Below are positions 1 through 64,000 of a stretch of DNA of 64,000 bases, piece after piece. The notes under the pieces were generated by a model. It did not search any database, was not told the DNA's origin, and saw nothing but the letters and a program-made list of their open reading frames with translations. The translations under genes were made by a program, and so were the position numbers. How positions within the stretch are numbered: the first letter of the stretch is position 1; every line of letters starts with the position of its first letter. The stretch is taken from assembly GCF_050920415.1 (NCBI RefSeq), contig NZ_CP169309.1; one strand, 5' to 3'. The stretch comes from Escherichia coli. Lineage in GTDB: Bacteria; Pseudomonadota; Gammaproteobacteria; Enterobacterales; Enterobacteriaceae.

Positions 1-14482: not shown

Positions 14483-14510
14483 AAAAAAACCCGCTTCGGC
14501 GGGTTTTTTT
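14483..14510 (+). terminator. Intrinsic terminator of rplM-rpsI operon
   Basis: AAAAAAACCCGCTTCGGCGGGTTTTTTT hairpin with T7. Confidence 0.9.
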
Positions 14511-14843
14511 ATGGCTAAAATCTGAATCAGCGTAAAAAAAGGAATGTTGATTTTTGCTGTCGCCTGACAGACAGAAAACAAAAACCACATCGCCGATAAG
14601 GGACTAAGTCAACCATTTCAGACTAAAGCGCATCTCTTTTTCCCCATTTCCGGCATCGACTCACCACAAAGGTCACAAAATCTGGTAAACTATCATCCAA
14701 TTTTCTGCCCAAATGTCGGGTATTGCTCATTTTTTGTTTGATTTTCGAACAAAGAGAGTCGTTCCTTACTGGGTAACACAACTTCTGACTGGCCACCTGG
14801 TGGCTGGTAGCAGTAAAAATTCTGACTATACCTGGAGGTTTTC

Positions 14844-15482
14844 ATGGCTGTCGCTGCCAACAAACGTTCGGTAATGACGCTGTTTTCCGGTCCTACTGAC
14901 ATCTATAGCCATCAGGTCCGCATTGTGCTGGCTGAGAAAGGTGTAAGTTTCGAGATCGAACACGTGGAAAAGGACAATCCGCCTCAGGATCTGATTGACC
15001 TCAACCCGAATCAGAGCGTTCCGACCCTGGTGGATCGTGAGCTGACCCTGTGGGAATCTCGCATCATTATGGAATATCTGGATGAGCGTTTCCCGCATCC
15101 GCCACTGATGCCTGTTTACCCGGTAGCTCGCGGTGAAAGCCGTCTGTACATGCATCGCATCGAAAAAGACTGGTACACGCTGATGAACACCATCATCAAC
15201 GGTTCAGCTTCTGAAGCAGATGCCGCACGTAAGCAACTGCGCGAAGAACTGCTGGCGATTGCGCCGGTCTTCGGTCAGAAGCCGTACTTCCTGAGCGATG
15301 AGTTCAGCCTGGTCGATTGCTACCTTGCTCCGCTGCTGTGGCGTCTGCCGCAACTGGGCATCGAGTTCAGCGGTCCGGGTGCGAAAGAGCTGAAAGGCTA
15401 TATGACCCGCGTCTTTGAACGTGACTCTTTCCTTGCTTCTTTAACTGAAGCAGAACGTGAAATGCGTCTGGGCCGGAGTTAA
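14844..15482 (+). CDS. sspA: Stringent starvation protein A (GST-like, RNAP-associated)
   Basis: 212-aa ORF MAVAANKRSVMTLFSGPTDIYSHQVRIVLAEKG... Confidence 0.96.
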   Translation: MAVAANKRSVMTLFSGPTDIYSHQVRIVLAEKGVSFEIEHVEKDNPPQDLIDLNPNQSVPTLVDRELTLWESRIIMEYLDERFPHPPLMPVYPVARGESRLYMHRIEKDWYTLMNTIINGSASEADAARKQLREELLAIAPVFGQKPYFLSDEFSLVDCYLAPLLWRLPQLGIEFSGPGAKELKGYMTRVFERDSFLASLTEAEREMRLGRS

Positions 15483-15487
15483 TCTGT

Positions 15488-15985
15488 ATGGATTTGTCAC
15501 AGCTAACACCACGTCGTCCCTATCTGCTGCGTGCATTCTATGAGTGGTTGCTGGATAACCAGCTCACGCCGCACCTGGTGGTGGATGTGACGCTCCCTGG
15601 CGTGCAGGTTCCTATGGAATATGCGCGTGACGGGCAAATCGTACTCAACATTGCGCCGCGTGCTGTCGGCAATCTGGAACTGGCGAATGATGAGGTGCGC
15701 TTTAACGCGCGCTTTGGTGGCATTCCGCGTCAGGTTTCTGTGCCGCTGGCTGCCGTGCTGGCTATCTACGCCCGTGAAAATGGCGCAGGCACGATGTTTG
15801 AACCTGAAGCTGCCTACGATGAAGATGCCAGCATCATGAATGATGAAGAGGCATCGGCAGACAACGAAACCGTTATGTCGGTTATTGATGGCGACAAGCC
15901 AGATCACGATGATGACACTCATCCTGACGATGAACCACCGCAGCCACCACGCGGTGGTCGACCGGCATTACGCGTTGTGAAGTAA
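15488..15985 (+). CDS. sspB: Stringent starvation protein B (ClpXP adaptor)
   Basis: 165-aa ORF MDLSQLTPRRPYLLRAFYEWLLDNQLTPHLVV... with acidic C-terminal tail. Confidence 0.96.
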   Translation: MDLSQLTPRRPYLLRAFYEWLLDNQLTPHLVVDVTLPGVQVPMEYARDGQIVLNIAPRAVGNLELANDEVRFNARFGGIPRQVSVPLAAVLAIYARENGAGTMFEPEAAYDEDASIMNDEEASADNETVMSVIDGDKPDHDDDTHPDDEPPQPPRGGRPALRVVK

Positions 15986-15989
15986 AATG

Positions 15990-16022
15990 AAAACAGGCCC
16001 TGGCGGCCTGTTTTGTCTTTTT
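15990..16022. terminator. Bidirectional terminator between sspB and dcuD
   Basis: AAAACAGGCCCTGGCGGCCTGTTTTGTCTTTTT hairpin flanked by A/T runs. Confidence 0.8.
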
Positions 16023-16028
16023 AATCGC

Positions 16029-17396
16029 TTAATAAAATAGCGTGATAGTGGCAATCATATTCACCACGAAACCGACTGACATGGGGATCGCTGTCCGCTT
16101 CACTACCGCAAAAGGCGAAACGCCTGCAATTCCTGACGTAACGACCACCACCGCAGTAATCGGCGAAACAGCGCGCGCTAGCGTCGTGGCAAAATGCATC
16201 GGCATAATCATTACAACCGCTGGTACATGTAGTCCGGCTGCGATATTCGGAATAAGACTGGCAAATGACATAAATGGCGCATTGCCTGAGCCCATCACAA
16301 TGGCACAAATGGCAATGACCAGCGCCATAATAATCATCACGCCAATACCGCCCAGACCAGAATGCTCCGCCCCCCTGATAACCGCATCGACAGTGCCAAT
16401 CGTCGTTAAGCCTTTCGCAAATATTTCACCCGCGACCACCAGCGTTACCACGTTGGCAAACTGCGTACCCATGCCGTCAAAAAACGCCTGCACATTGTCC
16501 ATTGTTTCGCGCAAATTATGCTTGCGGAAAAACTCAACAAACATCGTCACCGTCAAACTCAGTAACATCACCACCACCAGATGCAGTTCTGACTGCATCA
16601 GTCCAGCGTGGGCGAGGAACAGCGAGCCGAGCATCAGGATTAACGGCATCACCGGTAAAATGGCGTAATAGAGCGGCGGGACATTATCGAGAGCTTTTTG
16701 CTCCGCCTGCTCGTGATTGATATTTTTATCTTTTTTGTCAAAAGCGCGTTGCACGAAAAAGTGAGAGATCGCTACCGAGATAATGACGCAAGAGGCGACC
16801 GGAAGCTGGTAGTGGAAGAAGTAAGTGGCAATTTTCATTCCTGCCACCTGGGCCGCAAAAATAGAGTTCGTTTCCAGAATCCCCCACTCAATGGACATCG
16901 TGGTTGCGATAACTGCCACCGCAGAGAGTCGACTTACTCCCAGACTCACTAGTGTTGGAAATAAGGTGACCATCAGCAACATACCCAGACCGGAGGCGCT
17001 GGTAATAAACTGCGCCATGATTTGGCCGATAACGTAAGTTGCCGACAGAATAAGATACGGCGAGCGAATGAGTTTTAACGGGCGGCTTAACAAGCTCACC
17101 ATCGCCCGACTGGCTCCTATGCGCTCCATGTAGCGGGCATACCCGCCCACAGCCATAATCGACAACCCTAACCCGGCAATGCGGTTGGACAGCATGCGCA
17201 GGATTTCATTATAAATATCGACGATCAAGTAGCCGCTGCTTTTGGCGGGATCGAGTACTCCACCGAACCCTAACCAGACACCGCACATCATCAGGAAGAT
17301 ACCTGCGGCAGCCAGCACCACTTGAGGTTTGTAGTTTTTCAGGATCAAATAGCCCATCGTCATTAATACGATGACAGATATAATTATGCCGAACAT
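16029..17396 (-). CDS. dcuD: C4-dicarboxylate transporter, DcuC family (DcuD)
   Basis: 455-aa polytopic membrane ORF from [25 protein letters not shown]...; the ORF-track start at 17414 is 6 codons upstream. Confidence 0.9.
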
Positions 17397-17775
17397 TGTT
17401 GAACTCCGTGTCAAAAGAAAACGGTCAATCCCATAAACGGCAGATTGAAAACAGTGATGTTATATTTTTTGCAAGGCTATTTATGGTGTTGGTGTCGTAT
17501 TTTTTAATTCTGGATGAGGCGATTTTTCATTATAAAATATGCATTTATGATTATTTTGTAAGAACATATTCGTAATATTCATAATGCTTGTGAATAGTCT
17601 TATGAATAATTCATTCAGGATGTTTTTATCGGCGTTACACTAATTTTCGCAATAGTTAATTATTACGTTAATTATGATAATAATGAGACACAAAGAGAAA
17701 AAACCGCCATTTCCCCCTACTTTCAATCCTGTGATAGGATGTCACTGATGATGTTAATCACACTGACCTTACAGA

Positions 17776-18567
17776 ATGGGCCTTATGAACGCATTTGATT
17801 CGCAAACCGAAGATTCTTCACCTGCAATTGGTCGCAACTTGCGCAGCCGCCCGCTGGCGCGTAAAAAACTCTCCGAAATGGTGGAAGAAGAGCTGGAACA
17901 GATGATCCGCCGTCGTGAATTTGGCGAAGGTGAACAATTACCGTCTGAACGCGAACTGATGGCGTTCTTTAACGTCGGGCGTCCTTCGGTGCGTGAAGCG
18001 CTGGCAGCGTTAAAACGTAAAGGTCTGGTGCAAATAAACAACGGCGAACGCGCTCGCGTCTCACGTCCTTCTGCGGACACCATCATCGGCGAGCTTTCCG
18101 GCATGGCGAAAGATTTCCTTTCTCATCCTGGCGGGATTGCCCATTTCGAACAATTACGTCTGTTCTTTGAATCCAGCCTGGTGCGCTATGCGGCTGAACA
18201 TGCCACCGATGAGCAAATCGATTTGCTGGCAAAAGCACTGGAAATCAACAGTCAGTCGCTTGATAACAACGCGGCATTCATTCGTTCAGACGTTGATTTC
18301 CACCGCGTGCTGGCGGAGATCCCCGGTAACCCAATCTTTATGGCGATCCACGTTGCCCTGCTCGACTGGCTGATCGCCGCACGTCCAACCGTGGCTGATC
18401 AGGCTCTGCACGAGCATAACAACGTTAGCTATCAACAGCATATTGCGATCGTTGATGCGATCCGCCGCCACGATCCCGATGAAGCCGATCGCGCGTTGCA
18501 ATCGCATCTCAACAGCGTCTCTGCTACCTGGCACGCCTTCGGTCAGACCACCAACAAAAAGAAATAA
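17776..18567 (+). CDS. nanR: GntR/FadR-family repressor NanR
   Basis: 263-aa ORF with HTH and FCD domain; precedes nanATEK. Confidence 0.95.
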
Positions 18568-18630
18568 TGCCACTTTAGTGAAGCAGATCGCATTATAAGC
18601 TTTCTGTATGGGGTGTTGCTTAATTGATCT

Positions 18631-18653
18631 GGTATAACAGGTATAAAGGTATA
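18631..18653 (+). promoter_or_regulatory. NanR operator: three GGTATA direct repeats in nanA promoter
   Basis: GGTATAACAGGTATAAAGGTATA about 35 bp upstream of nanA start. Confidence 0.8.
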
Positions 18654-18688
18654 TCGTTTATCAGACAAGCATCACTTCAGAGGTATTT

Positions 18689-19582
18689 ATGGCAACGAAT
18701 TTACGTGGCGTAATGGCCGCACTCCTGACTCCTTTTGATCAACAACAAGCACTGGATAAAGCGAGTCTGCGTCGCCTGGTTCAGTTCAATATTCAGCAGG
18801 GCATCGACGGTTTATACGTGGGTGGTTCTACCGGCGAAGCCTTTGTACAAAGCCTTTCCGAGCGTGAACAGGTACTGGAAATCGTCGCCGAAGAGGCGAA
18901 AGGCAAGATTAAACTCATCGCTCATGTAGGTTGCGTCAGCACTGCTGAAAGCCAACAGCTTGCGTCTTCAGCCAAACGTTATGGCTTCGATGCCGTCTCC
19001 GCCGTCACGCCGTTCTACTACCCTTTCAGCTTTGAAGAACACTGCGATCACTATCGGGCAATTATTGATTCGGCGGATGGGTTGCCGATGGTGGTGTACA
19101 ACATTCCGGCGTTAAGCGGCGTTAAACTGACCCTGGATCAGATTAACACTCTGGTTACGTTGCCTGGTGTCGGCGCGCTGAAACAGACCTCTGGCGATCT
19201 CTATCAGATGGAGCAGATCCGTCGTGAACATCCGGATCTGGTGCTCTATAACGGTTACGACGAAATCTTTGCTTCTGGTTTGTTGGCGGGCGCTGATGGT
19301 GGTATCGGCAGTACTTACAACATTATGGGCTGGCGTTATCAGGGTATCGTGAAGGCGCTGAAAGAAGGCGATATCCAGACCGCGCAGAAGCTGCAAACCG
19401 AATGTAATAAAGTCATTGATTTACTGATCAAAACGGGCGTATTCCGCGGCCTGAAAACGGTCCTGCACTATATGGATGTCGTTTCTGTGCCGCTGTGCCG
19501 CAAACCGTTTGGTCCGGTCGATGAAAAATATCTGCCAGAACTGAAGGCGCTAGCCCAGCAGTTGATGCAAGAGCGCGGGTGA
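18689..19582 (+). CDS. nanA: N-acetylneuraminate lyase
   Basis: 297-aa [53 protein letters not shown] (DHDPS/NAL family). Confidence 0.96.
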
Positions 19583-19690
19583 GTTGTTTCCCCTCGCTCG
19601 CCCCTACCGGGTGAGGGGAAATAAACGCATCTGTACCCTACAATTTTTATACCAAAGCGTGTGGGCATCGCCCACCGCGGGAGACTCACA

Positions 19691-21181
19691 ATGAGTACTA
19701 CAACCCAGAATATCCCGTGGTATCGCCATCTCAACCGCGCACAATGGCGCGCATTTTCCGCTGCCTGGTTGGGATATCTGCTTGACGGTTTTGATTTCGT
19801 TTTAATCGCCCTGGTACTCACCGAAGTACAAGGTGAATTCGGGCTGACGACGGTACAGGCGGCAAGTCTGATCTCCGCAGCCTTTATCTCTCGCTGGTTC
19901 GGCGGCCTGATGCTTGGCGCTATGGGCGACCGCTACGGGCGTCGTCTGGCAATGGTTACCAGTATCGTTCTCTTCTCGGCCGGGACGCTGGCCTGCGGCT
20001 TTGCGCCAGGCTACATCACCATGTTTATTGCTCGTCTGGTCATCGGCATGGGGATGGCGGGTGAATACGGTTCCAGCGCCACCTATGTCATTGAAAGCTG
20101 GCCAAAACATCTGCGTAACAAAGCCAGTGGTTTTCTGATTTCAGGCTTCTCGGTGGGTGCCGTCGTTGCCGCTCAGGTCTACAGCCTGGTGGTTCCGGTC
20201 TGGGGCTGGCGTGCATTGTTTTTTATCGGCATCTTACCAATCATCTTTGCTCTCTGGCTGCGTAAAAACATCCCGGAAGCGGAAGACTGGAAAGAGAAAC
20301 ACGCAGGTAAAGCACCAGTACGCACAATGGTGGATATTCTCTACCGTGGTGAACATCGTATCGCCAATATCGTGATGACACTGGCGGCGGCCACTGCGCT
20401 GTGGTTCTGCTTCGCCGGTAACCTGCAAAATGCCGCAATCGTCGCTGTACTCGGGCTGTTATGCGCCGCAATCTTTATCAGCTTTATGGTACAGAGTACG
20501 GGCAAACGCTGGCCAACGGGCGTAATGCTGATGGTGGTCGTGTTGTTTGCTTTCCTCTACTCATGGCCGATTCAGGCGCTGCTGCCAACGTATCTTAAAA
20601 CTGAACTTGCTTATAACCCGCATACTGTCGCCAATGTGCTGTTCTTTAGTGGCTTTGGTGCGGCGGTGGGGTGCTGCGTCGGTGGCTTCCTCGGTGACTG
20701 GCTGGGAACCCGCAAAGCGTACGTTTGCAGTCTGCTGGCCTCACAGCTGCTGATTATTCCGGTATTTGCGATTGGTGGCGCAAACGTCTGGGTGCTCGGT
20801 TTGTTACTGTTCTTCCAGCAAATGCTTGGACAAGGGATCGCCGGGATCTTACCGAAACTGATTGGCGGTTATTTCGATACCGACCAGCGTGCAGCGGGGC
20901 TGGGCTTTACCTACAACGTTGGCGCATTGGGCGGCGCACTGGCCCCAATCATCGGCGCGTTGATCGCTCAACGTCTGGATCTGGGTACTGCGCTGGCATC
21001 GCTTTCGTTTAGCCTGACGTTCGTGGTGATCCTGCTGATTGGGCTGGATATGCCTTCTCGCGTTCAGCGTTGGTTGCGCCCGGAAGCGTTGCGTACTCAT
21101 GACGCTATCGACGGCAAACCATTTAGCGGTGCCGTACCGTTTGGCAGCGCTAAAAACGATTTAGTCAAAACCAAAAGTTAA
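19691..21181 (+). CDS. nanT: Sialic acid transporter NanT (MFS)
   Basis: 496-aa MFS ORF from [22 protein letters not shown]...; the ORF-track start at 19661 is an upstream extension. Confidence 0.95.
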
Positions 21182-21227
21182 TCCTGTTGCCCGGTCCTGG
21201 ACCGGGCCTTTTGCTAAGGGAAGATGT

Positions 21228-21913
21228 ATGTCGTTACTTGCACAACTGGATCAAAAAATCGCTGCTAACGGTGGCCTGATTGTCTCCTGCCAGCCGGTTC
21301 CGGACAGCCCGCTCGATAAACCGGAAATCGTCGCTGCTATGGCATTAGCGGCAGAGCAGGCGGGCGCGGTTGCCATTCGCATTGAAGGTGTGGCAAATCT
21401 ACAAGCCACGCGTGCGGTGGTGAGCGTGCCGATTATCGGGATTGTGAAGCGCGATCTGGAGGATTCTCCGGTACGCATCACGGCCTATATTGAAGATGTT
21501 GATGCACTGGCGCAGGCGGGTGCGGATATCATCGCTATTGATGGCACCGATCGCCCGCGCCCGGTTCCAGTTGAAACACTGCTGGCGCGTATTCACCATC
21601 ACGGTTTACTGGCGATGACCGACTGTTCAACGCCGGAAGACGGCCTGGCTTGCCAAAAGCTGGGAGCCGAAATTATTGGTACTACGCTTTCTGGCTATAC
21701 CACGCCTGAAACGCCAGAAGAGCCAGACCTGGCACTGGTGAAAACATTAAGCGACGCCGGATGTCGGGTGATTGCCGAAGGGCGTTACAACTCGCCTGCT
21801 CAGGCGGCGGATGCGATGCGACACGGTGCATGGGCGGTAACGGTCGGTTCTGCTATCACGCGTCTTGAACACATTTGTCAGTGGTACAACACAGCGATGA
21901 AAAAGGCGGTGCT

Positions 21914-21917
<4 letters not shown>
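21228..21917 (+). CDS. nanE: N-acetylmannosamine-6-phosphate 2-epimerase
   Basis: 229-aa [42 protein letters not shown]... Confidence 0.96.
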
Positions 21918-23250
<1,333 letters not shown>

Positions 23251-23268
23251 AACTTAGTTCGTTTTAAA

Positions 23269-23296
23269 GATTCTGCAGACACTGTCTGCAGAATTC
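23269..23296. repeat. Palindromic unit GATTCTGCAGAC-ACT-GTCTGCAGAATTC (fourth copy of the yhcG-internal repeat family), between convergent nanQ and yhcG
   Basis: Near-perfect 12-13 bp inverted arms around CAGAC-ACT-GTCTG; same core as repeats at 24031-24135. Confidence 0.75.
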
Positions 23297-23309
23297 GAAA
23301 CCGCTGAAA

Positions 23310-24437
23310 TTAACGGCGTCTATAGCCTTCCTCTAGCACCGCTTGTGTTCGAACGAGTTCATCCGCGAGTCGTTTTTCATCAGGTAGTTGCATCTTATAT
23401 TCGCTTGCCAGAACGGTGTTAGGCAAACCAGCCAGTGCATAATGTGCTTCTCCGACTCCTTTTTCTGCACAGAGAACCAGACCGATGGGCGGATTTTCAT
23501 CCGGTAGCGTCCAGTGCTCTTTGGCGTAGTTGAGATACATATTCATCTGTCCGGCATCGCTATAGCTGAATTTGCCCACTTTTAGATCGACGATTAGCAG
23601 GCAGCGTAAACGGCGGTGGAAAAACAGCAGATCGACACGAAACCAGTTGTCATCAATGCGTAACCTTCGCTGTCGACCAACAAAGGCAAAATCATCCCCA
23701 AGTTCCAGCATGAAATCCATCAGGTGGTTGATCAGCGCCTCCTCAAAATCGGATTCTGAGTATTCATCTTTCAATTCCAAAAATTCGAGCACAAAGGGAT
23801 CGCGTATCGCCTGTTGCGGAAGAATATGCGTCTCGGCAGGGGCGTGTTGTTGCAGCATGGCTGATTTGTCATATGACAGTAGTGTCCGCTCATAAAATTG
23901 GGTCGCAATTTGCCGCTCTAGCTGGCGGACAGACCAACCACAGCGGAGCGCCTCTTTTTCATAAAAGCTGCGGGCGTCAGCGTTTTTAACGGAAAGTAGA
24001 CGGACGTAGGTGGACCAGGGCAGTGGGAAGGATTTGGCAGACAGCGTCTGCCAAATCTTTGCCGATGGGAATTCTGCAGACGGTGTCTGCGGAATTCCCA
24101 ATGGTGTTAATTCGCCAGACACTGTCTGGCGAATTTCAACATGTTGAAAAAAGAGGTAAAAAAGCCTCATTTGGCGTAAGTTTTTTGCAGAGAACCCACG
24201 CTTATACCTTAGACTTAAATCCTTTGAGAGCCGTTTGATAAGCTGTGCACCATAAGCCGCTCTGGCCTCGCCGCCTTGTTCAAATTCGACAATCCGTCGA
24301 CCAATTTCCCAGTATGTCGCGGTCATTAACGCGTTAACGCTACGTACCGTTTCCGTGCGGGCGCTATCGACCAGGTGAATAATACCGTCGTGGATTTGCT
24401 GGTAGCCTGCTGTGGTTCCTTCTGAGAGCGATTCCAT
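23310..24437 (-). CDS. yhcG: DUF1016/YhcG-family protein with C-terminal PD-(D/E)xK nuclease-like motifs
   Basis: 375-aa ORF; C-terminal ...RIDDNWFRVDLLFF...LLIVDLKVGKF resembles a PD-(D/E)xK core; contains in-frame tandem repeats (IRQTVSGELTPLG / IPQTPSAEFPSAK / IWQTLSAKSFPLPW). Confidence 0.85.
   Translation of the reverse strand: MESLSEGTTAGYQQIHDGIIHLVDSARTETVRSVNALMTATYWEIGRRIVEFEQGGEARAAYGAQLIKRLSKDLSLRYKRGFSAKNLRQMRLFYLFFQHVEIRQTVSGELTPLGIPQTPSAEFPSAKIWQTLSAKSFPLPWSTYVRLLSVKNADARSFYEKEALRCGWSVRQLERQIATQFYERTLLSYDKSAMLQQHAPAETHILPQQAIRDPFVLEFLELKDEYSESDFEEALINHLMDFMLELGDDFAFVGRQRRLRIDDNWFRVDLLFFHRRLRCLLIVDLKVGKFSYSDAGQMNMYLNYAKEHWTLPDENPPIGLVLCAEKGVGEAHYALAGLPNTVLASEYKMQLPDEKRLADELVRTQAVLEEGYRRR
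24031..24135. repeat. Three tandem 39-bp-spaced palindromic repeats inside yhcG coding sequence
   Basis: Units GATTTGGCAGACAGCGTCTGCCAAATC (24031-24057), GGGAATTCTGCAGACGGTGTCTGCGGAATTCCC (24068-24099), AATTCGCCAGACACTGTCTGGCGAATT (24109-24135); period 39 bp = 13 codons. Confidence 0.8.
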
Positions 24438-24635
24438 TATCTGTCCCTTTATATGGCGCTGCGTTGAATAATGGGATCAGCTATACGCCGGGCATCTGCC
24501 GGTAACAATCCAGGTGGGCTTGTTACATGGGTTTTCTTCACGTTATGCGAGGCGCTTTCCAGCAATTGTGCTGTAACGTTGTGCTGAAGATGAAGCAAAT
24601 AAAAAGGCCGGAGCGGGCGCATCCGACCAGAATTT

Positions 24636-25805
24636 TCAGGAAGTTTCTCTTGCTGTCACTACGCCATTTTGCGCAGCCCACAGATTCACATCTTCCTTAC
24701 GAATGGCGGCGGCCATCATGCCGGGGAATAAATCAGGGGTACAGGCAAAGGAGGGAATACCCATGGCGGCGAGTTTTCCTGCCAGTGACCGGTCGTAAAA
24801 CGGTGCGCCTTCGTCGCTTAAGGCCAGCAGGGTAACCACCTGTACGCCGGACTGAATCAACTCACTGGCGCGTTGCAACAGATTGCGTTCCACACCACCT
24901 TCGTAGAGGTCGGAAATCAGCACCAGAATGGTATTACGCGGATCGCGAATCAAAGACTGGCAGTAACCTACCGCGCGGTTGATGTCGGTGCCGCCGCCCA
25001 GCTGCACGCCAAACAGCAGCTCTACCGGATCGTCGAGCTTCTCTGTCATATCAACCACTGCGGTGTCGAAAACCACCAGATGCGTTTTTACCGCCGGGAG
25101 CGATGCCATTACTGCGCCAAAAATACTGGAATAGACCACCGAGGAGGCCATCGACCCACTCTGGTCGATACATAAAATGATCTCCTTTTGCGTGCGTTGA
25201 GACTTGCGCCCGTAGCCGATTAACGTTTCAGGAACAATACTTTTGTACTCTTCCTGCCAGTGGCGCAGGTTGGCGCGAATGGTGCGCTGCCAGTCAATTT
25301 CCGCGTGGCGCGGGCGACGATTACGTACCGCACGATTAAGAGCGCCGCTTACCGCGCTACGCATTGGCTCTTCAAGCTGTTTCATCAATTGCTCGACAAC
25401 TTTACGCACCACAATCCTGGCGGTTTCTTTGGTTTTGGCCGGAATTACGCCATTCAGCGACATCAGCGTGGAGACCAGATGAACATCAGGCTGGACGTTT
25501 GCCAGCATCTCTGGCTCCAGCAACATACTGTGCAAATTAAGACGTTCAAAGGCGTCTTTTTGCATCACCTGAACCACAGAAGAGGGGAAATACTGGCGAA
25601 TATCACCCAGCCAGCGAGCGACTTTGGGTGACGATCCACCCGTGCCGCCGCGTAATCCATGTTTACCGTCTGGCTGATAGAGCGCCGCCAGCGCGGCATC
25701 AATCGCGGACTCTCTGGCATCCAGCGCCACGTTACAGGCATTGTCGGCATCTTCTCCAAGGATCAGACGCCAGCGGCGCAGCCGTTCCATCTCGTTACTC
25801 GACAT
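24636..25805 (-). CDS. von Willebrand factor A (vWA) domain protein with MIDAS motif; YehP-like
   Basis: 389-aa ORF; DxSxS MIDAS motif in ILCIDQSGSM; last gene of the five-gene operon; overlaps upstream gene by 11 nt; SD-like GGGAA before ATG. Confidence 0.8.
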   Translation of the reverse strand: MSSNEMERLRRWRLILGEDADNACNVALDARESAIDAALAALYQPDGKHGLRGGTGGSSPKVARWLGDIRQYFPSSVVQVMQKDAFERLNLHSMLLEPEMLANVQPDVHLVSTLMSLNGVIPAKTKETARIVVRKVVEQLMKQLEEPMRSAVSGALNRAVRNRRPRHAEIDWQRTIRANLRHWQEEYKSIVPETLIGYGRKSQRTQKEIILCIDQSGSMASSVVYSSIFGAVMASLPAVKTHLVVFDTAVVDMTEKLDDPVELLFGVQLGGGTDINRAVGYCQSLIRDPRNTILVLISDLYEGGVERNLLQRASELIQSGVQVVTLLALSDEGAPFYDRSLAGKLAAMGIPSFACTPDLFPGMMAAAIRKEDVNLWAAQNGVVTARETS

Positions 25806-28044
25806 GATTTTCCCTTTCGTGTGGTGGCAAAGCCAGAATGCGGCGCAGTAGCGGCAGCATTAACGCGGCACGCTGTTCATCCCATATACCGCTGGTCTCT
25901 TCTTGCTGCGCGACACGCTCGCCCTGCGCGGCGCGTTCGCCTAACTGGCGGCGTTCCGGGCTGGAAAAACGGCCGAATGTCCGCCGCAGCATCGGCAGGA
26001 TCCGGGTGAAGTGATTGTCGTTCAGGCCGCTTAGCCAGGCATCGATCAACTGCCATAATTCGCTATTGTGCAGTAGCACCATCGCGCTGTCGTTGAGGAA
26101 ACCTTCCGCCCATGCGGCACTTTCCGCCGGGGGATTGGCTGGCGATAGCGCCAGGTTCATCAGCGTGGTGATCCGTTCTGTCGTTAACGTTTGCAGATCA
26201 AACAACAGGCGCGTCGCCGTTCCGCGAAGCAGCGCGTGTGCGGTACTGCCCTCTGCCAGCACCATCAACGCCTGCAACCAGCCCGCCAACAGATCTTCGT
26301 TATCCAGCAACCGCAGCGCGGCGTGAGCGTCGATAACTTTTTCTCTCATACTGGCGGCGCTGTCGTCGTTGAGCGCCGAACAGGCACCGGGTAGGGCGAT
26401 GGCGGCGCGCGGGGCGAGGCTCATCAGTACCTGCATTACCATACCAGAGTCGGTCTGGCGCACGTTGCCGTAGCGGACAATCGCCACCAGCGGTGCCAGG
26501 GCTTCCAGCAACTGTTCGATATTGCCCTGAGTGGCAGCCAGTGATTCCAGTGTATTGGCGATGGGGGCAATCGCGGCCTGTAAATCGGCCAGTAGCACTT
26601 GTTGGATAAGCTTTGCCAGTTCCGGCAGCGTGCTGGCGTATTGCGCCCTCACAATGGCATAGCGGGAGCTGGCCTGCTCAATGCTGTTACCCCAACGGCT
26701 GGCGGTAATGATGTTCATTGCCAGTGCCGGTTCCCAGCGCAGCGACCAGACTTCGTGGAACGTCCCTTTGCTGTTATTTCCTTGTCCAGCCAGACGGCCC
26801 CAGGAAATGTCGAGTAAGGTCAGGCGATGCAGTAAATGGCTACGCGCCAGATCGCCGGGTTTGCGCAGATCAAGATCCAGCACTTTTTCGCTGGCTTCTG
26901 CCTTCAGGCGCAGCGTTTTTTGCTGTTGCGTAATGTCGCGTTGGAGCGGCACGACGGGCGTATCATCCGGTACGCTTCCCAGCGCGTCGCCGACAATTAA
27001 CTTCTGGCGAATCATCTGCATTGGCGCGCTTTCGCCCATACACACTACGGTTTGCAGCGCTTCGCAAAGTTCGTCAAGCCCCGGCTGCGGGTGATGGCGC
27101 ATAATCGCCAGCGTCTGCGCCAGCCGCGCCGCTTCGATAATGTGGGCGCTGGAACAGTCGAGATCGGCTTCGCGAAACAGCCTTGCCGCGCGTGACAGCC
27201 AGCCGATATCGCGGTGAGAAGCGCCCTGATAACGCCACAGATGATCGTACCATTCCGGTGACACCACCCCTGCGCCATAACCGCTGGCGCGGCTTAACGC
27301 CTCGTAGCTCCAGGGCGTCCAGGCTGCCGCGACCTTGCACTTCGGCAAATTTTTCAGCAGTTCGTTATCATTCTTTGCGGGCGGCAGGTTTTCCAGCGCC
27401 GGAACGTGCCACGCACCGCAGACTACCGCGATGCGCGAGAAGCCCTCTTTTTTCGCCTGACGTAGCGTCTTGCGCATATACGCTTCACGCAGTTGATCTC
27501 TGGCTGAGTTTCGGGCTTCGGGAGTTGCCTGGCGTAGGGCAATCATCGCCTCGCGAATCGCCTCGAACAGAGACAAATCATCTTCGCGTTCCTCTACTCT
27601 GTGGCTCCACCAGCTTTCCCCATCGGTGTAACCGGCGGCGCGGCCCAGCCAGTCCAGCGGATCGCCGTCGGGACTGGCTTCAACGGCATCATCGTCATCG
27701 CTCTCTTTTTCGTCATCAAGCGCGAACTGATGACTGATGGGCAAGTCCATAAAGCGCACGGCGATATTTTGCTCAAAACCATAGCGCAGCGCCTGCCATT
27801 CCGGGGAGAACGCCGCAAAGGGGTAAAACGCGGCGTGATGTGAGTCGTCCGGGGCATAAATCAGTAGCGCGACCGGCGGTTGCATCTGTTCATGCTGCAT
27901 GAAAGGCAGGATGGATTCGCCGTCGGGCGGCCCTTCCACCAGCAGGCAGTCGGGCTGTAGCGTCTCCAGCGCCTTTCGCAGGCTGCGCGCGCAGCCAGGG
28001 CCATGGTGACGGATGCCAAACAAATGAACGGTTTGTTCAGTCAT
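25795..28044 (-). CDS. Large uncharacterised protein (749 aa) with N-terminal TraB/PrgY/GumN (TIKI)-like motifs; YehM-like by size and position
   Basis: N-terminal VHLFGIRHHGPG...DCLLVEGPPD and later RIAVVCGAWHVPAL resemble the two conserved motif blocks of the TraB/TIKI family; long helical C-terminal region; domain call from motif recognition only. Confidence 0.7.
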   Translation of the reverse strand: MTEQTVHLFGIRHHGPGCARSLRKALETLQPDCLLVEGPPDGESILPFMQHEQMQPPVALLIYAPDDSHHAAFYPFAAFSPEWQALRYGFEQNIAVRFMDLPISHQFALDDEKESDDDDAVEASPDGDPLDWLGRAAGYTDGESWWSHRVEEREDDLSLFEAIREAMIALRQATPEARNSARDQLREAYMRKTLRQAKKEGFSRIAVVCGAWHVPALENLPPAKNDNELLKNLPKCKVAAAWTPWSYEALSRASGYGAGVVSPEWYDHLWRYQGASHRDIGWLSRAARLFREADLDCSSAHIIEAARLAQTLAIMRHHPQPGLDELCEALQTVVCMGESAPMQMIRQKLIVGDALGSVPDDTPVVPLQRDITQQQKTLRLKAEASEKVLDLDLRKPGDLARSHLLHRLTLLDISWGRLAGQGNNSKGTFHEVWSLRWEPALAMNIITASRWGNSIEQASSRYAIVRAQYASTLPELAKLIQQVLLADLQAAIAPIANTLESLAATQGNIEQLLEALAPLVAIVRYGNVRQTDSGMVMQVLMSLAPRAAIALPGACSALNDDSAASMREKVIDAHAALRLLDNEDLLAGWLQALMVLAEGSTAHALLRGTATRLLFDLQTLTTERITTLMNLALSPANPPAESAAWAEGFLNDSAMVLLHNSELWQLIDAWLSGLNDNHFTRILPMLRRTFGRFSSPERRQLGERAAQGERVAQQEETSGIWDEQRAALMLPLLRRILALPPHERENHVE

Positions 28045-28061
28045 AGTGGTTGCCTTGCTGA

Positions 28062-29156
28062 TTACACAATTTCGCGGCAGGCGCGATAGAGATCGTTCCA
28101 GTCGCTGCGCTCTTTGACGATAGTTTCCAGATATTCACGCCATACCACGTCGTCCTGCACGGGATCTTTTACCACCGCGCCGATAAGGCTTGCGGCGATA
28201 TCCCGCGGATGCAGCACGCCGTCGCCAAAATGGCCCGCCAGCGCCATACCGTTGTTGATAACGGAGATCGCCTCCGCGGTGCTGAGAGTACTGGTTGGCG
28301 ACTTAATTTTCGTTTTGCCGTCAACCGTCAGGCCGTTTCGCAGTTCGCGGAAGATTTGCACGACTCGCTGGATCTCTTTAAGCGCTGGCGGTTTGGCAGG
28401 AAGTGCCAGCGCCTGACCCAGTTCGGCGACGCGGCGAGTGACAATGTTAATCTCTTCTTCTTCGCTGGCGGGTACGGGCAAAATGACCGTGTTGAAACGA
28501 CGTTTAAGCGCGGAAGAAAGCTCGTTAACGCCTTTATCCCGGTTGTTGGCGGTGGCGATAACGTTAAAGCCGCGCGTCGCCTGGACCTCTTCATTCAGTT
28601 CGGGGATAGGCAGCGTTTTTTCCGACAGGATCGTGATCAGCGTGTCCTGAACATCAGCAGGAATACGCGTCAGCTCTTCTACGCGTGCAATCTGCCCGCG
28701 CGCCATCGCCCGCATCAACGGACTTTCTACCAGCGCCAAACGTGACGGACCTTTAGAGAGCAACTCCGCGTAGTTCCAGCCATAACGCATTTGTTCTTCA
28801 CCGGTGCCTGCGGTGCCCTGAATAATTAACGTTGAGTCGCCGCTGATGGCAGCCGCCAGATGTTCAGATACCCAGGATTTCGCAGTGCCGGGTACGCCAT
28901 ACAACAGCAGTGCGCGATCGGTTGGCAGCGTGGCAACGGCGGTTTCGATAATCCGCCGGTTGCCGATATATTTCGGCGTGACCTCAAAGCCATTTTCCAG
29001 CTGCCCGCCCAACAGATAGGTGGCGACGGACCATGGAGAAATGGCCCAGTTTTCCGGGCGCGGATGAGTATCGTTTTTTTGCAGCTCATCCAGTTCTTCA
29101 GCAAATTGTTGTTCGGCATGTCGGCGTAAAACGGCGGCAGTAGCGGTAGCATTCAT
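28062..29156 (-). CDS. MoxR-type AAA+ ATPase (YehL-like)
   Basis: 364-aa ORF; Walker A GVPGTAKS; sensor-1-like FNVIATANNRD; ATGA overlap with upstream gene. Confidence 0.82.
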   Translation of the reverse strand: MNATATAAVLRRHAEQQFAEELDELQKNDTHPRPENWAISPWSVATYLLGGQLENGFEVTPKYIGNRRIIETAVATLPTDRALLLYGVPGTAKSWVSEHLAAAISGDSTLIIQGTAGTGEEQMRYGWNYAELLSKGPSRLALVESPLMRAMARGQIARVEELTRIPADVQDTLITILSEKTLPIPELNEEVQATRGFNVIATANNRDKGVNELSSALKRRFNTVILPVPASEEEEINIVTRRVAELGQALALPAKPPALKEIQRVVQIFRELRNGLTVDGKTKIKSPTSTLSTAEAISVINNGMALAGHFGDGVLHPRDIAASLIGAVVKDPVQDDVVWREYLETIVKERSDWNDLYRACREIV

Positions 29157-30757
29157 AAAGTGGTTTCTCCGACAAAAAGCGAATTAAGTTGAATTCGGTT
29201 CGCCAGCGCGGCGCTCAGGGCAGTAAAGGCTGCCTCGCAATAAGGCGTTTGTTGTGCGTCGTGCGGCCACTTGTCAATGACATCATTGAGGACTTCGGGG
29301 GCCAGCAGGCAGGCGAAATCACTCATCACATGGCGCAGGGCGTAGTCAAAGCGCGCGGAATCATATTTCACCCAACGGTGTAGCTCCGTGACCATTTGCT
29401 GGCTCAGGCGCAGGCTAAAGAGCGACGCATCCAGCGGTAACAGGCTGATGTAGCGATGTAAATGTTCGCCGCCCACCACTGAGAACAATGACCGTAACAT
29501 CGGCTCGTGTTCTTCTACAGGCAGACATTGCAAAAGCTCAAAGGCGTTAATCTTCACGCCTGCAGGATGATGAATGCTCATTCCGACGGGCAGCATGGCG
29601 AGAAACGCCTGCGCCCACTGCGGATTTTTTTCGCGCAGTACGGCGTGATACCAGGCGCGCAGTAGCGCCTTCTGCCAGTCGGTTTTCCCGGCCCAGCGCA
29701 GCAGTTCAACGGGGGTAGCCTGCAGTTGCGTTTGCCACCAGTCGAGCGGAACCGCTGCAACTATCTGATACAGCCACCATGCGCGCTGGCCCAACTTTTC
29801 GCCTTTGGGCTTAGTTTCTTCCAGCGCATCGGCCTTCCACTCTGGTAAGAACGCCTCCGGGGCATCAAGGGCGACGTGCAGCATTTTTTCTTTGCCGGAT
29901 AAGCCTTTTAGCCTTTCAAGTAAGGTCTCAGGAGCGGGGGATGAACTGAGCAACGGCGCTAACCGAGACTTCATGCGCGAGATCCAGGCGCTTTCCGGCA
30001 GACAACACAGTAACCGTGCCGCAGTTTGCCGCACCTCTTTGCTGCGATCGGATAATGTCTGTTCCAGAAAGGCTTCGTCGTGTTGGGAGATCTCCACTTC
30101 CAGCACAGCCAGCAGCTGTGCGCGTTCGCGGGCATCCAGCGAACTCATCTCCTGCGCCAGCCGATCGCGACCCTGTTCCGGGGCGCGAATGCGCATTTGC
30201 GTCAGATATTGCAGACGCTGTTCGGACGTGCCGTGCAGCCACATTTCTTCATCCAGCGGAGCGTCAACGGAGGCAAGAAAATAGCGCCAGTCGGCGTTAA
30301 TTTGCGCCAGCCAGCGCCCGCGAGCGCCGAGGACATTGGGCAGAATGCCGCGTATTGATGGATTTTGTACGCCGTAATTCAGCAGTGCCGGTAACAGCAG
30401 GGGCGGAGAAAGAAGCTGACGCTGGACCAGGTGATCAAGCGCTGACCACAGTAAACGCGGCGGCCCTTCTGCCAGCAACAGATGCAGCAGTCCCGCAAAA
30501 GCCGGGTTGTTTATTGGCTCGGCATTTTCTTTATCGATTTCCGGCAGCGGTGCGGGGTCAATCGCCTGCGGCACCCAGCCAGCCAGATGGCAGAGCGCCA
30601 GAACGCCCGCCGAGCGCAGTAGCTGTTGCTCTGCGGATGTGTTATTCGCCAGTTCAGACAGTAACAGCCCAATCTCACTTTGCGACGCCGACGGTGTGAA
30701 CGCTTTTTTGTCTGTGCCGAGTAGCGCTGTGCGGGTTAAATTTTGCCATTCGTTCAT
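29153..30757 (-). CDS. Uncharacterised protein (about 534 aa), helical, no recognised catalytic motif
   Basis: Long ORF (ORF track 29153-30778); preferred start ATG at 30757, which has GGAGG 7 nt upstream and forms an ATGA overlap with the stop of the SWIM gene. Confidence 0.7.
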   Translation of the reverse strand: MNEWQNLTRTALLGTDKKAFTPSASQSEIGLLLSELANNTSAEQQLLRSAGVLALCHLAGWVPQAIDPAPLPEIDKENAEPINNPAFAGLLHLLLAEGPPRLLWSALDHLVQRQLLSPPLLLPALLNYGVQNPSIRGILPNVLGARGRWLAQINADWRYFLASVDAPLDEEMWLHGTSEQRLQYLTQMRIRAPEQGRDRLAQEMSSLDARERAQLLAVLEVEISQHDEAFLEQTLSDRSKEVRQTAARLLCCLPESAWISRMKSRLAPLLSSSPAPETLLERLKGLSGKEKMLHVALDAPEAFLPEWKADALEETKPKGEKLGQRAWWLYQIVAAVPLDWWQTQLQATPVELLRWAGKTDWQKALLRAWYHAVLREKNPQWAQAFLAMLPVGMSIHHPAGVKINAFELLQCLPVEEHEPMLRSLFSVVGGEHLHRYISLLPLDASLFSLRLSQQMVTELHRWVKYDSARFDYALRHVMSDFACLLAPEVLNDVIDKWPHDAQQTPYCEAAFTALSAALANRIQLNSLFVGETTL

Positions 30758-32076
30758 TGTGCGCCTCCGGTTGCCCAAATCACGCTACCGGCAAGCCAGG
30801 CGCTACAGGGCGTCAGCTGCTGACCATCCCATTCCCCCATTAGCATAAACGGCGCGCCGCCGCTGGCCGCCAGTAACCGCCAACCCTCGTCCGACGACAG
30901 GTGCGTCGGTAAGTGCTGGCCCTGTGTCGAGACGAATCGCCAGCCGCTCTCGTGCGGGTAAATCAATATTTCGCTTACTCGCAGCGGCAGAGGCCATTGC
31001 CAGGGATTCGCGCTAAGCCGCTGCGCCATGTCATGCAGCGCGTCCGGGAGGGGTAATTCTGCAAGCGGGAATCTTTCACCGCGGGTAAACGGCTCCACAA
31101 TCCGCGCCCGTAGCGGTGATGCGCCAGGGAAAAAGGCAAGCGCGCCCTGGCAGACTTGCCCGGTGATAAAGTGCTGGGGAAAGTTTTTACCACCGTGTGA
31201 ATAGTCCAGCAGTAGCGCGGTGCGGTGGCTCTTTTCTCCGTACAGCCAGACCCGGCGTCGCCACAGATTATTCTCTTCTTGCGCGCTTTGGCCTAAGACC
31301 TGCCAGTTATCAAGGCAGGTTAGTCCGTCAGCGATGTCATGTTTATCCGGGGTTATTCCCAATGCTGCATGGAGATCGCTAAGTTGTGCCGGGGATAACA
31401 TTTGTTGCTGGCGCCAGGCGTCAATAATCAGCTGTAGCTGCCCCAGTTCTTTGCACAGGCTCGATGGCCATACCTCGGCGGTAGTAAAAAGAGTGGTCAG
31501 ATTGTTCAGGCGAGCGGCAATTCCCGGTAGTTGAGCGTCGACCATGCGGGCGGCGATCCCGGCAAAAGGCAACTGTTGTGCAGAGATCTGCGCCAGACCG
31601 TGGCGGATCAGGTCGTGCATCCACTGTTCGAGGAAATCCAGCCCCGCCGTCATTTTTTGGTTGCGTGCCGCTTCCCGTTTGGCGGCAGCCTGCGGGTCGG
31701 CAGCTTTTGCCTCAGCCTGCTCTTTCTTTTCTTCTTTGCGAACCGCTCGCTGCTGGCGCGAGGTTAGCCACTCGCTTACCCATTCCGGCGGCTCGCCAGC
31801 GGTGAAACTTGCGGTGTGTTGCACCTGGAGCAAAAGCAACGCAAGGCTATGTTTACAGGGGAATTTACGGCTGGGGCAGGAACATTTACAGGCCAGATCC
31901 TGCCTGTCGACCCGTACCTGATAAGGGCGGGAGCCGCTGCCTTTACATTCTCCCCAGAACGCGGTCTCGCTATATCCCAGCGTCGGCCATTTTGCGGGGG
32001 CAACCAGGCCACGAGCCGCTTTAACCGAGGCGTCATCGGGCGCCAGGGCTTGCACTGATTCAACGGTCAGTTCCAT
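30754..32076 (-). CDS. SWIM zinc-finger domain protein (YehQ-like), first gene of operon
   Basis: 440-aa ORF; CxCxnCxH signature in DLACKCSCPSRKFPCKHSLALL; remainder unrecognised. Confidence 0.75.
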   Translation of the reverse strand: MELTVESVQALAPDDASVKAARGLVAPAKWPTLGYSETAFWGECKGSGSRPYQVRVDRQDLACKCSCPSRKFPCKHSLALLLLQVQHTASFTAGEPPEWVSEWLTSRQQRAVRKEEKKEQAEAKAADPQAAAKREAARNQKMTAGLDFLEQWMHDLIRHGLAQISAQQLPFAGIAARMVDAQLPGIAARLNNLTTLFTTAEVWPSSLCKELGQLQLIIDAWRQQQMLSPAQLSDLHAALGITPDKHDIADGLTCLDNWQVLGQSAQEENNLWRRRVWLYGEKSHRTALLLDYSHGGKNFPQHFITGQVCQGALAFFPGASPLRARIVEPFTRGERFPLAELPLPDALHDMAQRLSANPWQWPLPLRVSEILIYPHESGWRFVSTQGQHLPTHLSSDEGWRLLAASGGAPFMLMGEWDGQQLTPCSAWLAGSVIWATGGAQ

Positions 32077-32239
32077 TACAATTCTCTATTGGCGTGGGGA
32101 AATCGATGGGGTCAAGGAGGCGTTAAGCAAAGCAGGAGGAGACTGTTTTCCGTAACAGCGTATTGCGCGTCCATCGCAAATTTGTAGTGAGTATAGCGGG
32201 CGGTAAATTCAGGAAACAATGGCGGATAGCGGAAAGTGT

Positions 32240-32298
32240 AGTTTTTCGGAAAAAGATAACTTTATCCCGTGTAACCCGTTTTAAGCGGGCTACACGGG
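32240..32298 (-). terminator. Putative terminator downstream of gltD
   Basis: Minus-strand hairpin CCCGTGTAGCCCGCTTAAAACGGGTTACACGGG 8 nt after gltD stop, followed after a spacer by a T5 run; U-tract not directly adjacent. Confidence 0.4.
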
Positions 32299-32308
32299 AG
32301 GCTGCAAT

Positions 32309-33739
<1,431 letters not shown>

Positions 33740-36700
33740 TTACTGCGCCTGCACGCGCAACTCTGCTGCGCTACGACTACGGTGACCCAGCAGTGCTTTT
33801 ACATCACTGGACTTCGGTTTAACCAGCGCAAATTTCGTGGCGAAGGTTGACCAGTTAGCCAGAATCTCTTCACCACGCTGGGAACCGGTATGCTGAACAT
33901 GCTCGGTGATAAGACCACGCAGATGCTCTTCATGGATCGCCAGGGAGTCAACGCTTAAGACCTCGACCAGTTCCGGGTTAACGCGTTTGCGGAAATCGCC
34001 GCTTTCATCGAGAACGTAAGCGAAGCCGCCGGTCATGCCCGCGCCGAAGTTAACGCCGGTTTTACCCAGAATACAGACAATACCGCCCGTCATATATTCA
34101 CAGCCGTTGTCGCCAATGCCTTCTACCACGGTGATAGCACCGGAATTACGCACGCCGAAACGTTCACCCGCGCGGCCTGCGGCATACAGACGACCACCGG
34201 TCGCGCCATACAGGCAGGTATTGCCGATAATGCTTGCTTCATGGCTGCGGAAGGCTGAGCCAACCGGAGGACGAATGGCGATTAAGCCGCCCGCCATGCC
34301 TTTACCGACATAGTCGTTGGCATCACCGGTCAGGTACAGTTCCACGCCGCCCGCGTTCCACACACCGAAGCTCTGGCCTGCGGTGCCGTTGAAGTACGCT
34401 TTAATCGGATCGGCTGCCAGCCCCTGATCGCCGTGCGTCTGGGCGATATAGCCCGAAAGCGATGCACCCACGGAACGGTCGGTGTTGCGAATATCGAACC
34501 AGAAGGTTTTGCTCTGACGCTCATCGACAAACGGTTTTGCCTGTTGCAGCAACTGCGCGTTTAGCAGGCCATTATCAAACGGCGGGTTGTTTTCGGTACA
34601 GTAGAGCGCCTTACCTGGATGCGGCTCGGCAGTCTCCAGCAGCTTCGACAGCGCCAGTTTCTGCTGTTTGGCGGTGAAACCGTCCAGCTCTTTGAGCAGG
34701 TCGGTACGGCCAATCAGATCCACCAGGCGCGTTACGCCCAGTTGCGCCATCAGCTCGCGGGTTTCACGGGCGATAAATTCAAAGTAGTTGGTCACTTTGA
34801 ACGGTAAGCCGTGATAGTGGTTCTTACGCAGTTTGTCATCCTGAGTTGCTACACCGGTGGCGCAGTTGTTCAGGTGGCAGATTCGCAGGTATTTACAGCC
34901 GAGCGCCACCATCGGGCCAGTGCCGAAGCCGAAGCTTTCTGCGCCGAGAATCGCCGCTTTGATGATATCGACACCTGTTTTCAGGCCGCCATCGACCTGC
35001 AAACGGATCTTATGACGCAAGCCGTTGGCAACCAGCGCTTGTTGTGTTTCAACAAGCCCCAGTTCCCACGGGCAGCCTGCGTATTTCACCGATGAAAGCG
35101 GACTTGCGCCAGTGCCGCCGTCATAGCCTGCGATGGTGATTAAATCGGCATAAGCTTTCGCTACACCTGTGGCGATGGTACCAACGCCCGGTTCGGACAC
35201 CAGCTTCACGGAGATCATCGCTTTCGGGTTGACCTGCTTGAGGTCGAAAATGAGCTGCGCTAAGTCCTCGATAGAGTAGATATCGTGGTGCGGCGGCGGG
35301 GAGATCAGCGTCACTCCGGGCACCGAATAGCGCAGTTTGGCGATGTAAGGAGTGACTTTGTCGCCCGGCAACTGACCGCCTTCGCCCGGCTTCGCGCCCT
35401 GGGCGACTTTAATCTGAATGACGTCAGCATTGACCAGGTACGCCGGAGTAACGCCGAAGCGACCAGAAGCCACCTGCTTGATGCGCGACACTTTGTTAGT
35501 GCCGTAGCGCGCCGGATCTTCACCCCCTTCACCGGAGTTCGAGTTACCGCCGATGCTGTTCATCGCTTCCGCCAGCGCCTCGTGGGCTTCCGGGCTTAAC
35601 GCGCCGATAGACATCGCAGCAGTATCGAAGCGTTTAAACAGTTCGCTTGCCGGTTCAACATCAGCAATGTTGACCGCGTTTTCACCCGGTGTAATTGCCA
35701 GCAGATCGCGCAGCGTGGTTGCCGGACGTTCATTAACCAGCTTCGCGTATTCCTGATAGTCGCTATACTCGCCGCTCTGTACCGCCTGTTGCAGCGTGCG
35801 CACCACGTCCGGGTTGTAGGCGTGGTATTCGCCACCGTGCACATATTTCAATAGGCCGCCCTGGCTGATGGGCTTGCGCGCCAGCCAGGCACGTTTCGAC
35901 AGATTCAGCAGATCCTGCTGGAAGTCTTCAAAGCTTGCCCCACCAATGCGGCTGACCGCCCCCTGGAAGCACAGGCCCACTACATCATCGTGCAGACCGA
36001 CCGCTTCGAACAGTTTCGAGCAGCGGTAAGACGCGATGGTGGAGATGCCCATTTTGGACATGATTTTGTACAAGCCTTTGTTGATGCCGTTACGGTAGTT
36101 GAGCATCACGGTACGATAATCTTTGGCAATCGCGTGGGTGTCTACCAGGCGGCCCAGCGTTTCATAGGCCAGGTACGGATAAATAGCCGTCGCGCCGAAG
36201 CCCAGCAACACGGCGAAGTGGTGCGGGTCGCGGGCGCTGGCGGTTTCGACGATGATGTTGGCATCGCAACGCAGGCTTTGATCGACCAGACGAGTCTGGA
36301 TCGCGCCAACCGCCATTGGGGCCGGAACCGGCAGGCGATCTTTAGCGATATTCCGGTCGGAGAGCACCAGCAGCACGGTGCCGCTACGTACCATTTTTTC
36401 GGCTTTGTCGCACAGCTCTTTGACCGTCGATTCGAGCGTGGTTTTAGTGACGTCAAAGGTGATATCCAGTGTATCTGCGCGGTAGTGCTCCTCTTTCATC
36501 GTCGTGAGCTGTTTGAAATCGGAGTAGAGCAGAATCGGCGATTTAAAACTTAAACGGTGCGCCTGGCCCTCTGCTTCACAGAAGACGTTCATTTCACGCC
36601 CGATGCTGGTGGCGAGCGACATAACATGCGCTTCACGCAGTGGGTCGATTGGCGGGTTGGTGACCTGGGCAAATTGCTGGCGGAAGTAATCGTAAATAAT

Positions 36701-38293
36701 GCGCGGCTGACTGGAGAGCACGGCGAATGGGGTGTCGTCGCCCATCGAACCGACCGCTTCCTGACCGTTTTCACCCAGTACGCGAATTACGGAGTCCAGC
36801 TCTTCCGCGCTGTAGTTAAACTGTTTCTGGTAGCTGACAAGCGTGTCGTCGTCCAGTTCGCGGCTACCCACTTCTTCATCGGGCAGATCTTCAAACGGTA
36901 CCAGACGGCGGACGTTTTTCTCCATCCACTCTTTATATGGATGGCGGCTTTTCAGATCGTCATCGGTTTCTGCCGAGTGCAGAATACGCCCACTGCGGGT
37001 GTCGATAACCATCAGTTCGCCTGGCCCCACGCGGCCTTTTTCGACCACTTCGTCAGGCTGATAATCCCAGATACCGACTTCAGAGGCGCAGGTGATGAGC
37101 TTATCTTTGGTGATGACGTAGCGCGCCGGACGCAGACCGTTACGGTCGAGGTTACAGGCAGCAAAACGACCATCGGACATCACGATGCCCGCCGGGCCAT
37201 CCCACGGCTCCATATGCATGGAGTTAAAGTCAAAGAAGGCACGCAGTTCCGGGTCCATATCCGGGTTGTTCTGCCAGGCGGGTGGTACTAACAGACGCAT
37301 GGCGCGGATGATATCCATCCCGCCCGCCAGCAGCAGTTCCAGCATGTTATCCATGGAACTGGAGTCAGAGCCGGTTTCGTTGACGAACGGCGCGGCGTCG
37401 TGCAGGTCAGGGATCAGCGGTGTCTGGAATTTATAGGTACGCGCGCGCGCCCATTGGCGGTTACCGGTGATGGTGTTGATTTCACCGTTATGCGCCAGGT
37501 AGCGGAACGGCTGTGCCAGCGGCCAGCGCGGTACGGTGTTAGTGGAGAAGCGCTGGTGGAACAGGCAAATGGCCGATTCCAGACGCAGGTCCGCAAGATC
37601 CAGGTAGAAGCGCGGCAGATCCGCCGGCATACACAGACCTTTATAGATGTTCACCAGATTCGACAGGCTACAGACGTAGAAGTCTTTGTCAGCTTCGAGA
37701 CGCTTTTCAATGCGGCGGCGGGCGATAAACAGACGGCGCTCCATATCGCGCGGACGCCAACCTGCCGGGGCGTTCACAAAAATTTGCTCAATGCGTGGCA
37801 GAGAGGAGAGGGCGATTTCACCCAGCACGCCTTCGTTAGTGGGGACATCACGCCAGCCGACAATCGACAACGTTTCGCGTTGCAGCTCTTCTTCAACGAT
37901 GCGGCGTGCGGTCGCGGCGAGTTCAGGATCTTTATTCAGGAAAAGCATCCCGACGGCGTAGTTTTTCGCTAAACGCCAGCCTCGCTCCTGCGCAACAATG
38001 TGAAAAAAGCGATCCGGTTTTTGTAACAGCAAGCCGCAACCGTCACCGGTTTTACCATCGGCGAGAATCGCGCCACGGTGCTGCATGCGGGCCAGTGCGT
38101 GTATTGCAGTACGCACTACCTTGTGGCTAGGTTCGCCTTCTATGTGGGCGATCAGGCCGAAACCACAGTTATCCCTCTCAAGGGATTTATCGTACAACAT
38201 ATCGTGAACCTCCCCCAGGCTCTGCGGGAACCCCACTTCCGAACCGCTGCGCACGGGCACAGAAAGAGCGTGGCGACGGGGTTTGCGTTTCAT
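33740..38293 (-). CDS. gltB: Glutamate synthase large subunit
   Basis: about 1517-aa ORF from MKRKPRRHALS...; amidotransferase Cys in ...LERDNCGFGLIAHIEGE; the ORF track extends 5 codons further to 38308. Confidence 0.96.
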   Translation of the reverse strand: MKRKPRRHALSVPVRSGSEVGFPQSLGEVHDMLYDKSLERDNCGFGLIAHIEGEPSHKVVRTAIHALARMQHRGAILADGKTGDGCGLLLQKPDRFFHIVAQERGWRLAKNYAVGMLFLNKDPELAATARRIVEEELQRETLSIVGWRDVPTNEGVLGEIALSSLPRIEQIFVNAPAGWRPRDMERRLFIARRRIEKRLEADKDFYVCSLSNLVNIYKGLCMPADLPRFYLDLADLRLESAICLFHQRFSTNTVPRWPLAQPFRYLAHNGEINTITGNRQWARARTYKFQTPLIPDLHDAAPFVNETGSDSSSMDNMLELLLAGGMDIIRAMRLLVPPAWQNNPDMDPELRAFFDFNSMHMEPWDGPAGIVMSDGRFAACNLDRNGLRPARYVITKDKLITCASEVGIWDYQPDEVVEKGRVGPGELMVIDTRSGRILHSAETDDDLKSRHPYKEWMEKNVRRLVPFEDLPDEEVGSRELDDDTLVSYQKQFNYSAEELDSVIRVLGENGQEAVGSMGDDTPFAVLSSQPRIIYDYFRQQFAQVTNPPIDPLREAHVMSLATSIGREMNVFCEAEGQAHRLSFKSPILLYSDFKQLTTMKEEHYRADTLDITFDVTKTTLESTVKELCDKAEKMVRSGTVLLVLSDRNIAKDRLPVPAPMAVGAIQTRLVDQSLRCDANIIVETASARDPHHFAVLLGFGATAIYPYLAYETLGRLVDTHAIAKDYRTVMLNYRNGINKGLYKIMSKMGISTIASYRCSKLFEAVGLHDDVVGLCFQGAVSRIGGASFEDFQQDLLNLSKRAWLARKPISQGGLLKYVHGGEYHAYNPDVVRTLQQAVQSGEYSDYQEYAKLVNERPATTLRDLLAITPGENAVNIADVEPASELFKRFDTAAMSIGALSPEAHEALAEAMNSIGGNSNSGEGGEDPARYGTNKVSRIKQVASGRFGVTPAYLVNADVIQIKVAQGAKPGEGGQLPGDKVTPYIAKLRYSVPGVTLISPPPHHDIYSIEDLAQLIFDLKQVNPKAMISVKLVSEPGVGTIATGVAKAYADLITIAGYDGGTGASPLSSVKYAGCPWELGLVETQQALVANGLRHKIRLQVDGGLKTGVDIIKAAILGAESFGFGTGPMVALGCKYLRICHLNNCATGVATQDDKLRKNHYHGLPFKVTNYFEFIARETRELMAQLGVTRLVDLIGRTDLLKELDGFTAKQQKLALSKLLETAEPHPGKALYCTENNPPFDNGLLNAQLLQQAKPFVDERQSKTFWFDIRNTDRSVGASLSGYIAQTHGDQGLAADPIKAYFNGTAGQSFGVWNAGGVELYLTGDANDYVGKGMAGGLIAIRPPVGSAFRSHEASIIGNTCLYGATGGRLYAAGRAGERFGVRNSGAITVVEGIGDNGCEYMTGGIVCILGKTGVNFGAGMTGGFAYVLDESGDFRKRVNPELVEVLSVDSLAIHEEHLRGLITEHVQHTGSQRGEEILANWSTFATKFALVKPKSSDVKALLGHRSRSAAELRVQAQ

Positions 38294-38874
38294 ACGCGCG
38301 CCTCGCATTCGCCCCCTTGTTGTCCTTTTCGCATCGATTAATACGGTGAAGAGGGGATCTCAATTACTGCATAAATATGATGAGCAGGCTGCTCATCCAG
38401 AAAGCTTCCAGCGGATTTCCAACTTATCGGGAAAGCTGATACAGGTCAAATGGCAAGCTTATTGGTACAGAAATGTGCTTTAGCGCAAAATTCTTTATTA
38501 ATTCATTGAAATTAAAAAGGATTTGTTAATTAAGTTGAAAAGAGGCGTCGTTAGGGAAGCAGTCATTTCCTGACTGTCATAAAGGCGTGTTAACCCTTAT
38601 CCTGCCTTGAACTGATGAGAAAACCAGCATTTTATACTGCCTTAATTGGTAATGACGTTTCATGCTACTGTTTTTGCCTAAAATCCATAAGGAGATAAAA
38701 AAATCTGACACAAGATAAGCAAAAGTGATTTATGTGATTATGCATGAAATTTCGGTAATTTTGATTGATTATGCAATTGATAAAAGCAGGCTGGGACGAT
38801 TGATCCAGGTCATCGCCGAATTGAGCTAAAAATGGCAGGCTTTGGCCTCTTTTCAAGGCGCGGTCTATCAGATT

Positions 38875-39804
38875 ATGCAGTTACAGAAATTAGTCAATAT
38901 GTTTGGTGGTGATCTCACCCGTCGTTATGGGCAAAAGGTGCATAAGCTGACGCTGCACGGCGGTTTTAGCTGCCCTAACCGTGACGGTACCATCGGGCGT
39001 GGTGGCTGCACATTCTGTAATGTTGCCTCGTTTGCCGATGAAGCGCAGCAGCATCATTCCATTGCCGAGCAACTGGCGCACCAGGCGAATTTAGTTAACC
39101 GCGCTAAACGCTATCTGGCCTACTTTCAGGCGTATACCAGCACCTTTGCCGAAGTTCAGGTGCTGCGTTCTATGTATCAGCAGGCGGTGAGCCAGGCCAA
39201 TATTGTCGGTTTGTGTGTTGGTACCCGCCCGGACTGCGTGCCGGATGCGGTGCTGGATCTGCTTTGCGAATATAAAGACCAGGGCTACGAAGTGTGGCTG
39301 GAGCTGGGGCTACAAACCGCCCACGACAAAACGCTGCATCGCATCAATCGCGGTCATGATTTTGCCTGCTATCAGCGCACGACGCAGCTGGCGCGTGAGC
39401 GCGGGCTGAAGGTGTGTTCTCACTTAATTGTCGGCCTGCCTGGAGAAGGGCAGGCTGAATGTTTGCAAACGCTGGAGCGAGTGGTTGAAACCGGCGTGGA
39501 CGGCATAAAGCTGCATCCGCTACATATAGTAAAAGGCAGCATTATGGCGAAAGCCTGGGAAGCGGGGCGTTTGAACGGTATTGAACTGGACGATTACACG
39601 CTCACTGCCGGAGAAATGATTCGCCATACGCCACCGGAAGTGATCTACCACCGCATTTCCGCCAGCGCCCGTCGCCCGACGCTGCTTGCTCCGCTGTGGT
39701 GCGAAAATCGATGGACGGGAATGGTCGAGCTGGATCGCTATCTGAATGAACATGGCGTACAGGGATCGGCGCTGGGACGTCCGTGGCTACCTCCAACGGA
39801 GTAG
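38875..39804 (+). CDS. yhcC: Radical SAM family protein YhcC
   Basis: 309-aa ORF from MQLQKLVNMFGG...; cysteine-rich GGFSCPNRDGTIGRGGCTFC region; divergent from gltB. Confidence 0.88.
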   Translation: MQLQKLVNMFGGDLTRRYGQKVHKLTLHGGFSCPNRDGTIGRGGCTFCNVASFADEAQQHHSIAEQLAHQANLVNRAKRYLAYFQAYTSTFAEVQVLRSMYQQAVSQANIVGLCVGTRPDCVPDAVLDLLCEYKDQGYEVWLELGLQTAHDKTLHRINRGHDFACYQRTTQLARERGLKVCSHLIVGLPGEGQAECLQTLERVVETGVDGIKLHPLHIVKGSIMAKAWEAGRLNGIELDDYTLTAGEMIRHTPPEVIYHRISASARRPTLLAPLWCENRWTGMVELDRYLNEHGVQGSALGRPWLPPTE

Positions 39805-39899
39805 GCCATTGAGGGGAATTCCGCATTTCTCACACAATTTATAACGTAACTGTCAGAATTGGGTATTATTGGGGCAGGTTGTCGTGAAGGAATTCCCTA

Positions 39900-42236
39900 A
39901 TGAAGCAAATTCGTCTGCTGGCGCAGTATTATGTTGACCTGATGATGAAGTTAGGTCTGGTGCGCTTCTCAATGTTGCTGGCGCTGGCCCTCGTCGTTCT
40001 TGCCATTGTGGTACAAATGGCAGTGACCATGGTGCTGCATGGTCAGGTCGAAAGCATTGATGTTATTCGTTCTATCTTCTTTGGTTTGCTGATTACGCCG
40101 TGGGCGGTCTACTTTCTATCGGTGGTCGTCGAGCAACTGGAGGAGTCACGACAACGTCTGTCACGGCTGGTGCAAAAACTGGAGGAGATGCGCGAGCGCG
40201 ATTTGAGCCTCAACGTTCAGTTAAAAGATAATATTGCCCAGCTAAATCAGGAAATTGCCGTTCGTGAAAAAGCGGAAGCAGAACTGCAGGAAACCTTCGG
40301 CCAACTGAAAATTGAAATTAAAGAGCGCGAAGAGACACAAATTCAGCTCGAGCAGCAATCCTCATTCTTACGTTCCTTCCTTGATGCTTCACCCGACCTG
40401 GTTTTTTATCGTAACGAAGATAAAGAGTTTTCCGGCTGTAACCGCGCGATGGAGCTGCTGACCGGAAAAAGCGAAAAACAACTGGTTCATTTAAAACCTG
40501 CTGATGTTTACTCACCGGAAGCCGCTGCGAAAGTCATTGAAACCGATGAAAAAGTGTTCCGTTATAATGTGTCACTGACCTATGAGCAGTGGCTGGATTA
40601 TCCCGACGGACGCAAAGCCTGCTTTGAAATCCGTAAAGTGCCGTACTACGACCGCGTGGGTAAACGTCACGGTTTAATGGGTTTTGGTCGCGACATTACC
40701 GAGCGTAAGCGGTATCAGGATGCACTTGAACGCGCCAGCCGCGACAAAACAACGTTTATCTCCACCATCAGTCACGAATTGCGTACACCGCTGAACGGTA
40801 TCGTCGGCCTGAGCCGCATTCTGCTGGATACTGAACTTACCGCTGAGCAGGAAAAATATCTCAAAACCATCCATGTTTCTGCCGTCACGCTGGGGAATAT
40901 CTTCAACGATATTATCGACATGGATAAGATGGAACGGCGCAAGGTCCAGCTTGATAATCAGCCGGTTGATTTCACCAGCTTCCTTGCCGACCTGGAAAAT
41001 CTCTCCGCATTGCAGGCGCAACAGAAAGGATTGCGCTTTAATCTGGAGCCGACGCTGCCATTACCGCATCAGGTCATTACCGACGGGACGCGTTTACGGC
41101 AGATCCTGTGGAATCTCATCAGTAACGCCGTCAAATTCACCCAGCAAGGCCAGGTTACCGTGCGCGTGCGCTACGATGAAGGCGATATGCTGCATTTTGA
41201 AGTGGAAGACTCTGGTATCGGCATTCCGCAGGATGAGCTGGATAAAATCTTCGCCATGTATTACCAGGTGAAAGACAGTCATGGCGGTAAACCTGCCACT
41301 GGCACCGGTATTGGTCTGGCCGTTTCTCGTCGTCTGGCGAAAAATATGGGCGGCGATATTACGGTTACCAGCGAACAGGGCAAAGGTTCCACCTTTACGT
41401 TGACGATCCACGCACCATCGGTGGCTGAAGAGGTCGATGATGCGTTTGACGAAGACGATATGCCTTTACCGGCGCTGAATGTGCTGCTAGTAGAGGACAT
41501 TGAACTGAACGTGATTGTCGCGCGTTCTGTGCTGGAAAAATTAGGAAACAGCGTTGATGTCGCCATGACCGGCAAGGCGGCGCTGGAGATGTTTAAACCG
41601 GGTGAATACGACCTGGTGTTGCTGGATATTCAGTTGCCAGATATGACCGGGCTGGATATCTCTCGTGAACTGACGAAGCGATATCCGCGCGAGGATTTAC
41701 CACCGCTGGTAGCCTTAACCGCTAACGTGCTGAAAGACAAACAAGAGTACCTCAATGCTGGAATGGATGATGTGCTGAGTAAGCCGCTTTCTGTTCCGGC
41801 GCTAACCGCGATGATCAAGAAATTCTGGGATACCCAGGATGATGAGGAGAGTACGGTGACGACAGAAGAGAACAGTAAATCAGAAGCATTGCTCGATATT
41901 CCCATGCTGGAACAGTATCTCGAACTTGTAGGACCGAAGTTGATCACCGATGGGTTAGCGGTGTTTGAGAAGATGATGCCGGGATATGTCAGCGTGCTGG
42001 AGTCGAATCTGACGGCGCAGGATAAAAAAGGCATTGTTGAGGAAGGACATAAAATTAAAGGTGCGGCGGGGTCAGTGGGGTTACGCCATCTGCAACAGCT
42101 GGGTCAGCAAATTCAGTCTCCTGACCTTCCAGCCTGGGAAGATAACGTCGGTGAATGGATTGAAGAGATGAAAGAAGAGTGGCGTCACGACGTAGAAGTA
42201 CTGAAAGCGTGGGTGGCAAAAGCTACTAAAAAATGA
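39900..42236 (+). CDS. arcB: Aerobic respiration control sensor kinase ArcB (hybrid histidine kinase)
   Basis: 778-aa ORF: TM region, PAS, HisKA H-box (ISHELRTPLN), HATPase, receiver and HPt domains. Confidence 0.96.
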   Translation: MKQIRLLAQYYVDLMMKLGLVRFSMLLALALVVLAIVVQMAVTMVLHGQVESIDVIRSIFFGLLITPWAVYFLSVVVEQLEESRQRLSRLVQKLEEMRERDLSLNVQLKDNIAQLNQEIAVREKAEAELQETFGQLKIEIKEREETQIQLEQQSSFLRSFLDASPDLVFYRNEDKEFSGCNRAMELLTGKSEKQLVHLKPADVYSPEAAAKVIETDEKVFRYNVSLTYEQWLDYPDGRKACFEIRKVPYYDRVGKRHGLMGFGRDITERKRYQDALERASRDKTTFISTISHELRTPLNGIVGLSRILLDTELTAEQEKYLKTIHVSAVTLGNIFNDIIDMDKMERRKVQLDNQPVDFTSFLADLENLSALQAQQKGLRFNLEPTLPLPHQVITDGTRLRQILWNLISNAVKFTQQGQVTVRVRYDEGDMLHFEVEDSGIGIPQDELDKIFAMYYQVKDSHGGKPATGTGIGLAVSRRLAKNMGGDITVTSEQGKGSTFTLTIHAPSVAEEVDDAFDEDDMPLPALNVLLVEDIELNVIVARSVLEKLGNSVDVAMTGKAALEMFKPGEYDLVLLDIQLPDMTGLDISRELTKRYPREDLPPLVALTANVLKDKQEYLNAGMDDVLSKPLSVPALTAMIKKFWDTQDDEESTVTTEENSKSEALLDIPMLEQYLELVGPKLITDGLAVFEKMMPGYVSVLESNLTAQDKKGIVEEGHKIKGAAGSVGLRHLQQLGQQIQSPDLPAWEDNVGEWIEEMKEEWRHDVEVLKAWVAKATKK

Positions 42237-42348
42237 CCCCGGCTAGACCGGGGTGCGCGAATACTGCGCCAACACCAGGGAAATCTTGGCTGCGCCGTAA
42301 ATTATTATGATGAGTTACAAGGGCACAGCACTGTTTTTCAGGCCGCAC
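42228..42348 (-). ncRNA. arcZ: ArcZ small RNA (Hfq-dependent), overlapping arcB 3' end in antisense
   Basis: Minus-strand sequence GTGCGGCCTGAAAAACAGTGCTGTGCCC...CCCCGGTCTAGCCGGGGTCATTTTTT recognised as ArcZ, including its 3' terminator; lies between arcB and elbB. Confidence 0.8.
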
Positions 42349-42465
42349 GCAGTTAAGATAGCAAAACTTAAATGATTTGTTACATGAATCAGTTAAATGT
42401 GTGATGCGTAGCATTTTTATTAAAAAAATTAATGTGTTTCAGTCAATTGCGAAAGGATGATCACA

Positions 42466-43119
42466 ATGAAGAAAATTGGCGTAATTCTGAGCGGATGCGG
42501 CGTCTATGACGGTTCTGAAATTCATGAAGCGGTGTTGACGTTGTTAGCTATTTCACGCAGCGGTGCGCAGGCGGTCTGCTTTGCACCGGATAAGCAGCAG
42601 GTTGATGTTATCAACCATTTAACTGGCGAAGCGATGACGGAAACGCGCAATGTGCTGATTGAAGCGGCACGAATAACGCGCGGTGAAATCCGTCCTCTGG
42701 CTCAGGCCGATGCCGCTGAACTGGATGCGTTGATTGTGCCGGGGGGGGTTGGCGCGGCGAAGAATTTAAGCAATTTTGCCAGTCTTGGTAGCGAATGCAC
42801 CGTTGACCGTGAATTAAAGGCGCTGGCACAAGCGATGCATCAGGCCGGAAAACCGCTTGGTTTTATGTGTATTGCCCCGGCGATGCTGCCGAAAATTTTC
42901 GATTTCCCGCTGCGTTTGACCATCGGTATTGATATCGATACCGCAGAAGTGCTGGAAGAGATGGGCGCGGAGCATGTGCCGTGTCCTGTCGATGATATCG
43001 TGGTTGATGAAGACAATAAGATTGTCACCACCCCGGCATATATGCTTGCGCAGAACATTGCAGAAGCGGCGAGCGGCATTGATAAGCTGGTTTCCCGCGT
43101 GCTGGTTCTGACTGAATGA
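42466..43119 (+). CDS. elbB: DJ-1/PfpI-family glyoxalase ElbB
   Basis: 217-aa [24 protein letters not shown]... Confidence 0.92.
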
Positions 43120-43844
43120 GTAAAAGCCGCTTAACGGTGTTTAGTTTCGTTCGCCGTTTTCTTCTACGGTTAATGGTTGTCCTCGCCGTTTTCTGGGGCG
43201 GGGGCATCGCGTTGTTTAGCGTTGCGCCTGTTCCTTTCTCAGCGGTAATGGCCGAGCGACAAGTCAGCGCCTGGCTGCATGGCAATTTTCGTTACGTGGC
43301 ACATTCTGACTGGGTCAGTATGGATCAAATCTCGCCGTGGATGGGACTGGCGGTGATTGCCGCAGAAGATCAGAAGTTTCCTGAGCACTGGGGCTTTGAT
43401 GTCGCTTCCATTGAGCAAGCCCTGGCGCACAACGAGCGCAATGAAAACCGTATTCGCGGCGCATCAACGATTTCTCAGCAAACAGCCAAAAATCTCTTTT
43501 TATGGGATGGACGTAGCTGGGTACGAAAAGGGTTGGAAGCCGGATTAACGCTGGGGATAGAAACAGTCTGGAGCAAAAAGCGTATCCTGACGGTTTACCT
43601 GAATATCGCCGAATTTGGCGACGGTGTGTTTGGCGTCGAAGCTGCGGCACAACGTTATTTCCACAAACCCGCGAGCAAACTTACCCGGTCGGAAGCTGCG
43701 TTACTGGCTGCCGTATTACCTAATCCACTGCGTTTCAAAGTCTCCGCGCCATCGGGCTATGTGCGTAGCCGTCAGGCGTGGATTTTACGGCAGATGTATC
43801 AGTTAGGCGGTGAGTCGTTTATGCAACAACACCAGCTGAATTAA
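43116..43844 (+). CDS. mtgA: Monofunctional peptidoglycan glycosyltransferase
   Basis: 242-aa ORF with N-terminal TM and transglycosylase motifs ([23 protein letters not shown]); 4-nt overlap with elbB. Confidence 0.94.
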
Positions 43845-44473
43845 GCTTCGCGCGAAGTGAGGGCCAGCGTTTTGCTCTCACGTGGTTGCAGATCTTTCTG
43901 TAGGGCAATAGCCAGTGCCGGCTGGGCGATAAACCGTTTCCATAACCGCTCTTGCTTTCGCTGACAACACCACTTTGACCAGGTCGCCAGTGGAATCAAC
44001 GTGCTTTCACCAATGTTGTCGCAGACGACGGGGATAACCTCTGACTCACTGATGCGGTGACAGAGGATATTCTGCGGCTTCAACGACATCGTCACGATAT
44101 GGTTATCCTGCAAATAACGTTTCAGCTGTTTCAGTAACTGGCGCAGCTGTGCAACGTCTTCTTCGTAACGGCATTGTTCTGCAAATTCGGTCAGCGTAAC
44201 GGAGGGCTTACCGTCGAAATCGGCAATCACATCGTAGACATAACCCGTTCCGCAATCCGTCTCCACGGTACCGTGATAGCGCGGTATTCCACTCCAGTCT
44301 TTTAACCGGCGACCAAGATGCGCGTAATACTTTAACTCACGGCGGATCTCTTTATCACCACCATCACCACGGTGGTAGACAATCTTGATACAGCGTTGGG
44401 CATCTTCCGGATGCGCATAGCATTTCCGATGTCTTCCGGTGCCCAGGGGATTTTGTTCAGATAAGCGAATCAT
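43841..44473 (-). CDS. yrbL: PhoP-regulated protein YrbL
   Basis: 210-aa ORF from [24 protein letters not shown]...; convergent and 4-nt overlapping with mtgA; the ORF track extends to 44530. Confidence 0.85.
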
Positions 44474-44685
44474 ACCATCTCCTGGAAATATTTTCTGACG
44501 ATCTCCAGTATGGTCGAATAACTTAAACAAAACCTAAACAATGCCTCTTAAGGTTTTCTTAAGGTTCTTCTGAAAGTGAAAAGCGCACAAAATGTACAAT
44601 TTCCGTCATTAATAACGATTTCAGTACGCGCTTTTTTTATTGTCGGGGGGAGCTTGAAGGGATTTGTATGTCAAAGTGATGAAAA

Positions 44686-44958
44686 TTAATCTTCATCAAA
44701 ACCAGAGTTAAAGAGGGCGATAACGGCGGCCAGTGCTTCCTCTTCCTGTGGACCGGTCGCTTCGACTTCAATCTGCCGTCCTTTGGCAGAATCCAGCATC
44801 AGCAGCGCAATAACGCTGTTGGCTTCAGCTTCAGTGCCTTCATCGTTACGTAACAGCACTTCAGCGTCAAAACCCTGCATTAATTCAAACAGCTTCATTG
44901 CAGGCCGGGCATGCATGCCCAGCTTGTTTGTGATTTCAACAGTTTGCTTGACGGTCAT
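44686..44958 (-). CDS. ptsO: Phosphocarrier protein NPr (nitrogen PTS)
   Basis: 90-aa HPr-like [23 protein letters not shown]. Confidence 0.94.
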
Positions 44959-45809
44959 GGTTTACGTTTTTCCAGCGTACGATGGCGTGACTGGACGTTT
45001 TTACCGCGTGAACGGAAGTAGTCTGCCAACTGCTCTGCAATATACACCGAACGGTGCTTCCCGCCAGTACAACCAATGGCGACCGTCAGGTAGCTACGGT
45101 TGTTGGTTTCCAGCATAGGTAACCATAGCTCAAGATAGCTTCGCGTCTGGTAAATAAAATTGTGTACTTCTGTGTGGCGGTCGAGGAACGCGGCGACAGG
45201 CTTATCAAGACCTGTCATCGGACGCAGTTTTGGATCCCAGTGCGGGTTCGGCAAGAAGCGCACGTCAAAGACGTAATCTGCATCGATAGGGATACCGTGT
45301 TTGAAGCCGAAAGACTCAAAGACCATGGTCAGTTCGCGTTCACGTTTACCCAGTAAACGGGTACGCAACATTTCTGCCAGCTCGTGAACGGACATTTCTG
45401 AGGTATCGACAATCAGATCCGCTCGCGAACGCAGTGGTTCCAGTAGATCGCTTTCTTTGTCGATAGCACTTTCCAGCGACAGGTTTTTGCTGGAAAGCGG
45501 ATGCAGGCGGCGCGTGTCACTGTAACGACGAATTAAGGTATTACGGTCGGCATCCAGGAACAGGAGTTGCGGTGAGAAAGCGTCAGGTAGGTTACTCATC
45601 GCCTGTTCGAATATTTCTGGTGACTCCGGCATATTACGAACATCAATGCTGACGGCGGCAGAAATCTCGCGATCGGCCAGAGTTCGAGCCAGATCGGGTA
45701 ACAACACTACGGGGAGGTTATCCACGCAGTAAAAACCCATATCTTCCAGAGCACGAAGGGCGACAGATTTACCTGAACCTGAACGTCCGCTGACGATCAT
45801 CAGTACCAT
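44955..45809 (-). CDS. rapZ: RNase adaptor protein RapZ (YhbJ), P-loop NTPase
   Basis: 284-aa [36 protein letters not shown] (Walker A GRSGSGKS). Confidence 0.94.
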
Positions 45810-45854
45810 GTACTGTTTCTCCTCACAACGTCTAAAAGAGACATTACCGAATAA

Positions 45855-46346
45855 CTACGCTTCATCCGGAGTACCTTCGGTATCCGTAATGATTTGATAC
45901 AGCTCTTCATCGCTCTGGGCTGCGCGTAAACGGCGGCAGATGGTTTTATCCGCCAGACGTTTCGCTACCAGCGACAGAGTATGCAGGTGCGTTTTGGTTT
46001 GGTCAGCTGGAACCAGCAACGCAAACAGTAAATCTACCGGTTGGTTGTCAATGGCATCGAAAGCTATGGGCGTTTCGAGCTGAACGAAAACGCCAACGGC
46101 GCGCAGAGTATCTTCTTCCAGTTTGCCATGCGGAATGGCTATACCATTGCCGATACCGGTACTGCCCATTTTTTCCCGCGTCAGGATAGCTTCAAAAACC
46201 ACCTGAGGCGGCAGGCTAAGTTGTTTCGCCGCCAGCTCGCTGATGATTTCCAGGGCGCGTTTTTTGCTCTGACAGTGGACGCGGCTTCGCGTACATTCCC
46301 TGTTAAGAACAGTGCTAAGCTGTAGAGTTGTATCATTATTTGTCAT
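45855..46346 (-). CDS. ptsN: Nitrogen PTS enzyme IIA (PtsN)
   Basis: 163-aa ORF from MTNNDTTLQLS...; active-site His in IAIPHGK; the ORF track extends upstream to 46370. Confidence 0.93.
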   Translation of the reverse strand: MTNNDTTLQLSTVLNRECTRSRVHCQSKKRALEIISELAAKQLSLPPQVVFEAILTREKMGSTGIGNGIAIPHGKLEEDTLRAVGVFVQLETPIAFDAIDNQPVDLLFALLVPADQTKTHLHTLSLVAKRLADKTICRRLRAAQSDEELYQIITDTEGTPDEA

Positions 46347-46463
46347 AATTTCACCTAAGAACCTGCTCACTCAAACGGTGGAACAGGTTCGGAGCATTAA
46401 CTGTACAAATGGCCCGTTGTGCCGCACAACAGGCCGCCATGCACATGCTAATTGCCCGGACAA

Positions 46464-46751
46464 TTAGTGTTGTTTCAGTTTATCTTTATGTTTGGTCAAC
46501 TGGCGTGCCAGCTTATCAATTAAGCCATCAATGGCAGCGTACATGTCCTGACCTTCCGCGCTGGCATGAATTTCACCACCGTTTACATGCAGTGTTGCAT
46601 CTGAGGTATGGGTGACTTTCTCCACTTTCAGAACAACATAGACCTGGTTGATTCGGTCAAAATATTGCTCAAGTTTGGCAAATTTAGCAGTAACAAATTC
46701 GCGCAGTGCCTCGGTGATCTCGACGTTATTTCCGGTAATGTTGAGCTGCAT
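46464..46751 (-). CDS. hpf: Ribosome hibernation promoting factor
   Basis: 95-aa ORF MQLNITGNNVEITEALREFV...; the ORF track extends upstream to 46835. Confidence 0.93.
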   Translation of the reverse strand: MQLNITGNNVEITEALREFVTAKFAKLEQYFDRINQVYVVLKVEKVTHTSDATLHVNGGEIHASAEGQDMYAAIDGLIDKLARQLTKHKDKLKQH

Positions 46752-46773
46752 AGTGTCTTCCTTATCGGTTGGG

Positions 46774-48207
46774 TCAAACGAGCTGTTTACGCTGGTTTGA
46801 CGGCGGAATGGATAAAGACTCTCGGTACTTCGCAACAGTGCGGCGTGCCACCATGATACCTTGTTCTGACAGCAAAGAGGTTAACTTGCTGTCGCTTAGC
46901 GGTTTCGCTGGGTTTTCCGCCGCGATTAATTTCTTCACCAGCGCACGAATTGCCGTTGAGGAAGCTTCGCCGCCGCCCTCGGTATTGACGTGACTGGAAA
47001 AGAAATACTTCAGTTCAAAAATGCCTCGTGGACTATGCAGGTATTTTTGCGTGGTCACGCGAGATATCGTCGATTCATGCATTTCGACAGCCTGGGCGAT
47101 ATCGGCCAGTACCATCGGTTTCATATATTCTTCGCCTTGCTCAAAGAAGGCTTGCTGCTGTTCAACGATACAGCGACTCACGCGTAGTAGCGTATCGTTA
47201 CGGCTTTCCAGACTCTTGATCAACCATTTGGCATCCTGCAGATTGCTGCGGATAAACTGGCTGTCACCGTCGTTGCGCGCGTTATTGCACATCGAGGCGT
47301 AGTGCTGGTTGATTTGCAGACGCGGAATGCTGTCGCTGTTGAGTTCTACTATCCAGTGACCGTTATGCTTACGCACCAGTACATCTGGAATGACATACTC
47401 CGGTTCGCCAGTCTGGATCGACTGTCCGGGGCGTGGATCGAGCGACTGGATCAGATTGACGGCTTCTTTCAGCACATCTTCTTTCAGTCGCGTGACGCGC
47501 ATTAAGGTACGGAAGTCGTGATTGGCTAACAGATCGAGATGATCGCTAATGATCAGTCTCGCCTCTTCCAGCCACGGCGTAGTTTTATCGAATTGGGAGA
47601 GTTGGATCAGCAGGCAGTCACGCAGATCTTTCGCCGCTACGCCGACCGGATCAAACCGTTGGATCCGCTTCAGGACGGCTTCAACTTCATCGATGTCGAT
47701 TTCTTCATCGCCCATACTTTCGAGAATATCTTCCAGCGGAACAGTCAGATAACCGGTGTCATCAACGGCATCGACGATAGAGGTAGCAATAGCGCGGTCA
47801 GTGTCGGAAAACGGTGTCAGCTCGACTTGCCACATCAGGTAATCTTGCAAGGTCTGCGTTGTTTCGCCCTGATAGACCGGCAGCTCGTCGTCAATGTAGT
47901 CACCGCTGGTGCCGGAGGGTGTACCAGCGGTGTAAATGGTGTCCCAACTGGCATCGAGCGGCAGCTCTTCCGGCATCTCTTTTTGTTCGAGCGCGTCGGC
48001 GGTGTCCAGTGTTTCACTGTCTTGCGTTTCGCGGGTGTCGATTTCTTCATGAGTGTCGATTTGCTCAAGCAGCGGATTACTCTCCAGCGCCTGCTGTAGC
48101 TCCTGCTGAAGTTCCAGCGTCGACAACTGCAACAGACGAATAGCCTGTTGGAGCTGTGGCGTCATCGCCAGTTGTTGGCTAAGCCTGAGTTGCAAACCTT
48201 GCTTCAT
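46774..48207 (-). CDS. rpoN: RNA polymerase sigma-54 factor
   Basis: 477-aa ORF with Gln-rich N-terminus and C-terminal RpoN box ([10 protein letters not shown]). Confidence 0.97.
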
Positions 48208-48254
48208 GTTCAGAATCGTACTCTCCTGATAAAACGTCGCAAACTTCTACCCTA

Positions 48255-48980
48255 TCAGAGTCTGAAGTCTTCCCCAAGGTATACACGCTTAACATGTTCG
48301 TCTTGTAAGATTTCTGTAGGCGTGCCGTGGGCGATCAAATGCCCCTGACTGACGATATAAGCGCGTTCACAAACCGCCAGCGTTTCACGCACGTTATGGT
48401 CGGTGATCAGCACGCCCAGGCCGCTGTCGCGCAAGTGCTCAATGATGCGTTTGATGTCGATAACCGAGATCGGGTCAACCCCGGCAAACGGTTCATCAAG
48501 CAGAATAAATTTCGGATTCGCAGCCAGTGCTCGGGCAATTTCTACACGGCGACGTTCACCCCCGGAGAGTGACTGCCCCATGCTGTCACGCAGGTGTTCG
48601 ATGTGAAACTCTTCCATCAGCTCGTTCGCGCGGTCTTCACGTTGTTCAGCAGACAAGTCGTCACGAATTTGCAGTACCGCCATCAGGTTATCGTAAACGC
48701 TGAGGCGACGAAAAATGGAGGCTTCCTGCGGCAGATAGCCGATACCGCGGCGCGCGCGCGCATGCAGAGGCAGCAGACTGATATCGTCATCATCAATAAT
48801 GATATTGCCCGCATCGCGCGGCACAATGCCAACAACCATGTAGAAAGTGGTGGTCTTACCGGCACCGTTTGGCCCCAGCAGACCGACAATTTCCCCGGAG
48901 TTGACGGTCAGGCTGACGTCTTCTACCACGCGGCGGCCTTTATAGGCTTTTGCAAGGTTCTTTGCAGTTAATGTTGCCAT
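48255..48980 (-). CDS. lptB: LPS export ABC transporter ATP-binding protein LptB
   Basis: 241-aa ORF with Walker [13 protein letters not shown] signature LSGGERRR, Walker B ILLDEP. Confidence 0.97.
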
Positions 48981-48986
48981 AACGAA

Positions 48987-49544
48987 TTAATTACCCTTCT
49001 TCTGTGCCGGGGTCTGGCCTTTGTTGTTTTTGTCCTGCAGCTGCGACGGCACCAGAACGGTGGTTACGCGCTTGCCTTTGTCGCTGAACGCCTGCATTTT
49101 CTGCTCTTTCACCAGGTAAGTGATCTTATCACCCTTAATGTTGCTATCGACCTGCTGCAGATAAGCATTACCCGTCAGAACGACAAAATCTTTTGCCAGT
49201 TCGTAGTGCATCTGGGAAGCGTGACCTTCAACGGGTTTACCGTTGTCCTGCATCTGGTAGAACGTTGCCGGTTTACCGTAGCCGTCAATCACTTCTTTAC
49301 CTTGTTCGCCGCCCGGACGGGTAACGACCACTTTGTCGGCATTAATTTTGATGGTGCCCTGGGTGACGATGACATTACCGGTAAAGGTAACCACGTTGCC
49401 TTGCATATCAAGAGATTGCTGGTCCGATTCAATGTGGATCGGCTGATCAGTGTCTCCGGTTACGGCAAATGCCGGAATGCTGGCGGCCAGAAGTGAGCTG
49501 GCAAGCACAAGATTAAGGCTGAGTTTGTTTGTTTTGAATTTCAT
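48987..49544 (-). CDS. lptA: LPS transport periplasmic protein LptA
   Basis: 185-aa ORF from MKFKTNKLSLNLVLASSLLAASIPAFA (signal peptide); the ORF track extends to 49565. Confidence 0.95.
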   Translation of the reverse strand: MKFKTNKLSLNLVLASSLLAASIPAFAVTGDTDQPIHIESDQQSLDMQGNVVTFTGNVIVTQGTIKINADKVVVTRPGGEQGKEVIDGYGKPATFYQMQDNGKPVEGHASQMHYELAKDFVVLTGNAYLQQVDSNIKGDKITYLVKEQKMQAFSDKGKRVTTVLVPSQLQDKNNKGQTPAQKKGN

Positions 49545-50088
49545 AGGATGTTCTAACCTTTTCAATCAGCTCGGCGTTCTTGCTGCGTAAGTTGCCGCGC
49601 ATTTTCAGACCGCTGGAGTTAAATGTTGTTCCGTATAACGTGACAAGGTCTTCAGAGGTAACATCCTGCGTCACCAGATTGATCTGCGCGTTATCCGTCG
49701 TGATTCTGCGAAGTTGAGAGTCCGGCACGAGTGCGTTGACTTCAACGTGTCCATATAAATAGAGCATCCGGTCATTGGTCAGCTTGGCTTTATCTGCTTT
49801 TACGGACCATGTCGGGATTTTATCCTTATCAAACGTGGTAAGTACCGGCTGCGTAAACCACGAAACGGCCTGATCGGAATAATATTCAACGTGTTGAGCA
49901 ATCAATCGATAGCTTAGTGCCCCTTCTGGGTTATAGACGAGCGTGTCCGTATGCTCGCTTTTATAGGTGGGATCATTGTTGTTGACGACCACCTGGGCGG
50001 TATCGTCTTTTTCGGCCATATTAATGCCGATCATCACCAGAACCGCCAGTGATAGCACAATGATAACCCAACGTCTGGCTTTACTCAT
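49513..50088 (-). CDS. lptC: LPS transport protein LptC
   Basis: 191-aa ORF with N-terminal TM anchor; overlaps lptA start. Confidence 0.95.
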   Translation of the reverse strand: MSKARRWVIIVLSLAVLVMIGINMAEKDDTAQVVVNNNDPTYKSEHTDTLVYNPEGALSYRLIAQHVEYYSDQAVSWFTQPVLTTFDKDKIPTWSVKADKAKLTNDRMLYLYGHVEVNALVPDSQLRRITTDNAQINLVTQDVTSEDLVTLYGTTFNSSGLKMRGNLRSKNAELIEKVRTSYEIQNKQTQP

Positions 50089-50651
50089 ATCGATTGCCCT
50101 TTGGCTTCATCCAGTTTGCCCTGCGCCAGGAGTAATAAGTCGCAAACTTCTCGCACTGCGCCACGACCGCCAGCAATGCGCGTTACGTAATCGGCGCGCG
50201 GGAGCAACAGTGGATGCGCATCGGCCACGGCGATGCTTAAACCCACTTTTTCCATTACCGGCCAGTCAATGAGATCATCGCCGACATAAGCCACATTTTC
50301 CGGGGCAATTGCCAGTTTTTCCAGCAGATCGCTAAAGGCGATCAGTTTGTTTGACTGCCCCTGATACAAGTGAGTGATCCCCAATGTGGCACAACGATCT
50401 TCTACCAGTTTAGCCTTTCGCCCGGTAATGATAGCGACTTCAATATCAGAGGTGAGCGCACAACGAATGCCATAACCGTCACGAACGTTGAACGCTTTCA
50501 GCTCTTCGCCATTATTGCCCATATAAATCAGGCCATCTGACAGTACGCCATCGACATCGAGGATCAGCAGACGAATGTTCTCTGCTTTTGCCATAACGTC
50601 GGCGCTGACAGGGCCGTAACAGGTCGCAAGCGACGCACCTGCTTTGCTCAT
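50085..50651 (-). CDS. kdsC: KDO-8-phosphate phosphatase (HAD family)
   Basis: 188-aa ORF with HAD motif I in LLILDVDGVLSDG; 4-nt overlap with lptC. Confidence 0.95.
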   Translation of the reverse strand: MSKAGASLATCYGPVSADVMAKAENIRLLILDVDGVLSDGLIYMGNNGEELKAFNVRDGYGIRCALTSDIEVAIITGRKAKLVEDRCATLGITHLYQGQSNKLIAFSDLLEKLAIAPENVAYVGDDLIDWPVMEKVGLSIAVADAHPLLLPRADYVTRIAGGRGAVREVCDLLLLAQGKLDEAKGQSI

Positions 50652-50671
50652 TGTTGTTTATCCTTGAATCT

Positions 50672-51658
50672 TTACACTACGCCTGCACGCAGTAAATCAT
50701 GCATATGTAACACACCGAGTAAATGGTCGCCATCGGCAACCATCACGGAGGTGATATGGCGGGACTGCATTAAGTTCAGTGCCTCAACGGCCAGAATGCC
50801 AGGGCGTACACGTATTCCCCCCGGCGTCATCACATCGGCAATACTTAACTGACGAACATCCACACCCATATCGAAGACACGGCGTAAATCACCGTCGGTA
50901 AAGATGCCTTCAATCATCATATTGTCATCGCAAATGACCGTCATACCAAGATTTTTGCGGGTAACTTCCAGCAACGCGTCGCGCAGGCTGGCCGTTTTCT
51001 TAACATGCGGGATCTCATCGCCCGTATGCATAATATCGTTTACGCGCAGCAGAAGTTTACGACCCAGTGCGCCGCCGGGGTGTGAGAGCGCAAAATCTTC
51101 AGCAGTAAAGCCGCGTGCTTTTAACAGCGCGACAGCGAGCGCATCGCCCATAACCAGCGTGGCGGTCGTGCTGCTGGTCGGTGCCAGCCCTAACGGACAG
51201 GCTTCTTTCGCTACTTTAACACACAGATGCACATCTGCGGCGCGCGCCATGCTGCTCTCCGGGCGACCGGTGATGCAGATTAACGGCACGTGAAGACGCT
51301 TAAGCACTGGAATTAAGGCCGTGATTTCGCTGGATTCACCGGAGTTAGAGATAGCAATCACCACGTCCTGCGGGGTGACCATACCCAAATCACCATGAGC
51401 AGCTTCACCTGGATGGACGAAAAATGAAGGTGTACCAGTGCTGGCAAACGTTGCCGCCATTTTGCGCCCAATATGCCCCGATTTCCCCATCCCCATGACG
51501 ACAACTTTCCCTTTACACCAGAACATCTTTTCACAGGCAAGCGTGAAATTCTGATTGATGTATTGATCAAGCTCCGCCAGGCATTCACGTTCAATCGCCA
51601 GGACTTCTTTACCTGCTTGCTGAAAGTCAAAACCCGGTTGTAACTCTACGTGCGACAT
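50672..51658 (-). CDS. kdsD: D-arabinose 5-phosphate isomerase (SIS + CBS domains)
   Basis: 328-aa ORF from MSHVELQPGFDFQQAGKEVL...; the ORF track extends 7 codons upstream. Confidence 0.94.
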   Translation of the reverse strand: MSHVELQPGFDFQQAGKEVLAIERECLAELDQYINQNFTLACEKMFWCKGKVVVMGMGKSGHIGRKMAATFASTGTPSFFVHPGEAAHGDLGMVTPQDVVIAISNSGESSEITALIPVLKRLHVPLICITGRPESSMARAADVHLCVKVAKEACPLGLAPTSSTTATLVMGDALAVALLKARGFTAEDFALSHPGGALGRKLLLRVNDIMHTGDEIPHVKKTASLRDALLEVTRKNLGMTVICDDNMMIEGIFTDGDLRRVFDMGVDVRQLSIADVMTPGGIRVRPGILAVEALNLMQSRHITSVMVADGDHLLGVLHMHDLLRAGVV

Positions 51659-51671
51659 AATACGTTTCCAG

Positions 51672-52649
51672 TTATTCAACGAGTATTGGCGATAACCAGT
51701 ACAACATCGCCAGCCATACGATAAATCCGCCAGTTAATAATACCCCTACACCACGGCCCGGTTGCTGGGAGCGCCGCCAGCACAGCAACGCAAAAATAAT
51801 GCTCACCAGCAACATCACGCTGTAGTCACGACTGTACGCCAGTGGATCAATCTCTCCAGGCGTTATCAGCGCGGGTAAACCCAACACGATGACAATATTA
51901 AAAATGTTTGCGCCAATGATATTCCCGACAGCAATGTCGTTTTCACCTTTGCGAACCCCCGCGATTGCGGTTGCCAGTTCTGGCAGACTGGTTCCGATAG
52001 CGATTGCCGTCAGACCCATCGTCAACTCGCTGATGGCAAAGTAATTCGCCAGCACCGTGGCGTTATCAACCACCATCCGCGTGGCCACTGGCATGATGAT
52101 CAGCGCAATGCCGAGCCATAAAAACGCGACGGGCAATCCGCCTTCACGCGGCAGCTCTGCAAGCTGCTCTCTGGTCAGGCTGTCAGTCCCCTGACGTTCA
52201 GCCAGACGTGCAAGTTTAACAATGAACAGCAGCCATAGCACAGCCAGAAAGAGGAGAAAGATACCATCGCTGCGACTAAGTTGTCCGTCATAGAGTACGG
52301 AACCGGCCACCACACTGACCAACAACATTAAGGGTAATTCGCGGCGCAGAACATCGGAATGGACGGTAAAAGGACGTACCAGCGCAGCCAGACCGAGGAT
52401 CAGCAAAATATTGATAATGTTTGATCCGAGGGCTACACCAACGGCTAAATCGCGTTGTTCGTGCAGTGATGCGGCAAGCGAAACGATGATTTCTGGTAAC
52501 GATGTGCCAATACTGACCACCGTCATGCCGATGATCAGTGGCGGTATGCCAAAGGATCGGCAAAGAATGGACGCGGCAAATACCAGGCGGTCGGCACTGT
52601 AAACGACCAAAAGTAAACCAACAATTAACAGTGCCGTAGCTAAAAGCAT
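51672..52649 (-). CDS. yrbG: CaCA-family cation/Ca2+ exchanger-like membrane protein YrbG
   Basis: 325-aa polytopic ORF with two internal repeats (GTSLPE motifs). Confidence 0.9.
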   Translation of the reverse strand: MLLATALLIVGLLLVVYSADRLVFAASILCRSFGIPPLIIGMTVVSIGTSLPEIIVSLAASLHEQRDLAVGVALGSNIINILLILGLAALVRPFTVHSDVLRRELPLMLLVSVVAGSVLYDGQLSRSDGIFLLFLAVLWLLFIVKLARLAERQGTDSLTREQLAELPREGGLPVAFLWLGIALIIMPVATRMVVDNATVLANYFAISELTMGLTAIAIGTSLPELATAIAGVRKGENDIAVGNIIGANIFNIVIVLGLPALITPGEIDPLAYSRDYSVMLLVSIIFALLCWRRSQQPGRGVGVLLTGGFIVWLAMLYWLSPILVE

Positions 52650-52858
52650 CTAACGTCCTTTCTTCAGGTATACTCGCCGGTCCGCTGAAGATTTTCAGAA
52701 AGCCGTAACGGATTCTTAATTTTGACTTTATGCGGCTAAAAAGTAAAACAAATGCCAGCTTTCGCTAACCACGGCGGGTAATATTCTGTAAATATGTTGG
52801 GTTCAAGGTTAAATTGAGCGCCATGCTTAGAAAATCAACGCAAGACGAAGGGTGAATT

Positions 52859-54458
<1,600 letters not shown>

Positions 54459-54462
54459 GTTC

Positions 54463-55014
54463 ATGCAAACGAAAAAAAATGAAATTTGGGTGGGTATCTT
54501 TTTATTAGCAGCACTGCTGGCGGCGCTGTTTGTTTGCCTGAAGGCGGCGAACGTGACGTCCATACGTACTGAACCGACCTATACGCTTTATGCGACGTTC
54601 GATAACATTGGCGGCCTGAAAGCGCGCTCTCCGGTCAGCATTGGTGGCGTTGTTGTGGGCCGGGTGGCGGATATTACGCTGGACCCGAAAACCTATCTGC
54701 CACGCGTAACGCTGGAAATTGAACAACGTTATAACCACATTCCTGATACCAGTTCGCTGAGCATCCGTACTTCCGGCCTGCTGGGGGAACAATATCTGGC
54801 ATTAAACGTCGGTTTTGAAGACCCGGAACTGGGGACTGCTATCCTGAAGGATGGCGATACAATCCAGGACACTAAGTCTGCGATGGTGCTGGAAGATCTC
54901 ATTGGTCAGTTCCTTTACGGTAGTAAAGGCGATGACAATAAGAATAGTGGCGATGCGCCAGCTGCTGCGCCAGGTAATAATGAAACCACTGAACCTGTGG
55001 GTACAACGAAATAA
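54463..55014 (+). CDS. mlaD: MCE-domain periplasmic protein MlaD
   Basis: 183-aa ORF from MQTKKNEIWVGIFLLAALLAALFV... Confidence 0.94.
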   Translation: MQTKKNEIWVGIFLLAALLAALFVCLKAANVTSIRTEPTYTLYATFDNIGGLKARSPVSIGGVVVGRVADITLDPKTYLPRVTLEIEQRYNHIPDTSSLSIRTSGLLGEQYLALNVGFEDPELGTAILKDGDTIQDTKSAMVLEDLIGQFLYGSKGDDNKNSGDAPAAAPGNNETTEPVGTTK

Positions 55015-55667
<653 letters not shown>

Positions 55668-55668
<1 letters not shown>

Positions 55669-55961
55669 TGAGCGAGTCACTGAGCTGGATGCAGACGGGT
55701 GACACGCTGGCGTTATCCGGAGAGCTGGATCAGGACGTTCTGCTACCGCTTTGGGAAATGCGTGAGGAGGCGGTGAAGGGGATTACCTGCATCGATCTTA
55801 GCCGTGTATCCCGCGTTGATACAGGTGGACTGGCGCTGCTGCTCCATCTTATCGATCTGGCGAAAAAGCAGGGCAACAATGTGACGCTTCAGGGGGTAAA
55901 CGACAAAGTGTATACCCTGGCGAAATTGTATAATTTGCCTGCTGATGTTCTGCCTCGTTAA
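55668..55961 (+). CDS. mlaB: STAS-domain protein MlaB
   Basis: 97-aa ORF MSESLSWMQTGDTLALSGELD...; TAATG overlap with mlaC stop; the ORF track extends upstream. Confidence 0.9.
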
Positions 55962-56120
55962 ATTTTTTCAGGCCGGATAAGGCGTTAACCGCCTGTCCGG
56001 CAAACCTGCCTGCAAGTTGAGCCTTGTCTGATTTATCAGCGAGGCTTTTTGCTTATTTATGCCAGCGCAACTTTGCTCTAAGATGTTTCGCTGGTTTATT
56101 AACTGATGATTGAAGATCCC

Positions 56121-56375
56121 ATGGAAAATAATGAAATTCAGAGCGTGTTGATGAACGCTCTCTCCCTCCAGGAAGTCCACGTTTCCGGCGATGGCAGCCA
56201 CTTTCAGGTTATTGCCGTGGGTGAGTTGTTTGACGGCATGAGTCGGGTTAAAAAACAGCAGACGGTCTATGGCCCGCTGATGGAATATATTGCGGATAAC
56301 CGCATTCATGCTGTGTCGATCAAAGCGTATACCCCTGCGGAGTGGGCGCGCGATCGCAAACTGAACGGCTTTTGA
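56121..56375 (+). CDS. ibaG: BolA-family acid-stress protein IbaG
   Basis: 84-aa ORF from [16 protein letters not shown]... Confidence 0.9.
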
Positions 56376-56429
56376 GCTATGGGCGATTCGCCGGTAGCGG
56401 ATATGAATTGTTAACTGAGAACAAACTAA

Positions 56430-57689
<1,260 letters not shown>

Positions 57690-57705
57690 TCGTCCGAGAG
57701 CTGGC

Positions 57706-57723
57706 AGCCCCGTTCGCGGGGCT
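57706..57723. terminator. GC-rich stem-loop between convergent murA and sfsB (possible terminator)
   Basis: AGCCCCGTTCGCGGGGCT hairpin 16 nt after murA stop; T-run follows only after 16 nt. Confidence 0.4.
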
Positions 57724-57736
57724 ACCGCCAGACCAC

Positions 57737-58015
57737 TCATTTTTTCGGTTTAGTGTAGCTACGCATCAACTGCGTTCTGTCGATAAACTCATGGGTCTGC
57801 GGATCATGGTAGCGTGATGGCCAGATAACCCAGGGGTCAGTTCCCAGTGCTTTCGCAATAATCATCTCTCCTTTCGGCCATGGGCGCGATAATGCGTTCG
57901 CCAGCGTTGAGGAACTCAAACCATTTCTACGAGATTCCGCCGCCATTGACGTTCCTTTCTTGCGTAAACCCGCAATGATGTCAGCGGGATGCCAGTCAAT
58001 GAAATTACTTTCCAT
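57737..58015 (-). CDS. sfsB: Ner-like DNA-binding protein SfsB (Nlp)
   Basis: 92-aa ORF MESNFIDWHPADIIAGLRKKGTSMAAESRRNGLSSSTLANAL... Confidence 0.9.
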   Translation of the reverse strand: MESNFIDWHPADIIAGLRKKGTSMAAESRRNGLSSSTLANALSRPWPKGEMIIAKALGTDPWVIWPSRYHDPQTHEFIDRTQLMRSYTKPKK

Positions 58016-58243
58016 CTTTCCTCACTCCTTAAGTTAGTCGCTTTCATTCAGAACACTTCTTCTGTCGAGCATCACTATACTCCTGATGGCCTATTGCTCT
58101 AAAAAGTTCCTGTAAAGAGTGTGAATATTCAGAATATATAAAGATACATACACTGGTTTTTCAGGCGTTATTACGCTGAATAAGTGTTTTTATGGAACTT
58201 ATTGGAATCATCCCGCGCACTGCGCGGGATGAGGGGGAGGGGA

Positions 58244-59215
58244 TTAACGATCGCGTTGAACAGCGATGTGCGCGAGGCCGATGAGTGCTTCTCGCCACGG
58301 GGTGTCCGGGAGCACCTGTAACGCTGCGATGGCTTTGTCTGCTTCTTCCTCGGCACGCTGACGCGTCCATTCAAGAGAGCCACAAGCGTTCATTGCTTCC
58401 AAAACCGGTTCCAGAAGATGACGACCGTTACCCTGTTCGATGGCGGTACGGATCATCTGCGCCTGTTCAGGTGTGCCATGATGCATCGCATGCAGCAGCG
58501 GCAGCGTTGGTTTACCTTCGTTCAGATCGTCGCCGACGTTTTTACCCAACTGTTCGCCATCGGCATTGTAATCGAGCAAATCGTCGATCAACTGGAAAGC
58601 GGTGCCGAGATAACGCCCATAATCTTGCAGGCCTTTCTCCTCCTCCGGCGAACAACCTGCCAGAATCCCGGAACACTGCGCGGCAGCCTCAAACAGACGC
58701 GCGGTCTTGCTGTAGATAACGCGCATGTAGTTTTCTTCGGTGATGTCCGGGTCGTTAACGTTCATCAGTTGCAGAACTTCACCTTCTGCGATGACGTTTA
58801 CGGCTTCAGACATCACTTCCAGCACTTTGAGCGAACCGAGGCTGGTCATCATCTGGAACGCGCGGGTATAAATAAAATCGCCTACCAGCACACTGGCAGC
58901 ATTGCCAAACGCAGCGTTGGCGGTAGCTTTACCCCTGCGCATATCTGATTCATCCACTACGTCGTCGTGTAGCAGAGTCGCCGTGTGGATAAATTCGATC
59001 AGGGCTGCAATGGTGACATGCGCATTTCCCTCATAGCCAACAGCTCGTGCAGCCAGTACAGCAATCATCGGACGAATACGTTTACCGCCGCCGCTGACGA
59101 TGTAATAGCCTAACTGATTGATCAGTTGGACGTCGGAATTAAGCTGCTCGAGAATTGCCGCATTAACACCCGCCATATCTTGCGCGGTTAACTCATTGAT
59201 TTTTTCTAAATTCAT
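58244..59215 (-). CDS. ispB: Octaprenyl diphosphate synthase
   Basis: 323-aa ORF with two DDxxD motifs (LLHDDVVDESD and LIDDLLD). Confidence 0.96.
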   Translation of the reverse strand: MNLEKINELTAQDMAGVNAAILEQLNSDVQLINQLGYYIVSGGGKRIRPMIAVLAARAVGYEGNAHVTIAALIEFIHTATLLHDDVVDESDMRRGKATANAAFGNAASVLVGDFIYTRAFQMMTSLGSLKVLEVMSEAVNVIAEGEVLQLMNVNDPDITEENYMRVIYSKTARLFEAAAQCSGILAGCSPEEEKGLQDYGRYLGTAFQLIDDLLDYNADGEQLGKNVGDDLNEGKPTLPLLHAMHHGTPEQAQMIRTAIEQGNGRHLLEPVLEAMNACGSLEWTRQRAEEEADKAIAALQVLPDTPWREALIGLAHIAVQRDR

Positions 59216-59437
59216 CGCAAAAGCCGGGCTTTTCGCCCCGATTACCTTACTGTGAACAAAGGCAACTTAGGGTTTATGGTTAGGAATATAGGGTGATTGT
59301 ACTGAAAAAATGGCACAGATAAACGTTACCGTACAAGTTGTGTTTTTTTTCTTCGTGTATTGACTGTAGCACTTGTCAAAGGCGTGCGTTTTGCGTAATA
59401 TTCGCGCCCTATTGTGAATATTTATAGCGCACTCTGA

Positions 59438-60063
<626 letters not shown>

Positions 60064-60088
60064 GTTTTTCGCGTCCCGGTAACGGATG

Positions 60089-60118
60089 AAAGCCCCGCAA
60101 CACGTTGCGGGGCTTTTT
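60089..60118 (+). terminator. Intrinsic terminator of rplU-rpmA
   Basis: AAAGCCCCGCAACACGTTGCGGGGCTTTTT. Confidence 0.9.
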
Positions 60119-60189
60119 ACATTCGATAACCGGTAAAAATTCGCATCGTGCGGCGTTAACTCGCAAATGCGTTTTGTAGGGAATACGGT

Positions 60190-61155
60190 ATGAAGCAGCA
60201 GGCAGGCATTGGCATTCTTTTGGCGCTCACTACCGCAATTTGCTGGGGTGCGTTGCCAATCGCAATGAAGCAGGTGCTGGAGGTGATGGAACCTCCGACA
60301 ATCGTGTTTTACCGTTTCTTGATGGCGAGTATTGGCCTTGGTGCCATTCTTGCGGTGAAGAAGAGGTTGCCGCCATTACGCGTGTTTCGTAAGCCACGCT
60401 GGTTGATTTTGTTGGCAGTGGCGACCGCCGGGCTGTTTGGGAACTTCATCCTGTTCAGCTCATCCTTGCAATACCTGAGTCCGACCGCTTCGCAGGTGAT
60501 TGGGCAACTCTCGCCAGTTGGCATGATGGTTGCCAGCGTATTTATCCTGAAAGAGAAAATGCGCAGCACCCAGGTAGTGGGGGCATTGATGCTCCTGAGC
60601 GGCCTGGTGATGTTTTTTAACACCAGTCTGGTTGAGATATTTACAAAGCTCACCGATTACACCTGGGGAGTTATTTTTGGGGTCGGTGCGGCGACGGTTT
60701 GGGTGAGTTATGGCGTAGCGCAGAAGGTTTTATTGCGTCGGCTGGCCTCACCGCAGATCCTGTTTTTGCTGTACACTTTATGTACAATTGCGCTCTTCCC
60801 TCTGGCAAATCCTGGAGTGATAGCGCAGCTTAGCCACTGGCAGCTCGCATGTTTAATTTTTTGCGGACTGAATACATTGGTAGGATATGGCGCCCTGGCG
60901 GAAGCGATGGCTCGCTGGCAGGCAGCGCAGGTGAGCGCGATCATCACGCTCACCCCACTGTTTACGCTGTTTTTTTCAGATCTTTTATCACTGGCCTGGC
61001 CCGATTTCTTCGCCAGACCGATGTTAAACCTTTTAGGTTATCTCGGTGCGTTTGTCGTGGTTGCGGGCGCGATGTATTCCGCCATTGGTCATCGTATTTG
61101 GGGCGGATTACGTAAGCATACAACGGTGGTATCGCAACCCCGCGCAGGCGAATGA
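60190..61155 (+). CDS. yhbE: EamA/DMT-family inner membrane transporter YhbE
   Basis: 321-aa polytopic ORF; conserved position between rpmA and obgE. Confidence 0.9.
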   Translation: MKQQAGIGILLALTTAICWGALPIAMKQVLEVMEPPTIVFYRFLMASIGLGAILAVKKRLPPLRVFRKPRWLILLAVATAGLFGNFILFSSSLQYLSPTASQVIGQLSPVGMMVASVFILKEKMRSTQVVGALMLLSGLVMFFNTSLVEIFTKLTDYTWGVIFGVGAATVWVSYGVAQKVLLRRLASPQILFLLYTLCTIALFPLANPGVIAQLSHWQLACLIFCGLNTLVGYGALAEAMARWQAAQVSAIITLTPLFTLFFSDLLSLAWPDFFARPMLNLLGYLGAFVVVAGAMYSAIGHRIWGGLRKHTTVVSQPRAGE

Positions 61156-62343
<1,188 letters not shown>

Positions 62344-62349
62344 TCAGCT

Positions 62350-62374
62350 AAACCCCGGCCATGTGCCGGGGTTT
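62350..62374. terminator. Bidirectional terminator between obgE and dacB
   Basis: AAACCCCGGCCATGTGCCGGGGTTT hairpin flanked by A/T. Confidence 0.85.
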
Positions 62375-62383
62375 CTCTTTAGA

Positions 62384-63817
62384 CTAATTATTCTGATAAA
62401 TATCTTTATACAAACGGCTTTCAAAACGCACTAACGGAATGCGGCGATTACGCTGAGCCGCGGGTTCTACCGCATAGCCAGAAAGATATTGTACAAACGC
62501 CATTCGTTGCCCGCTCGCTGTGGTAATGAATCCCGCCAGGTTATATACCCCCTGCAAAGAACCGGTTTTTGCTGAGACCTTTCCGTCCACGCCAGCCTGA
62601 TGCAGGCCCGCACGGTACTGCAAAGAGCCGTCATAGCCTGCCAGCGGCAGCATAGAGATAAAGTTAAGTTCATTGTCATGTTGGGCAATGTATTGCAGCA
62701 CCTGCATCATGGTGGCAGGTGCAATCAGGTTATGCCGCGAAAGCCCTGAACCATCGGCAATAATCGTGTTACCAATATCGATACCAGCTTGCTGACGCAG
62801 GATCTGACGTACGGCATCCGATCCGGCCCGCCATGTTCCGGGCACATTGAAGCGCGCATGGCCTATCATGCGGAAAACCGTATCGGCAATCATGTTGTCT
62901 GACTTTTTCAGCATAATCTTAAGCAGATCGTGCAACGGGGCCGACTGTTTACTGGCAACTACCGTTCCGGGTTCATTAACCTGAGTCTGGCGCAGTAGTG
63001 TTCCGCTCCAGGTGATACCTGCCTGTTTTAACTCATCTTTCAGAATTGCACCGGCATAGCTGGCTCCATCCTGTATGGCAAAAGCCAACGGGAGCGGCTC
63101 AGAACGTTGTGGCAGGCATCCGGTCAGCGTAAAGCGGTTCAGGTCGCCTGGCACCACATCCAGCTCGCAATATTGCGCTTCGGCAGAACCACGGGGGAGG
63201 GTGCGTACCTGGCTGAACATCGTAACAGGGTAATAAGATGCCACGCGTATAAAGGCCATATCACCGGGTTTTTGGGCACTGTAGAGCGAGACGGAGAAAC
63301 AGTTGCGGTCAACTATGGCGGCGGCAGGCGGAGCGCTAAAGCATTGTGTCATGTCATTCCACGGCCAGCCGGGGGCTTTATCGTGGCTGGCAAAAATGGA
63401 GGTGTCTATCAACACATTACCATCAATTTGGTTGACGCCAGATTTTTTCAAAGTCGTGACCATATTGCGAATATCCTGACGTTTTAACGTCGGATCGGCA
63501 CCAAATCGCGCCACTAAGTCACCCTTGAGTACGCCGTTTTCCACATTGCCTTTGGTTTCAAGCGTAGTGGTAAAACGAAAATCGGGGCCGAGTTGAATCA
63601 ACGCCGCCAGCGCAGTAATCACTTTCTGCGTACTCGCGGGCAACGCCATCTGCTGGCTGTGGTAATCAATAGCGGGGGCCGACGCGCCGACTTTTTGCAC
63701 CATCAGGGCAAGGTTGGCACCAGCGGGAAGTTGAGTAATGTACTCATCAACATTTGCGGCCTGAACACTGAACGCTATACAGCTGGTCAATCCGATGATA
63801 AATCTGGAAAATCGCAT
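62384..63817 (-). CDS. dacB: D-alanyl-D-alanine carboxypeptidase/endopeptidase PBP4
   Basis: 477-aa ORF with signal peptide MRFSRFIIGLTSCIAFSVQA and SxxK active site (STQK). Confidence 0.96.
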   Translation of the reverse strand: MRFSRFIIGLTSCIAFSVQAANVDEYITQLPAGANLALMVQKVGASAPAIDYHSQQMALPASTQKVITALAALIQLGPDFRFTTTLETKGNVENGVLKGDLVARFGADPTLKRQDIRNMVTTLKKSGVNQIDGNVLIDTSIFASHDKAPGWPWNDMTQCFSAPPAAAIVDRNCFSVSLYSAQKPGDMAFIRVASYYPVTMFSQVRTLPRGSAEAQYCELDVVPGDLNRFTLTGCLPQRSEPLPLAFAIQDGASYAGAILKDELKQAGITWSGTLLRQTQVNEPGTVVASKQSAPLHDLLKIMLKKSDNMIADTVFRMIGHARFNVPGTWRAGSDAVRQILRQQAGIDIGNTIIADGSGLSRHNLIAPATMMQVLQYIAQHDNELNFISMLPLAGYDGSLQYRAGLHQAGVDGKVSAKTGSLQGVYNLAGFITTASGQRMAFVQYLSGYAVEPAAQRNRRIPLVRFESRLYKDIYQNN

Positions 63818-63905
63818 AATCTCGCGCTAACAACCTGGAATCGAGCCGTCATACTACGGCGCAACGCCCTATAAAGTAAACGATGACCCTTCGGGAACTT
63901 CAGGG

Positions 63906-63970
63906 TAAAATGACTATCAAAATGTGAATTGTAGCTGACCTGGGACTTGTACCCGGGTCGGTATTTTTTT
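63906..63970 (+). ncRNA. Putative greA leader with intrinsic terminator (GraL-like short transcript)
   Basis: TAAAAT -10-like hexamer at 63906-63911; hairpin GACCTGGG-ACTTGTA-CCCGGGTC followed by T7 at 63964-63970, divergent from dacB, upstream of the expected greA start beyond the window. Confidence 0.4.
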
Positions 63971-64000
63971 GCTTCTGGTCCCGGTGAGGAGTTATGCCGG

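Follow-up and report, generated by a model that had tools for sequence, protein, structure and literature searches.

ArcZ and related overlapping RNAs

ArcZ is described as an Hfq-dependent small RNA that RNase E cuts at an R-N↓W-U-U motif followed by the sequence CCCUGGUGUUGGCGCA, yielding an active 3' fragment of 56 nt (2024 review, PMC11331407). At low oxygen ArcAB represses ArcZ, and ArcZ represses arcB in return (PMC11331407); both the Hfq dependence and the mutual regulation with ArcB/ArcA are stated in several accounts (PMC11331407; PMC4152358; PMC3937726). An antisense action of ArcZ on arcB, by destabilisation or interference, is reported in two independent papers (PMC4152358; PMC3937726), and a converse effect of arcB mRNA on ArcZ has been "speculated" (PMC11331407). 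Reviews give ten bases as the usual overlap of ArcZ and arcB, with the first report in 2001, and Pectobacterium carotovorum is the published exception to this overlap. One laboratory designed its experiments explicitly around the arcB/arcZ overlap and made its arcZ mutant at the -10 box, thereby sparing the overlapped arcB (PMC3937726). The gene, its overlap with arcB and the feedback loop are thus all already known from the literature.

As the literature has it, Hfq would bind the 3' part of ArcZ and RNase E would then cut the motif AG↓AUU, which lies at 42285/42284 in the DNA studied here, to release roughly 56 nt of the 3' end. In this fragment, CCCUGGUGUUGGCGCA is held to pair in trans with targets such as rpoS, which is activated, and mutS, flhDC and tpx, which are repressed. 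ArcA-P would repress arcZ at low oxygen, and in secondary accounts ArcZ would act as an antisense RNA encoded in cis at the 3' end of arcB and lower its mRNA, resulting in mutual negative regulation. The paper by Mandin and Gottesman of 2010, the primary one on ArcZ and arcB, is the source that secondary accounts cite for the lowering of arcB mRNA by ArcZ. ArcZ placed at an ectopic locus complements in Klebsiella (PMC11322559), which implies that for this phenotype it acts in trans and independently of arcB.

Two other kinds of system share part of this architecture. Cis-encoded 3'-3' antisense pairs of sRNA and mRNA are likewise convergent, with 3' ends that have sequence in common, and the arcZ and arcB transcripts contain 9 nt of such complementary sequence within the coding region. 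In contrast to these pairs, ArcZ is mainly documented as a trans-acting, Hfq-dependent, seed-pairing and RNase E-processed RNA (PMC11331407), and its overlap with the open reading frame amounts to just 9 nt, which some lineages can do without. Bidirectional intrinsic terminators resemble the locus in placing one G+C-rich hairpin between convergent genes, but the two-sided U/A-tract that defines them is missing here: a U-tract follows the stem on the - strand alone, whereas the + strand goes on with sequence complementary to the ArcZ core.

The arcZ gene between arcB and elbB

An Rfam scan of the whole window, that is, the complete 64,000-nt stretch of Escherichia coli DNA that was analysed, gave two matches over the gathering score. 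One of them is ArcZ (RF00081), which scored 120.8 bits at 42241-42348 on the - strand (gathering score 66; E = 4.1e-27) and spanned the full model (positions 1-106 of 106). In the K-12 MG1655 record (NC_000913.3) arcZ (b4450) is placed at 3350577-3350697 and the arcB coding sequence begins at 3350689, which gives an overlap of 9 nt. The - strand of the window aligns with K-12 without gaps over 42190-42470, and 42228-42348 is identical to b4450 at 121 of 121 positions, with neither gaps nor mismatches, so the gene maps to exactly the interval assigned to ArcZ in the original prediction. Three differences from K-12 were found in these 281 nt, all of them in the flanks: two synonymous changes in arcB and one intergenic base at 42411. 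The elements of K-12 ArcZ, from 3' core and RNase E motif to terminator and U-tail, are all present without any in-gene difference. Of 5426 complete E. coli genomes, 5416 carried a single copy of a 181-nt ArcZ region, with an identity of 99% or more in 4804.

The neighbouring genes are equally well defined. The open reading frame at 39900-42236 matched the arcB profile NF008302 from end to end (1480.3 bits; residues 1-778 on profile positions 1-779), and a RefSeq E. coli genome 99.9% identical to the window carries the same frame, annotated as arcB and with the same end. The gene order arcB-arcZ-elbB, in which arcZ is convergent with arcB and elbB starts at 42466 on the + strand, is that of K-12, as is the 9-nt overlap with arcB. 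The 229-bp spacer between arcB and elbB contains arcZ, which bears out the warning in the original prediction that it should not be mistaken for empty sequence.

The identity as the known ArcZ, as originally proposed, is carried by the covariance model, the exact match to K-12 and the synteny, with arcZ convergent with arcB and upstream of elbB; the sequence offers nothing against it. We regard it as close to certain that 42228-42348 on the - strand is the E. coli arcZ gene (sraH/ryhA), with a 9-nt arcB overlap; the mechanism taken from the literature carries more reservations, its antisense component coming from secondary accounts. Since Hfq binding and cleavage by RNase E were shown on the K-12 RNA, to which this one is exactly identical, it very likely binds Hfq and is cut to the fragment of about 56 nt as well. 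The features of the locus are collected in Table 1.

Table 1. Positions of arcB, arcZ and their shared and flanking elements in the window.
Feature	Position	Strand	Basis
arcB, sensor histidine kinase, 778 aa	39900..42236	+	NCBIfam NF008302 equivalog; RefSeq annotation
arcB stop codon TGA; as UCA in ArcZ, between terminator stem and U-tract	42234..42236	+	ORF end; RefSeq transfer; K-12 annotation
9-nt segment common to arcZ transcript and arcB coding sequence, including the stop	42228..42236	.	Intersection of features
arcZ gene, 121-nt primary transcript (5' G at 42348, last U at 42228)	42228..42348	-	Identity to b4450; RF00081
Predicted processed (active) ArcZ, about 56-57 nt, from RNase E motif AG↓AUU (42286-42282)	42228..42284	-	Motif in sequence; definition in PMC11331407
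5' stem-loop GCUGUGCC ... GGCGCAGC, preceding the RNase E site	42289..42329	-	Rfam consensus structure
Conserved core/seed CCCUGGUGUUGGCGCA	42265..42280	-	Sequence; PMC11331407; upper-case consensus in Rfam alignment
Small hairpin GCGC-AGUAUUC-GCGC, between seed and terminator	42255..42269	-	Consensus fold
ArcZ Rho-independent terminator hairpin ACCCCGGU-CUA-GCCGGGGU	42236..42254	-	Terminator scan; MFE fold; covariation
ArcZ U-tract, 6 U	42228..42233	-	Direct sequence reading
Putative -10 element TATCTT (-12 to -7 from the K-12 transcription start)	42355..42360	-	Assigned by hand
Putative weak -35-like element GTAACA	42378..42383	-	Assigned by hand

Within the transcript, AAG↓AUUU followed by the core occupies 42287-42265 and conforms to the R-N↓W-U-U pattern of a candidate RNase E site. 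The small GCGC hairpin lies mostly within the pattern used for the comparative search described below, so its invariance arises partly by construction and is uninformative. When all 121 nt are folded by minimum free energy (MFE; z = -2.7), the pairing of the 5' end is unlike that in the Rfam consensus, and the terminator agrees in both; from the MFE fold, the terminator alone was relied on.

The sequence of the 5' half differs between genera and is too divergent to align. RNAalifold gave no consensus pairs in this half of the cross-genus alignment of 117 sequences among the matches listed, and since the MAFFT alignment is unreliable there, folds of the individual sequences were used instead. 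By this loose test, 78 of the 117 sequences among the matches listed have a stem-loop that ends 7-9 nt before the CCCUGG core. A stem-loop recurring in front of the core in these predicted folds would fit a conserved structural context for the predicted cleavage site.

Upstream of arcZ, the putative -10 and -35 elements together match 8 of 12 consensus positions, and the alignment shows TATCTTA to be kept in Escherichia, Citrobacter, Salmonella and Enterobacter; a scan for consensus sigma-70 promoters called no arcZ promoter. ArcA boxes are composed of repeats spaced by 11 bp. Inspection by eye of the region upstream of arcZ found GTTA at 42352, 42379 and 42392 on the + strand, at spacings of 27 and 13 bp that do not fit this period, and revealed no convincing ArcA-box spacing. 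A genome-wide ChIP study of ArcA reported finding no binding site in front of arcZ (PMC3798270), which leaves direct binding of ArcA to the promoter less uniformly supported than the wording "mutually regulated" in the original prediction implies.

Terminator, U-tail and the end of arcB

On the + strand the end of arcB reads ...GCT ACT AAA AAA TGA CCCCGGCTAGACCGGGG TGCGCG..., in which the A-run occupies 42228-42233 and the stop codon TGA 42234-42236. Both positions had been given correctly beforehand, as judged from the + strand sequence and from the end of the 778-aa frame. The original prediction had the ArcZ terminator abut or overlap the arcB stop codon; it overlaps, by the 9 nt 42228-42236, as in the K-12 record. 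The shared segment consists of the arcB stop codon and two Lys codons, and the six-U tail of the sRNA is templated by arcB codons 777-778, AAA AAA (Lys-Lys). Of the terminator stem (42254-42236), all but the closing U42236, the complement of the last base of the stop codon, is just beyond the arcB frame. U42236 forms the A-U pair that closes the stem, and C42235 and A42234 constitute the rest of the TGA complement.

The terminator scan of the - strand described a hairpin of 8 pairs, 6 of them G-C, with a loop of 3 nt and the tail CATTTTTT after the stem; the - strand sequence 3' of stem and loop is CAUUUUUU. The same hairpin (42254-42236) appears in the MFE fold. Taken alone, this simple scan is not above chance, with 1 site found against 0.8 expected in shuffled sequences. 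Comparison across species does rise above chance: in the 110 distinct sequences among the matches listed, 99.9% of the cells of the terminator helix are paired, compared to 27-47% when, as a control on these same sequences, the 3' partner was slid by 1-3 columns. Moreover, two stem pairs switch from G-C to A-U by compensatory changes in 18-21 distinct sequences among the matches listed.

The last position of the Rfam model falls at 42241, in the loop of the terminator and 5 nt short of arcB. The alignment to Rfam that had been proposed as a check therefore affirms the element as ArcZ, and the refuting outcome named with it, lack of a covariance match, did not occur, but it cannot confirm the overlap, since a covariance match alone does not reach arcB. 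The overlap is established instead by the anatomy of the terminator, the covariation of its stem among species and the curated K-12 ends.

Overlap geometry in Enterobacterales and its possible origin

For a comparative survey we collected exact matches to a 24-nt ArcZ core, one genome per species, which gave at least 120 loci from more than 30 genera of Enterobacterales; the sample is biased to species with an exact ArcZ core. The alignment comprised 117 sequences, 110 of them distinct, and the arcB stop was evaluated at 118 loci, where it was located in two ways, by homology to the C-terminus of the ArcB in the window and by openness of the reading frame.

Among the matches listed, 97 of the 118 evaluable species have the arcB stop embedded directly between the stem and the T-run. 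These embedded stops, again among the matches listed, are TGA in 68 cases (TCA as complement) and TAA in 29 (TTA as complement), ArcB ends in KK in all 97 species, and T-runs of 6, 7 and 8 nt occur at 15, 37 and 45 loci, corresponding to overlaps of 9, 10 and 11 nt. The window, like other Escherichia, belongs to the class with the shortest T-run (6 nt, 9-nt overlap). The embedded-stop geometry spans Escherichia to Yersinia, Photorhabdus, Proteus and Providencia.

The remaining loci among the matches listed fall into three groups: 11 of the 118 lack an overlap with the reading frame (9 Pantoea, 1 Mixta and 1 Chimaeribacter), 7 have a stop that overlaps the last 1-2 T alone (Morganella, Pluralibacter, one MAG and two Pantoea), and 3 show an apparent frameshift. 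Where arcB stops elsewhere, judged in the homology frame among the matches listed, the C-termini read KES, REK, QDK, RR, SR and others. Nonetheless, T[C/T]A followed by a T-run of at least 5 nt stands after the stem in 120 of 120 loci among the matches listed, including 21 in which arcB ends elsewhere. As the overlap is absent from 11 of the 118 ArcZ-bearing species among the matches listed, persistence of ArcZ does not need the ORF overlap. The survey extends the published exception to most Pantoea, one Mixta and one Chimaeribacter.

The scan for terminator-like sites on the + strand between 42237 and the start of elbB returned none. The + strand sequence that comes after the hairpin is not a U-run but is complementary to the ArcZ core. 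We infer from these two observations that arcB may lack an intrinsic terminator of its own before elbB, and that its transcripts probably continue antisense into or across arcZ, with a complementarity that would far exceed 9 nt. Such read-through would speak against a bidirectional terminator.

A tentative reading, possible and somewhat short of evenly balanced in our estimate, brings these features together: the KK-stop at the ArcB C-terminus would be an overprint of the ArcZ terminator and Hfq-binding tail. The shared 9-11 nt would then be dictated by the RNA, arcB would lack its own terminator and be transcribed antisense along all of arcZ, and regulation would work as a toggle of convergent transcription and antisense RNA and not as a 9-nt contact. 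The basis offered for the overprint is that, among the matches listed, T[C/T]A and the T-run persist even where arcB ends elsewhere and KK occurs exclusively where the arcB stop is embedded.

Alternatively, the overlap may simply reflect genome compaction, with the stop codon inside the terminator by coincidence and ArcZ affecting arcB by a route other than antisense pairing at the 3' end, such as interference from convergent transcription or indirect effects through RpoS and ArcA. The loss or reduction of the overlap in 18 of 118 ArcZ-bearing species among the matches listed speaks for this, as do the ectopic function of ArcZ in Klebsiella (PMC11322559), the description of part of the antisense model as speculative in a review (PMC11331407), and the weakness of a duplex that has 9 nt alone, six of them A-U. 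Compaction is harder to reconcile with a geometry that is alike in 97 of 118 species among the matches listed, from Escherichia to Yersinia, Photorhabdus, Proteus and Providencia, or with the two independent reports of an antisense effect on arcB (PMC4152358; PMC3937726); moreover, without a + strand terminator after arcB the complementarity is probably well above 9 nt. We consider this alternative unlikely, at roughly one chance in four.

That the hairpin is a bidirectional intrinsic terminator ending transcription of both arcZ and arcB is very improbable. Being near-palindromic, it also forms on the + strand right after the arcB stop, where no other + strand terminator precedes elbB, but there it is followed by GCGCGAAUACUGCGCC, which contains no U-run, and the scan calls the - strand site alone. 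In addition, the downstream + strand sequence is the complement of the invariant core in 117 of 117 sequences, with no U-tract in any, among the matches listed. This candidate was rejected, as a U-tract is found on one strand and the + strand hairpin runs on into GCGCGAAUAC. There is hardly any chance that the region encodes a small protein, and the 62-codon frame at 42226-42414 (-) in the mechanically compiled ORF list was likewise rejected, since it matched no NCBIfam family, its ATG (42414) precedes the mapped arcZ start by 66 nt and hence falls outside the sRNA transcript, and between genera the RNA structure is kept rather than the unalignable 5' sequence.

What this analysis adds to the known system is small: the position of the stop codon between stem and U-tail with the Lys-Lys codons templating the tail, the breadth of this geometry (97 of 118 species among the matches listed) and its loss mainly in Pantoea, and the caution that both the Rfam model and PGAP under-report ArcZ. 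An arcZ feature was absent from the PGAP-annotated E. coli records examined, and with annotation by Rfam alone the RNA would stop at 42241, leaving the arcB overlap unseen. Because the stop and the last two codons of arcB template the terminator tail, C-terminal tagging of ArcB, recoding of its last two Lys codons or replacement of arcZ by a cassette would also alter ArcZ termination and Hfq binding. Read-through of arcB, if true, would explain how a nominal overlap of 9 nt could matter.

Reading frames and neighbouring features

Two forms of elbB are available downstream of arcB, the longest open reading frame and the shorter form annotated in both RefSeq and K-12 (table); alignment to the NCBIfam ElbB profile begins at residue 1 of the shorter, 217-aa form. 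On the opposite strand, a 62-codon open reading frame covers arcZ entirely. It had no match in the NCBIfam profile search, its start lies upstream of the transcription start of the sRNA, and it is probably spurious.

Features of the window considered here
Feature	Coordinates	Strand	Size	Remark
elbB, longest ORF form	ATG at 42457	+	220 aa	
elbB, RefSeq and K-12 annotated form	start at 42466	+	217 aa	
ATG ORF across arcZ	42226-42414	-	62 codons	from ORF list; spans all of arcZ
greA leader	63848-63969	+		Rfam RF01769, full model; 127.5 bits, gathering score 60

The convergent genes mtgA (plus strand, end at 43844) and yrbL (minus strand, lowest coordinate 43841) share 4 nt where their 3' ends meet (43841-43844), constituting a second tail-to-tail overlap 1.6 kb away from that of arcZ and arcB. 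The greA leader occupies the distal end of the window, a placement that agrees with the order in which genes run from arcB to greA in K-12.

Published accounts conflict over ArcA at the arcZ promoter (42349-42440): according to reviews, phosphorylated ArcA binds and represses it (PMC11331407), whereas a genome-wide ChIP study detected no site bound by ArcA upstream of arcZ (PMC3798270).

ArcZ in Rfam and in genome annotations

Comparison of the Rfam match with the K-12 gene revealed that the RF00081 model ends at 42241, within the terminator loop, whereas the mapped RNA extends to 42228. The 13 nt of mapped ArcZ left out of the model comprise the 3' arm and the U-tail, and coordinates derived from Rfam therefore miss the overlap with arcB.

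Around the arcB-elbB spacer (window 42237-42465, and positions 2038-2266 of L001, the stretch given alongside it), arcB and elbB were the sole features given in the PGAP-annotated E. coli RefSeq records examined, and an arcZ feature was absent from these records. Among the E. coli records compared, only the curated K-12 record carries arcZ as an annotated ncRNA, so that the spacer appears empty in PGAP annotations.

When complete E. coli genomes were searched with the arcB-arcZ-elbB stretch, 10 of 5426 gave no match, a single genome matched at two places, and one matching place was plasmid-borne.

arcB ends and the T[C/T]A triplet among relatives

Among the 120 listed Enterobacterales loci, the arcB homology frame does not close at the embedded stop, located between the ArcZ terminator stem and the T-run, in L032, L103 and L078. 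It runs into the ArcZ terminator or core in Pantoea sp. 1.19 (L032) and Serratia sp. M24T3 (L103), and the arcB C-terminal region is seemingly disrupted in Kluyvera genomosp. 3 (L078). Misassembly of the homopolymeric A/T run could account for these irregularities, as could true frameshifts.

T[C/T]A immediately precedes the T-run in all 120 listed loci (L003-L122), at offsets of +21 to +33 past the 24-nt core. It is kept also in the 21 where arcB stops elsewhere, which include most Pantoea, Morganella, Pluralibacter, Mixta and Chimaeribacter. The retained triplet may be left over from an embedded stop in an ancestor, or it may be something that the 3' end of ArcZ requires.

Follow-up and report, generated by a model that had tools for sequence, protein, structure and literature searches.

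The end of the window, by which we mean the whole 64,000-nucleotide stretch of Escherichia coli DNA that was analysed, contains the dacB (PBP4) coding sequence on the minus strand (62384-63817), a 477-amino-acid ORF that carries the dacB annotation in identical E. coli records and is the divergent neighbour bounding an intergenic region that leads on the plus strand towards greA. Two complete E. coli chromosomes, among them NZ_CP169399.1, match the final 501 bases of the window at 100% identity, and the remaining 5423 matching records do so at 95-99%. The 182-bp intergenic part alone shows at least 99% identity in 5184 of the 5425 matching complete E. coli records. The annotated greA CDS in NZ_CP169399.1 starts at locus position 2566, equivalent to window coordinate 64065, on the same strand. 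This places the greA ATG 65 nt beyond the window end, with the same arrangement in MG1655. A short terminated leader ahead of greA, resembling GraL, had originally been predicted here as a tentative assignment, with the proviso that greA itself should appear on extension beyond position 64000, and this was borne out in the 100% identical E. coli record.

Using a scan with Rfam release 15 we obtained RF01769 ("Enterobacteria greA leader") as the sole strong match at this locus, at 63848-63969 (+), with a score of 127.5 bits and E = 3.9e-24, compared with a curated gathering score of 60 bits for this family. The match covers positions 1-124 of the 124 in the model and is not truncated, and a scan of the whole window agrees. 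GraL has been characterised in E. coli K-12 MG1655 (PMC2836576; PMC6829880), and the window equals the K-12 MG1655 sequence at every base from 63800 to 63985, which takes in the promoters, leader and terminator. The only difference from MG1655 within 63800-64000 is at 63986, which is G in the window and A in K-12, and this substitution sits in the read-through leader, 12 nt 3' of the longest GraL 3' end. With greA lying downstream, the RF01769 match and the identity to MG1655 all supporting the assignment, the region is almost certainly the E. coli greA promoter and leader encoding the small RNA GraL, an element that is already described and ordinary; we saw nothing in the sequence that speaks against this assignment. 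In the MG1655 RefSeq record (NC_000913.3 3327000-3331500) the interval from greA to dacB carries no annotation for GraL or the greA leader, and the intergenic match region is likewise without an annotated feature in other E. coli records.

The read-through 5' UTR of greA begins at 63975 and occupies the remainder of the window (63975-64000, +), with the greA ATG at 64065. An upstream ORF in this leader was also considered; it has an ATG at 63994 preceded by a Shine-Dalgarno-like GAGGAG, is 29 codons long, continues past the window end (locus L001, 2495-2584) and overlaps the greA start out of frame. We rejected it as coding because it is not conserved, with E. albertii having GTG at this position and a different ORF, and with either no ORF or unrelated ones in Citrobacter and other genera, and it is probably not a gene.

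Elsewhere in the window the ArcZ small RNA (RF00081) was detected at 42241-42348 (-), scoring 120.8 bits (gathering score 66); it is a known gene and unrelated to GraL. Three further matches score far below the gathering scores of their families and were rejected: Thr_leader and isrJ at 60029-60121, which align mainly to a terminator hairpin downstream of an 85-amino-acid ORF at 59806-60063, and rnk_pseudo at 62341-62423, which likewise is mainly the terminator hairpin in the obgE-dacB gap. Within the latter interval the convergent genes obgE (cgtA) and dacB are separated by 40 nt, and the perfect hairpin that lies in this gap, AAACCCCGGCC...GGCCGGGGTTT, is probably a bidirectional terminator.

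Overlapping promoters and transcription start sites

Published work describes two strong overlapping promoters for greA, with P1 dependent on sigma70 and P2, 11 bp further downstream, dependent on sigmaE (PMC2836576). The hexamer TAAAAT at 63906-63911 (+), which had been picked out as promoter-like, is present and is the -10 element of P1, with a mean majority frequency of 0.99 across 24 genera. Reading it as promoter-like was sound, with the refinement that TAAAAT belongs to P1 only and that a second, sigmaE promoter overlaps it. A consensus pattern scan reported ATGACC-17-TAAAAT with 9 of 12 matches, and ATGACC at 63883-63888 (+), with a mean majority frequency of 0.97 across 24 Enterobacterales, is a candidate -35 element of P1, given its spacing to the published start site. 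For P2, the -35 element GGAACTT (63894-63900, +) was read from the sequence 16 nt before the -10 element TCAAA (63917-63921, +; mean majority frequency 0.90 across 24 genera). The arrangement GGAACTT-16-TCAAA fits the sigmaE consensus, and GAACT is near-invariant in the 24-sequence Enterobacterales alignment described below. Overall, the promoter hexamers are conserved at 0.90-0.99 and the spacers at 0.67-0.69 across the 24 genera.

The greA AUG has been reported at +150 from P1 (PMC6829880, Fig. 1 legend), and as the greA ATG is at 64065, the P1 start (+1) falls at 63916 (+), the A of an AU. This position fits both the ApU-primed initiation at P1 and the location of +1 to +18 upstream of the hairpin. 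Likewise, the P2 start is 11 bp downstream of P1 and ApA-primed (PMC2836576), which corresponds to 63927 (+), the A of the AA at 63927-63928. The elements of both GraL promoters are thus identical in sequence to those in K-12, and the start sites placed by calculation precede the stem by 18 nt (P1) and 7 nt (P2). The distance from the end of TAAAAT to GACCTGGG in the hairpin is 25 nt, in line with the approximately 25 nt first noted.

Two additional primer-extension signals, P3 and P4, have been attributed to processing (PMC2836576). Past the end of the window, many Enterobacterales leaders carry a CAGGA(A/T) motif ~20-45 nt ahead of the greA ATG, in otherwise variable surroundings (L001 2540-2550 and equivalents in L002-L034), and this motif may be related to these processing signals of Potrykus et al.

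The leader terminator and its conservation

The hairpin and T7 run on which the original prediction was based are all present, with GACCTGGG at 63937-63944, CCCGGGTC at 63952-63959 and T7 at 63964-63970. The two arms do pair as proposed, but the full stem is longer and has 11 pairs, in which GCTGACCTGGG (63934-63944) is paired with CCCGGGTCGGT (63952-63962) around a 7-nt loop, ACTTGTA, followed by A T7 GC TT. These 11 pairs of the intrinsic terminator hairpin (63934-63962, +) comprise 7 G-C, 1 A-U and 3 G-U, and the pattern scan that gave the P1 elements also picked up this terminator, likewise with 11 pairs of which 7 are G-C. Its first stem base, 63934, is +19 counted from P1, and in the published description +1 to +18 precedes the hairpin, which is formed by +19 to +48 (PMC6829880). 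The GraL terminator has been described as intrinsic, with an 11-bp stem and then AU7GCU2 (PMC2836576), and the same combination is found here, with ATTTTTTTGCTT at 63963-63974 (+) being the published AU7GCU2 tract and zone of imprecise termination in which the GraL 3' ends lie. Chains of 49-59 nt from P1 (+1 at 63916) would have their 3' ends in the U7GCUU tract, at 63964-63974, and the longest P1 form of GraL would span 63916-63974 (+) by these derived coordinates, with P2 forms beginning at 63927; the sequence of this RNA is identical to MG1655. Short leader RNAs have been detected in vivo by northern blot, in K-12 only (PMC2836576).

Folding of the hairpin gave -18.6 kcal/mol (z = -4.79), a value that none of 200 dinucleotide-preserving shuffles reached. 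A 60-nt transcript covering 63916-63975 gave -21.4 kcal/mol (z = -4.55), again with 0/200 shuffles equal. The nascent RNA from the P1 start up to the 3' arm of the hairpin (63916-63951), on the other hand, folds at only -0.2 kcal/mol, which is less stable than all 200 of its shuffles, and the GraL 5' segment of 18 nt (+1 to +18; 63916-63933, +), which is needed for full GreA autoregulation (PMC6829880), is unstructured.

For a comparative analysis, one genome per species was searched with the GreA protein, which yielded 80 gammaproteobacterial loci. Of the loci tested, 23, all from Enterobacterales, had an RF01769 match ahead of greA, and we aligned these with the window to give 24 sequences, each of a different genus or species, onto which the Rfam structure was projected. 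In the terminator helix, 9 of the 11 pairs showed changes on both sides and 87.7% of cells were paired. Taking the RF01769 structure as a whole, 84% of cells were paired, against 25-42% when the 3' partners were slid by 1-3 columns. This covariation agrees with the published observation that pairing is kept by 17 of 18 substitutions in the stem among four species (PMC2836576). A stable G+C-rich hairpin, an adjoining T7 and a stem that is kept in evolution are together what is expected of an intrinsic (Rho-independent) terminator.

Terminator-like sites also arise in shuffled sequence, at a mean of 1.9 per 2 kb, and the element might in principle be a chance hairpin with a T-run, or else the terminator of a neighbouring gene. 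We consider either of these to be practically ruled out, as no shuffle folds equally well, the stem covaries across the 24 genera, and the element has been experimentally verified in identical sequence (PMC2836576). Furthermore, dacB begins here and does not end, and there is no upstream plus-strand gene that would need termination.

The upstream half of the RF01769 match

Positions 1-68 of the RF01769 model correspond to 63848-63915 in the window and lie before the mapped P1 start. The curated model therefore reaches well upstream of the mapped transcription start and into promoter-like sequence. If this part were transcribed, it could form an antiterminator that competes with the terminator upon a signal, as in a classical attenuator or riboswitch-like leader. 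The model does include helices 1-5, which were matched over their full length, 63848-63915 is highly conserved, and what appears to be the source paper of RF01769, judging from its matching names greA-leader and rnk-leader, states that there is a clear antiterminator structure (PMC2965389). However, in that study, by Naville and Gautheret in 2010, each candidate was taken to run from where the upstream gene ends as far as the terminator, start sites not being taken into account, and an antiterminator was drawn (PMC2965389). With the P1 start mapped at 63916, 63848-63915 falls outside both the P1 and the P2 transcripts, and the P3 and P4 signals, being attributed to processing (PMC2836576), do not alter this.

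The upstream helices also behave differently from the terminator in the 24-sequence alignment. Among the 15 pairs of helices 1-5, a change on both sides was seen in one cell, at one pair only, and such variation as occurs breaks pairs, for example at one position where 11 of the 24 sequences lack the pair. Folding of all 123 nt gave no unusual stability (z = -1.55), and we rejected the upstream helices as RNA structure, as they show no covariation and the variation observed disrupts their pairs. Likewise, when the real transcript was folded from +1 up to the 3' arm, no competing antiterminator fold was found, and with a nascent transcript that lacks structure the terminator is not gated by a competing RNA fold. 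On this evidence a signal-dependent antiterminator at this locus is very improbable.

The conservation of this stretch instead follows the hexamer, fixed-length variable spacer and hexamer order that is typical of promoters, with ATACTA (63851-56) at 0.98, a spacer of 18 nt and fixed length at 0.69, and AGTAAA (63875-80) at 1.00. In the reverse complement these read TTTACT-18-TAGTAT, which suggests a candidate minus-strand promoter for dacB. We think that 63848-63915, the 5' 55% of the RF01769 match, is probably best read from its sequence as promoter DNA and not as RNA structure, and on that reading the transcribed RNA makes up only the 3' 45% of the model. Whether the stretch is more specifically a compact divergent promoter block, with the candidate dacB promoter back to back with greA P1/P2, is to us an evenly balanced question. 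Only one substitution among the 24 genera falls in a 15-nt block, AAAGTAAACGATGAC (63873-63887); this near-invariance exceeds the need of promoter hexamers alone, and the block could be a binding site for a regulator shared by dacB and greA. No dacB transcript was detected under the conditions of Potrykus et al. (PMC2836576), and a literature search gave no dacB start site in the dacB-greA intergenic region, only an unrelated MarA study with the dacB upstream region as a negative control. Separately, GraL-like leader terminators ~30 nt upstream of greA in Pasteurellaceae, Aeromonas and Shewanella may be functional equivalents.

Proposed mechanism and published regulation

Our analysis contributes the sequence identity, position, fold, covariation and absence of a competing fold, and the start sites, sigma dependence, termination efficiency, autoregulation and trans effects are taken from the published papers. 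Combining these, transcription would start at P1 (+1 at 63916) or P2 (+1 at ~63927), and the nascent chain would carry an unstructured 5' segment of 18 nt (P1) or 7 nt (P2), followed by the 11-bp G+C-rich hairpin at 63934-63962 and AU7GCU2. This factor-independent terminator would release about two thirds of the chains over ~10 nt (~63964-63974), giving GraL chains of 49-59 nt from P1 and 37-47 nt from P2, and the remaining third would read through as greA mRNA, such that the leader would set greA output by partial termination. The published data on which these proportions are based show that about two thirds of transcripts terminate, with release spread over ~10 nt and insensitive to Gre factors (PMC2836576).

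The leader would in addition be needed in cis for the autorepression of greA in vivo, in which catalytically active GreA would increase termination together with a helper factor. It has been reported that deletion of greA derepresses a leader-lacZ fusion ~3-fold and that overproduction of GreA represses leader-lacZ, and that for this feedback the native promoter is dispensable but catalytically active GreA, +1 to +18 and the native hairpin sequence are all needed, with a scrambled +1 to +18 leading to weaker GreA-mediated repression (PMC6829880). GraL levels also go up with GreA levels (PMC6829880, Figure 5 legend). The effect of GreA on the leader was not reproduced in a purified system, which implies an additional factor, and the authors argue against Hfq, the Nus factors and sigmaE as this accessory factor (PMC6829880). 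Because the sequence is 100% identical, we infer that this strain would behave like K-12. GreA is a global transcription fidelity and anti-arrest factor, and the leader terminator would both set the amount of GreA and be the cis site of its autoregulation.

The released RNAs could, however, be inert by-products of a terminator that acts purely as a cis throttle on greA. This would be consistent with the 5' tail of only 18 nt, which is moderately conserved (0.65-0.75 across the 24 genera), with the widespread leader terminators upstream of greA, whose sequences differ between lineages, and with published experiments in which no direct target was found and GraL overproduced in trans had no effect on greA expression (PMC2836576). 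It is set against reports that overproduction of GraL alters more than 100 transcripts and affects fitness and that GraL has synthetic-lethal interactions (PMC2836576; PMC6829880), and against nudE, which is cited by way of PMC6829880 as a likely or proposed trans target. We regard inert by-products as the less probable reading, though one still worth weighing, and favour a leader that throttles greA and releases a GraL reported to act in trans as well.

Comparison with leader terminators of other Gre-family genes and with known systems

The 200 nt upstream of greA in 81 gammaproteobacterial loci were scanned for hairpins using a fold-based method, as a scan for perfect stems only missed several loci. 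A sense-strand hairpin plus U-tract was found in 47 of the 81 loci, compared with 4 of 81 when the antisense strand was scanned, and this count agrees with the published tendency of the greA/rnk family towards leader terminators (PMC2965389). The distance from the hairpin to the ATG was roughly 80-130 nt in Enterobacterales and ~26-36 nt in Pasteurellaceae, Aeromonas, Shewanella, Oceanisphaera and Alcanivorax.

In comparison with the known GraL/greA leader (PMC2836576; PMC6829880), the window is identical in sequence across P1, P2, the 18-nt 5' segment, the stem and the AU7GCU2 tail, has the same neighbours, with dacB divergent and greA downstream, and the same distances, with the AUG at +150 and the hairpin from +19, and there is no difference inside GraL itself. 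As the GraL leader was described in 2010 and extended in 2019, its recurrence in another E. coli genome adds nothing new, although it does illustrate that a leader-terminated small RNA is recognisable from raw sequence alone. The relation to RF01769 is less simple, since this model spans ~68 nt upstream of the mapped start and only its terminator helix covaries in the 24-genus alignment.

In three Pasteurellaceae loci a different family, RF02904 (Aggregatibacter sRNA 69, AaHKsRNA69), lies directly upstream of greA (L031 1337-1419, L026 1335-1416 and L029 1331-1412), with a hairpin plus U-tract 3' of it, ~30 nt before the greA ATG. RF02904 is like RF01769 in its position immediately upstream of greA, but it differs in being another sequence family, in that its match ends ~20 nt before the terminator-like hairpin, and in being absent from the window; RF02904 together with this hairpin may be a functional counterpart of GraL in Pasteurellaceae. 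Finally, the leaders of other genes for RNA polymerase secondary-channel factors, namely the rnk leaders (RF01772 and related families) and the greA leaders of bacilli, share with the leader described here an intrinsic terminator between the promoter and a Gre-family gene, and their short product has been suggested also to act in trans (PMC2965389), but they form families separate from RF01769.
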